Shown: positions 1-64,000 of the stretch, in pieces
Position numbering within the stretch: position 1 is the first letter of the stretch
Layout of the letters: each line of letters opens with the position of its first letter
DNA from: an uncultured Actinomycetes bacterium
GTDB taxonomy: Bacteria > Actinomycetota > Coriobacteriia > Anaerosomatales > CAWKMJ01
Reading direction: 5' to 3'
NCBI GenBank assembly: GCA_963850695.1
Contig: CAWKMJ010000001.1
Span: 1,022,764 to 1,086,763 of the forward strand
Length of the DNA: 64,000 nucleotides
Position numbers and translations under genes: made by a program
Notes under the pieces: generated by a model
Database searches by the model: none
What the model was told of the DNA's origin: nothing
Seen by the model: only the letters and a program-made list of their open reading frames with translations

Positions 1-133
1 ATGCCGTCGCTGCCACCGATCAGCTCCGGCTCGATTCCATAGACCTGCTTGATCACGGCCGCCACACGGGCGGCCCCGGGCAGGTAGTTTCATTCTTGGC
101 AGTACTCGATAGTGACACGCTGCTACGCATCAT
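1..133 (-). CDS. Rdx (SelW/SelT/SelH) family selenoprotein, N-terminal part; in-frame UGA (Sec) at 90-92; runs off the left edge
   Basis: The minus strand reads RVTIEYCQE-TGA-NYLPGAARVAAVIKQVYGIEPELIGGSDG. This is the Rdx-fold CxxU motif, with TGA where CxxC paralogs have Cys. A GGGAGGG SD plus ATGATG lies at 128-133, but one indel is needed to join that start to the Sec frame (TAG at 123-125 in that frame). A SECIS-like hairpin follows. Confidence 0.6.
57..75 (-). promoter_or_regulatory. SECIS-like hairpin downstream of the UGA at 90-92
   Basis: The RNA is GGCCGCC-CGUGU-GGCGGCC: a perfect 7-bp stem and a 5-nt loop containing GU. It starts 14 nt after the UGA. Confidence 0.5.
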
Positions 134-236
134 GACCCTCCCTGCAGTCCGCGCCCCCGAGTGTGGCGAGTGTGATCGGGTCCAGAGAGCTCCGGAGTCG
201 AAGACGCCGATCTGAGCGCGGCAAAGGGGCTCCGCA

Positions 237-635
237 CTAGATGCCGAGCACCTGCGCGGTGCGCTCGGTGTCGCTCGTCCTGATCACCACGTTGGTGTGC
301 TCGCCATCGCCGGTCGTCGCGTAGATCCACTCCACGTTGACTCCCGCGTTCGCCAGCGTCCGAGCCAGCCACTGCAGCTGACCCGCACGCTGCTCAAGCG
401 ACACGAGGACGACCTTGTTGTGTTTCACTGTCGCACCCAGGTCGGTGAGCACCCGCTCGGCAACCGCATTGTCGCCGGTCAGCAGCATGAACTCGCCGTG
501 GTCTCCCTTGTCGTATGCGCCGATGGCACGAATGTCGACGCCCTCCTCGGCCAGCGCCTCGGTCACCTCGGCCAGCAGCCCCACCTTGGTAGGTGCTTTG
601 ATGAAGAGTTCCTCGACCACACGCACGTCTGCCAT
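237..635 (-). CDS. ACT domain-containing protein
   Basis: Intact ORF with two ACT-like halves (VGLLAEVTEALAEEGVDIRAI and AGQLQWLARTLANAGVNVEWIY). The ATG at 635 is preceded by AGGAGAGGG. Confidence 0.7.
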   Translation of the reverse strand: MADVRVVEELFIKAPTKVGLLAEVTEALAEEGVDIRAIGAYDKGDHGEFMLLTGDNAVAERVLTDLGATVKHNKVVLVSLEQRAGQLQWLARTLANAGVNVEWIYATTGDGEHTNVVIRTSDTERTAQVLGI

Positions 636-692
636 GATGGACCCTCTCCTCTCGGGCACGGACGCAAGATGCGCCCACCCAGTACCTAGTGA

Positions 693-714
693 GTACCCGT
701 ACTGGAACGGGTAC
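693..714. promoter_or_regulatory. Perfect 8-bp inverted repeat GTACCCGT-N6-ACGGGTAC in the divergent ACT/rubrerythrin intergenic region (candidate operator)
   Basis: Read directly from the sequence. It is flanked by AGTACCT (681-687) and AGTACCC (692-698) half-site-like repeats. Confidence 0.4.
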
Positions 715-752
715 CCACTTCACGACAGCCAGCCGAGCAGACAGGAGGCACG

Positions 753-1326
753 ATGGGACTCAAGGGAACCAAGACGGAAGAGAACCTACTCAAGGCATTC
801 GCGGGCGAGTCGCAGGCACGCACGCGCTACACGTTCTTTGCCAGCAAGGCCCGCAAGGAAGGGTACGTGCAGATCTCGAACCTGTTCCTTGAAACAGCCG
901 AGAACGAGAAGGAGCACGCCAAGGTCTTCTTCAAGCATCTCGAGGGCGGAACGGCAGAGATCACGGCCACGTACCCGGCGGGCAAGATCGCTTCGACGGC
1001 CGAGAACCTTCGTGCGGCGGCCGACGGCGAGAAGGAGGAGTGGGACATTCTCTACCCCGACTTCGCCGACGTGGCCGAAGAAGGAGGGCTTCGCCGCCGT
1101 GGCGGAGTCTTTCCGCGAGATCGCCGAGGTCGAGTCGTGGCACGAGCGCCGCTATCGCAAGCTCCTCGACAACGTGGAGCAGGGTATCGTCTTCAAGCGC
1201 AACGAGCCGGTGCGCTGGAAGTGCGGGAACTGCGGCTACGTCCACGAAGGTGCCGAGGCACCCTCGCAGTGTCCTGCCTGCAGTCACCCACAGGCCCACT
1301 TCGAGATTTGGACCGAGCCGTACTAG
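753..1326 (+). CDS. rbr: Rubrerythrin (diiron domain plus C-terminal rubredoxin-like domain), one frame break
   Basis: ENLLKAFAGESQARTRY and EHAKVF lie in the frame starting at 753. ESWHERRYRKLL plus CGNCGY...CPAC lie in the frame ending at 1326. The frame switch is near 1080-1090. Confidence 0.85.
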
Positions 1327-1339
1327 ACAGACCGGAGGA

Positions 1340-3747
1340 CTACTGCGCCCCCAGCGCGACCTTGATCTCTTGAAGTGTCGGCTCGGTGATGCTCTTGGGA
1401 CCGCCGAGCACGTAGCATGGCGGATCTCATCGGCATGCCCTGTGAGGTAGCCCTTGGTCGTCGTGTTGAGCGGGGAAGCGTCCGTGTAGAGGATGGGCCC
1501 GTTGAGCTTGCCGAGTCCGCTACCTCCCGTGATCGCATCAGGCAGCTTGTTGGCAACCGCCACCGTCTCGTCGCCGAGCCACCCGCGAGCGATGGCGGCA
1601 GCGGCCATGTTGGATGCCACGACGTACCGATTGCTGCCATTGATACGGGTCGCCCCCAGTGCGGAGCGGATGCTCTCCGGCACGGCAGAGGTCGAACCCA
1701 TGACGTAGAAGGAGTCGTAGTCGGCCTTGGCCCAGCTGGCCCTGGGCAGGAAGGTGTTGCGGGAGAGGATGACCGGGAAGTCCTGGTGCGCCGAGGACGG
1801 CGCCGCCGCGAGAGCGTTGTAGAAGTAGGCCGAGTTCTCACCGTTGGTGACGAACGCGGTCTTGGGATACGCGGGACCGAGAACGGCCTGCATGCGCTCG
1901 GCGATGTTGTAGGCCACGGCGTAGCGGTCCGACCCGCTCACCCGATCGTTGACGTTGAGTCGTGGCGACAGCTTCCTGATCTCGCTCTGCACCCAGCTGG
2001 GAACCGACACCGGGCCCCCCACGATGTGGACGTATATCGTCTGGCCGGGATTGGCCGCGACGATGTTCTGAAGCGCGATGCGGGTCGTCGAGTTGATCTC
2101 CTTCTTGGGATTGGTGCCCCAGACCAGCAGCAGCGGCGCATCGTAGATGCCCGAGAGTCCTGATGCCGTCAGCGGGTCGGCTGCAGCCCGATCCTCTCCG
2201 GCGGCAAGGATGACATGTCGCACGCCGACGTATCCGGGCCAGCCCTCCTTGGCGAGATTCACTGCCACTGCATAGCGGTCATACCCGGAGATGCGCTCGA
2301 CGTCGGTGGCCACGGTCTCAACGACTCTGCCTGGGGAGGTCGCCGGCTGGTAGGTCGCGTCGCCAGCGTATCGAAGCTCATAGGTGGTGTAGCGCGCCGA
2401 GGGCGCGACGTGTGCCCAGTAGACGTCGGATGATGCATCGTAGTTGGCTGTCCCGACCATCACAGGGCTGCCGGTGGGAGTGGTGTCCCCCGTGCCGGCC
2501 CACAGCGTCACTGTCCGTGACACGCCGCCCAGGGGTCGTCCTGCCGCATCGCTCAGCCGGCCCCAGACAGCCACCTTGGCACCGCGCGGGACCTCCGTGT
2601 CTGAGATCTCGCAGGTCAGTGACGTAGGAGTCTCAGTGATCTCAGATGTCGCGAAACCGAGCGAGTAGACGCCTGACATGTTGCGCCCCGAGCGCCACAT
2701 CTTCCACATGGCAGCCGCTCCGTTCGCACCGAAGTAGCCCGGGTCGTAGAGAACACTCATGGCGTAGTTGCGCTGGTCGTTGAAGGTGCCTGGGGGGCCG
2801 TAACCGTTGAACGTACCGCCCCCGCCGATGCTGGCGATCGGGTTGTTGCCGGTGTCCTTGGTCCAGTTGAGGCCATCGGTCGAGGAAGCGTAGCCGATGC
2901 CCATGTTCCCGCCTCCACCGGAAGCTGCATTCCAGTCGTACTTGCCCGCGCCGCCGTACCAGAGGTGCCACTCGGTCGGCGAGCTCTTCACGACCGCCAC
3001 GCGCGAGAGGGAGCTCGAGTCCCACTCGACGGTCGGGCTCGTGCTGCCTAGATCCACTGCGACGGCAGGACTGCCGAGCGTCCACGTCGTGCCATCAGAT
3101 GACGACACGTTGTAGATGCGGCCGTTGTTGTCCGCCCATCCGCGGTAGGCCCCGCCGTCGTACATGACGTGAAGGTCGTAGACGGGCGAGCCGGGGTTGA
3201 GCCATCCGGGCTCGTCGGGAGGACACACGTCGAGCGGGTAGTTCGTGTGCCAGAACTCGCCATCAGCGGAGTAGGCGAAACGGACGAGGCTGCCGTTGCC
3301 CGCCTCCCAGAACCAGCCCTTGTAGTAGGGATCCACTGCGTAGGTCTCAGTGGATGAGGCCTGGATCGGATCGCCGACGGAGTCACCGAATGCGGCCGCA
3401 TCGTAGAGCACCTGCGGATGCCGCCAGTCCCCGGCAAGGACCGGGGCCAAGCCCCAGCGCTCCCAGGTCTCCCCGTCGTGGGAGTAGGCGAGCCACGTCT
3501 CGCCTCCATCGTCGTAGTACATCTTGTAGGCGAAGTCCTTGCCGTTGCCATCGAATCCCGTTGCGCTGTAGAGGACCGAGGGATAGTAGGCCCGATGAGG
3601 GGAACCCCAGTCGTAGATGGGGTTCGAACCCCAGTCGTACCACGTGGGTGGAACACCCATCGCAGCCGCCGGGATCGTCATGAGCACCATCAGAGCCACT
3701 AGAACGATGGCCAGAGCTCGCGTCCGGCCGCAATCCGAGTACCGCAT
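1340..3747 (-). CDS. Large secreted protein: W/Y/G-rich beta-propeller-like N-terminal region plus three cell wall binding repeat 2 (CWB2)-like units
   Basis: The MRYSD start at 3747 is followed by the hydrophobic segment ALAIVLVALMVLMTIPAAAMG. The C-terminal half has three DRYAVA/NRYVVA-type units. The tail YVLGGPKSITEPTLQEIKVALGAQ-stop at 1340 is reached only after a frame switch near 1405. Confidence 0.6.
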
Positions 3748-4034
3748 GTCATTCTCCCTCTGAGAGGCAACGGGTACCCGGCTTCCGGGCACCTTCGTGC
3801 TGTCCGTCTACGCTCCGTATCGACCACTTCGCGGCCTCGCCTGAGCGAGTCGAGTCGAGCGACGCGCGCGTACGACGGCGCGTTCCATCCGCGGTCGCCA
3901 TGTTTCCGCAGGTAAATGACACAATTGTTACAATGCAGGAGTTGGCGTGGGTGTTGCAGAACATGATACCGTGGACGGACAAGATCGCCTCGCCGGCACG
4001 GGGCTGGACAACCGTACCGGGAGGCACGAGCACC

Positions 4035-5232
4035 ATGGCTCACGTCACATCACTCTTCTTCGATGGACCCCTCTCCGAGATCGAGAACAAGGCGTTCAAG
4101 GCCTACACCCTCGGCCGGCCGAGCGAGGTCATCTGGAACATCACCAACCGCTGCAACCTGCTGTGCGACCACTGCTACATGGCGGCGGACGCCCACGCGA
4201 AGGACGATCAGCTCTCCGACGAGGAGTCCATCGAGCTCGTGCGACAGATGGGTGAAGCCGGCGTGCCCCTGCTCTTCCTCACCGGCGGGGAGCCGTTCAT
4301 GCGGTCGAACTTCTGGGAGATCCTCTCCGAAGCGAAGCAGCAGGGCATACGCGTCACCATCTCGACGAACGCCACGACTCATCGATCGTGACATCGCCAA
4401 GCGCCTCAAGGCCCACGGCGTCGACTACATCGCGACCTCCCTCTACGGACCCGCCGAGTTCCACGACGCGATGGTGGGCGTTCCCGGAACGCGCGACCGG
4501 GTCGTCGAGGCGATCAAGATCCTGCGCGAGGAGGGCGTCGGCGTCGCGCTCAAGACTGCCGTGAGCACGGAGACCTGGCCCTACATCTTCGACCTCATCC
4601 AGGAGGCCAAGGACCTGGACGCGGGCCTGATCTACCTCTGCGACCTCATCACATCCGGGCAGAAGCGAGGGCGAGGACGACGGCCGCATCTCCGTCGACC
4701 AGTGGCGCGAGCTGGCCGACTTCATCGTCGAGGACGTCCTCGACGAGAACGTGAAGCTCGAGTACGACATCGGGGCGATGCCATCGTTCATCCCCTACGT
4801 CGCCGAGCGCTTCACCGAGCGCGGCCACGATCTCAGCCGCGGACTCGAGCGGCTCAAGACCGTGAGCGCCTGCCCCGTTGGCAAGGGCCACATGAACATC
4901 AACTCCGAGGGCGGCATCATGCCCTGCCAGTTCGCTCAGGACTGGACGATCGGCAACATCCGCGAGATGACACTCGATGAGGCGACCCGCGAGCTCTTCA
5001 AGCTGGCCGACGCCGAGCACCAAGGGAATCTGCAGCGAGACCGAGTGCGACTACGCGCTCATCTGCCGGGGGTGCCGCACCAAGGCGTTCCATCAGTTCG
5101 GCGACCCCATGGCCGAGGACACGACGTGCATGCTGCAAGAGCGAGCAACGGCCGCGAGTCCCGTTGCGCGCAGCTATCTCGATCTCGGAGTCACCCGCCG
5201 CACCGTGTTGCGGCCCCGGCTCATGCGGGTAG
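4035..5232 (+). CDS. Radical SAM/SPASM-domain protein (AhbD/NirJ-like by overall pattern), several frame breaks
   Basis: It has the CNLLCDHCY CxxxCxxC motif, GGEP, and a Cys-rich C-terminal part (ACPVGKGHMNINSEGGIMPCQF, CSETECDYALICRGCR). The pieces lie in four frames, with breaks near 4385, 4670 and 5020. The 3' end is uncertain. Confidence 0.6.
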
Positions 5233-6578
5233 GACCTGGGACGGGACCAGCGTCGGCACGGTCGAGCCACGATACGCCGCGGCTAGTTCGAGCGGTCCTC
5301 GGTGCAGCCGCCGATTCCCTCGGACCTCGTACGCCTCGAGGAACGCCTCGACGACGAGCGGGTCGAACTGGGTCCCTGAGCACCGCATGATCTCGCTCGC
5401 GGCCTGGGCTGAAGACATCGCAGCTTGCTGTAGGGCCGCTGCGTGGTCATCGCATCGTAGCTATCGGCGACCGCGAGTATGCGCGCCTCCAGAGGTATCG
5501 CATCCCCTGACAGGCCGTCAGGGTACCCCTTGCCGTCCCACCGCTCGTGGTGGTGCCGGATGAGATCGACGATGGGCGCCATGAAGGGCACTGCCGCCAG
5601 GATGTCCGCCCCCGAGCCGGGATGCTCCCGCATCGACGCCCACTCCTGCTCGTCAAGCTTCCAGGGCTTGGACAGAACAGTCTCACTGACACCGATCTTC
5701 CCGATGTCGTGCAGCAGAGCCGCTCGCTCGAGCCGCATGGCGTCTGCCGGATGCAGCAGGTGACAGTTGATCGCGAGTGCGAGCTCGGCCACGTTGACCG
5801 AGTGTTTCGCGGTATACGAGTCCTTGGCGTCTACGACCGCAAGCAGCGCCTGGAACGTGCCCGAGCGCCTGTTCCACCATGTCGCTCGTGGACTCGGCCA
5901 AGCGATGATTGAGCCGTTCGACGTCCTCTTGGTCGCGCTCGATCTGAGTGATCGCACGCCTCACGACGAGCTGCAGGCCAACGAACGCGAACATCGCCGC
6001 TCCGAGGACCGTCAGCACCGAGGCGCCCACCGACTTCTGAATCGATGGCAGAACCTCAGCGTAGGGTTGCACGGCGACCACGAAGCCATCCACGGACTCC
6101 CCGCTATCGAGATACAGTGGCGCGCAGACCTTGAGGACCCGTCCGTCGCCCGACGCGAGGCTGCTCGCCGCAACCACCTCTGAGTAGAGCTGCCCGCCAA
6201 GCGCGCCCTTCGAGGACCCGCACATGTCGAGCTGGCAGCCTCGTTCGTCTTGGTCGGTGGAGTAGACGACCAGCCCGTCGGAGTTGGCGAGTCTCATGCC
6301 CGTGATTGAGCCCGTCTCGTACGTGGCCTGAACGACCGCATCGAGCTGGCGTCACCTGGTCGGGAGCAACGACCTCCTCCAGATCGCGAGGATCAAGAAC
6401 GCTGTCGGCCACAGTGCACGCGCTTGCTGCGATGACCTCCGAGTACCCGTCCTGCGCAGCATCGCCCACGATGTAGCCGACAGCGACGGCTGCGAGCAAG
6501 CGCAGGAATGCCGATGAGGAGGAACCCCCATCGGGAGACGAAGCGAAGTGATGCAAGCGCCTGGTTGTTGTCAGTCAT
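5221..6578 (-). CDS. Membrane sensor protein with HD-GYP domain (c-di-GMP phosphodiesterase type), several frame breaks
   Basis: It carries the HDIGK and HHERWDGKGYPDGL signatures. The N-terminal part has a TM segment, an extracytoplasmic region and a second TM segment. The segments are spread over at least four frames. Confidence 0.7.
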
Positions 6579-6760
6579 GTTGTGTGCTGGCTGTCGCGGG
6601 CGTTGCGGTGGAGCCGTGCCCAGAGCGCACGGATACGACCAGCTCCCCCTACATCGTACGAGGTGAGCGGTGCGAGTCCATCGCTGGCGGATGAATGGAG
6701 GGTACGGGCGTGCCGGAGGCGGTCTGAACGCAGCTGAACGAGGCCCTTGGCGAGGCCATC

Positions 6761-7309
6761 CTACCAGTACTTCGGGTCGTCGAACGCGCTCGCGAGCGCC
6801 ACCGTGCCGAGCACGCCGTCGAGAGCGGAACTTGCCAGCTCAAGGACCATCCAGGCTTCACCGGGAACGTCGTGGGGTGGCTTGATCCCGTACGGCAGCG
6901 CCTGGACGAACCCGAACCGCGGGTAGTACTCGGGGTGGCCGAGCACGAGCGCGATCTTCTCCCCTATCATGCGCGCTCTCTCGGTTCCCTCACGGACCAG
7001 GCGGCTGCCGACGCCGGTGTCCTGGAAGTCGGGTCGCACCGACAGGGGCGCGAGCAGGACGGCGGGCGTCTTCCTCTTGATCGAGCCGGGCAGCGGCTCT
7101 TCGATGAAGGCCCGCGTCAGCATCACATGTCCCACGATGTCGCCATCGAGTTCGGCAACGATGTCCAGGTCAGGGATGTAGGCGTCGTCGTTGTAGAGGT
7201 CTTCGACGAGCTCGACCTCATCGGTGCCCTCGAAAGCCTGCTCGAGCAGGGTCCTGACGACCGCGCGATCCATCTCCTCGGCAGGCCGGATAGTCACAGC
7301 TGATGACAT
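6761..7309 (-). CDS. GNAT family N-acetyltransferase
   Basis: Intact ORF with an acetyl-CoA-binding-like segment (RPDFQDTGVGSRLV) and the C-terminal YYPRFGF pattern. The ATG at 7309 follows AGGGGAGG. Confidence 0.75.
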   Translation of the reverse strand: MSSAVTIRPAEEMDRAVVRTLLEQAFEGTDEVELVEDLYNDDAYIPDLDIVAELDGDIVGHVMLTRAFIEEPLPGSIKRKTPAVLLAPLSVRPDFQDTGVGSRLVREGTERARMIGEKIALVLGHPEYYPRFGFVQALPYGIKPPHDVPGEAWMVLELASSALDGVLGTVALASAFDDPKYW

Positions 7310-7381
7310 GCGCCTCCCCTCCGTCGGCATTCAATAGGTGTGTACCCCTTGAACCACCCGATCGTCGAGCGCGAGTGCAGG

Positions 7382-8565
7382 CTAGCTGTGCGTCAGCGAG
7401 GGAGTGTCTCCATGGATGAGACGGCCGAGAAGCGGCATCTGGACGCCGATGGCCTTGTCGGGACACATCTCCTGACAGCAGTAGCACCGGATGCACAGCG
7501 AGTAGTCGTGAACCGGCGGCTCTTTGTCCTTGGCGCTCTTGCCCTCCGCCCAATCGACGGCCTTGGGATCCACAGGACAGACCTTGATGCAGGTCCCGCA
7601 CGAGGTGCAGCGTGTCCGCATGGATGACCGGCTTGGGCACCGTGTAGTTGCGGAAGAACGTGGCGGCGCGACCCGTGCCCGTTCCTGTGGTGGAGCCCGT
7701 GCTTCGATTGACGACGAAGTCCTCGACAACGAATTCCTCGATCGGGTCGCCGACTATCTCGACGTCCGAGTGCGTGCCAAGCCCGTACTCCTCGCCGAAC
7801 GTGCACGTCCCCACCAGCGAGACGTCGAGATTCATCATGCGGCAGGCGGTGGCATCGAGTGCCACCGGGTCTTCAGACATGAGGATGCGCGTTCATGGGG
7901 CGGGGGTCACCCGAGCGCGGTCCGTTGCCCTCCATCGCCACCACAGCGTCCATGACGTACAGACGCGCAGGCAAGGCACGGTTGAGATCGACGAGCATCT
8001 GGGCGAAGCGCTCGTCATCGGGCATGCTGGCGTGGAACTCGCCCTTGCGTATCCCGGGTATGCACCCGAACTGATTCTTGATCGGCCCCGGTCATGCGCG
8101 TCAGCCCGTGCGTCTTCATCTTGGAGAGGGAGACGAGACCGTCGGCGTCGAGCACGCCGTTGGCGAAGAACCACTGCTTGATCAGCTTGCCCTCGGGAAA
8201 CGAGATCTGCCGACCGTCGGTGAAGTCGGCGAACGGGATGCTGAGCTCTTCGGCGACGTCCACGAGTCCTGCCTGCTTGGCGGCACCCTCCGGCCGCCCG
8301 AAACCCGGGAGAGTCACCGTATGAGAGGTGGGCGCCCTCGGCCTGGAGATGCATCGGCGACGGCCCGGAAGACCGCCGGATGCGTGGTCACATGGTTCTC
8401 AGGGGTGGTGCCGACGAGCAGATTGGGCTTGAGCACGAGATTGTCGCCGAGCTCGACGAACCGGCATGCGCCGCCGAGCAGCTCGAGACCTCGGCCGACA
8501 GCGCTGCGTGGACCTCATCGGCGTCATAGCTCTCGCAGCGCACCAGGGCAACGTACGGAACTCAT
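7382..8565 (-). CDS. DUF362-type protein with C-terminal 2x[4Fe-4S] ferredoxin domain, several frame breaks
   Basis: Translated pieces include KPNLLVGTTPENHVTTHP, IKNQFGCIPGIRKGEFH and YVMDAVVAMEGNGP. These are followed by CTSCGTCIKVCP and CIRCYCCQEMCP. Confidence 0.6.
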
Positions 8566-8632
8566 GCGGACTCCGTTCGTGATGCGTGTCCTCGTCAACG
8601 AGCGAACGCGCTCGGACGTGCTCGACACCAGT

Positions 8633-9120
8633 CTAGCCGAGAGCGCCTGGAGCTGCTCGAGCTTCATGGTGCGACTGCGTGAGCGCGATGGCAGCGCGAC
8701 TACTCGGCAGAGTGCTCGATCTGCCCAGACCCGTGATAGCTCCTGCGCCCGTTCGGCGTCCTCGGCAAGATCGGTCGCGCGTCGCTGCCTCGAGGACGAC
8801 TCGCGCTCGCTGCGGCCTCCTGTGCGAGCTGCGCCGCTCGCCCAGGTCCGCCGCTGCGCCTGCGCACGAAGGGCAAGAACCTCGCCCAGCAGCAGCGCCT
8901 GCTTCGGGATCCGGCTCGCCGCCCCCGCCCATGAGCATGAGCAGCCCTCGCCGGTGAGCTGGAGGGCCGTGTCGGGATCGACATCGAGCGCCATGCCGAC
9001 GGCTTCGTCCGTGAGCTCCAGCGCCTCTTCGGGGTGCTGCTCGGCAAGCCGGTCGAGGATGCGCCGGAGCATCTGCGCCCATCTGCTCGATCATCCGGAG
9101 ATGTAGTCGGACTGGAACAT
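8633..9120 (-). CDS. Hypothetical protein (MFQSDYIS...MIEQMG...ILDRLAEQHPEEALELTDEAVGMALDVDPDTALQLTGEG), frame breaks, 3' end uncertain
   Basis: The ATG at 9120 is preceded by GAGGAGAG. The coding-like segments are spread over three frames. I could not recognise a domain. Confidence 0.35.
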
Positions 9121-9435
9121 CGCTCTCCTCGCACTTGGTTCTTCCCGCTGCCCGTACGGGCGCAACGGTTAAGGACCGCAGGCATCGCTCGACGGATGTG
9201 TCGAGCAGATGGCGCGGATGTGACACGGTCCTGAGGATCGCTGTTCGTGTCTACGAGATCTATCGCGAGGAGAAGCGACCAGACGGAGTTGCCGTGCGTT
9301 GCGCCCGACGTCCGAGAGCGCCTGGAGTAGTTCCGAGGAGTGCGCTGGGTGGTACTCAACGTGACGCTCAGGGCGGGGATTTCGTGGACACACCGACGCC
9401 GTCGCAAGATGCTGCATGGCCTTCCGGCTCGTGAA

Positions 9436-10309
9436 CTAGCGCACGATCTTGCTGATGGGCACCTCGAGGATGTCCTCGGCGCCGGCTGCCTTGAGCCTGG
9501 GAATGAGTATGTTGACCGTCGCCTTGTCGGCCACAGTGGTGATCTCGTAGTCGTCGGATCCGTAGAGCTGGTTGACTGTGGGCTTCTTCATCGCAGGCAG
9601 CTCGGCGACGACCGCTCGATGTCCTCCTCGGCCACGTTCATCGAGAGCAGTACGCGCCCCCGGGCCTCGATGACGCCGAGGAGGAGCGTACGGATCTCCT
9701 CGATAGCCTGCCTCTTCTCGCGGATCGGCCCAGGCCTCCTTGCTGGCAAGAAGCCGTGTCGTCGAAGTGAGAACGGTGTCGACGATCTTGAGGCCGTTGC
9801 GTCGGAGCGTCGAGCCCGTCTCGGTGAGATCGACCAGAGCGTCCATCATCTCGGGCACCTTCGCCTCGGTTGCTCCGTAGGAGAAGTGCACCTCGACATC
9901 GATGCCCAGCTCATCGAAGAACGCCTTGGTCGCCTTGGGAAACTCGGTTGTGATGCGGCTGCCCGGCGCGATGTCGGACGCGCTCTCGATGGGCGACTCC
10001 TGGGGCACAGCAAGGACCATCTGCACGAATCCGGTACCGGTCTTCGCGTAGGGCAGCTCTGCGACCTCGACGACATCGGCTTCGCTCTCGCGAACCCAGT
10101 CGTGGCCCGAGATGCCGATGTCGAAGTAGCCGTCCTGCACGAACACGGGAATCTCCTGCGGGCCGGAGGATCTTCACGCGCTCGATGCGCGGATCGTCGA
10201 TAGTGGGGTTGTAGGCTCGGCTCGACTTCTTGACCTCGAGGTCGGCCTGGGAGAACAGAAGCAGCGTCTGCTCCTCGAGACTGCCTTTGGGAAGCGCGAG
10301 TGAGAGCAT
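9436..10309 (-). CDS. hisG: ATP phosphoribosyltransferase (long form), frame breaks
   Basis: It starts MLSLALPKGSLEEQT. It then reads VQDGYFDIGISGHDWV and SYGATEAKVPEMMDALVDLTETGSTLRRNGL. The regulatory tail is ATVNILIPRLKAAGAEDILEVPISKIVR. Confidence 0.85.
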
Positions 10310-10389
10310 GGGTTGGGATTCCTCTCGTCCGTTGACGCCGGGTTGATCGGACTGCGACGAGCGCATCCGCGCACTCGGATTCTATCGCA

Positions 10390-11082
10390 CTAGAGCGATG
10401 GAGTGCAACGGGTACTGTACGATGTGGACAGTTGCCGTACTCCGTCAGCTCCCGCGACAAGCACGACGTCTGCCCGTCTGCGTGCGAAGAGACCGGATGT
10501 GACCACGCCGGGATAGGAGTCGAGCGCTAGCTCGACAGCCGCGGGATCGGTCAGGTCCAGGCCCGAGACATCGAGGATGAGATTGCCGTTGTCGGTCGCG
10601 AAACCCTCGCGAACCCGCGGCCTCCCCCCCCCTCGGCAACATGGTCGGACACGAGACGGAGCAGCCATGGGGATGACCTCGACCGGCAGAGGGAACGCGC
10701 CCAGGCGCGAGACCAGCTTGCTCTCGTCAACGATGCACACGAACCGCTCGGCCGCTTGAGCGCATATCTTCTCCCGCGTGAGCGCGCCGCCACCGCCCTT
10801 GATGAGCCGCAGCTCGGCATCCACCTCATCCGCCCCGTCGACGTAGACATCGATACGGCCCACGTCGGCAAGGTCGACGACTTCGATCCCCACCCGCGAG
10901 CCAGATGCTGGGCGGTGGCCTCGTGATGACGCAACCGCTGCTGAGAGCGCAGGACCGTGGGATGCCAGTCCATCGATGAGGTGCCCGACCGTCGAGCCGG
11001 TGCCAACACCGAGGACACAGCCGGGCTCAACCAAGGCGAGCGATGCCGACGCTACCTGCCGCTTGAGGGCCTCACGATCCAT
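10390..11082 (-). CDS. rpiA: Ribose-5-phosphate isomerase A, with compensating frame breaks
   Basis: It contains GVGTGSTVGHLIDGL, YVDGADEVD, LIKGGGGALTREKI and FATDNGNLILD. One frame junction sits in the 9-nt C run at 10624-10632. Confidence 0.85.
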   Translation of the reverse strand: MDREALKRQVASASLALVEPGCVLGVGTGSTVGHLIDGLASHGPALSAAVASSRGHRPASGSRVGIEVVDLADVGRIDVYVDGADEVDAELRLIKGGGGALTREKICAQAAERFVCIVDESKLVSRLGAFPLPVEVIPMAAPSRVRPCCRGGGRPRVREGFATDNGNLILDVSGLDLTDPAAVELALDSYPGVVTSGLFARRRADVVLVAGADGVRQLSTSYSTRCTPSL

Positions 11083-11790
11083 GTATGCTCGTCGGGGCTC
11101 CATGCGCCCATGGCGGCTACCGGCATGAACGTGATGACGGAGCCGAACTGCGGCTCCTCTGCCAGCGGCCCGCCGCTCACCCCGAGCGTCGTACGAGTGT
11201 CACCGACAACATACTCCCATCGCTCGCCGGTGATCGTGCGGCCAAGCGCCGACTTGTCGAACGTGACACCCGGGCCAAGACTTGCGGCGGAGGCGCCGAC
11301 AGGGACGATGCTTCCGTATCCGGCCATGTGCGACTCGTGGCCGCCCAGCGGCAGCTCGAGGATCTTGCGGGCGTAGTCATTGGCAAAGGTGATCCGACCA
11401 CCCGCGTCGACCAGGACGACAGCGGCATGGATGGAATCGAGGACATTCATGAGCATCTCGTGCTCGGCCTGGGCGGCCCCGACGGCGCTCTTGAGTGCCG
11501 CCATGCGTTGATCGACCCAGATCAGGTAGTACGCATAGGCGAGCAGCGGGAAGAACACGATGCCCACGAAGTCCTCGACCGCATCGAGACTCGCGGTGAC
11601 ACCAAGATGCTCGACGAAGTTCGAGAACATCACGAAGGCGGCAGAGAGCATAGCTAGCATGATCAACAGCGGCAGCGGTGCTGTCTATTCGAGGAGCCGA
11701 CGTAGAGCGAGCGGCGAACACTACAGCGACCAAGACCGCGCCTGCAAACCCAAAGAACGCCACCAGATCGAAGAGCGCCACGACGTTCAT
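11052..11790 (-). CDS. Membrane-anchored PAS-domain sensor protein
   Basis: N-terminal TM helices ([27 protein letters not shown]..., MLSAAFVMF...) are followed by a PAS-like core ([33 protein letters not shown]). There is one frame break near 11660. Confidence 0.55.
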
Positions 11791-12072
11791 GCGGACTCAC
11801 CGCCGCGCGAGAACCAGTAGACGGCACCCTCGATAGCCGACCAAAGGAAAGCGACTCCGCTTGCCGCGTACATCGCGTGTTCGAGCGTGTTGAATACCTC
11901 GGGGGCGTAGTATCCCTCGAGAATCGGTGAAGACAAAGGCAAGGACCATCGCCACGATGCCGATGCCGATAGGCCGCTTGCCTGGCAGATCGATGCTTCG
12001 CAGACTGCGCACGATGAGCGGTACGACGATCACCGCAACGATGAGTTGGTACGCTTCGGTCGGCTGGAGCAT
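11788..12072 (-). CDS. Small membrane protein, translationally coupled to the downstream PAS gene
   Basis: It begins [21 protein letters not shown], with further hydrophobic helices after a frame break near 11920. Its TGA overlaps the next ATG (ATGA at 11788-11791). Confidence 0.4.
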
Positions 12073-12200
12073 CCTGCAGCGCGTCTCCCGGCTCGAAGGT
12101 CAGATTCGTCGGCCAGCACGAATTGTAGCGGTTGTGCCGCCGGTTCGCGCAGGAAGGCTCACGTATCCCGCTTGGAGTAGCCGATTCCGACGCGGCACGA

Positions 12201-12597
12201 CTATCGCGGCTCGAAGGCCAGCGAAACCGAGTTGATGCAGTACCTGAGACCCGTGGGCCGCGGACCGTCTGTGAACACATGGCCGAGGTGCCCATCGCAC
12301 CGGGAGCACACGACCTCGACGCGCGCCATGCCAAACGAGTCGTCCGAGCGCTCGGTCGACGGCCTCCTCGCGGACAGGTTGCGTGAAGCTGGGCCACCCG
12401 CATCCCGAGTGGAACTTGTCGCGCCGAATCGAACAGCTCAGCACCGCAACCTGCGCATACATAGGTGCCGTCGTCCTCAAGATCCGTGTAGACACCGGAG
12501 AATGCCGCCTCGGTGCCCGCCCGCCGCAGGACACGGAACTGCTCAGGAGTCAGAGAGCCCTCCACTCATCGTCTGTCTTGTTGATGTAGTCGCTCAT
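12201..12597 (-). CDS. msrB: Peptide-methionine (R)-S-oxide reductase MsrB, frame breaks
   Basis: It contains [53 protein letters not shown] and RYCINSVSL. Confidence 0.85.
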
Positions 12598-12690
12598 CTG
12601 CTCCCCTATCGTCATCGCGCTGCTAGCGTGATCGCTTGCCGACGAGACTCCGCGAGGCGCTTCTGCGCTGCTCGCATCAAGTCCGAGCTC

Positions 12691-13339
12691 CTAGATCTCA
12701 CTATCGAGCTGAAGCGGTGAGCCCGCACCATACAGATACCCGTTGAGCCTGGCTGCCGCAGTCGACTCCCGAAGCGCGCTGTCGTCCGGATAGTGTCGGC
12801 GCATCTGCTTCATGATCGCGCGATCCGCTCGCAGGGCGTACTTCTGGTGGTAGTCCTCGGCGGGCGTGAAATCGCTGTACGGCTCGATCCGCGTGCAGCG
12901 GTTCCTTGCCAAGTAGCGCCGCCCAACGCCTGGCTGCCTCGAGCGCGAGTGCTTCCTGAGTCTCATCGTGAGTGAGTATCAGTGACTCGTACTGAACGCT
13001 GTGCGCCGAGCGCGTAGGGTCGTGCATGCCAAAGAAGGCATCGAGCAACTCTGCATACGAGATCGGCCGCCGGATCGAAGTCGACCTGGATACACTCGGT
13101 GTGATCGCCCATCGCGCGGTAGGTCGGTCGTGACTTGGTGCCGCCCGCATAGCCGACTCGCGTGCGCACGACACCTTCCATAAGCCCGAACCGGGCATCA
13201 GGGCCCCAGAATCAACCCGCGCCAAACGTCGCCTCAGCCCGGTGGTGTGGGCGGGATCGATAGTCGGCAGCTGCACCGATTCTTGCCCGGTGGAGCCGCG
13301 GCCTGTGCCTATCCGCTTCAACATGGCTGCCTCCTGCAT
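12691..13339 (-). CDS. msrA: Peptide-methionine (S)-S-oxide reductase MsrA with in-frame UGA (Sec) at the catalytic position; frame breaks elsewhere
   Basis: The minus strand reads AEATFGAG-TGA-FWGPDARFGLMEGVVRTRVGYAGGTKSRPTYRAMGDHTECIQVDFDP. The TGA at 13212-13214 takes the place of Cys in the GCFWG motif. The downstream part reads ISYAELLDAFFGMHDPT and PAEDYHQKY. The ATG at 13324/13339 is in another frame, so one indel is implied near 13240. Confidence 0.75.
13184..13196 (-). promoter_or_regulatory. SECIS-like hairpin downstream of the msrA UGA
   Basis: The RNA GCCCG-GUU-CGGGC starts 15 nt after the UGA. It can be extended to about 10 bp with single bulged U residues (CCUGAUGCCCG...CGGGCUUAUGG). 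Confidence 0.45.
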
Positions 13340-13520
13340 TCCTTGGACCAGGGAGCAGGAGGCGTGCCAGTCACTATCTGCGCTCAGGTGAGGGCTCAAG
13401 TGTCGAACAGCGCTGAGACTCGACCGCTGCGAGTCTCGGGCTGGATCGACGCGAGGGTCGCTGGTGGGTCTCGCCCGTCCGGAGCGCCATGGCGAGGCGA
13501 TGCGTCCCCACGCGGTGCCC

Positions 13521-14215
13521 TCATCGGTCGAGGGCTCGTCGGTCTCGGCCTGTCGTCGAGGCGGCCTTGCCGCTGTGTCCTCTCGTGTGCCGATCGCGGC
13601 GGCGCGTGGAGGCCGAGCCTTCCACGCTGATCGCCCGAGAAGCGCCATTAGCAGAAAGCGCGGCTCCGGTCGGGGTTGGCGCGGCTTCCTGCTGCGGCTG
13701 GTCACTGTCGCTCATGGCGGACTCACTGTCGCGGGTCCGTCGCATCACGTAGGTCTTCTCGGTCCCGTCCACGCCATAGCGATGGTGGCGTCAGCGTCTC
13801 CGACCGCATCGGGATACATCACGCTGTGGTCGGAGAAGCGATGGGTGACAGGCGGGCTCGACGTTGTCTCGCGGGCGGGAAGGACGGTGCTCGTGGTTGT
13901 GGCGGTATCATCTCTCGATGGCTCACGAGGAGCCTGCGTCTCGGGGGGTGTGCCCGTCACATCGTCGGAACCGGGAGGTGTCTCCCAGAGATCTGTGGCC
14001 GTGTCTTCGCGAGCGCCCATGTCCGGACAGCCCGTCTTGACCTCCGAACGCCCGTCGCCGACACTGGGTTCGAAGGCCCTCAGAGGGTCGACCTGGGGTG
14101 AGAGCGCAGCGGTGCTGGACTCAGGGATCCGTGCCATCACGGGAGCCACGGGCATGACGGCGAGCATCATCGCAGCAAGCACCGCAACGATCGCTGCCTT
14201 GCACCGCATCGACAT
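13521..14215 (-). CDS. Secreted or anchored low-complexity protein of unknown function
   Basis: It has a signal-peptide-like start, MSMRCKAAIVAVLAAMMLAVMPVAPVMA. The body is rich in T/P/D/E. Frame breaks are present and the 3' end is uncertain. Confidence 0.4.
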
Positions 14216-14439
14216 GCCATTGACCCCTTCCCCCGCAGAGGGTGGAACCTCTGTCCGCTCGCCGCTTCCATGCCCGAGCGTCGGCTCACGCCGAGCCCTA
14301 GAACCACGAATGCCACGGCTCGAGGCCGCGGCTTCCCGGGTGTCGTGTCGTCGTATCGATGGCTGGATGCCCGTCTTCTCGCAGGTCACAGGGTATCCAT
14401 GTCCTCCTCACGTATACCCCAGGAATTCAAGCCTCGCAG

Positions 14440-14595
14440 CACATATGCCGATAGTTACTACTTACGGATTCCCCTCTCCTACCAATGGCGGATAGCCTCC
14501 CTGCGTCGCCTTCGGCAATGCCCCGGATTACCCCATCTAGCTGGGCATACGCTCCCCGTCCAGAGCATCGCGGGCACCGATTCGGCGACCCTCCC
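14440..14595 (-). promoter_or_regulatory. Candidate c-di-AMP (ydaO/yuaA-type) riboswitch in the leader of the secreted-protein gene
   Basis: The minus-strand RNA contains CGCCGAAUC, GGACGGGGAGC...CCCA, GGGGUAAUCC, CCGAAGGCGAC, GGUAGG and GGGGAAUCCGUAAGU. A closing helix GUCGCC/GGCGAC is present. These resemble the conserved blocks of the ydaO motif as I recall them, and the block order is not identical to that recollection. Confidence 0.5.
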
Positions 14596-14600
14596 GTTAT

Positions 14601-14632
14601 GTCTACACCGACACTACGGTGTAGACTATAAT
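14601..14632. promoter_or_regulatory. Perfect 9-bp inverted repeat GTCTACACC-N8-GGTGTAGAC abutting a consensus TATAAT (candidate TetR operator and promoter)
   Basis: Read directly. The repeat arms are at 14601-14609 and 14618-14626, and TATAAT is at 14627-14632. The element lies 33 nt upstream of the TetR GTG, in a divergent intergenic region. Confidence 0.6.
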
Positions 14633-14664
14633 TCCGGCTTGACGACATCCGCGGGGAGGTCACG

Positions 14665-15359
14665 GTGGAGCGCGGCGCAGGAAGACGGGGGCGACGACCC
14701 AAGACGAGTCGCACGGCTATCGTCGAGTGCGCCCTCGGTATCATCGACGAGGAGGGTATCGAGGCGCTGTCGATGCGTCGCCTCGGCAAGGATCTCGGCG
14801 TCGATCCCATGGCGATCTACAACCACATCTCGGGCAAGCCGGAGCTCCTCGACGCGGTCGTCGATCATGTCATGGCGAGGTGGATCTGAGCGTCGACGAC
14901 CCGGCCGATCCGTGGCAGGAACGCGTCCGCCGTGTCGCGGGTGCTTACCGCGACGCACTGAGCGCTCACCCCAACGTCTTGCCCGTCATCGCATCCGGAC
15001 GTGCTCGGATGTTCGGGGGGCTCGCCCCGGCCGACACGCTGCTGAGCATCTTCGAGGCAGCTGGTGTCCCGCGGACGAAGTGGCTCATCGCGATGAACGC
15101 CTTCTCGTCGTGGATTCTCGGCAGCGCGCTCATGGAGATGACGACTGGCGAGGGCGCTGCGAAGGTGATCGTGGACTGGGCGGCCAACGCGCCGGCCGAT
15201 CGCTATCCCCACGTGGCCCTCGCGATCGCTACCCACGCGCCGACCGAGTCGGACGCGTACTTCCGCTACGGCGTCATCAGTCTCATCGGAGGCCTCAAGG
15301 CTATCGCCAAGACCAACGGCGACGCAACACAGGCATCCGGACCGGCGTCGGGCAGCTAG
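14665..15359 (+). CDS. TetR/AcrR family transcriptional regulator, one frame break
   Basis: The N-terminal HTH region reads TAIVECALGIIDEEGIEALSMRRLGKDLGVDPMAIYNHI. The GTG at 14665 follows GGGGAGG. The frame switch is near 14880. Confidence 0.8.
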
Positions 15360-15397
15360 TGATGATGGTCGCGTCGGACCGACTAGCCGGACGAGCT

Positions 15398-16610
15398 CTA
15401 CGCGCCGAGCTCGTTGGCGAGCTGCTCGAGGAACAGCCCGACGTCGGTGACGATGCCGATCGTCTGCCAACTCCCTCGATCCGCGAGCTTCGTCACGACC
15501 GCCGGATTGATGTCGACGCAGACCGTGTGGGTGCTCGCCGGAAGCATGTTGCCGGTCGCGATCGAGTGCAGCATCGTCGAGAGCATCAGACACACTCCCG
15601 CGTCGCGACAGTACGGACGCATCGCCGCCTGCGCCTCCAACGCGTCGGTGATCACATCGGGCAGCGGCCCATCATCGCGGACCGACCCCCAGGACGAACG
15701 GCGTCCCGGTCCGACCAGAGCGTGCATCAGCCCCGATGTCAGCGTGCCCGACTCCACCGCGGCCGCAATCGACCCCTCTCGGCGAATCGTGTTGATCGCC
15801 CGCAGGTGATGCTGGTGCCCGCCGAGAGTGGGCACTCCCTCTTCGAGCGAAACGCCAAGCGACGTGCCGAAGAGAGCGGCCTCGATATCGTGTACCGCGA
15901 CGGCGTTGCCGCCAAAGAGAACACTCACGTATCCCGCGCGCACCAGTCGTGCAAGGTGCGGCCCGGCGCCGGTGTGCACGACCGCCGGGCCCGCAACGAC
16001 GATCTCGTTGCCGGCTTCGCGTGTCTCGCAGAAGGTCTGCCACATCCGCGATGACTTGGGCCTTGGGCTTCTCGGATGACACGGCGGATGCCATGAACTC
16101 GAACGCCTGTCCTTCGCGGGGTCGCTCCTGGGGCCGCACGCGGATGCCCGCATGTCCGACGACGTACAGGTCTCCGGCGATGACATCAGCCATCGGCACG
16201 CCGTCGCGCGAGACCGCCTCAACGTCGACGCGACGCCCAGATCCATCTCTTGCCCGTCGACAGCGGGATCCACGGCCGTCGATGCGCACTGCGGTCTCGA
16301 GATTCGTCGTCGAGTAGAAGCCCTCCGGAAGGACGCCGTCGGCGGGGGCCGGAGCGAGCTCACCGTCGTGGGGGTCGATGGGGATCGCGCCCTGTTCCTG
16401 AACGACGCGCATGATCTCATCGAGGCTCGCGGTCCTGGGCCCTGATCCGCAGGACCGCCGAAGACGAGTCCTCGTTGGTGCGTCCGACCTCGAATCCAGG
16501 GTCTCGAACTCGGCGTCGAGAGCAACGACCGCATCCATGATCGCCGACATGATTCCCGAGTCGATCAGATGCCCGGTGACACGAACATCCTCGTAGGGGC
16601 TATGGGGCAC
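15398..16610 (-). CDS. TIGR00300-type protein (LOR/SDH-like domain, ornithine cyclodeaminase-like), frame breaks
   Basis: The N-terminal part reads VTGHLIDSGIMSAIMD. The C-terminal part reads GPAVVHTGAGPHLARLVRAGYVSVLFGGNAVAVHDIE...TLGGHQHHLRAIN. The GTG at 16610 follows GGAGGGAG. Confidence 0.55.
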
Positions 16611-16831
16611 GATTCTCCCTCCTTCGCGGCTCACGACTGAAGGATATACCTGCGAAGCGCGCGCGAGTAGCGGTGCCGAAGGAACAGAGAGCCGCGTCGA
16701 TGCGAACCCGACAGACGCCGCTAGCGGAAGTTCCGTGCGCTCCGTCGCCGTGAAGACACGGCGCGACGGTGCCCCTGGCGTCCAGCGTGTACGCGCCATG
16801 GGCCACATCGACCGTCATGACGTCGGCCGGC

Positions 16832-17113
16832 TCAGGGGCGGACGGGCAGCGCGGGGCTATGGAAGATATTCACGCCGACGAGCGGATGCCCACCGGTCAC
16901 CACGCCGGCAAGCACGGAGATATCCGTCGTGTTGGCAGACCACTGCTGGCGGCGCCCTCGATGGTGCGCTGATTCGCGAAGCACGTCCTCTGGGCGCACA
17001 ACGAGTCGCGAACTGGAACACGGGAATGGCGACAGCACGAGAACCCCGATGATCAGGACGACGACCATCAGCTCGACCAGTGTGAATCCTCCCGTGTCGC
17101 GTGCCGACCGCAT
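16832..17113 (-). CDS. Prepilin-type N-terminal cleavage/methylation domain protein (type IV pilin-like)
   Basis: It starts MRSARDTGGFTLVELMVVVLIIGVLV, with the class III signal motif G/FTLVE. Frame breaks are present. The C-terminus may extend toward about 16700 (YTLDARGTVAPC). Confidence 0.6.
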   Translation of the reverse strand: MRSARDTGGFTLVELMVVVLIIGVLVLSPFPCSSSRLVVRPEDVLRESAHHRGRRQQWSANTTDISVLAGVVTGGHPLVGVNIFHSPALPVRP

Positions 17114-17211
17114 GGACCGTGCTCTCCTCGCTGGCGAAGACCGTTCGCTACTCGTCCATGCCAGGACTATCGGCACGTGCGCATGCAGTTGAGCCTCTAG
17201 AGCGAAGACGT

Positions 17212-17674
17212 TCAATATCCCTCGGCCATCTCCTGCTTGATCCGCACGATCGCCTCGCGATGCTCCGGCATCGACGTGCCGAGCATCTGCGTCGCCAGGA
17301 TCGCGGCGTTCTTGGCGCCGTTGATGGCGACGCAGGCGACCGGCACGCCGCTGGGCATCTGCACCATCGAGAGCAGCGAGTCCAGACCGCCCAGGTCGCA
17401 CGTCTTCATCGGCACGGTGATGACCGGCAGCGGCGTGAACGCCGCGACGACGCCGCCCAGATGCGCCGCCTTGCCGGCAGCGGCGACGATGACCTTGATG
17501 CCGCGATCGCCGCGCCGTGAGGCCCACTCGTGGACCTTGTCGGGCATGCGATGGGCGCTGGCGACGATCAACTCGTGCGCGACGCCGAAGCTCCTCGAGC
17601 TGTCGGCGCACTGCTGCATGACCTCCATGTCGGACTGCAGCCCATGACGATCCCACGAGCGGCGTGTCAGCCAT
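17212..17674 (-). CDS. purE: 5-(carboxyamino)imidazole ribonucleotide mutase, one early frame break
   Basis: It contains SDMEVMQQCADS, ASAHRMPDKV, VIVAAAGKAAHLGGVVAA and PVITVPM. The start MADTPLVG at 17674 follows GGAGG. Confidence 0.85.
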
Positions 17675-17841
17675 CGTGTCCTCCCGTAGTGCTCGGCGGG
17701 CGCATCTTCGTGCGACAGTGTATCCGAGTCCGGCGCGCTCACGGCACGGGCGCTGCTCTGCATCCTCGGTCTCGGCGATCGGCGTCCGCGGCGTCACTGC
17801 CGCACTCGCTCGCCCTCGCCGAAGACAGCTCCCGCTCGTCT

Positions 17842-18974
17842 TCAGGAAGCGCTCCGAGCCTGGTCGCGCACCGCGTTCACGCCCACAAAGAACTCCCGCA
17901 TCATCGCGACGAGCAGATACGGCCCTTCGGCGTGAGCGTGATCGCGCTCGCCGTGTCGATCTCGAACGCGCCGACCGCCCGCATGAACGTCGTCTCGCGG
18001 CAGACCGCTCTCGACCTGACGCCGAAGTCGCGCTCGAACGCGCGCTTGTCGAGCTCCAGGCCGAAGAGCCCCATCATGAACCGGTAGCGCATCTGCTCCT
18101 TGGTTGGTGAACTCACGCCTAGCGACCGCGCCGAACATCGCCGGCACCGATGCGCTCGCAGTACTCGGCAAGCGAGAACGTGTTCACCTACAGCGTGCCG
18201 TCCAGGAAGCAGAACGCGCCCGAGCCGATGCCCACGTACTCCTCGTAGTCGACGATGTACTCGTCGATCATCCCGCCGCCGGTGCGCGAGAACGTCCACG
18301 CGCTCGCGGGCTCGAACGACTCGGCCAGCCCTCGACGAGGTGCTGTAGTAGGTCGGCCTCGCGCTCGTAGCTCACCGCGCCCACGCTGTCGCTTGAGTGA
18401 CTGCCGCACGACCGGCGAGGCCATGAGCGGGTAGAAGGTGGTCTGGTTGGCGCCCGACTCCTTGAGCATCTCGACGTCGTGCTCGAGCATCTCGCGGGTC
18501 TGGGAGGGAAGTTGAAGATCATGTCCACGTTGAGCGAGTGGAAGCCGCCCTCGACCCACTTGAGCCGCTCGAGGATCTCGTGCGCCGGAGCCGTACTTGT
18601 CGTAGCGGTCCATCTGCTTGAGCAGGCCGTCGTCGAAGCACTGCACGCCGACGCTGAAGCGCTCGACGCGCTCCACGAGCGGCTCGACGATCTCCGGGAC
18701 CAGGTGGTTCGGGTTCGTCTCGCAGGAGACCTCCCGGATGTCGAAGAGCTCGCGCGCCAGGTCGATCGTCTCGCACAGCTCGTCGATCATGACCGTGGGC
18801 GTCCCGCCGCCGAAGTACATCGACGTGAAGTCGTAGCCCAGCTCGGCGACCATCCGCATCTCGTGGCGCAGGCTCTCGAAGTACGGGCCGCGCGCGCTCC
18901 TCCGAGAACGGGAAGCGGTTGAACGAGCAGTACGGGCACAGCCGCTCGCAGAACGGCACGTGCACGTAGAGCAT
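17842..18974 (-). CDS. Radical SAM, coproporphyrinogen III oxidase (HemN)-like family protein, frame breaks
   Basis: It contains LYVHVPFCERLCPYCSFN, YFGGGTPT, ETNPNHL and QCFDDGLLKQMDR. The start could instead lie up to about 40 nt upstream. Confidence 0.7.
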
Positions 18975-19072
18975 GTACTGCTTCGCGTCCTTCGGCGCGG
19001 GGCAGGCGCATCTCGCGCGTCGCCACGCTCGAGGTTCAGCGAGCGCGCGTTGGCGTTGCGAACGACCCGATG

Positions 19073-20379
19073 TCAGCAGTCCGTTCGGCGAGCATCCTGG
19101 CTACGCCTTCCAGGCGTCGCGGCCCGGGCGGCCTTCGCACCGATGTCGGTGCGGTAGAACGCGCCGTCCCAGGATACTTCGACCGCCTCGTACGCGCGAT
19201 CGCGGGCCTCGGCGAACGTCTCGACCGAGGCGGTGACGTTGAGCACGCGGCCGCCGGTGGTGACGAACGCGCCATCGCTGTAGAGCGGTGCCCGCGTGGA
19301 AGACGGTGACGCCGTCCACTCGCTCGGCCTCGTCGATGCCCGCGATGGCAGGCCCTTCTCGTAGTCGCCGGGGTAGCCGCCCGATGCCATGACGACGCAG
19401 ACCGCCCAGTCGTCCTTCCAGGCAGAGCTCGACATCGGCGAGCCGCTCCTCCGCGGTGGCCAGCATGATGTCGACCAGGTCGGTCTCGAGCCGCGGCAGC
19501 ATGACCTGGGTCTCGGGGTCGCCGAAACGCGCGTTGAACTCGAGCACCTTGGGGCCGTCGTCGGTGAGGATGAAGCCGCCGTAGAGGACGCCCTGATAGT
19601 GGATGCCCTCGTCGCGCATCGCGGCGACCGTGCGCTCCAGGACGTCCATCATCGTGGCGTACTCGTCGTCGGTGACGATCGGGACCGGCGTGTAGACGCC
19701 CATGCCACCGGTGTTGGGACCTTCGTCGCCGTCGTAGGCGCGCTTGTGGTCCTGCGCCGGGGTCATCGGAACGACCGTCGTCCCGTCGGTGAACGCGAGC
19801 AGCGAGCACTCCTGGCCGGCGAGATCTCCTCGATGACGACCGTCGATCCCGCCTCGCCGAAGCGACCGTCGAAGCACTCCTTGACCGCGTCGCGGGCGGT
19901 CTCGATGTCCATCGCGACGGTGACGCCCTTGCCTGCGGCAAGGCCGTCGGCCTTGACGACGATGGGCGCGCCGACCTCGTCCAGATACTCGAGCGCGGCC
20001 TCCTCGTCGGTGAAGGTCGCGTAGAAGCCGGTCGGGATCTCGTGGCGCTCCATGAGCTCCTTGGCGAACTCCTTGGAGCCCTCGAGTCGCGCGCCCGCGG
20101 CGCCGGGGCCGAAGACCGTGATGCCTGCTGCTCGAACCGCGTCGGCGACGCCCGCGACAAGCGGGACCTCAGGACCGATGACAACCAGCTCGACGCGCTT
20201 CTCGCGCGCGAACGCCGCAACCGCTCGCCGTCCTCGACGTCGAGCGCGATATTGTCGGCGATCTCGGCGGTGCCGCCGTTGCCGGGGGCGACGTAGATGT
20301 GGTCAGCCTTGGGTGACTCGGCAAGCTTGTGGACGATCGCGTGCTCGCGGCCTCCGCCGCCGAGAACGAGGATGCGCAT
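19073..20379 (-). CDS. purD: Phosphoribosylamine--glycine ligase, at least three frame breaks
   Basis: It contains [67 protein letters not shown] and VMASGGYPG. Confidence 0.85.
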
Positions 20380-20592
20380 CGTTGCCTCCCGGAAGCGTGG
20401 AACAGCACAGCGATTGTAGCCCAAGCGTCAGGCCCGAAGCTGGCACACGAGCGAAAGAGCGTCGCTCTCGACACGCGCTCATCGATCGGACCGGCCCGAC
20501 TCCGCTCATCAAAGGTACGCTATGCTCGGCATGAGGACGATGGCCTCGTCGACTCAGACCCTGGAGTCTGCCGCTCCATCGGGAGGTCGTGG

Positions 20593-22767
20593 ATGGACAG
20601 AATCGCCCGCGTCATCGTCGAACGCTCAAGGGTGTTCCTCGGCCTCGCAGCAGTACTCACGATCCTCTCGGTCATCTCACTCTTCTTCGTCTCGTTCAAC
20701 GCCGATGTCTCGTCGTTCCTCACCGAGGGCAACCCTGTGGGCGAAGAGCTCGTGGCCCTTCAGGAGCGCTACGACAGCACGGATACCATCAACATCCTGG
20801 TGACGCTGGACGAGGGCGCCACCTTCGAGGACCGAGAGGCCCTTTCGGATCTCGCGCTCATCGGCTCGAAGCTGCGCAGCGTCTCTGGCGTAGCGAACGT
20901 GTCCTCGATCGTCCCCGCCAGAGATTCCCGCCACCGGGCAGACGATCACCTCAACCATGATCGCGAACGCTCCCGACGAGATCGTCGCGCAGCTCATCGA
21001 GTCAAACCCCGCCGTCGACCTGCTGTTGAGCGATGACAAGACGGCGGCTTTGGTCATCGTCACACCGGAAGACGACGGCATAGGGGTCGCGCGCGAGCTT
21101 CAGGAGCTCTCGTGGCCCGAGGCGCCGAGGTCGCGCTCACCGGTCAGCCGGTCATCTACGCCACGGTGCTCGATCGCATCGGCTGGTTCCTGCTCGTCAT
21201 CCCGCCGGTCATCGTGGTGCTGCTGCTTCTGACGTTCTGCGCCAACATCGGCGACCGCCGGCTCTCGGTCCTCGCCGTCGTCCCGGCGGCATGGGTGCGC
21301 TCTGGACGTTCGGCATCATCTCGGCGCTCGGCATCGCGATCGACATCGTCACGATCATCGTGCCGATCTTCGTCATCGTCATGGGCTCGGCCGACGGACT
21401 GCACTTCGTCACGCACTTCCAGGAGGAGTGCGCCCGCACCGACGACGTCGGTCGAGCGGGTCACCACGACGCTGCGCCAGGTCGGCATGCCGATGATCCT
21501 CACGACGCTCTCGACCATGGCCGGCTTCCTGTCGCTGCTCGTCGCCGACGTGCAGCCCATCCAGCAGCTCGGGCTCCTCACGGCCATCGGCATCGCGTAT
21601 GCCGGCATCATCTGCTTCTTCTTCCTGCCCGCGATTCTCGCGCCTCGACATCGAGCCCGCCGCACCACAAGGTCATCCTCGGCGGCAGGCTCACGGCGGC
21701 ATCAAGGCGCTCGCCCGTCGCCGCTGGGTCGCCGCAGCTGCTCGCCGTCGCCATCATCGTCTGCGGCGCTCTCTTCATCCCCCAGCTCGAGGTCGACTCC
21801 GACCAGCTCTTCTTCTTCAAGAAGAACGACGAGGTCCGCCTGAGCTTCGACGGGATGGCCGAGGACTTCGGCGCGGCGACCCCGCTCACAGGCGAGTTCG
21901 CGTTCGAGCCCGGGCGACACGCGAGAGCGTGCAGCGCATCCTCGCGACCGAGCGCGAGCTCGAGGCGCTGCCCGGCGTCAGCCGGGTCGTCTCTGCCGCC
22001 GACATCGCTGCCGGGACTGCCGCCCGAACAGGCCGAGGCGCTGATGGGCGGCGAGGTCGACTCTCCGCTCGGCGAGATGGTCTCTGACGAGGGCTGCGGT
22101 TCGTGCTCTTCCCGGGCGAGTTCGAGACCGAGGACCTGCGGGAATGGGTCGCGTACGCCGAGGAGTCGGAGGAGATCCGGCGCTCACAGGGATGCCGGTG
22201 GTCTGGGACGAGATCGCCCGTCTGGTCCTCGAGCCCAGGTGGGCTCGCTCGTCGTGGCGTTCGTCCTCGTGTTCTTCATGCTCCTCATCGCCTACCGAGC
22301 GTCCGGAGACGTTCGTCTCGCTGTACCGATCGCGCTCACCGTCGCCGCCCTGCTGGCTTCATCTCGCTGCAGCGGCATCAATCTCAACCTGGTCACAGCG
22401 ATCGCCTCGAGCATCGTGATCGGTGTGGCCATCGACTACGCGATACATTTCGTCGCGGCGATCGAGAACCAGAAGACGGACGGCGGGCCCGGCTACGTGC
22501 TGCGCGCCATCGACAAGGCCGGCAGGCCCATCGTCGCCAACGCCCTGGGAATCGCGGTCGGGAATGACAGGACTGTGGCTCTCGCCGTTCCACATGCACC
22601 AGCACATCTCGATGATCATGTGGGTCTCGATGACGACGGCGGCGTTGGCGACGCTGACGATCATTCCCGCGCTCATGCCGCGAGAAGCGAGGTACTCAAC
22701 CGAGGGCCGGAGAGCCCATTCCGCCGGTAGCCGAAGAGCGGCCTGGATCGCAAGGCGTAGCGACTGA
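20593..22767 (+). CDS. MMPL/RND-superfamily membrane transporter, at least six frame breaks
   Basis: It starts MDRIARVIVERSRVFLGLAAVLTILSVISLFFV after GGGAGG. Repeated TM bundles carry SADGLHFVTHF and IGVAIDYAIHFV motifs. Confidence 0.7.
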
Positions 22768-22771
22768 GCGC

Positions 22772-25211
<2,440 letters not shown>

Positions 25212-25385
25212 GGTCGTCCATCTCCGTCGAGTAGCGCCGCACTAAGGGTTCATGTCCCCCCGCAGCGGCGGATCCATCTTGCTCATGCATACCCAGGGGG
25301 GTATTATAGCTACGCACGATGCCGAACCGCAACCCCAAGGCAAGCTTTCAAGCCCACGCTATCCTTGGAGATGGAGGTGACGAGT

Positions 25386-25640
25386 ATGCCGTCGTCCAAG
25401 AAGGTCAAGATCTTCACATCTCCTACCTGCCACTGGTGCAAGGTGACCAAGGCATACTTCGATGAGAACGGAATCGAGTACACCGAGGCCGACGTCATCT
25501 CAGATCTCTCGGCCCGCAGAGAGATGGCCACCATGACTGGCCAATACGGCGTGCCGGTTATTCTCGTAGGCGAGAAGGCGATGGTCGGCTGGAACGAACA
25601 GGAGTTCCTCGAGCTACTGCATCGCCAGCCCAAGAAATAG
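25386..25640 (+). CDS. Glutaredoxin-like small thiol-disulfide protein (CHWC active site)
   Basis: Intact ORF reading KIFTSPTCHWCKVTKAYFDENGIEY...YGVPVILVGEKAMVGW. The ATG at 25386 follows GGAGGTGA. Confidence 0.8.
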   Translation: MPSSKKVKIFTSPTCHWCKVTKAYFDENGIEYTEADVISDLSARREMATMTGQYGVPVILVGEKAMVGWNEQEFLELLHRQPKK

Positions 25641-25682
25641 CTCGCCGGTCGTCAGCGGTGACCTAGGTCGACCGAGGCAAGA

Positions 25683-27062
25683 TCAGACTGGCCGCTCGGC
25701 GGCGTCCATGAACTTCGTGTACCGATCGAGGAACACGAGCGGCACGTTGCCGATGGGGCCGTTCCTGTGCTTGGCGACGATGACCTCAGCAAACCCCTTT
25801 GCGGGACGGTCTTCGTCTTCCTCTTCGCGAGAGTCTGTCGCACGATCAATGAACATGACGACGTCTGCATCCTGCTCGATCGCTCCCGACTCTCGCAGAT
25901 CAGACAGCATGGGCCGCTTCCCCGCACGTTGCTCCACGGCCCGCGAGAGCTGTGAAAGCGCGATGACGGGAACACTGAGTTCCTTGGCCAGGATCTTCAG
26001 CCCCCGGCTGATATCCGCGATCTCCGTCTGGCGATTGTCGTAGCGCTTGTTCTGAGGTTGCATGAGCTGCAGATAGTCGACGATCACCAGACCGTTGGGC
26101 TTGTCTCTCAGCAGACGGCGCGCCTTGGCGCGCAGTTCCAGAATCGTGATGGCAGGCGTGTCGTCGACGTAGAAGTCGAGCTCCGCCAGATCGTTCATGG
26201 CACGAGAGATCGACGTCCAATCCGGATCCTTGATCTGCCCCGTCCGCACATCCTGCGAGTTGATGCGAGCCTCCGAGCAGAGGATGCGCTGAATCAGCTG
26301 TTCTGCGGCCATCTCAAGACTGAAGAGGGCGACCGACGTATCGGCCTTGGCAGCATTGACGGCGATGTTGAGCGCAAGGGCGGTCTTGCCCACAGCCGGG
26401 CGAGCGGCAAGGATGATCAGGTCTCCCCTGTGCAGGCCAGCGAGCAGCTTGTCGAGGTCCTTGTAGCCAGTGGGAACGCCGGTGATCTTCTTCTGTTGCT
26501 CGAAGAGCTCCTCGAGCTGGTTGAATCCGGCCTCGAGGAGGTCGTCTATCTTGGCGAACTTCTCGGAGACGCGCTTATTCGTCACTGAGAAGATGAGTTT
26601 CTCGGCCTCTTCGACGACCTCTTGCATGTCGTCAGGAGCGTCGTAGCCGATGGAGACGATCTGTGTTGCCGCACCGATCAGATCGCGAAGCATCGCCGTG
26701 CGACGGACGATCTGAGCATACCTGCTTGCGTTGGCCGCGGTGGGCACGACGCCGGTAACGTCGAGGAGGTACGCTTTGCCGCCGGCCTGCTCCAGCTCCC
26801 CTGAGCTCTCCAGGCGGTCAGCTACGCTGAGCTGATCGATCGGGACGTTCTGGTTGTAGAGGTGTGCTACCGCCGTGAAGATGCGCTTGTGGGCGTCGCG
26901 GTAGAAATCCTCCGCGCTGAGCAGGTTGAGTCCCAGCTCCACGGCTTCGGGGGACAGGAACATCGAGCCAAGAATAGCCTGCTCGGCCTCAAGATTATGC
27001 GGTGGAACACGATCGGTCAGCGAGGAGACGGGGCGAATCGCACCAGCAGCGTCTGAACCCAT
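25683..27062 (-). CDS. dnaB: Replicative DNA helicase DnaB
   Basis: Intact 459-aa ORF. It contains PHNLEAEQAILGS, the Walker A motif ARPAVGKTALALN, IVDYLQLM and IALSQLSRAVEQR. Confidence 0.95.
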   Translation of the reverse strand: MGSDAAGAIRPVSSLTDRVPPHNLEAEQAILGSMFLSPEAVELGLNLLSAEDFYRDAHKRIFTAVAHLYNQNVPIDQLSVADRLESSGELEQAGGKAYLLDVTGVVPTAANASRYAQIVRRTAMLRDLIGAATQIVSIGYDAPDDMQEVVEEAEKLIFSVTNKRVSEKFAKIDDLLEAGFNQLEELFEQQKKITGVPTGYKDLDKLLAGLHRGDLIILAARPAVGKTALALNIAVNAAKADTSVALFSLEMAAEQLIQRILCSEARINSQDVRTGQIKDPDWTSISRAMNDLAELDFYVDDTPAITILELRAKARRLLRDKPNGLVIVDYLQLMQPQNKRYDNRQTEIADISRGLKILAKELSVPVIALSQLSRAVEQRAGKRPMLSDLRESGAIEQDADVVMFIDRATDSREEEDEDRPAKGFAEVIVAKHRNGPIGNVPLVFLDRYTKFMDAAERPV

Positions 27063-27281
27063 CGGACCTCCCTCTCCACCGCATGACTGTCGCAGCGGTC
27101 GACGCAGGACGCGTGGAACTCAGCCGCAACGAGACGGATGGTATAGCCACGCGGGTCAGCACACAACGGACCGTGAGGCTTGTCCACAGGAGAACTGCGC
27201 CCACAACCTGCGGTTTCCAGAGTATCCACAGATTGTCGAGATTCTCGTATGCGGGCCGGTCTCGACCCGCATACGAGAGCT

Positions 27282-27937
27282 CTACGCGTCTTCGGTCTGC
27301 TCGGCCTCTTCGATCACTTCTTCAGCCACTTCTTCTGCGGCCGCTTCTGCGATCTCAGAGGACTCAGCGCCTCGTCAACGTCTGCGTCCATCGCATCGTC
27401 AGCAGTCTCTTCGACTGCGTCCTCGGCGGCTACTTCTTCGATGGGCATCTCGGCAGCCTCCTCAGCGGTGAGACCCATGACCTCATGGGTGCCTTCGCCA
27501 ACGACGACTACAGTGATCTCCGCCTTGATGTCACGGTAGATCTGGACGGTGACCACATGCTCGCCGACCTCCTTGATCGTGCCGTGCAGATCGATCTTGC
27601 GACGGTCGACCTCGATCGACAGCTGCTCGTTGATCGCGTCTTCGACCATCGGGCTCGTGATCGAGCCGAACAAACGGCCCTCTTCGCCCACCTTGGCCTG
27701 GATGGTAACGGTCTTGCCGTCCAGTGCCGCGGCCATGCCATCTGCGTCCGACGTGCGAGCCGTCTCGCGCTTCTCGATATTGCCCTTGCGAGCCTCAAGC
27801 TGCTTGAGGTTGCCCGGCGTGGCCTCGACGGCCATGCTGCGCGGGATAAGGAAGTTCACGGCGTAGCCGCGCGCGACATCCACGACATCGCCTTCGCCGC
27901 CCTTACCCTTCACCTCTTGTGTGAGGATGACTTTCAT
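27282..27937 (-). CDS. rplI: 50S ribosomal protein L9 with an acidic C-terminal extension, one late frame break
   Basis: It starts MKVILTQEVKGKGGEGDVVDVARGYAVNFLIP. After a switch near 27355 the tail reads SEIAEAAAEEVAEEVIEEAEQTEDA-stop at 27282. Confidence 0.85.
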
Positions 27938-28006
27938 CTCTACTCCCTCGTTCGTTCCGGGACCCAACGTCCCGATTCGAAACGTACTGATCGTGGTTGG
28001 AACGGA

Positions 28007-28971
28007 CTACGTACTTGATGTCGAGCCTTCGGCTCCGTCCTGCGGAACCTGGTCGGCTCTCTTGATCTTGCGATAGTTGGCCACTAGGTCCAGGAAGCCC
28101 AGAAGGCTCACTGCGAACACGAGAGCCTCCGCTATCAACGCGACCGCATAGACGAGAACACGGACGGTCCGCTTGCTGAGAACTGATCCAACTTGCCTGC
28201 GACCACCCCGAGTCCCTGCCACGCAAACAGCGGGCGAGCTATCAAGAGCACGTTGAGGCCTACAGCCATGAGAACGTACTCCTGTTCTGCGACGAGCTTG
28301 CTCGCTACCAGTGCGACGACACCGAGTATCGGCAACCACAGAACATGCGGCGACAGATCGATGTCGGACAGTGTGGGTAGCGCGTTCTGTGACCTGTCGT
28401 ACCTGCGTGCAACGAAGCTGGCTGCGATGACAACAAGAATGGCCGTGACGCCGCCCGTGACGACATAGCTTGCGGGCCACGTCATGAACAAGGTCTCTGA
28501 GAGTCCCTGTGCATCTGCCGTCTCAGGCTGGGTGCCCACGATGCGCACAGCGCTCTCGGCCAACTCGCTGCCGGAGACGGCAGCGGTCTTGAGAGCTTCG
28601 AGAGAGACTCCCCGGCAAGCCAGGCGCCCCGCGTCGACTGTCACGAAACCGCCGAGTACGCCGCCGCCAACGCAAACAGCGCTGACCCAGGGACTACCTT
28701 TGGCAAGCCACGCGATAGCGCAACAGCACGCCCGTCAAGCCAACGACAGCGATGACGGCACCGCGGGGCCCGCAAGGACAGCAGCCATCGCCGCAGTAGC
28801 CTCCGGCCATGAATGCAGCGGCAACCGAACGGCCACGAAACGTCATGCCGGCCAGAGCAAGAGCGCATAGCGGCAAAGCCACATATGGCAGCTCGTGATC
28901 ACGAGGGCTGCAGCAAGACACGCTGCCGCTGCCACCAGTGTTGCTCGTATGTCAGCCCGATCCTTGGTCAT
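28007..28971 (-). CDS. Polytopic membrane protein in the YybS/DUF2232 position between rpsR and rplI, frame breaks
   Basis: It has several hydrophobic helices (ILVVIAASFV, VLWLPILGVVALVASKLV, LMAVGLNVLLIARPLF). The call rests partly on conserved gene order. Confidence 0.45.
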
Positions 28972-28974
28972 GAC

Positions 28975-29238
28975 CTAGCGACCGCGACGACCGTCCGTGC
29001 GACCACTGACAACCGGGACGGCGTACGGCAGAAGTGCCATCTCGCGGGCGCGCTTGATCGCCATGGAAAGCTCATGCTGGTGCTGGGCGCACGTGCCGGT
29101 GACCCGACGCGGCTTGATCTTGCCTCTGTCGGTCACGAACTTGCGCAGTGCCTGAGCATCCTTGTAGTCGATGAACTCGATCTTGTCCTTGCAGAATGCG
29201 CAGTACTTGTGGCGCGGTTTCCGAGCGTATTCGGACAT
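28975..29238 (-). CDS. rpsR: 30S ribosomal protein S18
   Basis: Intact ORF containing [25 protein letters not shown] and [28 protein letters not shown]. Confidence 0.95.
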
Positions 29239-29316
29239 CCGCTTCGACCTCCTTTCGCCCCGTGTGGGGCAGAGCGTCCGCGGCGGGAGGGTCCCGCCGT
29301 GACGCGTCATTCTCTT

Positions 29317-29739
29317 CTAGAACGGGATCTCTTCGTCGTCACCGGACGGGCTGGGGCTTGGCGTCGGCCTGCGGCGCACCGCCGCAGAAGCCTCCGCCAC
29401 CCGAGTCGCGAGAGCTGACATGAACTCGAGATCATCACCGACGACCTCGAGCTTGGAGCGCTTCTCGCCTTGCTGGTTCTCCCACGAGCTCCAGCGCAGC
29501 TTGCCCTCGACCGCAACCTTCATACCCTTTGAAAGATGCTTGGAGAGACCCTCTGCACGAGCGCCGAAGAAGACCACGTCCACGAAGTTCGCGTAGTCTT
29601 CCCACTCGCCTGTCTGCTGGTTCTTGCGGCGATCGTTGACCGCCACGCCCATGTTGAGAACAGACATGCCTGAACCCGTCGCGCGAAGCTCGGGATCGCG
29701 GGTCAGGTTGCCGCTGATCATCACTCGATTGATGCCCAT
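29317..29739 (-). CDS. ssb: Single-stranded DNA-binding protein
   Basis: Intact ORF starting MGINRVMISGNLTRDPELR. It has an OB-fold core and the acidic tail DDEEIPF. Confidence 0.95.
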   Translation of the reverse strand: MGINRVMISGNLTRDPELRATGSGMSVLNMGVAVNDRRKNQQTGEWEDYANFVDVVFFGARAEGLSKHLSKGMKVAVEGKLRWSSWENQQGEKRSKLEVVGDDLEFMSALATRVAEASAAVRRRPTPSPSPSGDDEEIPF

Positions 29740-29792
29740 GATATCCACCTCTTCTCACCGGGCGTCCCCGGAGATGTGCCGTGCGGGCGGGA

Positions 29793-30086
29793 CTACTCGC
29801 GATCGTCACGACGTACGAGCATGAAACGTACGACCGAATCCGTGATTCGCAGCACGCGGTCGATCTCGGCGATGCTGTCCGGGGTCGCATGGAAATCGAC
29901 GACGACGTAGTCGCCCTCGGTGAGGTCATCGATCTCGAAGGCGAGCTTGCGCTTGCCCCAGGAGTCGACGTTGTCGACGGTACCCTTGAGAGATGTGATG
30001 AGCGACTCGACCTTCTCGAGCGCGGCCTCGCGGGCCTCGTCATCGAGGATGGGAGTCAGCATGAGCATGAGTTCGTAGGCCTTCAC
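29793..30086 (-). CDS. rpsF: 30S ribosomal protein S6
   Basis: Intact ORF. The GTG start follows GGAGGTGA, and the protein reads KAYELMLMLTP...WGKRKLAFEI...GDYVVVDF. Confidence 0.95.
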   Translation of the reverse strand: MKAYELMLMLTPILDDEAREAALEKVESLITSLKGTVDNVDSWGKRKLAFEIDDLTEGDYVVVDFHATPDSIAEIDRVLRITDSVVRFMLVRRDDRE

Positions 30087-30559
30087 GTGTTCACCTCCCT
30101 CGGACTGTGCGGCTCCGGGGCCAGAAGGCACTGCCCGGAGCAGGAAATGAGCTTACGAAGTGTAGCACCGGGCTACCGCGGCTGCAAACGCGTAGACCTA
30201 GGGCCGGCGCACACTTCGTCGAGAGGCAGATTCCCATCGAACGCGCAGCTCCGCCGACATCGCCGTTGACCGCGAGCGCGAGCAGCGCGAGAGCGAGGGT
30301 CAGCCCCAGCGCCGGGGCTCCTGCCGAGCGGTCGCTTGGCGACGGGAATGACTGTGCCGACGCTCTGTCGATCTCGCACTCTGACGTCGCTGGCACGTGC
30401 GCAGGTAGACGGCGACGATCGTCGCCTGCTGTCTGACTCTGGCAGCGGTCGAGCGACCGCCGCGGCGTGGGCCGACGACGCTCTCCGACGCTCGCCGGGC
30501 CCGCCGGAACACACGTGGCAGTCGAGCACCGCCGCAGCCCGGCAGCATGCGGCTCCGGC

Positions 30560-31080
30560 CTCACAGGCTCTCCTCGGCCCGCTCGGCAGCGCTCCTGGGT
30601 CTCCGGCTGTGACGAGCTTGCAGACCGCAGGACGCGCGCGGGGTCCACGTACTCCCCGTCGACGCGTAGCCCACGTGCAGGTGCGGTGCTCGGATGACCA
30701 TCGCCGGTGCAGCCAGGACACCCAGGACCTCGCCTTGCGCTACGCGCGTTCCCTCGCCACGATCACCGACTCCAGAGGCAGATAGCTCCATCGGCCACCG
30801 TCGTCGTCCTCCACCGTCACGGCGATGGTGCTCTGACCGGGCCCGCCGGAATCGCGCCGGCGAAGACGACCTCTCCCCGCGTGAGACAAGCGACCGCGTC
30901 ACCGGCATCCACGCGATGTCCAGCCCGATGTGTCACTGACCGCACCCTCCGAACGTAGGTCTCCTCGAAACCGAGTAGCACCGGCACCCGGCACTCGGCC
31001 GAGGCTGCCGGAGCAGGGCCCAGAACACGCGGCCGCGCCAACAGACGAGCAGCCAGAGCGATCACGAGCACGCCGACCAT
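30560..31080 (-). CDS. M23 family metallopeptidase, frame breaks, 3' end unclear
   Basis: It has an N-terminal hydrophobic segment, MVGVLVIALAARLLA. It also contains HRAGHRVDAGDAV...GEVVFAG, an SYLPLES-type piece, GEVLGVL and PHLHVGY...YVDP. Confidence 0.5.
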
Positions 31081-31277
31081 GACGCCACGCCCTGCGGCCA
31101 GCTGGATCGCACCGCGAGGCCCTCATGGTCACACCCCTCTCCTGCGCACCCGAGGGGATGGGGCGCTGCCAATCTACGCGCGACTCTGACAGGCCGGCCT
31201 GAACGCTCCCTTACCGATGCCTACCGCGACAACACGAACGCCGCCCTCCGATGAGCCGGAGACGGCGCGATGTGTCG

Positions 31278-31353
31278 TGGAGCGGGCGACGGGTCTCGAA
31301 CCCGCGACCTCAAGCTTGGGAAGCTTGCGCTCTACCAACTGAGCTACGCCCGC
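31278..31353 (-). tRNA. tRNA-Gly (anticodon CCC)
   Basis: The 76-nt sequence is GCGGGCGTAGCTCAGTTGGTAGAGCGCAAGCTTCCCAAGCTTGAGGTCGCGGGTTCGAGACCCGTCGCCCGCTCCA. It folds as a full cloverleaf with anticodon loop TTCCCAA and an encoded CCA end. Confidence 0.95.
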
Positions 31354-31437
31354 ACAGTGCATGGATTGTAGACCAGCCCCGTCTGCAGCGCCAAGCGAGC
31401 ACGCAGCATGGCGACGATCGCCGAGACCCCGCGCCAC

Positions 31438-32109
31438 CTACGAGCCGGTCAGCGCCTTCTTGAGAGCCTTCTCGTGCTCGACGGCGGTGAACGCGATGAC
31501 CACGTCGCCCGGCAGAAGCTCGGTGTCGCCGTGAACGGTCGACGACGTCGTCCTCGCCGCGGACGAGCGCGATGAGGACGCAGTCCACCGGCAGCGCAGC
31601 TCGGCGACCTTCTTGTTGCACACGACGCAGCGGTCGGTGGGCAGCTCGATCTCGACGATCGCCATGTTGCCCTTGGCGCAGGCTGATGAGCGTCCGCAGG
31701 TCGCCGACGGTCGCCTCTTCCTCGATCATCCGCGCGATGATCGTCGTCGAGGAGATCGCCTCGATACCGAGCGCGTTGAAGATGTGCTCGTTCTTGGGGT
31801 TGTTCACCCGCGCGACCGCCCGCGGCACGCCAAAGGCCACCTTGGCCAGCTGGCACGCGACCAGGTTGTCGTCGTCGTCGCCGGTCGACGCCACGAACAC
31901 ATCGGCCCGCGCGACGCCCGCATCCTCCTGGATACGTCGAGTCGCAGCCGTCGCCATGGATGATGAGCGCCTCGCTGCGGCAGCTCGGCCACGAGCTTCT
32001 CGACGACCTCGTCGCGCCGCTCGATGAGCGCGACCTCGTGGCCGTGCTCGAGCATCATGCGCGCCAGGTGCGAGGCGACCTTGCCGCCGCCGTTGATGAC
32101 GATGTACAT
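31438..32109 (-). CDS. trkA: TrkA/KtrA-type K+ transport regulatory protein (RCK_N + RCK_C), frame breaks
   Basis: It starts MYIVINGGGKVASHLARMMLEHGHEVALIE, followed by DDDNLVACQLAK. The RCK_C tail reads MAIVEIELP...LLPGDVVIAFT. Confidence 0.75.
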
Positions 32110-32111
32110 GG

Positions 32112-32752
32112 TCAGTCCTCCATGTAGCGTTCGATGTTGCCGAACGCTTCCTCTTTGACCGAAGCCATGAGGATGTCTCCCGCGTGCAGCACCGTGTCGG
32201 GCTCGGGAACGAACACCGTCTCCCCGCGCGCGACCGCCGCGATGCGGAAGCGTCGCGCGATCTCGATGCCGCTCACCGTCTTGCCCTCGACTGCCGCGGA
32301 CGCCATGAACTGGACGACCTCGACGTCGCCGAACGTGGTGAGATGGTGCCCGTGCCCCGCGTGGATCTTGTCGAGCAGCACCTCGGCAACGAGCGTCGTG
32401 CCGCACACGTAGTCGAGTCCGAGCTGCTGGTAGGTGCGCTCGCGCACCGGGTTGTACAGGCGCGCGACGACGTGCGGCACGTCGAATATCTTGCGAGCGA
32501 CCTCGGCGGCCATCAGGTTGGTGTTGTCGAGGTCGGTGACGGCAGCAAACGCGTCGGCGTCCGCGATGCCGGCCTCCTCAAGGACCTCTTCGTCGAAGCC
32601 CAGACCCGGATGGTGATGCCGTTGAACAGGGTGCCGAGGCGCTTGAATGCCTCGGGGTCCCTGTCGATGACGACCACGTTGTGTCCCTCGACAGACAGCA
32701 GCGTGGCAAGCTGCGAACCCACGCGCCCGCATCCGACGACGATGACGTTCAT
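32112..32752 (-). CDS. trkA: TrkA/KtrA-type K+ transport regulatory protein (RCK_N + RCK_C), one frame break
   Basis: It starts MNVIVVGCGRVGSQLATLLSVEGHNVVVID, followed by DLDNTNLMAAEVAR. The RCK_C part reads GKTVSGIEI...VLHAGDILMASV. Confidence 0.8.
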
Positions 32753-32974
32753 CGTGGCCCCTCACGCCTCCGTTCGCGATGGCGACTGCCGCAGCACCGA
32801 CAACCGGACGCTACTCCCGCCCTCACGAGGCTGTCAACAGGATGACACAAGAACCCGGGCGTGCCCCAGGAGTGCGCGCAGCTGCCGACGCCCGGCGGCC
32901 ACCCGACAACGAAGGAGCGCCCCCGACGTTACGTCGACGGCGCTCCATTCAATCGCGAGATTCGACAGTCAGTC

Positions 32975-33124
32975 CTACGACTTGCCGATCTTGAAGATCT
33001 TGGTCCCACACTCAGGGCAGAGACCCTGCGTGGCGGGACGCCCGTTCTTCATCGTGATGTCCTGGGCGTCCTTGATCTCGCGCTTGGACTTGCACTTGAC
33101 GCAGTAGCCTTCTTTAGCTGGCAT
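32975..33124 (-). CDS. Small zinc-ribbon protein (DUF5679-like)
   Basis: The 49-aa ORF reads MPAKEGYCVKCKSKREIKDAQDITMKNGRPATQGLCPECGTKIFKIGKS. It has CxxC...CxxC spacing and follows GGAGGTGA. Confidence 0.65.
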   Translation of the reverse strand: MPAKEGYCVKCKSKREIKDAQDITMKNGRPATQGLCPECGTKIFKIGKS

Positions 33125-33184
33125 GCAGCGGTCACCTCCTTGGCGTTTGCACTGCGCGCCGGCCTCGGGAGCCGGCCGACGGTT

Positions 33185-33914
33185 ATTCCCCTCAGGGCGA
33201 CTGGTGCGCCCAGGCAAAGTCTTACACTTCTTCAGCCCGTTGTCATGCTCCTCGAGGCCCGGAGATCGCATCACGGCGACCGCCCCCCAGAGCATCAGGC
33301 CCACGCCGAGGAGTACCCAAGCGCGAGCGCGGCCCCCGCAGCCGCCCAGAATGCTGACGGGAAACAGCTGGATGATCAGGGAATCCGCCGGGAACGTCCA
33401 CGTCCCGCCCTCGAAGAAGATCCATGAAACCGGTGAACGCCGCATCGAAATCGAGCGAGCCGAAGCCGACGGAAAGAACGGCCAGCAGCACCCGGCCGCG
33501 ATCGCACCGGCCCGCAGTCCGCGCGCCAGCGCGTCGACCGTCCCCCTGGCGAGCCACCACGCCACCCACGCAGCCAGGAGCGCGGCCGAGACTCCGCGCT
33601 CCGCCCGCACGCGCACGACCACAGCGCGGACATCCTCGAGGTGCGACACGGTCTTCTCGTCGAAGCCATGTCGCCCGTCACCTCTGCGGGCAGCGACTCG
33701 GCCTTGCCGCCGATGACGAAGGCTCGGACCTGCTCGGCTGTCTCGCAGTGCTGTGTCTCGATCGAGCCCGGAGAGCGCCGGCGCAGCCGGCCCACGTCGC
33801 TGACGTAACGGGTGAACGAGGGAATACCCACGACGATGACGCCCAGCGCCGACCGTCAGCACACACGAGCAAGACGCCCACGATCGCCGCCTCGATGAAG
33901 TCGAGGGCCTTCAC
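33185..33914 (-). CDS. Integral membrane protein (possibly TIGR01906/DUF1461-like), frame breaks
   Basis: It starts MKALDFIEAAIVGVLLVC, contains FDEKTVSHLEDVRAVV, and has several further TM helices. The 3' end is uncertain. Confidence 0.35.
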
Positions 33915-33929
33915 GCGGTCAGGATGAGC

Positions 33930-35088
33930 TCACGCGGTTGCCGCCGCCCACGATGGCGCGTGCAAGCGCTCGTCCGCCGCGTCGAGAAGCTCGTCTGCGG
34001 TCTGCCCGTCCTCGGGATACGAGGCCACACCCATGCTCAGCGTCACGCCCGCATCCTCGATGCGAAGCGCCTCGGCCGAGACGCATCCGCTCGGCGATCG
34101 CGACGGCGTCTTCCGCGACGGGTAGCCGCCTCGCGGCCGCTCGACCAGCACGACGCCGAACTCCTCGCCACCGAACCGGCCGACGACGTTGGTCTTGCCG
34201 TCCGACGTGCCGGGCGTCTCTGCTTCGTGCGCGAGCGCCGAGGCGACCGAGACGAGCATCCCGTCGCCCGCCTCGATGCCGACCAGCTTGTTGAACGTCG
34301 TCGAAGTGGTCGATATCGACCAGCAACACGTGTACGGGCCGGTCGTCGCGCTCGGCGCGCAGCAGCTCGCTCGAGAGGCCCGCAGCAGGTAGCGCCGGTC
34401 GTACAGACCGGTCTTCTCGTCAAGGATCGAGCAGGCGGCGAGCTCTGCTTCTCGGCGAGCGGATCGCACCGGTCATGAGCGTGGCCACCGTGGCCGTGCC
34501 CGCAAGCACCGTGAGCTGCCACAGGTACCGCACCGCGACGAAGGTGAGGTCGTGGTAGAGCGGCTCGTCAACGAATGGCATCGTCACGTGTGGCAGAACG
34601 CCGACGTACTCGCCCCAGTACGACGAACCCGAGGCGAGTGCGCAACGCCGGCGATCATCCACACATGCGCGCTTGGGCAGGATGAACGCCGCCTCCAGGA
34701 TGAAGAGCGGGTACATCGTCCAGAACCACGAGTGGACGCCGCCGCTGTAGTAGACCAGGACGGTGACCACGAGGACGTCGAAGATCAGCTGCGCGTGGTT
34801 GAGGATCGCGATGTTGCCAAGCCGCTTGTAGGTGAGCTGGTAGAAGGTGTTGTAGCGCAGCACGAAGAGCAGCGCCAGCGCGGGAACGACATGTTGGCCA
34901 CGAGCTCGGCCCACGGGAAGTCCACGTGTAGGCCCGCGCGGCAAGAAGCGAGAAGAACGACAGCGCGGCCACGAGAGCCCAGCGCACGCGGATGACGAGT
35001 CCGACGCGATGGTGTTGGCCTGCAGCGCCTCGATGTCGTAGCGCGTGGGCTCGTCGCGCCAGGAGACCATGACCTGGCGCGCAAGCAT
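33930..35088 (-). CDS. Multi-TM sensor diguanylate cyclase (GGDEF domain), frame breaks
   Basis: The TM region reads LIFDVLVVTVLVYYSGGVHSWFWTMYPLFILEAAF. The cyclase part reads DEKTGLYDRRYL, LLVDIDHFD and RFGGEEFGVVL. Confidence 0.75.
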
Positions 35089-35282
35089 CTTGGTCAGCCG
35101 CGTAGGGATCAACGCAAGACCTCCGGCATACGTGGAAGCGTACGGCACTTGTGAGCTCAGGGGGTGAGCGAGAGTGTACCGTCCGTCGCGACCAGCGGCA
35201 AACCGCACGGCAGCGCGACCCGGCGTGCCTCCCGGGGAGCGGTTGCTCGCAGGCGGTATACTCGCGCGTCTCCGGAGCACGG

Positions 35283-36240
35283 AGCGTGAACGTGTCTCCC
35301 GAGCCACAAGCGCCATCAGGACGCCATCGAGCTGCTCGCGCATCGGCACCCGCTCCAGGTGTGCTGCTGGTCTGCGGCACTCGCGCTGCTCTGCCTGCGC
35401 GCTCTCCCGCACTCGGAGCTACCTCGCCCGCCCTCGCCACCACGACGCCCTGCTCGTCACGGGCGAGCTCGTGCTCGTCTGGTTCCACTGGGCGCTCTAC
35501 CTGAACACGCCTGTCGCGAACCCTGAGACCGGCGCCATCGCCGGCACGTCGCCGTCCCCCTGTGGGTCGAGTCCGAGAAGCTCTACGTGTGGGCGCTCAT
35601 CGTGGGCGTAATGGCCCTGCTCATGCGCCGCCATCGCGAGGAGCTGCTGCCCGGCGTCTCGATGGCTGCTCGCCGTCCTCATCGCCGGGCCGTCCTCTGG
35701 GGCAGCCCGTTCACCGAGCCGCTGCCGCAGTTCCTCGGCCAGTACCTCGGCTACCTGCAGGCGGTGGCTAGCGGCGAACCCGCAGGCGGCGTACGGCGCG
35801 TTCCAGGGCATGGAGGGCTCCCGCAGTTACTACTACAACACCTGGTACATGTGGGTGCACCCGCCGCTGCTGTTCTTCGCTACGGCGCGTTCGTCATCTC
35901 GTTCGTCGCGACCGTCCTGATGGTGCGCACCGCTACTCGGCGTTCGAGGAGACCGCGTACCGCTGGGCGCGCCTGGGCTACCTGCCGCTGACCTTCGGCA
36001 TGCTGCTCGGCTTCCCGTGGGCGATCCTGGCCTGGCAGGGCGACTCGTGGTGGTGGAGCGGCAAGGTCAACATGTGGATCATGATGTGGGTCCTCTACAC
36101 CGCGTACCTGCACGCGCGCCTCTACCTGCGACGAAGGGCATGTGGAAGGTGGTCGCGGCGCTCGCAATCCTCTCCTTCGCGTGCTCGTGCTCACCTACCT
36201 GGCGACCTACGTCGTCCCGGGGGCGCACAGCTATGCCTGA
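35283..36240 (+). CDS. Divergent CcsA/ResC-family heme-handling (cytochrome c assembly) membrane protein, frame breaks, start uncertain
   Basis: It has a Trp-rich segment, GFPWAILAWQGDSWWWSGKVNMWIMMWVLYTAYLHARLY. This aligns with the WGxYWxWDPKE...YLH.R core of CcsA, but the D and PKE residues are replaced. It also has multiple TM helices. Confidence 0.5.
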
Positions 36241-36844
36241 GTCCGATCCGGACACGCGACCGCGGACGCTCGCCGCGAACTGGGACTTCGCCCTCACGAT
36301 CGCGACCGTGGTGCTCTCGGCGGGCTCGGCGTGCAGTCGTTCCTCGGCACGCTCTACGCATGGTGGGCGCAGCGCACGATACCCGGCATGGGAGCAGTCG
36401 GCTACCCGCGTTCGTCGACGACGATGAACGCCATCGCGGCGCCGCTGATCATGCTGCTCGTCGTCGTGATGGGGCTGTGCGTGCCCAAGCGGCTGTTCTC
36501 GCGCAGGCGCTCGTCGCCGTCTCGGTCGGGATGGTCGCCTGGGCGTCGTGGCCTGGGCGTCACGGGCGATCTCGGCGACGGCCTGGCCGTCTACCTGCGC
36601 TGCCGCCCTGATCCAGGTTGCGGTCGTCGTGCTGACGTCGCGGGGCCCGCGCGCCCTCCTACTCACCGAGGGCCGCCTCACCAAGACCGGCTCGGGCCTG
36701 CTCCACCTCGGCTTCATCGTCTTCGCCTTCGTCGTCGTCGCGCTGCAGCAGTCGACGTTCATGCTGCCGGTGTTCTGGCCGCGCGGGACTGCACGATCGC
36801 TGGGAACGGCGCTCTCCTTCTACGCAGGAACGCTTCGTCGGTGA
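36234..36844 (+). CDS. Membrane protein translationally coupled to the CcsA-like gene, frame breaks
   Basis: Its ATG at 36234 overlaps the upstream TGA (ATGCCTGA). Hydrophobic helices include LTIATVVLSAG, AAPLIMLLVVVMGL and LHLGFIVFAFVVVAL. Confidence 0.4.
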
Positions 36845-36902
36845 AGCGACGCAGTCGCCTGCGAGGTGAGCGACGCCGAGTGACGACGCCGGACGAGCAG
36901 GA

Positions 36903-38804
36903 CTAGAGCTCCGCGGATCATCCCGGCACGAGCTCGCGGCCGTGCTCGATGTTCTCGACTGCACGTTCTCCGTGGTGTCGGTGCTCCAGTGCCAGTTCGG
37001 CAGGCGGCCGTTGATGTCGAACGCCATGACGCTCATCGCCTTGAACCCGCGGGCCAGCGCCGGCGTCGCGTCGGTCGAGAGCCCCTTGTAGGCGCGGCCC
37101 TTGACATGCATCTCGTCCTCGCGCGCGACCCGCTTGGCGATCGACTCATGAGCCGACGGTCCGCCTGTAGCGACGGGCCATGCCCTCCTGGGTGACCCAG
37201 TGCAGCGTCCCCGCCCGACGTTGTCCATGTTGATGATCGAACGCCCGCGTAGCTCGTCGCCGTACTCCTCGAGGAACGCCCGCATGCCCCACGTGCCGAT
37301 CTCCTCGGCTCCGGTGGCCACGAACCAGATCTCCTTCTCGTCAGCGCGTGGTCCACCGTCTCGGTCACACGTTGCGGATGCGGGCGGCCTCGTTGCTGGC
37401 AAACTCCGGGTCGCCGATGGGGTCGTCGCCGGCCCAGCCGCCCTTGAAGCCCAGCGTCATCGTCGTCTTCGTCGAAGTCGTCCCACGAGCCGATCTTGCG
37501 TCCCTCTTCGCGTGCGTCGAAACCGTCATCGACGCCGAGCCAGCCGGACGTGCTCTCGTCCTCGTCCGCGCTTCTTGCGACGCGACCCAGGCCCGAGGCC
37601 ACGCCCTCGGCTGCGCGCCTCGCTCGTCCGGGAGGACCGCCGCCTGCTGCTCCGGCGTGCCAAAGAGCGCTTCCTCGTCCGATGCTCCGCGGGTCGGGGT
37701 AGACGAGCGCCGCATCGTCCCGGCCGCCGGCGTCCAGGTCGCTGCGACCGCGCACCGAGGCTCCGGCGCTGTCGGCGAATCCATCGTCGGTGCCCAAGTC
37801 GACGCGGCGTCTCGTCGAACACCCGAGGTCAGAGCCGCTCGACTCCGGAGACTCGTGCCCGTCGGGACCGACCGCGTCGAACTCGATCGTGTCGAACTCG
37901 AGTCGAGACTGACCGCGTGACGGGTCGCGTCGGTCTCTGCCCACTGGAAGTCATCGGGCAGCTCTGTCGGATCCTCATCGGGAGCGCTGCCGGCGAGTAC
38001 GAGAGCACCGCTCCCTCCGGCCCCACGTCCTGCGTCCGGGCGGCCTCGGGCTTGCGCCGAGCGGCTGCGTCGACCCCATGGTATCCAGCTCTTCCTCGGG
38101 ACACGACGTGTCGATCACGCCCAGCATCGCCGCGACACCGGAAGCGTTGTCGTTCGCTCCGTCGGTGAAGGCATGAACAGCTCGCGATGCACGTTGATGA
38201 GCAGCGGGATCAGCAGATACAGCGAGCGAGCGCCAGCGTCGCGTACCAGACGTACGGGAAGGCCGCCCAGTGCAGGGCAGCGCAGCGACCAGGATGAGCA
38301 CGGGCACGAGGTACGTGCACCACTTCATGAGTCCGAACGAGATGTCGAAGTTCTTGACCATGCTCGGCGAGAAGGCGAGGGACGACCGGGCCGAGTCGTA
38401 GTGCGCGACGACGATGATCTTGCGCATGCGCTCGCCGCGAAGCGCCTTGGGTAGCGGCTGCCCGATGACGTTCTGGCTCGGCCCCTTGGGCATGAGCGTC
38501 GAGAGGCCCCAGCGTGTCCAGGTCGATGCGCATCATCGACGCGTCGCGGCGGCGAGCACGAAGGCGGGCCACAGGCAGGAACTACCAGCCGAGGCGACCG
38601 CCGCGCGATCGTGAGGACGTGGTAGACGACGAAGGCCCACGAGTAGGTACGCGGGCAATCGAACTCCTGGCGCTCGACGTCGAGGCCCTTGGACCGCATC
38701 ACGCCCTGGATGTAGTCGGCGGCCTGGGCCTCGGTATCCGTCGTCGCGGGCCGCGGACCGATCTGGTCGGCGAGTTCCTGCAGGTGACGTCGCGACCTCG
38801 GCAT
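36903..38804 (-). CDS. M28 family peptidase with internal TM segments and a long acidic/disordered insertion, many frame breaks
   Basis: The N-terminal part reads RHLQELADQIGPRPATTDTEAQAADYIQGVMRSKGLDVERQEF. It also contains IIVVAHYDS, DGANDNASGVAAMLGV, EIWFVATGAEEIGTWGMRAFLEEY and MDNVGRG. The ATG at 38804 follows GGAGGG. Confidence 0.6.
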
Positions 38805-38938
38805 GAACCCTCCTGTGGCGCCGGTGGCTCGGCACCGCATCATCGGCGAGGACGGCAGGGCTGCGCGTCCTCTTCCTATGATACCCGACGCTATGATAAT
38901 CCACCCGCGCGCACTGCGGGAGCGATGTGGGGCTTCGC

Positions 38939-39300
38939 CTAGCCTCCGCCCGTCGGCATGCCCCCCACGTGGCACCCCGCGCACTGGTTCATGCGGTACT
39001 GCGCATGCTCCTCGACGACCTCAGGATCGTCGCTGTGGCACTTGCAGCCCGGTATCTCGATCGCGAGCGGAGTCGTGGGGTCCGGGGGAGGACCTCGCCC
39101 TCGACGACCTCGCCCATCGGAGGGGCTCGTCGCCCGGCTCCTCCGTCGCTCGGTCGATCGCTACCACGCCGGCAGCGCGCGCATGACGCAGCGCTCGCGG
39201 CCCGGAGGAGCCGCGGGGCGTCCCGAACAGGAACAGCAAGCACCCCGGACGAGCAGCACGACCGAGACGAGCCGAGCGCCATGCGAGCGGTCTGCAGCAT
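38939..39300 (-). CDS. Small putative c-type cytochrome (one CxxCH), possibly lipid- or signal-anchored, frame breaks
   Basis: The C-terminal frame reads IEIPGCKCHSDDPEVVEEHAQYRMNQCAGCHVGGMPTGGG-stop. A hydrophobic N-terminal piece, LVSVVLLVRGAC, lies in another frame. Confidence 0.35.
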
Positions 39301-39325
39301 CGTCGGGCTCGTCTCTAGCCGTGGA

Positions 39326-39701
39326 TCAGCGCGGGCAGACAGCGCGTGCATACCCACGTGCTGCGGCCTTGGTGCGCACGGGCAGCAGCGGAGCATCGTC
39401 CTCGTCGGTCCCGCACTTGAAGCACTCCTGCGGCGATGTACGTCTTGAGCTTCTCGGCCATGTGCGCTTCGGCGGCCTCGTGGTCGAAGGGAACGGCCTC
39501 GCGCTCCTCGATCGTGAGCGCGCCCGTCGGGCAGACGCCCAGGCAGAAGCCCGCGCCGTCGCACAGCTCCTCGCTGATGACCTTGGCCTTGCCGTCGATG
39601 ATCTGGATCGCGCCCTCGGCGCACGGCGCGACGCACAGGCCGCAGCCGTTGCAGAGCTCCTCGTCGATCTTCACGATCTGCGTGGTCACAGTCGTCCTCA
39701 T
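39326..39701 (-). CDS. 2x[4Fe-4S] ferredoxin-type protein
   Basis: It starts MRTTVTTQIVKIDEELCNGCGLCVAPCAEGAI and continues CDGAGFCLGVCPTGAL. The ATG at 39701 follows AGGAGG. The C-terminal frame is uncertain. Confidence 0.7.
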
Positions 39702-40185
39702 CGGTGTCCTCCTGGGTTCGGTCGCCGCTCCGGTCTGCCTCGTCTGTCTGCTCGGCGGCCGCTCGCTCTGCCGCACCTTGTGCTTCTTGCCTTCGATCAG
39801 GTGCTTCACGCCCTCGATCGCATGTCCGTGCCACATGGATCGCGGTCCGGCGTATCGCATGACGTCGCGCATGTGCTCGCGCATGTCAGGCCTGTAGCAG
39901 TGCGTGTCGCAGTAGCTGCAGAACGGCTTGGGGTCGTTGGGGCAGAACGCCCGCCGCTTCTCCGCGTACACGAGAAGCTCGGCGCATCGGCGCACACGAC
40001 CGGGGACTTGCGCCCATAGACACCGAGCTCGACGCCCTCGCTCTCGAGCGTCGCGCGCTCGGCGCCGCATGGTTCCCGTCGCAGTAGATGGCGGTAAAAT
40101 CGCCGAGCAGACGCGTGTCCTTGCGCGCTTCCTTCGCGGTGATCTGCTCGGCGAATCCGCGTTCAGCCCAGGTCTCCTTCCTCAC
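39698..40185 (-). CDS. Nitrous oxide-stimulated promoter (YgbA-like) family Cys-rich protein, frame breaks
   Basis: It contains FTAIYCDGNH, CAELLVYAEKRRAFCPNDPKPFCSYCDTHCYRPDMREHMRDVMRYAGPRSMWHGH. The probable TGA overlaps the ferredoxin ATG. Confidence 0.55.
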
Positions 40186-40283
40186 ATCGGAAGCACTACG
40201 ATACACACGCCCCGCCCATCCGTCCTTGACGCACGTCAAGTATCGGAAGATGCTCGATAAGACCGGGCGCCAGGGGTGCACGC

Positions 40284-40983
40284 ATGCCCGACAGCCGCGA
40301 CGACGAGGTGCCTCGAAGCCCTGCGCGATGCCGCGTGTGGAGCGGCGCATCCGAGAGGCGGTCATCGGCCTAGCCGAGCCCAGCATGCTCGAGCGATTCG
40401 GCGGCGACACTGCTCACCGAGGGAGACCCCGCCTCGCGTTTCGGGGTCGTCATCGCCGGGCCCGCTCGCGCGTCTACCACCTGGCCGCAGATGGCCGGCG
40501 CTTCACCTACGAGGACCTGGGGCCGGGCGATCCCTTCGGAATGGTCGCCGCGCTCGCCGGCGGGCGGAAACCCGCGGCGTCGAAGCCCCCACCGACGGGA
40601 GCGTCGGTTGGATCCGCGCGACGCGCTTCTCGTCATGGATCGAGAGCGAGCCCGACGTAGCGCAAGGCATCTTCAGCGACCTCGCCGGCGCGTCATGGGC
40701 TTCACGTCGCTGGTGCAGACGCTCTCGCTGGATGTCCCGGCCCGCGTCGCCACTACCTCTTCCAGCGCGCACTTGCTGCGGGAGTGCACCACCACGAGGG
40801 TCTCAGGGTCGATCTCGGGATGCGAAAGACAGAGCTTGCCGAGGCGCTGGGAACGGTACCTGAGACAATCTCGCGCGCGCTCGCTCGCATGCGCGACGCG
40901 GGATCGTCGAGGTGCGCGGCTCAAGGTCATCGTCCACGACGTCGGGGCCCTGGCCCGGCTTGGAAGCGGCTACGGAGGCCTAG
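40284..40983 (+). CDS. Crp/Fnr family transcriptional regulator, frame breaks
   Basis: The cNMP-binding-like core reads YHLAADGRRFTYEDLGPGDPFGMVAALAGG. The C-terminal HTH reads MRKTELAEALGTVPETISRALARMRDAG. Confidence 0.7.
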
Positions 40984-41008
40984 GGGCGAGCCGAACAGCC
41001 CGCAGCGA

Positions 41009-42076
41009 CTACTCGCTCTCGTCGAACTGGAGCAGGGCGTCCGATGCGGTCGCCTGTCCCTGGCCTCGTAGTAGTGCTCCGTCGCCTCGCCGACCTGGCC
41101 TCGAACGCGACCGATGGGCTCGACCGGAGACGCCGGGAGCTCCTTGGCCATCGCGATCAGCTTCTTCTCGGCCTCGTTGTACTGGTCGTCGAACTTGTTG
41201 GCCTCGTGGGCTTGTCGGCTGAGGTAGCGTCGTCGGCCTTGATCGAGAGGCCCAGGCGGCGATCTTGGCCTCGGCGTACTCGATGAACGGCGAGAAGTCG
41301 GCCTCTGGGTACGCCGCTGCCGCCGCCTCGAACGGGCCTTCGCCTCCTTGGTCTTTCCCTGCGCCTCGACTGTAAGCGACTTGACTTCTTCACCGAGGTA
41401 TCCTTGAGCTTGTTGTACTCCTTATCGCCTCGTCGGTGAGCTTCTCGGCCTCGAGGACGAGGTCCCATCCCTCGAGCGCGGGGACCACGGCAGCAGCGGC
41501 CTGTGAGTCGCCTTAAGGATTGGCGAGCCGTACTCGAGCATCTCCTGGCGTGCCTCGGCAGACTCTCTGAGCGCCTCGGCCTGGGCCACGTGCTCGTCCG
41601 CGAGATCGGGTAAGGCCGAGCGAGATCAGGGACGATCGCCTCATCAAGTCACCCTGCGCACCCGGCTCATTTTCGAGCGCTGCCTCGGCGCGCTCTCCCA
41701 CGGACGCCTCCACGGGGGTACTCACGACTCGTCGACCTCGAGCACGACGACATCGGCTTGCTCCACGAGCGTCGTCGCCGTGTCGAGCTCTCGACGGCGA
41801 GCCGCCGCTCCATGTCGGCCTGGTACGCCCAGTAGGCCCGTGCGGCCAGCCCAAACACGATGACGATAGCCGCGATGATGGCGAACCAGGCTTGCGAGCC
41901 GCGCTGGAACCTTCGCCCGTGCCTCGCCGGCTCCGCTTGCGAGGCGGCCCCTCTTGGCGTACGCCGGCCTCCTGGGCGGCCGCGCGCAGGGGCGCCAACG
42001 GGGATGTGCGTAGGCGTTCGGCTGAGCCGAGGGGGCTCGGGTGCTCGGCGCCTCGGTGCTCTTCTGTTCTCGCCAT
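41009..42076 (-). CDS. Membrane-anchored, predicted coiled-coil protein of unknown function, many frame breaks
   Basis: It starts MARTEEHRGAEHP and has one TM helix, WFAIIAAIVIVFGLAARAYWAY. E/A/K-rich helical segments follow (HVAQAEALRESAEARQEMLEYG, KEYNKLKD, QYNEAEKKLIAMAKE). Confidence 0.35.
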
Positions 42077-42314
42077 CAGTGCGGTCTTCCGCCTGGCGTC
42101 GCTTCTTCTTCGGCCCCGGGTCACCTCAAGGGCTGCAGGAGGGCATGTCGCGCGCAACTGCACCGCCTGCGCGTCGATGTCCCGATGCCCATGATTCTGA
42201 CAACCTAGAGTCGCGGTACCGAGCGATGGCACTCGGGGGTGCCCTTGCACCCCACGGACCTCCCCACAAGGGCCTCGGTTGACTCGCTCTTTGCCTGAGA
42301 CGTATTTTCTACCT

Positions 42315-42460
42315 GCGATATATCCAAACTGGCATTTGTGTTGCTTGCATACCTGCAAGAGTCATGCGACCCGCCCTCTCCTCCCCCCTCTTGGGCGGAC
42401 CCCGCGGACTCGGAAATAGAACGAGGCGAGTCCCCCCACTCGCCTCGTTTCCTATTTTCG
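42315..42460 (+). ncRNA. 6C-type small RNA (two hairpins with six-C loops), 5' end approximate
   Basis: Hairpin 1 is CCGCCC-UCUCCUCCCCCCUCUU-GGGCGG (42371-42398). Hairpin 2 is AACGAGGCGAGU-CCCCCC-ACUCGCCUCGUU (42420-42449), followed by UCCUAUUUU. An upstream TTGACT (42279-42284), an 18-nt spacer and TATTTT (42303-42308) resemble a promoter. No credible ORF is present. Confidence 0.7.
42420..42460 (+). terminator. Intrinsic terminator (second 6C hairpin plus U-rich tail)
   Basis: It has a perfect 12-bp stem, a CCCCCC loop and a TCCTATTTTCG tail. Confidence 0.7.
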
Positions 42461-42554
42461 ACTTTCCCGTGGCCCACCCCTCGCCACTCTCCCCCAGGAC
42501 ACCCTGTGGCCGTCTCGCCGATAACCGCTAGAATCGGACGGGAGAAGGAGCCAC

Positions 42555-43532
42555 ATGACAGCAGCGCAAGGGCCAGAAACTGCCGAGCGCATCGTGAACC
42601 TTGCGATGTATCTGTCGGCTGCCCGCGCCCCGGTCACATGGGAAGACATCCAGTCCGAAGTCGCGGGGTACCCGCCGGGGCAAAGCCGTGACGCGTTCCT
42701 GCGCATGTTCGAGCGCGACAAGAAACAGCTGCGCGAATCGGGACTCGTGATCTCATCAGATGCCGAGGGCTCCTACCTTCTCGACGAGTCTGCCACGTAC
42801 GCCGCAGAGATCACGCTGAGCGCCGAAGAATCCTCTGCGCTGCGCGCTGCGGCAGCCGCCTTCATCGGCGACCCGTCGTTCCCGTTCTCGCAAGACTTGC
42901 GCCTTGCCATGGCCAAGCTCGGGCCCAACTCCGAAGCGTCACCGTGTTCCGCCGCACGAATCGCCGACGAGGAGCCGGAGCAGCAGGGCCACGACGCGGC
43001 GCTGATCGCTGACGCGGCGCAGCGATGCAAGCGCGTGAACTTTGACTACACCACCTCGAGCGGCGCTATGGCGAAGCGACATGTCGAGCCATACGGCGCG
43101 TTCGTGCGAGACGGTCGCTGGTATCTCGTAGGTCACGACACCGATCGCGATGCGATACGCACCTTCGCTCTCACGCGCGCCAAGAACCTGCAGGTAAACG
43201 ATGCCAAGCAAGCTACACCCGACTTCGGGCGCCCCGATGGTTTCGACATCGCCGCATACGTGCGGCTGCCCTTCCAGTTCGGTGCTGACAGCTTCTCCGC
43301 AGTGATCCACTTCGATGAGGACGTGGCCTGGCGCGCACGCTCTCTCATCGCCGAACAGGGCTCGCTCGAGGTGCGTCGGACGGCAGCCTGCGTTGGTCGG
43401 TACCTGCAAGCAGCCGCTCGCGACTGGCCCGTTGGGTCATCGAGAGCGGTCCGGGCGTCATGTCGTCTCGCCTGCGGACATGTCTGCGGAGATACGCACG
43501 CTCCTCGAGGAGGTGCGGTCCTTCATGACTAG
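42555..43532 (+). CDS. pafB: PafB-like WYL-domain transcriptional regulator (wHTH-WYL-WCX), late frame breaks
   Basis: It contains AERIVNLAMYLSAARAPVTWEDIQ and FLRMFERDKKQLRESGLVI. The WYL core reads HVEPYGAFVRDGRWYLVGHDTDRDAIRTFALTR. The ATG follows GGAGAAGGAG and a TAGAAT -10-like box at 42529-42534. Confidence 0.7.
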   Translation: MTAAQGPETAERIVNLAMYLSAARAPVTWEDIQSEVAGYPPGQSRDAFLRMFERDKKQLRESGLVISSDAEGSYLLDESATYAAEITLSAEESSALRAAAAAFIGDPSFPFSQDLRLAMAKLGPNSEASPCSAARIADEEPEQQGHDAALIADAAQRCKRVNFDYTTSSGAMAKRHVEPYGAFVRDGRWYLVGHDTDRDAIRTFALTRAKNLQVNDAKQATPDFGRPDGFDIAAYVRLPFQFGADSFSAVIHFDEDVAWRARSLIAEQGSLEVRRTAACVGRYLQAAARDWPVGSSRAVRASCRLACGHVCGDTHAPRGGAVLHD

Positions 43533-44466
43533 CTCGACAGCTGACCGCGCGCGCACGATGCTCGCGCTCCTGCGCCATCTCCAGCCCGATGCAGAGTCCC
43601 CCTCGATGAGCTCGCGCGCCTCGTGGGCTCGACGCCGGAGCAGGTCGCGGACGAGTGACGACACTCTCGATGTGCGGCGTGGCCCCGTATGACCCGCTCA
43701 ACCTCGTCTCGGCGTTCGTCGACGAGGGACGCGTCTTCGTCATGGGGCCTCCTCCGGCGCTCGAGCGACCCGTGCGCCTCTCGGCAAGTGAGGCCCGGGC
43801 ACTCGCAACGGCTCTCCAGATCGGCGGGCTTCGACACGCACGCCGAACTCACAGAGCGTCTCATGGAGGCGGCCGCCCTGGAGTTCTCCATGACGAGCTC
43901 GCCCACCGGCTCCGTGCGGCCGGACCCGTTCCTGCCGAAGCGGTCTACGAGACGATGGCCTCCGCGTCGTCCGGCCACGACGTCGTCGCGATCGACGTAC
44001 CAGCGCGGGGCGAGGGCACACTCGGCCAGGCGAGAGATCGAGCCGGGGCCTCTTCAACGAACGGGGCGTATGGTACGTATCGGCGTATTGCCGCAGTGCG
44101 AGGGCTATGCGGACGTTCCGGCTGGACCGAATCAAGAGAAGCCGAGGTGACCGGCGAGCGGTTTCGAGCCGCGGGCGGACTCGCCGACGGACGGCCTTCT
44201 TCCGGCGAGGGACTCCCCCCCGCTCGGCTCGTGTTCGAAGATGCGTCGCGAGTACTCGGAGCGCGAGTGGCCCGGGTCTCAAGCGGTGAGCGTCCGGACG
44301 CGGACGAGCCCTCACTGTGGACGTCCCCTATGCCGGCACCGTGGCTCGCCCGTCAGGTGTGCGCCCGCCTCGGAACCGTGCGCGTCGAGTCGCCCGAAGA
44401 GGTCCGCGCGGCTGTCGCCGCGATGGCGACTCGCATCGCCGGCGAGGTAGACGCCAAGGAGCCTAG
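43525..44466 (+). CDS. pafC: PafC-like WYL-domain transcriptional regulator, frame breaks, 3' end uncertain
   Basis: It starts MTSSTADRARTMLALLRHL and continues LDELARLVGSTPEQVADELTTLSMCGVAPYDPLNLVSAFVDEGRVFV. The WYL core reads ERGVWYVSAYCRSARAMRTFRLDRI. Its start overlaps the upstream stop (ATGACTAG). Confidence 0.65.
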
Positions 44467-47331
44467 TCGGCGGCGGGCCCGTACCGCTCGGCGATCGTGT
44501 GGACCATCGACTCGGTGGGCAGGACCTCGATGTCTCTACGGGCAGCGAGTCGAGAACGTGCGCCCGTACGCCTCGTGAGCACCCGAGTGTCCGCGATGAT
44601 CAGGCATCCCGTGTCGGTGCTGGAGCGAATCAGGCGGCCGGCCGCCTGCTTGAGCTCAAGCACGGCCTGGGGCAGCGCGTACTTGGCCCACGCGGCCCGT
44701 CCCTCGCGGGCCTCGCGCTCCTCGGCCAGCGGGTCGCTCGGCCGCCGAAGGGGAGCCGGGGCACGATCACGCAGCGGAGCGTGTCGCCTTGGCATCGAAG
44801 CCCTCCCAGAAGGACTTGGTCGCGAAGAGCGAGAGGGTCGGCTCGGCGAGGAACTCGTCTCGCAGGCGCTTCGCCGAGACACCCCGCGACTGAACGATGA
44901 GCCCGATGCCCTCGGCGTCGAGTCCGGTTCGATCGCGCGATAGAGCGCATCCATGTCGCGGCGGTTGGTGAAGAGCGTGAGCGTGGAGCCGCCCATCGCG
45001 AGATGTGACTCCCGCGCAGGGAATCGAGTCGATCGCGCCATCCGTCCGGGCGCGGATCAGTGACGTCCTGGGGACAAACACCGCCATCTGCCGCTCAAGT
45101 CGTAGGAGGACTCCAGCCTCACCGAGCGCCAGAGCTCCGGCTCGAGCCGGTCGAGCCCCACACCGCGCGCAAAGTGCGAGAAGTCGTCACCTGTAGCGAT
45201 GTCGCGGACGTGAAGACGATCGCGTGGCGCGGGGGTAGAACTGCTCGAGCAGGTCTTCTCCCACGTCGAGCCGATAGGCCACAGCCGATCCGACGCTTCT
45301 CAGCGGTCCCGATTCAACCTCAGGGCGTACACAAACGCCTCGTCTTCGCCGTCGATCACGACTTGGAGACCCGCGGGCTGAAAGGCCACGGGAGAGCAAC
45401 CCCGCGAGGTCGGCGCGAACGTCAGTGGCGTCGGGGCCGACCTCCTCCAGACGCGTCACGACGTCCCTCCCGACCTCCAGGAGCCCCTGGAGCTGACGAG
45501 CCATTGACCGCCCGACGCCGGCGACCGTGCCCCACGTGCGGTCCCTCGATACTGTCGCCGATGCGAGCCTCACAGGTGTCATAGCCGGTCTCGGGGGTCT
45601 CGGTCGCCAACGTCCTTGCAGAAGTCGAAGAAGGATGACGAGCTCGAGCAGGTCTTCGCGGCCTCCTCGGCCACGGTGATGTTCTCAGCAGACCCGGGGA
45701 CTCCTCGGCGTGCTGAGCATCGATGGCTCGCCTGACGTTGCCAAGCGCCCCGCCCCTGATCGTGGCGATGGCCCCCAGCACCATGTCGAGCTCGACCTGG
45801 TCGCACTCGAGGGAGAGCTGGTCGCGCGCCTCGGCCTCGGCGCCGTGGGCCTCGTCGACGATCCAGTGGCGGATCGGTGGAAGGATGCTGCCCTCGGCCA
45901 CGAGGTCTCGGAAGAGCAGCGCGTGGTTGGTCACGACGATATGTGCGGAAGAGGCCTTGCGCCGAGCTCCGTCGACGTAGCAGAGATGCGGGTAGTAGCG
46001 GCACCGCTTGTGGGTGCAGTCCGCCGCTGAAGCCTGGATCTGGCTGCGCACGTCTCGCCGCCAGTGAACATTCACGAAGTCGAGGTCCCCCCACGAGCTC
46101 TGACCCACCCAGGTCAGCAGGGTCGCCAGGGTGACGATCACGCGCTCCTCGGCCTCCCTCGGGGTCCGCCGTGTAGCGATCGAGTTTGCGCAGACACGGG
46201 TAGTGGTCGTAGCCCTTGAGTGAGACGTAGCGCAGGTCGTCTCGAGCGGGCAAGCCGGCAGCTCCGCGTAGACGAGTGATCCATGAGTGAGTTGGTCTTC
46301 GTGGCCACGCCGACCGACACGCCGTTGACCATCGCGAAGCGCGCCGCAGGCACCAGGTAGGCCAGGGACTTGCCCACGCCCGTGCCTGCCTCGACGGCGA
46401 GATGGGTACTGTCGCGGAACGCGGCGGTCACCGCCGCGGCCATCTCGGCTTGCTCCGCGCGCCGCTCGAGCCCTCGTACATGCGCCCCGCAAGACCGGTG
46501 GCCTCGAACTCCGAGAGACCTCTTCGATCGGCGGACAGGAGCACACCATTCCGCCGCGTCGGCAAGCGCGTCGCCCTTCTCGAAGGCGACCCGGTACGCC
46601 GGAGATCCTTCGTGTCGTGAGCCGATGGGGGCGCGCGGCGGCGATGTGCGTGACGAGGGGGCGCAGGGGCCACGGGACTCCGGAACCAGCTCGGCGATCG
46701 CGTGTGCAGGCCGTGGGAAGGGCCTCCAGGCCCGCGAGGGTCACCCTCCACAGGTGCGCGAGTGCTTCGACATCATCGGCGGCCCGGTGCGCGGCGTGCA
46801 GGACCCGAACGCATCGGCGAGATCGCGCAGACGGTGAGCTCCGAAGCCGGCGGGAACGCGATGAGTGCGGCCTGCAGGGAATCGAGGCATGCGCTCCAGG
46901 TGAAGGCCATCTCCTCCTGCAAGTGTGCGGGAGAAAGGACCTGTCGAAGCCCACGTTGTGAGCGATCACGTCGCGCCCGTCCACGAACTCGATGAGATCG
47001 GGATACGGCCTTCTCGGCGCTGGGTGCACCCGTGGAGCTCATCGTCGGTGATACCCGTGTACGTTCGCCGATCTCGTGCGGGAGTGGTCGCCGGGATCGA
47101 CCAGTGTTGGACGAGGGGTGACCTCCAGTCCCTCGAGCACGGCCGCTGCGATCTCTATGATGCTGTCCCGCTCCGGGCTCGGGGTCGAATGCCGTGGTTT
47201 CGATGTCCACGACGACAACTGGGGCCTCGAATCCGTAGACGGCTTCGTGGGCGGCCTCGACACACGTCCGATAGGACGCGACGACGTCATCGTCGGTGCC
47301 CGGAACGATGAATCGGGTGAGGTCGGCGCAT
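44463..47331 (-). CDS. dinG: DinG-family ATP-dependent helicase with N-terminal DnaQ-like 3'-5' exonuclease domain, many frame breaks
   Basis: The exonuclease motifs are VVVDIETT and IAHNVGFDRSFL. The helicase motifs are AVEAGTGVGKSLAYLVPA, VVTNHALL and IVDEAH. The C-terminal part reads ALPQAVLELKQAAGRLIRSSTDTGCLIIADTRV. Confidence 0.8.
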
Positions 47332-47342
47332 TCCCCCCGCCA

Positions 47343-47364
47343 AGACTAGCACGCCGCCCTGACG
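47343..47364 (-). promoter_or_regulatory. RecA-NDp-like (PafBC-type) promoter motif upstream of dinG
   Basis: The minus strand reads CGTCAGGG-N8-TAGTCT. The published mycobacterial consensus is tGTCRgtg-N8-TAnnnT. The match is 6 of 8 in the upstream box, with exact spacing and a TAnnnT -10. It ends 11 nt before the dinG ATG. Confidence 0.35.
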
Positions 47365-47422
47365 GGCGGCGTGGGGGTCTAGCTCGCTATGAGGTGCGGC
47401 TGTGGTGCTGTGCAGGTGAGTG

Positions 47423-47998
47423 CTACATGCCGGCCATCTCGCGGGACTGCACGAGCCATGCACCGTCGTCGCCCTTGACGAGCGTCCATGGTCGGAGAAG
47501 TCCATCCCCTGGGCCTCCTGGTGACCGACGACAACGACCGTGTCGCCCTCCTCGACGGGAGGATCGACGGAGAAGCGGGTGATGCCGTAGCCCTCGAGCG
47601 TGCTGGCGAAACCAGCGGAGCCCCCATAGTAGGCCTGCGTGGCCGTGGGAAGCATGACATAGGCTTCATCGTATTCGCCGGCCGATGGAGAGCTCGTAGT
47701 ACTCGGTGACGAACGCCTCTGGTGTCATATCGGCTGGCACGACGGGTGCAGTCGCCGGATCAAAGTCCGCTCCTGCGGGTGCCACACCCGACGCGGCAGC
47801 ACCAGGGTCACCAGATGCGGCAGCGTTCGGATCCGTCGTCGCCGGCTGCTGCGTGGGCTGCGTCGTCGCGACGGGCCCGGAAGTGGAACTGCTGTTGCTC
47901 TGCTGGTAGATAATCACGCCGGCGATCGCCGCGAGCAACGCGGCGATGATCACCAGCAGGATGACCATCTGCTTCTGACTTTGAGTTGCATCGGACAT
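47423..47998 (-). CDS. Membrane-anchored protein of unknown function, frame breaks
   Basis: It starts MSDATQSQKQMVILLVIIAALLAAIAGVIIYQQ and has a T/P/A-rich linker. A globular tail follows (TPEAFVTEYYELS...GGSAGFASTLEGYGITRFSVDPPVEEGDTVVVVGHQEAQG). Confidence 0.4.
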
Positions 47999-48154
47999 GG
48001 AATAATCCTTTCATTCTGCTTGCCTGAACAGCGCAAATGCGCCCGCCTATCGTACGGCGGCATCGTGCAAGGCGCAAACGCGGCACTGCGTGGTCACTCA
48101 TCAAGCGAAAGGCGCGCCAGGAGTTCGGACTCGAGCCGGGCCGAGACAGCGCGA

Positions 48155-48180
48155 CACCGGCCCCGCAAGCGGGACCGGTG
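48155..48180 (-). terminator. GC-rich hairpin downstream of the DUF5684-like gene (possible terminator, no U tract)
   Basis: The sequence is CACCGG-C-CCCG-CAAG-CGGG-A-CCGGTG, lying 52 nt after the stop at 48232. Confidence 0.25.
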
Positions 48181-48231
48181 CCTGTCGAGCGAGACGCCGC
48201 GGCACGTAGCCGCGACGAAGCTATCCTTGGT

Positions 48232-48678
48232 CTAGTACTGCTGCCCTCCGGCCGGGGGTGCACCCTGAGCCGCTGCCGGGCCCACGTACTGTGCGTCGCC
48301 GAAGCCGAGGATCAGGTAGAAGATGAAGCCAAGCAGCCACAGGCCGATACCGAACCCCGTGCTCTTGCCGAACGAGGCTGCCACGTCGATGCTCACCATC
48401 GCCAGAACGACGATGTTCACGATCGGGACGAGAAGGAGCAGGACCCACCAGCCGGGACGCCCCGCGACCTCCATGAGAACCACGAGATTGTAGATCGGGA
48501 TCATTGCTGCCCACCCGGGCTTGCCAGCCTTCGTGTAGACCTTCCACATACCCGCGATATACAGGACGAATATCCCGATGTAGAAGAACCAGAAGCACCC
48601 CAGACTGAATAGTGCCCCTGTCGCATCTGCTGATTCCACAGAGCCACGCTCCTCCCGCATAGACAGCTTATGGTGCAA
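48232..48678 (-). CDS. DUF5684-like small membrane protein
   Basis: Intact ORF containing GMWKVYTKAGKPGWAAMIPIYNLVVLMEVAGRPGWWVLLLLVP...FGKSTGFGIGLWLLGFIFYLILGFGDAQY. The start could instead be the internal ATG at 48660. Confidence 0.6.
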   Translation of the reverse strand: MHHKLSMREERGSVESADATGALFSLGCFWFFYIGIFVLYIAGMWKVYTKAGKPGWAAMIPIYNLVVLMEVAGRPGWWVLLLLVPIVNIVVLAMVSIDVAASFGKSTGFGIGLWLLGFIFYLILGFGDAQYVGPAAAQGAPPAGGQQY

Positions 48679-48793
48679 GCATACCCCACTCCATGGTCAC
48701 GAAACGCTCTGTCTCCACCCAATGTGGGTGGTTGAAGAAGGAGCCTGCAGCGGGGAAGATGTCAGAGAACGCACCAGGCCGAAGGGGACACAG

Positions 48794-49246
48794 ATGACCA
48801 CGCTAGGCACGTTCATCCAGGAGAGCCCGTACCCGGGCAAGGAACTCAGCATGCAGGAGAACCAGCTCATCGTGGAGGACAGCGGTCCTGTGGCCGTAGA
48901 TCGCATCCGTGAGCTGGACACCGTGGGCCAGATCCAGTGGGTGAGCGAGGACATGCGTCGTCTGGCGTACTCGGTCGGTCAGCCGCCGGTCCAGGCGACC
49001 CCGCAGCCGGCCCCGGCGCCTCCGCAGGAGCCACCGTCCTCGTCGTCGTCATCGTTCCTTCCGACGATCCTCGCGATCGTCGCGATCCTCGCCGTGCTGG
49101 CCATCGCGTACTACGCGTTCTCGGCCATTACCGCCGACGACACGCAGGAGCAGACGCCCGCTACCGAATCAGCACCGGCGCCAGAGCCGGAAGCGCCGGA
49201 GCCTGAAGCGCCCGCACCGGAAGCGCCGTCTGACGAGACGACGTAG
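48794..49246 (+). CDS. Hypothetical protein with a C-terminal TM helix and a PEA-repeat tail
   Basis: Intact ORF starting MTTLGTFIQESPYPGKELSMQENQLIVEDSGPVAVDRIRELDTVGQIQWV. It has one TM helix (FLPTILAIVAILAVLAIAYYAF) and a PEPEAPEPEAPAPEAP tail. Confidence 0.45.
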   Translation: MTTLGTFIQESPYPGKELSMQENQLIVEDSGPVAVDRIRELDTVGQIQWVSEDMRRLAYSVGQPPVQATPQPAPAPPQEPPSSSSSSFLPTILAIVAILAVLAIAYYAFSAITADDTQEQTPATESAPAPEPEAPEPEAPAPEAPSDETT

Positions 49247-49271
49247 TGAGCTGGTGCGAGCGCGCTGCTCT

Positions 49272-49454
49272 CTAGCCCTTCCTGCCAAGCAGACAGCTCG
49301 TGCACGGCCCGTCACATGCCTGCACTTTGAGGGCGTTGCAGCGGGGGCATCGGATGCCCTCGGCGACAAGTCCGCATCGGGGGCACTCGGTGCGCCTCGA
49401 CGGCAGGCCACATGCCTGCTTCTGAGCGATGCCTGACGGGCGAGGCTCGGTCAT
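49272..49454 (-). CDS. Small Cys-rich (double CPRC zinc-ribbon-like) protein immediately after feoB
   Basis: The 60-aa intact ORF reads ...ECPRCGLVAEGIRCPRCNALKVQACDGPCTSC. Its ATG directly abuts the feoB TAG (TAGATG). Confidence 0.5.
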   Translation of the reverse strand: MTEPRPSGIAQKQACGLPSRRTECPRCGLVAEGIRCPRCNALKVQACDGPCTSCLLGRKG

Positions 49455-51304
49455 CTAGGCCACCCCCAGGGCACGGGCGAGGAGCCCTCCGACCAGGAAC
49501 GCGATGCCGAGGGAGCCAGCGAGAAGCCCCGCAGGTAGCCCCAGCCGCGCTCCTTGAGGATGACCATGACGCTCGCGATGCACGGCACGAACAGGGTGAT
49601 CGTCACCATCGCCACGAGGAGCTGCAGCGCGCGTCAGGGCCATCGGGAAGAAGCCGCCGCGCCGAAGTCGCGACGCACGAAGCCCATGACGAAGGCGGTC
49701 GCGGCCTCGGGGGCAGACCCAGCCAGCCCACGGTGAGCGGGGCGCCGCCTGCGTGATCCACGCGAGCGCGCCGGTGACGTCGAGCACCGAGATGAGGAGC
49801 GCCCCGGCGGCGAAGAAGAGCGTGACCTCCTTCATGAAGTGCCACACCTTCGTGGCGCGTCTTGCGCACCACGTTGTCGCGCGCGGGATGCGCAGCCTCG
49901 GCAGGTCGATGAGCAGGTCGGTGGTCGTCCCGGGCGTCATCCTCGCCAGCACGGTACCGATGACGATGAAGAGCCGAGGAGCACGGCGCCGTACAAGGCC
50001 GCGTAGCCGAGGCCCACGCCCGCCATCAGCGCGGCGATGACGGCGATCTGGGCCGAGCAGGGCACCGCGATGGCCATGAGCGCCGTGGCGATGATGCGCT
50101 CGCGGCGACTGCCGAGGATGCGGGTGGTCAGCGTTCCCATCGTCACGCAGCCGAGCCCGAGGATGAGCGGGATGACGGCGCGGCCGTTGAGTCCGATCGC
50201 GGTGAGCGACCGGTCAGTCAGCGCAGCGATCCGCGGCAGGTAGCCGGAGTCCTCGAGCAAGGACATGAGGAGGTAGAAGCCGGCCACGAGCGGCAGGATG
50301 ACGCCGATGAGGTAGGTCGGCGTCATGGTGAGCACGCCGAACTCGCCCGCGAGGATCGCGTAGAGCGGCGCTCGCGCGGGAAGAACGGAGCCGACGACTC
50401 CCTCGACGAACGGCACCCAGTAGCCGAGCATGAGGCCCTCTTCCAGGAAGCCCACGAGACCGCCGGCGATCCACACGCCCAGGACGACGTACATCCCCTA
50501 GAGCAGCACCAGCAGCATCGGGACGCCGGTCAGCGGATGCATCATCGCGTGGCTGAGCTTGGCCGAGAACGACGCGCCCTGGGTGGTCTCCGTGAGCACG
50601 TGGCCGACGATGTCGTCGACGCGCATCGCGGCGATGCACGTAGATCTCGTCGCGCAGCGTGCCCGGCTCGATGCCGTGCCGCTCCGCGACGATCGGGTCG
50701 CCCTCGAGCACCAGCAGCGCCTCGGCCCGCGTCCCCGTCCTGGCCGCCATCTCACGAGCTCCGGCTCGACATGGAAGTCCGCGTGCCCGACCCGAGCGCG
50801 CATCGATGGAGCCATGAGCTCGGAGATGCCCTGACCCTTGGTCGCCACGGTCTCGACGACGGGCACGCCGAGCAGGTCGTCGAGGAGGTCGCTGTCGATG
50901 GCCACGCCTTGCTGGCGGGCCTCGTCGGTCATGTTGAGCGCGACGACCATGGGCTTGCCCATGTCGATGAGCTGCAGCGTGAGGAAGAGGTCGCGCTCGA
51001 GGTGGACGGCGTCCACGACGTTGACGACGACGTCGGCGTCCATGATGACGTCGCGGGCGACCGACTCCTCATCGTTGAAGGAGGAGACGCCGTAGACGCC
51101 GGGCGTGTCGATGAGATCGCGCCCGCCGAGCTGCGCCCCGCGTGAGCTCGACGGTCGTTCCCGGGAAGTTCGAGACATCGACGTAGACGCCGGTCAGCGC
51201 GTTGAAGACCACCGACTTGCCTACGTTGGGGTTGCCTGCCAGGACGACCGTCCGTATCTCCGTGCGGCCGGAGCTCTGATCGGCTCCTGGGTGAGCGTGC
51301 TCAT
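49455..51304 (-). CDS. feoB: Ferrous iron transporter FeoB, at least four frame breaks
   Basis: The G domain reads [28 protein letters not shown] and [10 protein letters not shown]. The polytopic permease part reads [16 protein letters not shown], among other segments. Confidence 0.85.
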
Positions 51305-51672
51305 GACGCTGCGTCGTGCGAGGGCGCCTCATCGCGGATGACATGAATGCGCTGGGCGAGTCGCCTGCCGACCGCTATCTCCTGACGACCGCTCTTGAGG
51401 ACGACGGGGCCGGCCGGGATGCATGTCACGCACGCCACTCGCGAGCCCTCGCCCATGCCGAATCGCAGGGCATGAACGCGGGCTGTCTCGTCATCGATGC
51501 AGGAGACTTCAACGCTCTCGCCGCCTCGCAGACAATCGAGCGTGCACTCGCCGTGACGCGCGCATGCGCGCCCTCGACCGAGCCCTCGGCCTGCGCCATG
51601 GCGGTGTGCGAATCCGCGACCCCAGCCGCGAGGCCAACGGCCCCGCGTGCCTGTGTGATCCATTCTCGCCAT
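51301..51672 (-). CDS. feoA: FeoA-domain protein, frame break, start uncertain (51599 or 51672)
   Basis: The SH3-like FeoA core reads [67 protein letters not shown]. Its TGA overlaps the feoB ATG. Confidence 0.7.
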
Positions 51673-51889
51673 CGGCGGACTCCTTGCCAGAGATTTAGCT
51701 TCTACTAAGCCTTTCGCATCGCACATGCTACTCGGTCGTAGCATCTCTGTCAACGAACCCTTGTCAGGGCGCCCGTGAAGCCGCCGTGCGGTCACTGCAT
51801 GCCGCCCTCCACCCGCTCGGACGGTCCCGGGACGATCCGCGTCGGTGAGTTCTTGACCCGCATGGCGCGCATGTAGGGTAGGATGGCAG

Positions 51890-51993
51890 CTTGAAGGGGA
51901 GTAGCTGTCCGGCTTCGGAGCCGGGAGGCAGACCGTCATCACGGGCCACGGGCCCCGGTGCTGCCGCGACACCTCGCGTGCAAGACCTTCGAA
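51890..51993 (+). promoter_or_regulatory. yybP-ykoY (Mn2+) riboswitch aptamer in the leader of the P-type ATPase
   Basis: The 5' arm is CUUGAAGGGGAGUAGC and the 3' arm is GCAAGACCUUCGAA, with P1 pairing UUGAAGG/CCUUCGAA. A UNCG-capped hairpin (CCGGCU-UCGG-AGCCGG) and a central ACCGUCAUC block are present. These match the conserved GGGGAGUAG, CGUCA and AGCAAGACC blocks of the family. Confidence 0.8.
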
Positions 51994-52029
51994 CGGCTGT
52001 GGCGACGCTCCGGGAGCCGGGAGGCGCAC

Positions 52030-54761
52030 GTGACATCAGAACAGCTACTGTCCCGATCGGCGCAGACGCGTACATGCAGGACGCCGAATCCGTTCTCGCT
52101 GCGCTGCAGACCACCCCCTCGGGGCTCTCGACCGCCGAGGCCGCGCGCGCCTCGAGCAGTACGGCCCAACTCGCTGCCCGAGGGCACGCAGCGCTCGCTT
52201 GCGTCGATGGTCCTCGACCAGTTCAAGGACTTCCTGATCGGCCTGCTCATCGTTGCGGCTGTCATCTCCGGTCTCCTCGGCGAGGTGGCCGACACGATAG
52301 CCATCATCGTCATCGTCGTCCTCAACGCGGTCATCGGTGTGGTGCAGGAGTACCGCGCACAGAAGGCGATGGAGGCCCTCAAGAAGATGGCCGCCATCAC
52401 CGCGACAGTGCGGCGTGACGGCGAGGTCATCGAGATCCCCGCAGACAGCTCGCGCTCGGCGACATCGTCCTGCTCGATGCAGGTCGCTCGGTGCCCGCCG
52501 ACCTGCGGCTCATCGAGGCGGCGCAACTGCGTGCCGCCGAGGCAGCGCTGACGGGCGAATCGCTTCCGGTGGACAAAGACACCGAGCGCTGTCGAGGCAA
52601 GGACGTCCCGCTCGGCGACCGAACCGACATGGCGTACCGAGGGACGCAGATCGTCGCCGGCCGAGGCGTCGGCGTCGTCGCCGCCGATCGGACTCGAAAC
52701 GGAACTCGGCAAGATCGCCGACCTCCTCGACGAGACCGAGGAGACCAAGACGCCGCTGCAGAAGCGGCTGGCCCAGTTCGGCAAGCAGCTGACATACGCG
52801 GCGGTCGCGCTCGTGGTCCTCGTGTTCGTCGTTGGAATTCTGCGAGGCGAGGACGTGCTCGTCATGTTCCTCACGGCGGTCAGTCTCGCCGTGGCCGCAG
52901 TGCCGGAGGCCCTGCCGGCCGTCGCAACGGTCACGCTCGCGATCGGCGCCCGCAAGCTCGTCAAGACCCACGCGCTCGTGCGGCGGCTGCCCGCCGTCGA
53001 GACACTGGGCTCGACCACATTCATATGCACCGACAAGACCGGCACACTCACCCTCAACCGCATGACGGTCGAGCACCTGGCGGTCGCAGGCGAGGCGCGA
53101 GGACGCCCTGCCGGACACGATCGCCGCCGGCGCGGCAGCGCATGGAGCTGGATGGCCCAGGCGATGGCGCTCTCCAACGATGTCGAGGGCGCACCCGGAA
53201 ACGAGCTCGTGGGCGACCCCACAGAGATCGCACTCGTCGAGGCGGTCGACGCTCTCGCTCGGTCGACCGTCTCGAGCTCGAGACGGCCATGCCACGCGCG
53301 GCCGAGGTGCCCTTCGACTCCGACCGCAAGCTCATGACGACGGTCCACGCCGGGGCGAGCGGCGGCTACGTCTCGTTCACCAAGGGCGCTGCCGAGCAGG
53401 TGCTCGAACGCTCGCCGCGATGCTGGCGCCGACGGCTCGGCGGATCCCACTCGACAGCGACAGCACGTCCTCGACACCGTCGAGGAGTGGTCCTCGGAGG
53501 GGCTGCGCGTGCTGGCCTTCGGCATGCGTCGTCTCGACTCGCGTCGCAGCGATCGAGGACGCCGACGAGCTCGAGAACGACCTCGACATTCGTCGGCCTC
53601 GTCGGTCTCATGGATCCGCCGCGGCCCGAGGCCGCCGACGCGGTCGAGACCTGCAAGCGCGCGGGAATCGTACCCGTCATGATCACCGGCGATCACCCGG
53701 CGACCGCACTCGCGATCGCAGCTCGGCTCGGCATCGCGGACGGCGAGGACGAGCTCATGACCGGCGCCGAGCTCGACGCAGCTCGACGCTCGAGGACGTT
53801 CGAGCAGCACGTCGAGGACATCCGCGTCTACGCCCGCGTCGCGCCCGAGCAGAAGCTCAAGATCGTCCAGGCGCTGCAGGACAAGGGCGAGTTCGTGGCG
53901 ATGACCGGCGACGGCGTGAACGATGCGCCGGCGCTGGCCAGGCCGACATCGGCATCTCGATGGGCATCACCGGCACCGATGTGGCCAAGGAAGCCTCGGA
54001 CATGATCCTGACCGACGACAACTTCGCCTCGATCGTGCTGTCGGTGCGCGAGGGTCGGCGCATCTTCGACAACATCCGCAAGTTCATCAAGTACACGATG
54101 TCGAGCAACTCCGGTGAGATCTGGACGATCCTGCTCGCGCCCGCTCTTCGGGCTGCCGATCCCGCTGCTGCCGATCCACATCCTCTGGATCAACCTCGTC
54201 ACCGACGGGCTGCCCGGTCTGGCGCTTGCCGCCGAGCCGCACGAGAAGGGCATCATGGAGCGCCCGCCGCGGCCGCCCAAGGAGAGCATCTTCGCCGACG
54301 GCTCGGCTACTTCATCGTCTGGGTCGGGCCTGGCCATGGGTGCCGCCACACTCGTCACGCAGGCGCTCGCGATCGCGGGCGACGGGCCCACTGGCAGACG
54401 ATGGTCTTCACGGTCCTGTGCTTCGCCCAGATGGGCAACGCGCTGGCCGTGCGCTCCGACCGCGAGTCGCTCTTCAAGCAGGGGCTGCTGTCGAACACGC
54501 CGCTTCTCGGCGCCGTGCTGCTCACCGTGCTCTGCAGCTGGCGATCATCTACGTCCCGTTCCTGCAGCCCATCTTCAAGACCGAGGCGCTCAGCGCCGGC
54601 GAGTTGGCTCGCCGCCGTCATCGTGTCGAGTACGGTGTTCTGGCTCGTCGAGATCGAGAAGTGGGTCAAGCGGCGCCGGGACGCCGTCGGTGAAACGGCT
54701 GCAAGCGATGCGGGCATTGGAAAACCGCATGAGCGAACGCACGGGACATGCGCACTCCTGA
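52030..54761 (+). CDS. Cation-transporting P-type ATPase (P2/Ca2+-Mn2+ type), many frame breaks
   Basis: It contains [44 protein letters not shown] and [13 protein letters not shown]. The GTG at 52030 follows GGGAGG, with an alternative ATG at 52074. The 3' end is approximate. Confidence 0.8.
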
Positions 54762-55466
54762 CGGGTCGTGCGGCCCCTCTGTCGAGAACGGGTCGGGCGG
54801 AGCTGACCCCCGAGGAGACGACATGCTCTCATCGCGCACGAGCTCAGAGCGCCCCTGACGGTGATCAAGGGCTACCTCGACATCCTGCACCGCCCGCTGG
54901 ACGAGGAGTCGAAGCTGGCCGCGCTAGCTGCCGCCAAACATGCGGCAGACCGTCTCGACACCATGCTCGACGATCTGCTGGCCACATCGGGCGATGAGCG
55001 GGTGTTCGCGCCCAGACGCCTCGAACCGGTGAGCCTGCGCGAGCTGGCCCAGGAGGTCGTCGATGAGCTGCTGCCCCTCTACGACCATCTCGTCGACGTC
55101 GTCGGAGACCCGGGAGTCGTCACGTGCGACGCTAGCCTCCTCCACCAGGCGCTCTGCAACCTCGTCGGCAACGCGCTCAAGCACACGCCTGCCAGCGGCA
55201 CGAGTGAGCATACGGGTGGAGGACGAATCCTCGCACGTGGTCCTTTTCGTCGAAGACGACGGTCCCGGCGTGCTGCCGGAGGATCGCGAGCGCGTCTTCG
55301 AGCTCTTCGCTCGCCTCGGCACGCCGGGCGAGATGCCGGAAGGCCTCGGGCTCGGACTGCCTGTCGCACGGACGATCGTGGAGCAGCACGGCGGCACCTT
55401 GGCTCTCACCGAACGCGTGCGAAGGCACGCGGCGCGTGCTTCGAGATGAGACTGCCGCGGCGCTGA
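54748..55466 (+). CDS. Short soluble sensor histidine kinase (HisKA + HATPase_c only), frame breaks
   Basis: The H box is [17 protein letters not shown], the N box is [13 protein letters not shown], and the G boxes are VEDDGPGV and [19 protein letters not shown] saw no TM segment or sensor domain. Confidence 0.65.
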
Positions 55467-55500
55467 GCGCGGAATGCTGCGGTGCCGGGTCTGCGAGCGA

Positions 55501-56442
55501 CTACTGCAGCGCGTAGTCGACGAGTCGCGAGCACAGCTCGGGGAACTCGATGCCCGCTGCCGCTGCGGCCTCCGGGAGCAGGCTCGTCGCGGTCATTCCG
55601 GGAATCGTGTTGACCTCGAGTATCTGGATGGAGCCGTCATCTTCGGCGACGATCACATCCGTGCGGGACATGCCGCTGCAACCGAGAAGCTCGTGGACCG
55701 CGATAGCGATTCGCGCGCACTCGGCGTTCGTCTCGTCGCTCACTCGAGCTGGGACGATGTGGCGGCTCAGGCCCGGGACGTACTTGGCCTCGTAGTCGTA
55801 GAACTCGTGTTCCGGCACGACTTCGAGCGTAGGCAGTGCCACCGGAGACTCGTTGCCGAGCACGCCTACCGTCACCTCGACTCCAGAGACGAACCGTTCG
55901 ACAAGTACGGTGTCGTCATGTCGAAACGCATCGTCGATGGCGGCCGGAAGCTCGCGGGCTCGTGTGAGATCGTCACCCCGATGGCCGAGCCCTCGTTGGC
56001 CGGCTTCACCACGGTGCGCGGGCCGAGTGCGTCGGTGATCGCCTGGATGTCTACGGGCTCTCCTCGGCGAACCACGACGTAGTCGGGTGTGGGCAGGCCC
56101 AGCGTGATCGAAGAAGTGCTTCGACATCACCTTGTCCATCGCGAGAGCGCTCGCGAGCACTCCGGAGCCGACGTAGGGGATATCCAGCAGCTCGAGGAGG
56201 CCCTGCACCGTTCCGTCCTCACCGTAGCGCCCATGCAGACAGATGAAGACGGCGTCGGGGGCAGCGAGACGGACCTGCTCGATGAAGTCGGCCGAGGCTG
56301 CGTCTATCTCGATGACCTCGGCGCCAGCGGTGCAGAGCGCCTGCGCCACCTGAGCGCCCGTGTTGAGAGAGACCTCTCTCTCCGCGGAGCGACCGCCCAT
56401 GAGCACGACGACCCTGCGTGCCTCGTCTTCCGTCGAGTTCAC
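55501..56442 (-). CDS. ddl: D-alanine--D-alanine ligase, with compensating frame breaks
   Basis: It contains VVVLMGGRSAEREVSLNTG, FICLHGRYGEDGTVQGLLELLDIPYVGSG, VVKPANEGSAIGVTI and LEVNTIPGMT. Confidence 0.85.
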   Translation of the reverse strand: MNSTEDEARRVVVLMGGRSAEREVSLNTGAQVAQALCTAGAEVIEIDAASADFIEQVRLAAPDAVFICLHGRYGEDGTVQGLLELLDIPYVGSGVLASALAMDKVMSKHFFDHAGPAHTRLRRGSPRRARRHPGDHRRTRPAHRGEAGQRGLGHRGDDLTRARELPAAIDDAFRHDDTVLVERFVSGVEVTVGVLGNESPVALPTLEVVPEHEFYDYEAKYVPGLSRHIVPARVSDETNAECARIAIAVHELLGCSGMSRTDVIVAEDDGSIQILEVNTIPGMTATSLLPEAAAAAGIEFPELCSRLVDYALQ

Positions 56443-56461
56443 GTCGACGTCCTCACATTCC

Positions 56462-57307
56462 TCAACTGATCGGGCCGATCATGCCGAGCCGGAGCGCATC
56501 GAGAACCGCGATCGCTCCCCACCAGGCGAGCACGCCGAAACACGTCACGATGGCGCCCTTGAGCAGGGCCGACGTGAGCAGGCCTCCTCGCTTGTCCTTG
56601 TCGCTTCGAAGCCACGTGACGAACCACACGATGAGCGCGAGCAGCGGCCCGACCACTGTGAGCACGAGGCCGCCGAGCAGGATGTAGGGATACTCCTCCT
56701 GCTGGAACGCGGGCAGGGCTTCGGGCTCGTAGGAGATCAGGTAGAACGCGGCCCCGATCAAGGCTATCCATGCCACTAGATAGACGATGAACGGCCACCA
56801 CGGCACCCGCCCCTTGATGACGGGTGCGGCCGGCGTGTCGTCGCCCGCGGCGGCAGCAGCGGTGTCGAGGCGCGGAAGGACCTCGGTCTCGTCAGCGCCC
56901 TCATCGTCTGCGGCGGCGTCACCGGGGGGAGCGTCGCTTTCGGTCTCGCCGCCGTCTGAGGCTTCGGCCTCGGGCTCCTGGGTCTCGGCGGCCGGTTCCG
57001 CCGTGTCTGTACCGGGCTCCTGGGTCTCGTCCTCGGGTCCGGCCGTCTCGGGCTGTGCTGCCTGCGCGCTGGCCGCATCAGCCTCAGCCCCCGAGTCAGA
57101 GACCTCGGCAGCGCCTTGCGCCTCCGGGGGCTCGGGATCGGTCATCGGCGCGGGCTCCGCTGGTGCCGGGGTCTCCTGCGCCTCTGTCGGTGCTGGATCC
57201 ACGTCCGCAGGCGCGACCTCGGGCACGATGCGATCGAGGTCTTCTGACGTCGGTCGCTCCCGCTCTCCCGAATCGCCCGCGCTATCGCGGTCCGTCCGCT
57301 CCTCCAT
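56462..57307 (-). CDS. Membrane protein with a long acidic disordered N-terminus and a C-terminal four-helix TM domain
   Basis: Intact 281-aa ORF. About 150 aa are rich in E/D/P/A/T, with ETQEP-type repeats. TM helices follow (WWPFIVYLVAWIALIGAAFYLI and others). Confidence 0.5.
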   Translation of the reverse strand: MEERTDRDSAGDSGERERPTSEDLDRIVPEVAPADVDPAPTEAQETPAPAEPAPMTDPEPPEAQGAAEVSDSGAEADAASAQAAQPETAGPEDETQEPGTDTAEPAAETQEPEAEASDGGETESDAPPGDAAADDEGADETEVLPRLDTAAAAAGDDTPAAPVIKGRVPWWPFIVYLVAWIALIGAAFYLISYEPEALPAFQQEEYPYILLGGLVLTVVGPLLALIVWFVTWLRSDKDKRGGLLTSALLKGAIVTCFGVLAWWGAIAVLDALRLGMIGPIS

Positions 57308-57339
57308 GTGACTCCTCCCGAGTGGATTCCTCCCGCAGT

Positions 57340-58798
57340 CTACGCAACGGGGTCGCGCCCCTCAACTGCGTCGGGGCCGCGCGACCACGAGATGATGGCC
57401 GCGATGAGCGAGATGACAGCAGCAACCACGAACGCCGGCGCCATCGCCGAAACAAAGAGCTCCGCGTCGGCCTGCCCCAGCGCACCGGTCGAGTCCAGAA
57501 GATTCGCGCCCGCCAGCCCACTCGCGATCACGGCCGCCGTCACGCCGATGCCGAGGGCCATGCCTACCGAGCGAGCCTCGCCGATGAGGGCCGAGCCGAC
57601 GCCCACGCGATGCCGGGGCGTCGCGCGCAGCACCGCTGCTGAGTTGGGCGTCATGAAGCTCGACACGCCGACGCCGAGCGAGAACAGCAGGGCCGCGACG
57701 ACCCACAGCGACGTGTCGGTCCCCATCATCGCCATGACGCCGAGTGACACCGACATCCAGATCAGACCGATCGTCGCCAACCCACGGCTTCCCACGCGAT
57801 CTGACAAGCGGCCAGCCATCGGGGCGAATACCGCCATCGCTGCTGGGGTGGCCGTGAGAATGAGCCCTGCAATGGCTGGCTCGACCCCTCGAGCGCTGAG
57901 CAGATAGAACGGCATCGTGAACGTGACCGCGAACAGCGCCATGTACGTCAGCACGGGGGCCGCAACACCGGCAGCGAAGCGACGCGACCTGAACAGCGCC
58001 AGATCCACCATCGGATGCTCCAGGCGACTCTCGATCCACACGAAGAGGCCGGCGAGCATGATCGCGGCAGCGAAAGACGCCAAGCACGAACGCCGAATCG
58101 AGTCCCAGCCGATCGATCTGCGACATGCCGAGGAGAAGCAGCGAGAGTGCCGCCCCTATGGTCACCGCACCCCAGATGTCGAACGGTTCGGGTTGCGGGC
58201 AGTCATCAGGAAGCATGCGGCGCGCGGCGATGATCACCGCCAGAGCGAGCGGGATGTTGATGAGGAAGATCGCCTGCCAGCCCAGCGCCGAGAGGAGCAG
58301 CCCGCCGAGCACCGGTCCCATCATGAGGCCTGCCGAGACCGACAGCGAGAGCCAGCCCAGCGCCCACCCGCGCCGGTTGGGCGCGAACGTCCTCGTGACC
58401 AGTGCTGGACCCGTGGCGAACATCATGGAGGCGCCCACCGCCTGGATGACGCGGGCAGCGATGAGCGCGGGCAGCGACCACGACAGGGCACATGCGAGAG
58501 ACCCGACAGCGAAGACCGCGAACCCGCCGATGTAGACCTTCTTCAGGCCACGGATATCACCGAGACGTCCCATGGTGAGCACGAGTGACGCGTTGGTGAG
58601 GAGATAGGCGGTGGCGACCCAGCTCACGGCGGTCAGCCGTGCATCGAAGTGTTCGGCGATCGCGGGCAGAGCGATGTTGACGATGCTGGAGTCCAGTGGG
58701 GCCAGGAACGTCCCGGCCATGAGGAGAATGATGACCGATGTCGGGTTGGGAGCATCTGGCGTGCAGACCGGTCCATCGGTCGTTTCGGCTTGGCTCAT
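57340..58798 (-). CDS. MFS transporter (DHA2/EmrB-QacA-like, 14-TM type), one frame break near 58080
   Basis: It contains LDSSIVNIALPAI, GRLGDIRGLKKV and VIQAVGASMMFATGPAL. The second half has matching TM helices. Confidence 0.75.
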
Positions 58799-58937
58799 GG
58801 TCTCCGTTCGGTATGGTGTTCCTGTGCATTCTCACACATGTGCACGCAGGTCAGGGGGATGCAGGGCGTAAGATACTGGATGCGCTGACGATAGCTGTCG
58901 GCCGACAACGCAGCCGAGCAAATCGCGAGGTACACCA

Positions 58938-60372
58938 ATGAGTGACGAGAACACCGCGTCTGGAGCACCGGAAGACGCTCCGGTCGAACCTAGCAAGGAT
59001 GTCCCGAGCACCGGGGGCACGACGCCACATGAAGCCGCCGCGCCGCCACAGGCGACGGTCCCGCCCCAGCCAATCTACGCTGCACCGGTCGAGACCCCGC
59101 CCGCAGCGACCATCCCGCCCCCGGCAGTTCCGCAGGCTCCCCCTGAGAGGAAGACCGGCATCTCTGCAGGGGCTGCAGTCGCCATCGCCATCGTAGTCGC
59201 GCTCATCACGAGCCTGTTCGTCGGCGCCATGGCTGGTGCTGGCGGAGCTTGGATGGCCTCGCAGGGCGTCGGCGGAAACGACGGCTCCCCTGGCACCGTA
59301 CGACTCATCTCCGGCGACACCGACGAGCCGGTGTCGGCCGCGGCGGCGGTGGCGCTTCCGACCGTCGTCAACGTCGACGTCTCGGGTGAGCCCATCCAGG
59401 AGGGCGAGGAGAGTCTGCCGGAGGGTCATCCTGGTGTCCCCCGCTCGGGCAATGGCTCGGGTGTGGCTTTCATGCGAACAGATGATGGAGGCACGTACAT
59501 CATCACGAACGCACACGTCATCGACGACGCCTCGTCGATCATCGTGACCACGACCAACGGCGATCGTCACCGCGGTGAGATCGTCGGCGCGGATATCGAG
59601 ACGGACGTCGGCGTCGTCAAGGTCGATGCAGAACTCCCGCTCGTGGATATCGGCGACTCGCAAGAGCTCGAGGTCGGCCAGCTCGTTGTGGCCATCGGGT
59701 CGCCCTACGGCCTGTCGCACTCCGTGAGTTCGGGCGTCGTGTCGGCGCTTGGCAGGGCCATCATCGAGGAGTTCGACGCACCCGAGGGCACCTACCCGCT
59801 CGTAGACGCGATTCAGACGGACGCGGCGATCAACCCAGGCAACTCGGGTGGCGCGCTGGTCGATCGCGAAGGACTGCTCATAGGGATCAACAGTGCGATC
59901 TACTCGAACTCCGGAGCAAGCGCGGGTATCGGGTTCGCCATCCCGGTGAACACCGCCGTGAGCGTTGCCGAACAGCTCATCACAGATGGAACGGTCGACC
60001 ATCCGTTCCTCGGCGTCGTCGGGCGCACGGTGGACCCCACGCTCGCCTCGGAGGAGGACCTTCCTGTCGAAGAGGGCGCGTGGGTCCTTGAGGTGACCGA
60101 AGACACCGGTGCCGTCTGATGCAGGCGTCCAGGCAGATGACATCATCGTCGGTCTCGATGACCAGGAAGTCCGCTCGATGGACGACCTCATCCTCTATGT
60201 CCGTCGCACCGCTGTGGGCGAGGAGGTCGCCCTCACCCTGTGGCGTGACGGCGAGAAGATCGAGGTCGCCATGGTCGTGGGCCAGAAGCCGGAGAACCTC
60301 GTGGTACCGGACTTCAGCGACGAGACCTCGCCTGTGATACCGATGCCCGACCCCAACGGGGACGAGGAGTAG
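58938..60372 (+). CDS. htrA: HtrA/DegP-family trypsin-like serine protease with PDZ domain, one frame break near 60110
   Basis: It has a Pro-rich N-terminus and a TM helix. The protease part reads YIITNAHVI and DAAINPGNSGGALV. The PDZ part reads GVQADDIIVGLDDQEVRSMDDL. Confidence 0.8.
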
Positions 60373-60428
60373 TCGAAGCCGCTTGTCGGCGCGACTAGCG
60401 CTTGCGAGCACCTCGCCTGAAGCAACGA

Positions 60429-60455
60429 GAAGGGCCCCGCGTGGCGGGGCCCTTC
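60429..60455. terminator. Bidirectional hairpin between the convergent htrA and cytochrome genes
   Basis: The sequence is GAAGGGCCCCGC-GTG-GCGGGGCCCTTC, a perfect 12-bp stem with weak T-rich flanks on both strands. Confidence 0.5.
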
Positions 60456-60505
60456 GTGTTCCTCCTCGTATCTCCCGCATGGGGTGCTGACAGCGCGCAG
60501 CCGAG

Positions 60506-61887
60506 CTACGAGGTGCTTGCGTCCCCGTCGCCCTTCTTGCCCCTGCCGCGCATCACGAACCAACCGATGATGATGGCGGCGGCGGCAAGGGCCGCAAGAA
60601 CGAACAGCCAGTTCGTGTCGCCGCTGCCGCCAGCCCCTGAACCGTCGTCGGCGGGACCCGCATCGGCCATGATGTCCTCGGAGCCGAAGACGCCCATCGA
60701 GGCCATGGCCATGGTGGTAGTGGGAACGTCCACGCCGGCCTTCTCGGCCATCTCCTCGGGAGCGGAGCGGTAGTACAGGTTGGCGGCGAGCTCGATCTCG
60801 CCGCCCTCGGGCATGACGTACTCGAACGCGTCAGTCACGGACTCCCGCGGCGGGATCCGGTCGTCGGAAGCGATCGACTCCGCCTCCCACAGCTCGACGG
60901 GACCGTTGCCCTCAGCGTCGCCAAGGATCGTTCCGAACCTGTGCTCCCCGACGACTTCCGAGTTGCCCTCGGGGTCCGTCGCCGTCACCTCGAGCCACAT
61001 CTCGCGCACCTCTGTGAGGCCCGTTGGGAGGTAGTGGCCCGCGCCGACGTTGGTGATCGTCGTCTGTATATCAACGGTCTCGCCCGCTGCTACGATCTCC
61101 TCGGCGACGATCTCTACCTCAGCGGCCGCCTTGAGACGCTCCTCGGCGAGCACAGCGTCGCCAAGGGCAACGTTGCCGCCAGCGAAGGTCATGATGTAGA
61201 TGTGCTCGCGCTGTGGGCCGCCCGCTGCCGCGGTGCCTGGATTGGGCTTGTTGACGCCCGGGCCGGGAGTCATGTGGCAGTCCTGACAAACGATCCCCTC
61301 GGCGGCGTAGGGGCCTTCCTTCCACTCCGTGTACGTGGCCTCGAGGTGGAGGCCGTTGACCGGGTGATCGACGTTGTGACATGCCCCGCAGAACTCTGCG
61401 GTCTCATGGAAGGCGGAGTAGCTCGTCTCGTGGTAGGGGGAGTTCGAGTCATCGAACTGCGCGCGCTTCACTCCGTCGCCGGCGACCATCCTGTGACGTG
61501 TTGCCGATAGGCTCGTTGGTGCCGGTCACCTGGTGACAGAAGTCGCAGCCGACACCCTCCGCGGCCTGCGGCGGCATGCTGGCGGGATCGCCGCCGACAG
61601 GCCGGCCATGACAGCGACGGGAGCGTGACACGCCTCGCAGAACGGCCCGAGGGCACCGTCGGTCGCTCGGTTCGCTTCGTCGAGCTTCAGCCGGTACAGC
61701 GGATCGTCGAGCGCCTTGGCGTGCATGGATTTGCTCCATGTCTCAAGGAAGGCCGAGTGGCAGCCGCAGTTGTCGGCGGCTCGAAGTTCTCCACGGGGAT
61801 GTCGGGCAGAGCGAACGCCATCGACGCTGCCGATAGGAGCAGGACGGCCGCGATCAGCAGCCCTGCGAGCAGTCGAGCGTGTCTCAT
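60506..61887 (-). CDS. Multiheme c-type cytochrome, signal peptide plus C-terminal TM anchor, frame breaks in the N-terminal third
   Basis: The signal-like start is MRHARLLAGLLIAAVLLLSAASMAFA. The heme motifs are CEACH, CDFCH, CGACH and CQDCH, plus an atypical CGCH. It also has GAGHYLPTG and the C-terminal helix WLFVLAALAAAAIIIGWFVM. Confidence 0.75.
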
Positions 61888-62065
61888 GGGTCGTCCCCTT
61901 TCGATCGTTCATGTCCGGTGGTTACCAGGGCAAGCACGATACATGCCTACCCCACCGAAACGTTCCCCTCGCATTGTCCTGTTTCGCCACTGATGGGAAT
62001 AGTACCTTCATTGCGCCATTGCCGGGCACGTACCTGTCCGGGAAGCCACTCTGGAAGGAGATCGC

Positions 62066-62569
62066 ATGGAAACGTACCGCTGCAAGAGCTGCGGCTACTA
62101 CCACGTCGGTACCGCCCCCGAGCACTGTCCCGTGTGCGGGGCGCCCAAGACCGCGTTCGAGCCCTACGAGGGTCCGGGAGACCTTACCGGGACGAAAACC
62201 CTTGAGAATCTCCAGGCCGCCTTCGCTGGTGAATCCCAGGCCAACCGCATGTACACCCTGTTCGCTCGAATCGCAGAGCTCGAGGGTGCCCATGAAGCCC
62301 GCGCGGCGTTCGAACGCGCAGGAGCCGAGGAGACCGCACATGCTCTCGGTCACCTCGCCTACTTGGGTGGTTTCGGGGACACCTCGGCCAACCTCGACCA
62401 AGCCGCCACCGGCGAGGACTACGAGTGTCAGGAAATGTACCCCGACTTCGCTGCTATCGCAGACGAAGAGGGCTACCCCGAGATCGCGTACTACTTCCGC
62501 GCGGTGGGGCGCTTCGAGAAGGAGCACCGCGAGGAGTATCGCAAGGCCGCAGAAGGCCTGGGCGAGTAG
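62066..62569 (+). CDS. Reverse rubrerythrin (N-terminal rubredoxin-like domain, C-terminal diiron domain)
   Basis: Intact 167-aa ORF containing CKSCGY...CPVCG, then ENLQAAFAGESQANRMY, EETAHALGH and EKEHREEY. The ATG follows GGAAGGAG. Confidence 0.85.
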   Translation: METYRCKSCGYYHVGTAPEHCPVCGAPKTAFEPYEGPGDLTGTKTLENLQAAFAGESQANRMYTLFARIAELEGAHEARAAFERAGAEETAHALGHLAYLGGFGDTSANLDQAATGEDYECQEMYPDFAAIADEEGYPEIAYYFRAVGRFEKEHREEYRKAAEGLGE

Positions 62570-62591
62570 CTCCACGAAAGGACGACGCATC

Positions 62592-63637
62592 GTGTCGGCG
62601 ACGGGCGACTCCTCTGTGTTCGATGTCGGACGGGACGGGCTGGCTCGGGTCTTGGACGAGCTGGGCCAGCCCAGCTACCGCACCGACCAGGTCATCGCGT
62701 GGATCTACCAACGCGATGTCTCGTCGTATGACGAGATGACCGATCTGCCGCGTGAGCTGCGCGATGAGCTGTCAGTCCGGCTACCGCTTGTGCGACCCGA
62801 GATCGTCCACACCCAGGTCTCCGCACTCGACGCCACCCGCAAGCATCCTCATCCGATTCGCAGACGGCTCGGAGGTGGAGACTGTGGCGCTGCCCTCCTC
62901 GGACCGACTCACGGTCTGCTTCTCGACCCAAGCCGGGTGCGGAATGGGATGCGAGTTCTGCGCCACGGGCTCAGGCGGGCTGGTGCGCAACCTCGGTGGC
63001 GGCGAGATGGCCGAGCAGGTCCGCCTTGCGGCCAAGGAGATAGACACGCGAGCGTCCAACGCGGTCGCCATGGGGCAAGGAGAGCCCTTCGCCAACTACG
63101 CGGCCACGTTGGAGGGCCTGCGGTTGATCAACTCCGACGACGGACTCGGGATCGGTGCGCGGCACATCACCGTGTCCACGTGCGGCCTGGTTCACGGCAT
63201 CGAGCAGTTCTCTCAGGAGCCCGAGCAGTTCACGCTCGCAGTCTCACTGCACTCGGCGATCCAGAAGACGCGAGACCAGCTCATGCCCGGAGTGAGCGAG
63301 ATGCCCCTCGACATGCTCCGACGAGCCCTGACCGAGTACGCAAGGAAGACCGGTCGCCGGTTCTCCTTCGAGTACGCGCTCATCAACGGTGTCAACGACA
63401 CGCAGGCCGAGATGCAGGCGCTGGCCGAGTACGCGACCGGGCTGCTGTGCCATGTGAACCTGATACCGGCCAACCCCGTGGCCGGCTCGTCACTCTCCCG
63501 AAGTCAACGCGAACGCGTTCGCGCCTTCGCGCGGACCCTCGCTGCATGCAGGAGTAGCCGTCTCGGTTCGCGAGGAGCGAGGGGCCGACATCGATGCGGC
63601 ATGTGGGCAGCTCAAGCAGCGGTTCACGCCGAGCTGA
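62592..63637 (+). CDS. rlmN: 23S rRNA (adenine2503-C2)-methyltransferase RlmN, frame breaks near 62830 and 63555
   Basis: It contains YRTDQVIAWIY, STQAGCGMGCEFCATG, AMGQGEPFAN, ITVSTCG, LAVSLH, NLIPANP and DIDAACGQL. The GTG at 62592 follows AAAGGA. Confidence 0.85.
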
Positions 63638-64000
63638 GTGGGCAGATCCCCTCGGCAGGACAGTCCCCGCACAGATGCTCGTCGGCTTGCTCGAGGCCAG
63701 GGTACTCCCCGGCCTCCATGCGCTGGATCCTGTCCTCGATCGAAGCCCGGATGGCGACCTTGTCGCTCTGCGTGAACGCGAACTCAACGGTCTCGCACTC
63801 CTGTTCGACGAAGACGAAGATGACCTCGACGGCTGGTGCACCGTCTTCCAGCGCCGCAAGTGCATAGCACGAGGCCTGCAGCTCGTACCCGACCATGCGT
63901 TCATCAGAGCGCGACACCTCCGAGTCCGTTCCGGTCTTGTAGTCCACCACCACGGTGCGATCGCGCTCGACGGCCAGCGCGTCGATCTTCCCCTCGAGGC
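63624..64000 (-). CDS. PD-(D/E)XK nuclease family protein (AddB/AdnA-like C-terminal nuclease with Cys cluster), partial; runs off the right edge
   Basis: It reads LEGKIDALAVERDRTVVVDYKTG and YELQASCYALAA, with a terminal CGDCPAEGICP. Confidence 0.6.
   Translation of the reverse strand, partial: LEGKIDALAVERDRTVVVDYKTGTDSEVSRSDERMVGYELQASCYALAALEDGAPAVEVIFVFVEQECETVEFAFTQSDKVAIRASIEDRIQRMEAGEYPGLEQADEHLCGDCPAEGICPLSSA

Follow-up and report, generated by a model that had tools for sequence, protein, structure and literature searches.

A candidate SelW-like/Rdx selenoprotein gene with a SECIS-type hairpin in an uncultured Gram-positive-type anaerobe

The window, the whole stretch of 64,000 nucleotides that was analyzed, begins with the 5' part of a small minus-strand gene that has a TGA codon in its redox motif. 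The question raised by this locus is whether the UGA is read as selenocysteine (Sec), is an ordinary stop or is a fault of the assembly. Translation of window 1-131 gave DA(TAG)QRVTIEYCQE(TGA)NYLPGAARVAAVIKQVYGIEPELIGGSDG, and the minus-strand frame VTIEYCQE-TGA was found where the earlier note on this DNA had placed it. The gene exits the window at its left edge after ...GGSDG(I). Sequence comparison suggests a gene of about 80 codons for an Rdx (SelW/SelT/SelH-type) CxxU protein, with the UGA very probably decoded as Sec by means of a hairpin SECIS. The features discussed are listed in Table 1.

Table 1. Features of the Rdx locus, of the remainder of the window and of related sequences
Feature	Location	Strand	Basis
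Rdx/SelW-like selenoprotein gene, 5' part (~44 of ~80 codons)	1..133	minus	translation; Pfam Rdx and NF041051 matches
SECIS-type hairpin in coding sequence: GGCCGCC 69-75, loop CGUGU 64-68 (G 67, U 66), GGCGGCC 57-63	57..75	minus	fold; family
GTG codon (Val in the real protein), start of the public 57-aa ORF calls after the UGA	63..65	minus	P0001-P0004
CxxU redox motif: Cys TGC 99-101, Gln, Glu, Sec TGA 90-92	90..101	minus	translation; homologs
One-base deletion site: AGCA-GCGT in the window, AGCAGGCGT in L001	120..121	minus	L001 alignment
ATG ATG, likely start codons; here out of frame with the CxxU frame	128..133	minus	translation; L001 and L003
Shine-Dalgarno-like GGAGGG; 2 nt before first ATG, 5 nt before second	136..141	minus	read from sequence
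CWB2 cell-wall-binding protein, large	961-3792	minus	
msrA, TGA 13212-13214 at catalytic Cys (ATFGAG-U-FWGPDARFG)	12690-13300	minus	translation; PMSR
msrA hairpin GCCCG-GUU-CGGGC, 15 nt after TGA	13184-13196	minus	sequence
Glutaredoxin-like CxxC protein	25137-25637	plus	
dnaB	25683-27062	minus	
rplI	~27317-27967	minus	by eye only
rpsR-ssb-rpsF	28978-30152	minus	
tRNA-Gly(CCC)	31278-31353	minus	
2xCDGSH gene	L001 2900-3560; L003 755-1060; L004 4170-4841; L005 10239-10910; L126 5418-6275		
Cys-form (CxxC) homologs	L006 ~10001-10144; L007 ~10001-10240		species-representative genome scan
Loop region with RNA constraint on coding sequence	A4 columns 37-41		family alignment

The complete gene and its protein family

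The ACT-domain protein encoded upstream of the Rdx gene was found as an identical sequence on the ENA contig L001. This contig was near-identical to the window in alignment and ran on through the Rdx gene. A search with the composite protein returned only four database entries (P0001-P0004). All four were 57-aa gene calls beginning after the UGA, and all opened (M/V)A(A/V)VI(K/E)Q.. from the GTG at 63-65. One of them, P0003, carries the JGI label 'predicted Rdx family selenoprotein'. P0001, from a contig of 1.2 Mb, matched the window residues exactly and gave the C-terminus ...GIFQVCVDGDCVYTNGLMSGVPEPHVVMEALRDAMAE. The contigs behind P0002-P0004 were L003, L004 and L005. Each of these contained the gene in one unbroken frame, with a Shine-Dalgarno sequence, an ATG, (I)TIEYCxE-TGA-(N/D)YLPGASRVA... 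and a stop. GGAGG or a near variant (GAGAGG in L004) was present upstream of the start in L001 and in these three contigs. The four related contigs completed the gene at about 80 aa, ending GIFQVCVDGDCVYTNGL..(G/S)GVPE.... An FEV-type C-terminus had been expected in the earlier note, and the one recovered from the relatives and P0001 was Rdx-like (GG..GIFQV...) and close to that prediction.

With U read as C, the 40-residue window fragment scored 27.3 bits against Pfam Rdx (PF10262; cut-off 22.6), with a match covering model positions 1-29 on both sides of the UGA. NF041051 matched the same fragment with E 5.7e-11, and chance is far from accounting for these protein matches. The full-length orthologs and the composite window protein scored 45.6-49.6 bits against PF10262 and covered the model from 1 to 74 of 74. 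The proposed assignment to the Rdx family was thereby upheld, both the fragment and the full length being above the gathering score. Of the HMM checks that had been suggested, PF10262 was clearly passed, and TIGR02174 fell on neither side, as its scores of 36.9 (composite window protein), 34.3, 34.2 and 32.0 bits straddled the cut-off of 34.2. NF041051 (SelTWH_Campy, the Campylobacter-type SelT/SelW/SelH equivalog) was the best-scoring NCBIfam model and matched end to end (model 1-69 of 70, E ~1e-16). Its full-length scores of 58.4-61.4 bits did not reach the equivalog cut-off of 88. Scores so far under this cut-off indicate a related protein and not a member of the same orthologous group. Together with the TIGR02174 scores at the cut-off, this points to a somewhat divergent Rdx subgroup.

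Solved Rdx structures 3dex, 2fa8, 2ljk and 2ojl matched at E 4e-8 to 4e-6 with Cys beneath U, and a thioredoxin-like fold is predicted for the product. Homology was near whole-length to the Cys-form Rdx proteins SAV_2001 (3dex), Atu0228 (2fa8), 2ojl, 2oka, 2obk, 2p0g and 2ljk (E 4e-8 to 6e-3). At the CxxU position 3dex has IEYCTQC and 2fa8 has IRYCTQC. The CxxC motif of human MIEN1/C17orf37 (2ljk) aligned with CxxU, as in the other solved Rdx proteins. The solved proteins differ from the present one in having Cys and not Sec and in being approximately 100-117 aa long with extensions, and none has the C-x4-C pair described below.

SelW-like proteins are among the commonest bacterial selenoproteins and were the top selenoprotein family in Sargasso Sea data (PMC1088965, PMC1794560). 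SelW-like/Rdx selenoproteins have been reported in Symbiobacterium thermophilum, Desulfotomaculum reducens and Geobacter sulfurreducens (PMC1794560, PMC1088965). The role given to the Rdx family in the literature is a generic redox one with a link to glutathione (PMC1088965). The present gene resembles those of the bacterial SelW-like/Rdx proteins (PF10262, TIGR02174 CXXU_selWTH) in its product of about 80 aa with an N-terminal beta-strand, (T)IEYCxxU(N)YL and a mid-protein GG.G.F.V. It also resembles them in an in-frame UGA followed by a short coding-region hairpin with a small G-U apical loop. Unlike the usual members, the clade of the window has YLPGA in place of YLPRA. The C-terminal half of the clade is IFQVCVDGDCVYTNGL.GGVPE compared to the usual VFEV..DG.L.FSKK..GRFPE, and the C-x4-C pair and the neighboring 2xCDGSH gene are further differences. 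The gene is very probably a genuine SelW-like/Rdx selenoprotein gene, ordinary for a well-known bacterial family.

The UGA codon and the start of the gene

TGA was present at the CxxU position in five of five contigs (the window, L001, L003, L004 and L005), in three of them within a single intact frame. A read error at this codon had been named as something that would overturn the proposal. The five contigs come from ENA, JGI and Logan assemblies, several pipelines and different samples and all have TGA, which excludes a base-call error. The TGA was aligned with the Cys of CxxC homologs (TIEYCEEC, and the IEYCTQC of 3dex), in agreement with its earlier placement at the second redox position. 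The species-representative genome scan used a pattern that demanded Cys at the Sec position. Its only matches were L006 and L007, Cys-form homologs with TIEYCEECMYL... from two Candidatus Bipolaricaulota/Acetothermia MAGs.

Pairwise differences after the TGA were mostly at third codon positions (e.g. 9/7/25). Synonymous changes equaled or exceeded non-synonymous changes in five of six pairs, with 11 compared to 12 in the sixth. This bias suggests protein-coding constraint in the same frame after the UGA. The Rdx gene itself ends with TGA in L001 and L003-L005, and long window ORFs including dnaB end in the same way. This shows UGA to be an ordinary stop in the lineage, so that at CxxU its reading has to be context-dependent. 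A search for more C..U or U..C candidates across the window found only wrong-frame noise.

In the window the CxxU frame is shut two codons upstream of VTIEYC and has no in-frame start as assembled. The start-frame problem pointed out earlier between 112 and 133 is real in the assembly, with TAG at 123-125 and ATGATG at 128-133 out of frame. The extra G of L001 brings ATGATG into frame (MMGSRRITIEYC..), and ATGATG is in frame in L003 too. L001 has a frame break of its own, an extra G (GCGGACGG vs GCGACGG) that disrupts the C-terminal half. Window 1-2900 and L001 1-2734 differed by 46 substitutions and 10 single-base indels over the shared 2.7 kb. The indels fall partly inside genes, including the CWB2 and rubrerythrin genes, and only the N-terminal part of the rubrerythrin gene is in frame. 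Given the many single-base indels in the window, an assembly error probably explains the missing G at 120/121. The window probably comes from an indel-prone, long-read assembly, in which the missing G would be an artifact. One-base indels in a probable long-read assembly can hide small selenoprotein genes, and the gene calls of the window need care.

The rubrerythrin, msrA, msrB and apparently purA genes were frame-split, with window 753-1373, 12204-12565, 12690-13300 and 22775-24646 among the affected stretches. The ACT gene (~400 nt) differed from that of L001 by one substitution, and the next 240 nt by 11 substitutions and 6 indels. The jump in divergence past the ACT gene stop (window 237-270 vs 1-236) may reflect a boundary of recombination or a relaxation of constraint.

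The hairpin after the UGA

The earlier note had described a perfect 7-bp hairpin with a CGUGU loop 14 nt past the UGA, and it is present in that form. The local fold had z = -1.72 with 10 of 200 shuffles folding equally well, which is weak evidence alone. Of 128,000 window positions, 192 begin a perfect 7-bp hairpin, giving a chance of about 2.7% per 18-nt span after a given UGA. By itself the hairpin is thus only mildly unusual in DNA with 66% G+C. The perfect stem was exclusive to the window and L001, and in the three other relatives one pair was replaced by a U.C mismatch. For the five close sequences RNAalifold found no covariation or compensatory change and preferred a different fold, the close clade having an alternative fold of similar energy. 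Five close sequences are too shallow a set for the structure to be provable there and the wider family was used. An Rfam search at gathering and permissive thresholds gave no SECIS-type match, as this class is without a curated model.

Metagenome contigs were scanned for T-I-E-Y-C-x-x-TGA-x-Y-L, a pattern that stops seven nucleotides before the hairpin columns. At least 120 loci were found, and among the matches listed approximately 115 were Rdx ORFs reading through the TGA. When folded individually, most of the listed Sec-Rdx matches had a hairpin of 5-7 bp in the corresponding position. A gap-free alignment (A4) was made of 106 Sec-Rdx genes from L008-L127, with helix columns 30-36 paired to 42-48. 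Pairing was found in 78.6% of helix cells compared to 67.0 ± 0.9 in shuffled alignments (0 of 500 reached the observed value), a statistic that overstates independence since the family sequences are mutually related. The covariation score was 0.333, compared to 0.142 when shuffled (0 of 500, with the same overstatement) and 0.056-0.150 with slid partner columns. The central pairs 33:45, 34:44 and 35:43 had 20, 31 and 10 double changes, respectively. Viral contigs were scanned for Cys-form Rdx genes as a hairpin control and none were found. Synonymous-codon resampling with the protein fixed took the place of this control. It gave 4.26 ± 0.09 of 7 pairs compared to 5.43 observed (0 of 2000), indicating that codon choice favors pairing.

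The second loop nucleotide was G in 99 of 101 listed family matches and the following base was U in 82. In A4 the codon of the loop G encoded Gly (44), Ser (32, always AGY) or Arg (23), and Ser in the adjoining stem codon was always UCC. The CGUGU loop of the window was found in five other family members among the matches listed. These results support the window hairpin as the counterpart, at the same position, of a SECIS-type hairpin that covaries in about 100 other Sec-Rdx genes. The Sec-Rdx family offers a clean textbook example of constraint placed on coding sequence by an RNA signal, as the loop G is kept through Gly, AGY Ser and Arg.

The bacterial SECIS was defined on Escherichia coli fdhF and Moorella thermoacetica fdhA as a SelB-binding hairpin directly 3' of the UGA. 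The loop G-U of the present hairpin matches the G-U that SelB recognizes in the elements of E. coli and Moorella. The hairpin is like bacterial SECIS elements in lying within the ORF soon after the UGA and in having a small apical loop with a conserved G and then U (also PMC1088965). Unlike elements of the E. coli fdhF/Moorella fdhA type, it has no bulged U evident in the perfect stem of the window, and its SelB binding is predicted.

Sec decoding, alternative readings and gene neighborhood

A second UGA at a redox Cys had been claimed in msrA and proved to be real, with the TGA conserved in L128, L129 and L130. The window msrA is spread over three frames and the stitched protein scored 125.6 bits on Pfam PMSR. 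Its closest database relatives were gene calls beginning after the UGA (184 aa). In L128, L129 and L130 one intact frame contained the whole gene. Its TGA was at the catalytic Cys, with a conserved N-terminus before it and the same hairpin after it. L128 (msrA) and L005 (Rdx) lie on one 95,364-bp contig, and L129 is from the metagenome of L004. The conserved TGAs in Rdx and msrA indicate that the lineage maintains two UGA-containing thiol-redox genes, which lends good indirect support to Sec decoding. No tRNA-Sec was predicted in the window, which has one tRNA (Gly-CCC), and the related loci L001, L003, L004 and L005 had no tRNAs. In a crude six-frame scan of the 64-kb window, signature motifs of SelA, SelB and SelD were not found.

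Correctly annotated, this uncultured anaerobe, with its 66% G+C genome of Gram-positive type, is a likely selenocysteine user and likely has two or more thiol-redox selenoproteins. The finding is of practical use for annotation, as the public Rdx calls are truncated to 57 aa and the msrA calls of the relatives to 184 aa, both starting after the UGA. Knowledge of Sec decoding or of the Rdx family is unchanged by the finding.

The gene could instead be a pseudogene in this strain, the deletion at 120/121 being real, the start lost and the TGA and hairpin relics. The TAG and the missing start codon in the window would agree with this, as would the broken frame of L001 at a different place in the gene. 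This reading is improbable. The two Rdx frame breaks are at different sites and each is beside a G run, and the 10 single-base indels against L001 in the 2.7-kb comparison extend to the CWB2 and rubrerythrin genes. The window msrA is likewise split over three frames and is intact in three relatives. The Rdx gene is intact in three other contigs, and its C-terminal part (P0001, probably from the window's own contig) still has an open, conserved frame. It is less likely still that the UGA is an ordinary stop, giving a leader peptide of 14 residues and, from the GTG at 63-65, a distinct protein of 57 aa, although four of four database entries are called in that way. The Rdx domain spans the UGA, with Pfam model positions 1-29 on both sides of it, and five contigs conserve the upstream portion with its first beta-strand and CxxU motif. 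In Cys homologs the frame continues uninterrupted past the position, the GTG is inside the hairpin without a Shine-Dalgarno sequence of its own, and the JGI label of P0003 names a selenoprotein.

Two further readings are scarcely credible. Genome-wide reassignment of UGA to a standard amino acid (e.g. Trp or Gly, genetic codes 4 and 25), with no selenocysteine, has nothing specific in its favor except that Sec machinery was not seen in 64 kb. Against it, the Rdx gene ends at TGA in L001 and L003-L005, as do many long window ORFs including dnaB, and UGA falls exactly at the redox Cys positions in both genes and is then followed by a hairpin. The genome has 66% G+C, and to our knowledge the UGA-reassigned lineages are unlike such a genome. 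An error for TGC or TGT, which would leave a plain CxxC Rdx protein, would suit an error-prone assembly and merits equally little credence. The errors seen were single-base indels and not substitutions, and the TGA recurs in all five contigs across ENA, JGI and Logan assemblies and different samples.

Decoding of the UGA as Sec is the preferred reading. The Rdx gene would be transcribed in the same direction as the ACT-domain gene upstream of it and the CDGSH gene downstream. Scans for promoters and terminators near the Rdx gene detected nothing useful and an operon is accordingly proposed from gene order only. Translation would start at ATGATG. The UGA at 90-92 would be read as Sec, with the hairpin at 57-75 as the SECIS tethering SelB-GTP-Sec-tRNA(Sec) to the UGA-paused ribosome. 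Translation would then go on to the C-terminus GIFQVCVDGDCVYTNGL.(G/S)GVPE... and an ordinary TGA stop. The predicted product is a thioredoxin-fold CxxU oxidoreductase of about 80 residues. It is probably a small thiol/selenol oxidoreductase for redox-stress defense, and the nearby rubrerythrin gene and the msrA, msrB and glutaredoxin genes further along the window fit this role. The 2xCDGSH iron-sulfur protein encoded directly downstream may work together with it. Sec insertion, SelB binding and the biochemical role are what we infer from the gene sequences.

The Rdx proteins of L003, L004 and L005 contain a C-x4-C pair (VCVDGDCV) at residues ~49-54 of 80, which lies beyond the left edge of the window. 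The pair replaces the usual FEV..DG.L.FSKK motif and was present in 0 of 109 other Sec-Rdx genes among the matches listed. Such a pair could form a further redox site or a site for a metal. A gene for a 2xCDGSH (CRCG.S..KPFCD..H) and Fer4_19 protein was located 60-75 nt downstream of Rdx in four of four close relatives. In the window it would fall just past the left edge. The distant locus L126 also has a CDGSH gene directly downstream (~90 nt) on the same strand and was the only other such family locus among the matches listed. A CDGSH gene was within 3 kb of 0 of 108 other Sec-Rdx loci among those matches. A speculative and on the whole unlikely extension is that the clade is a distinct Rdx subtype, marked by the second cysteine pair and the downstream CDGSH gene, whose selenoprotein serves as a dedicated redox partner of the CDGSH protein (reduction, repair or cluster transfer) in anaerobes. 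If true, the CDGSH pairing would for the first time give a bacterial SelW-like protein a concrete function.

L004 has a 349-aa ORF without a Pfam match (2796-3845) between the ACT-domain and Rdx genes. The ACT-Rdx spacer was approximately 105-125 nt in the other contigs. Window 25137-31353 contains a housekeeping cluster typical of Gram-positive-type genomes.
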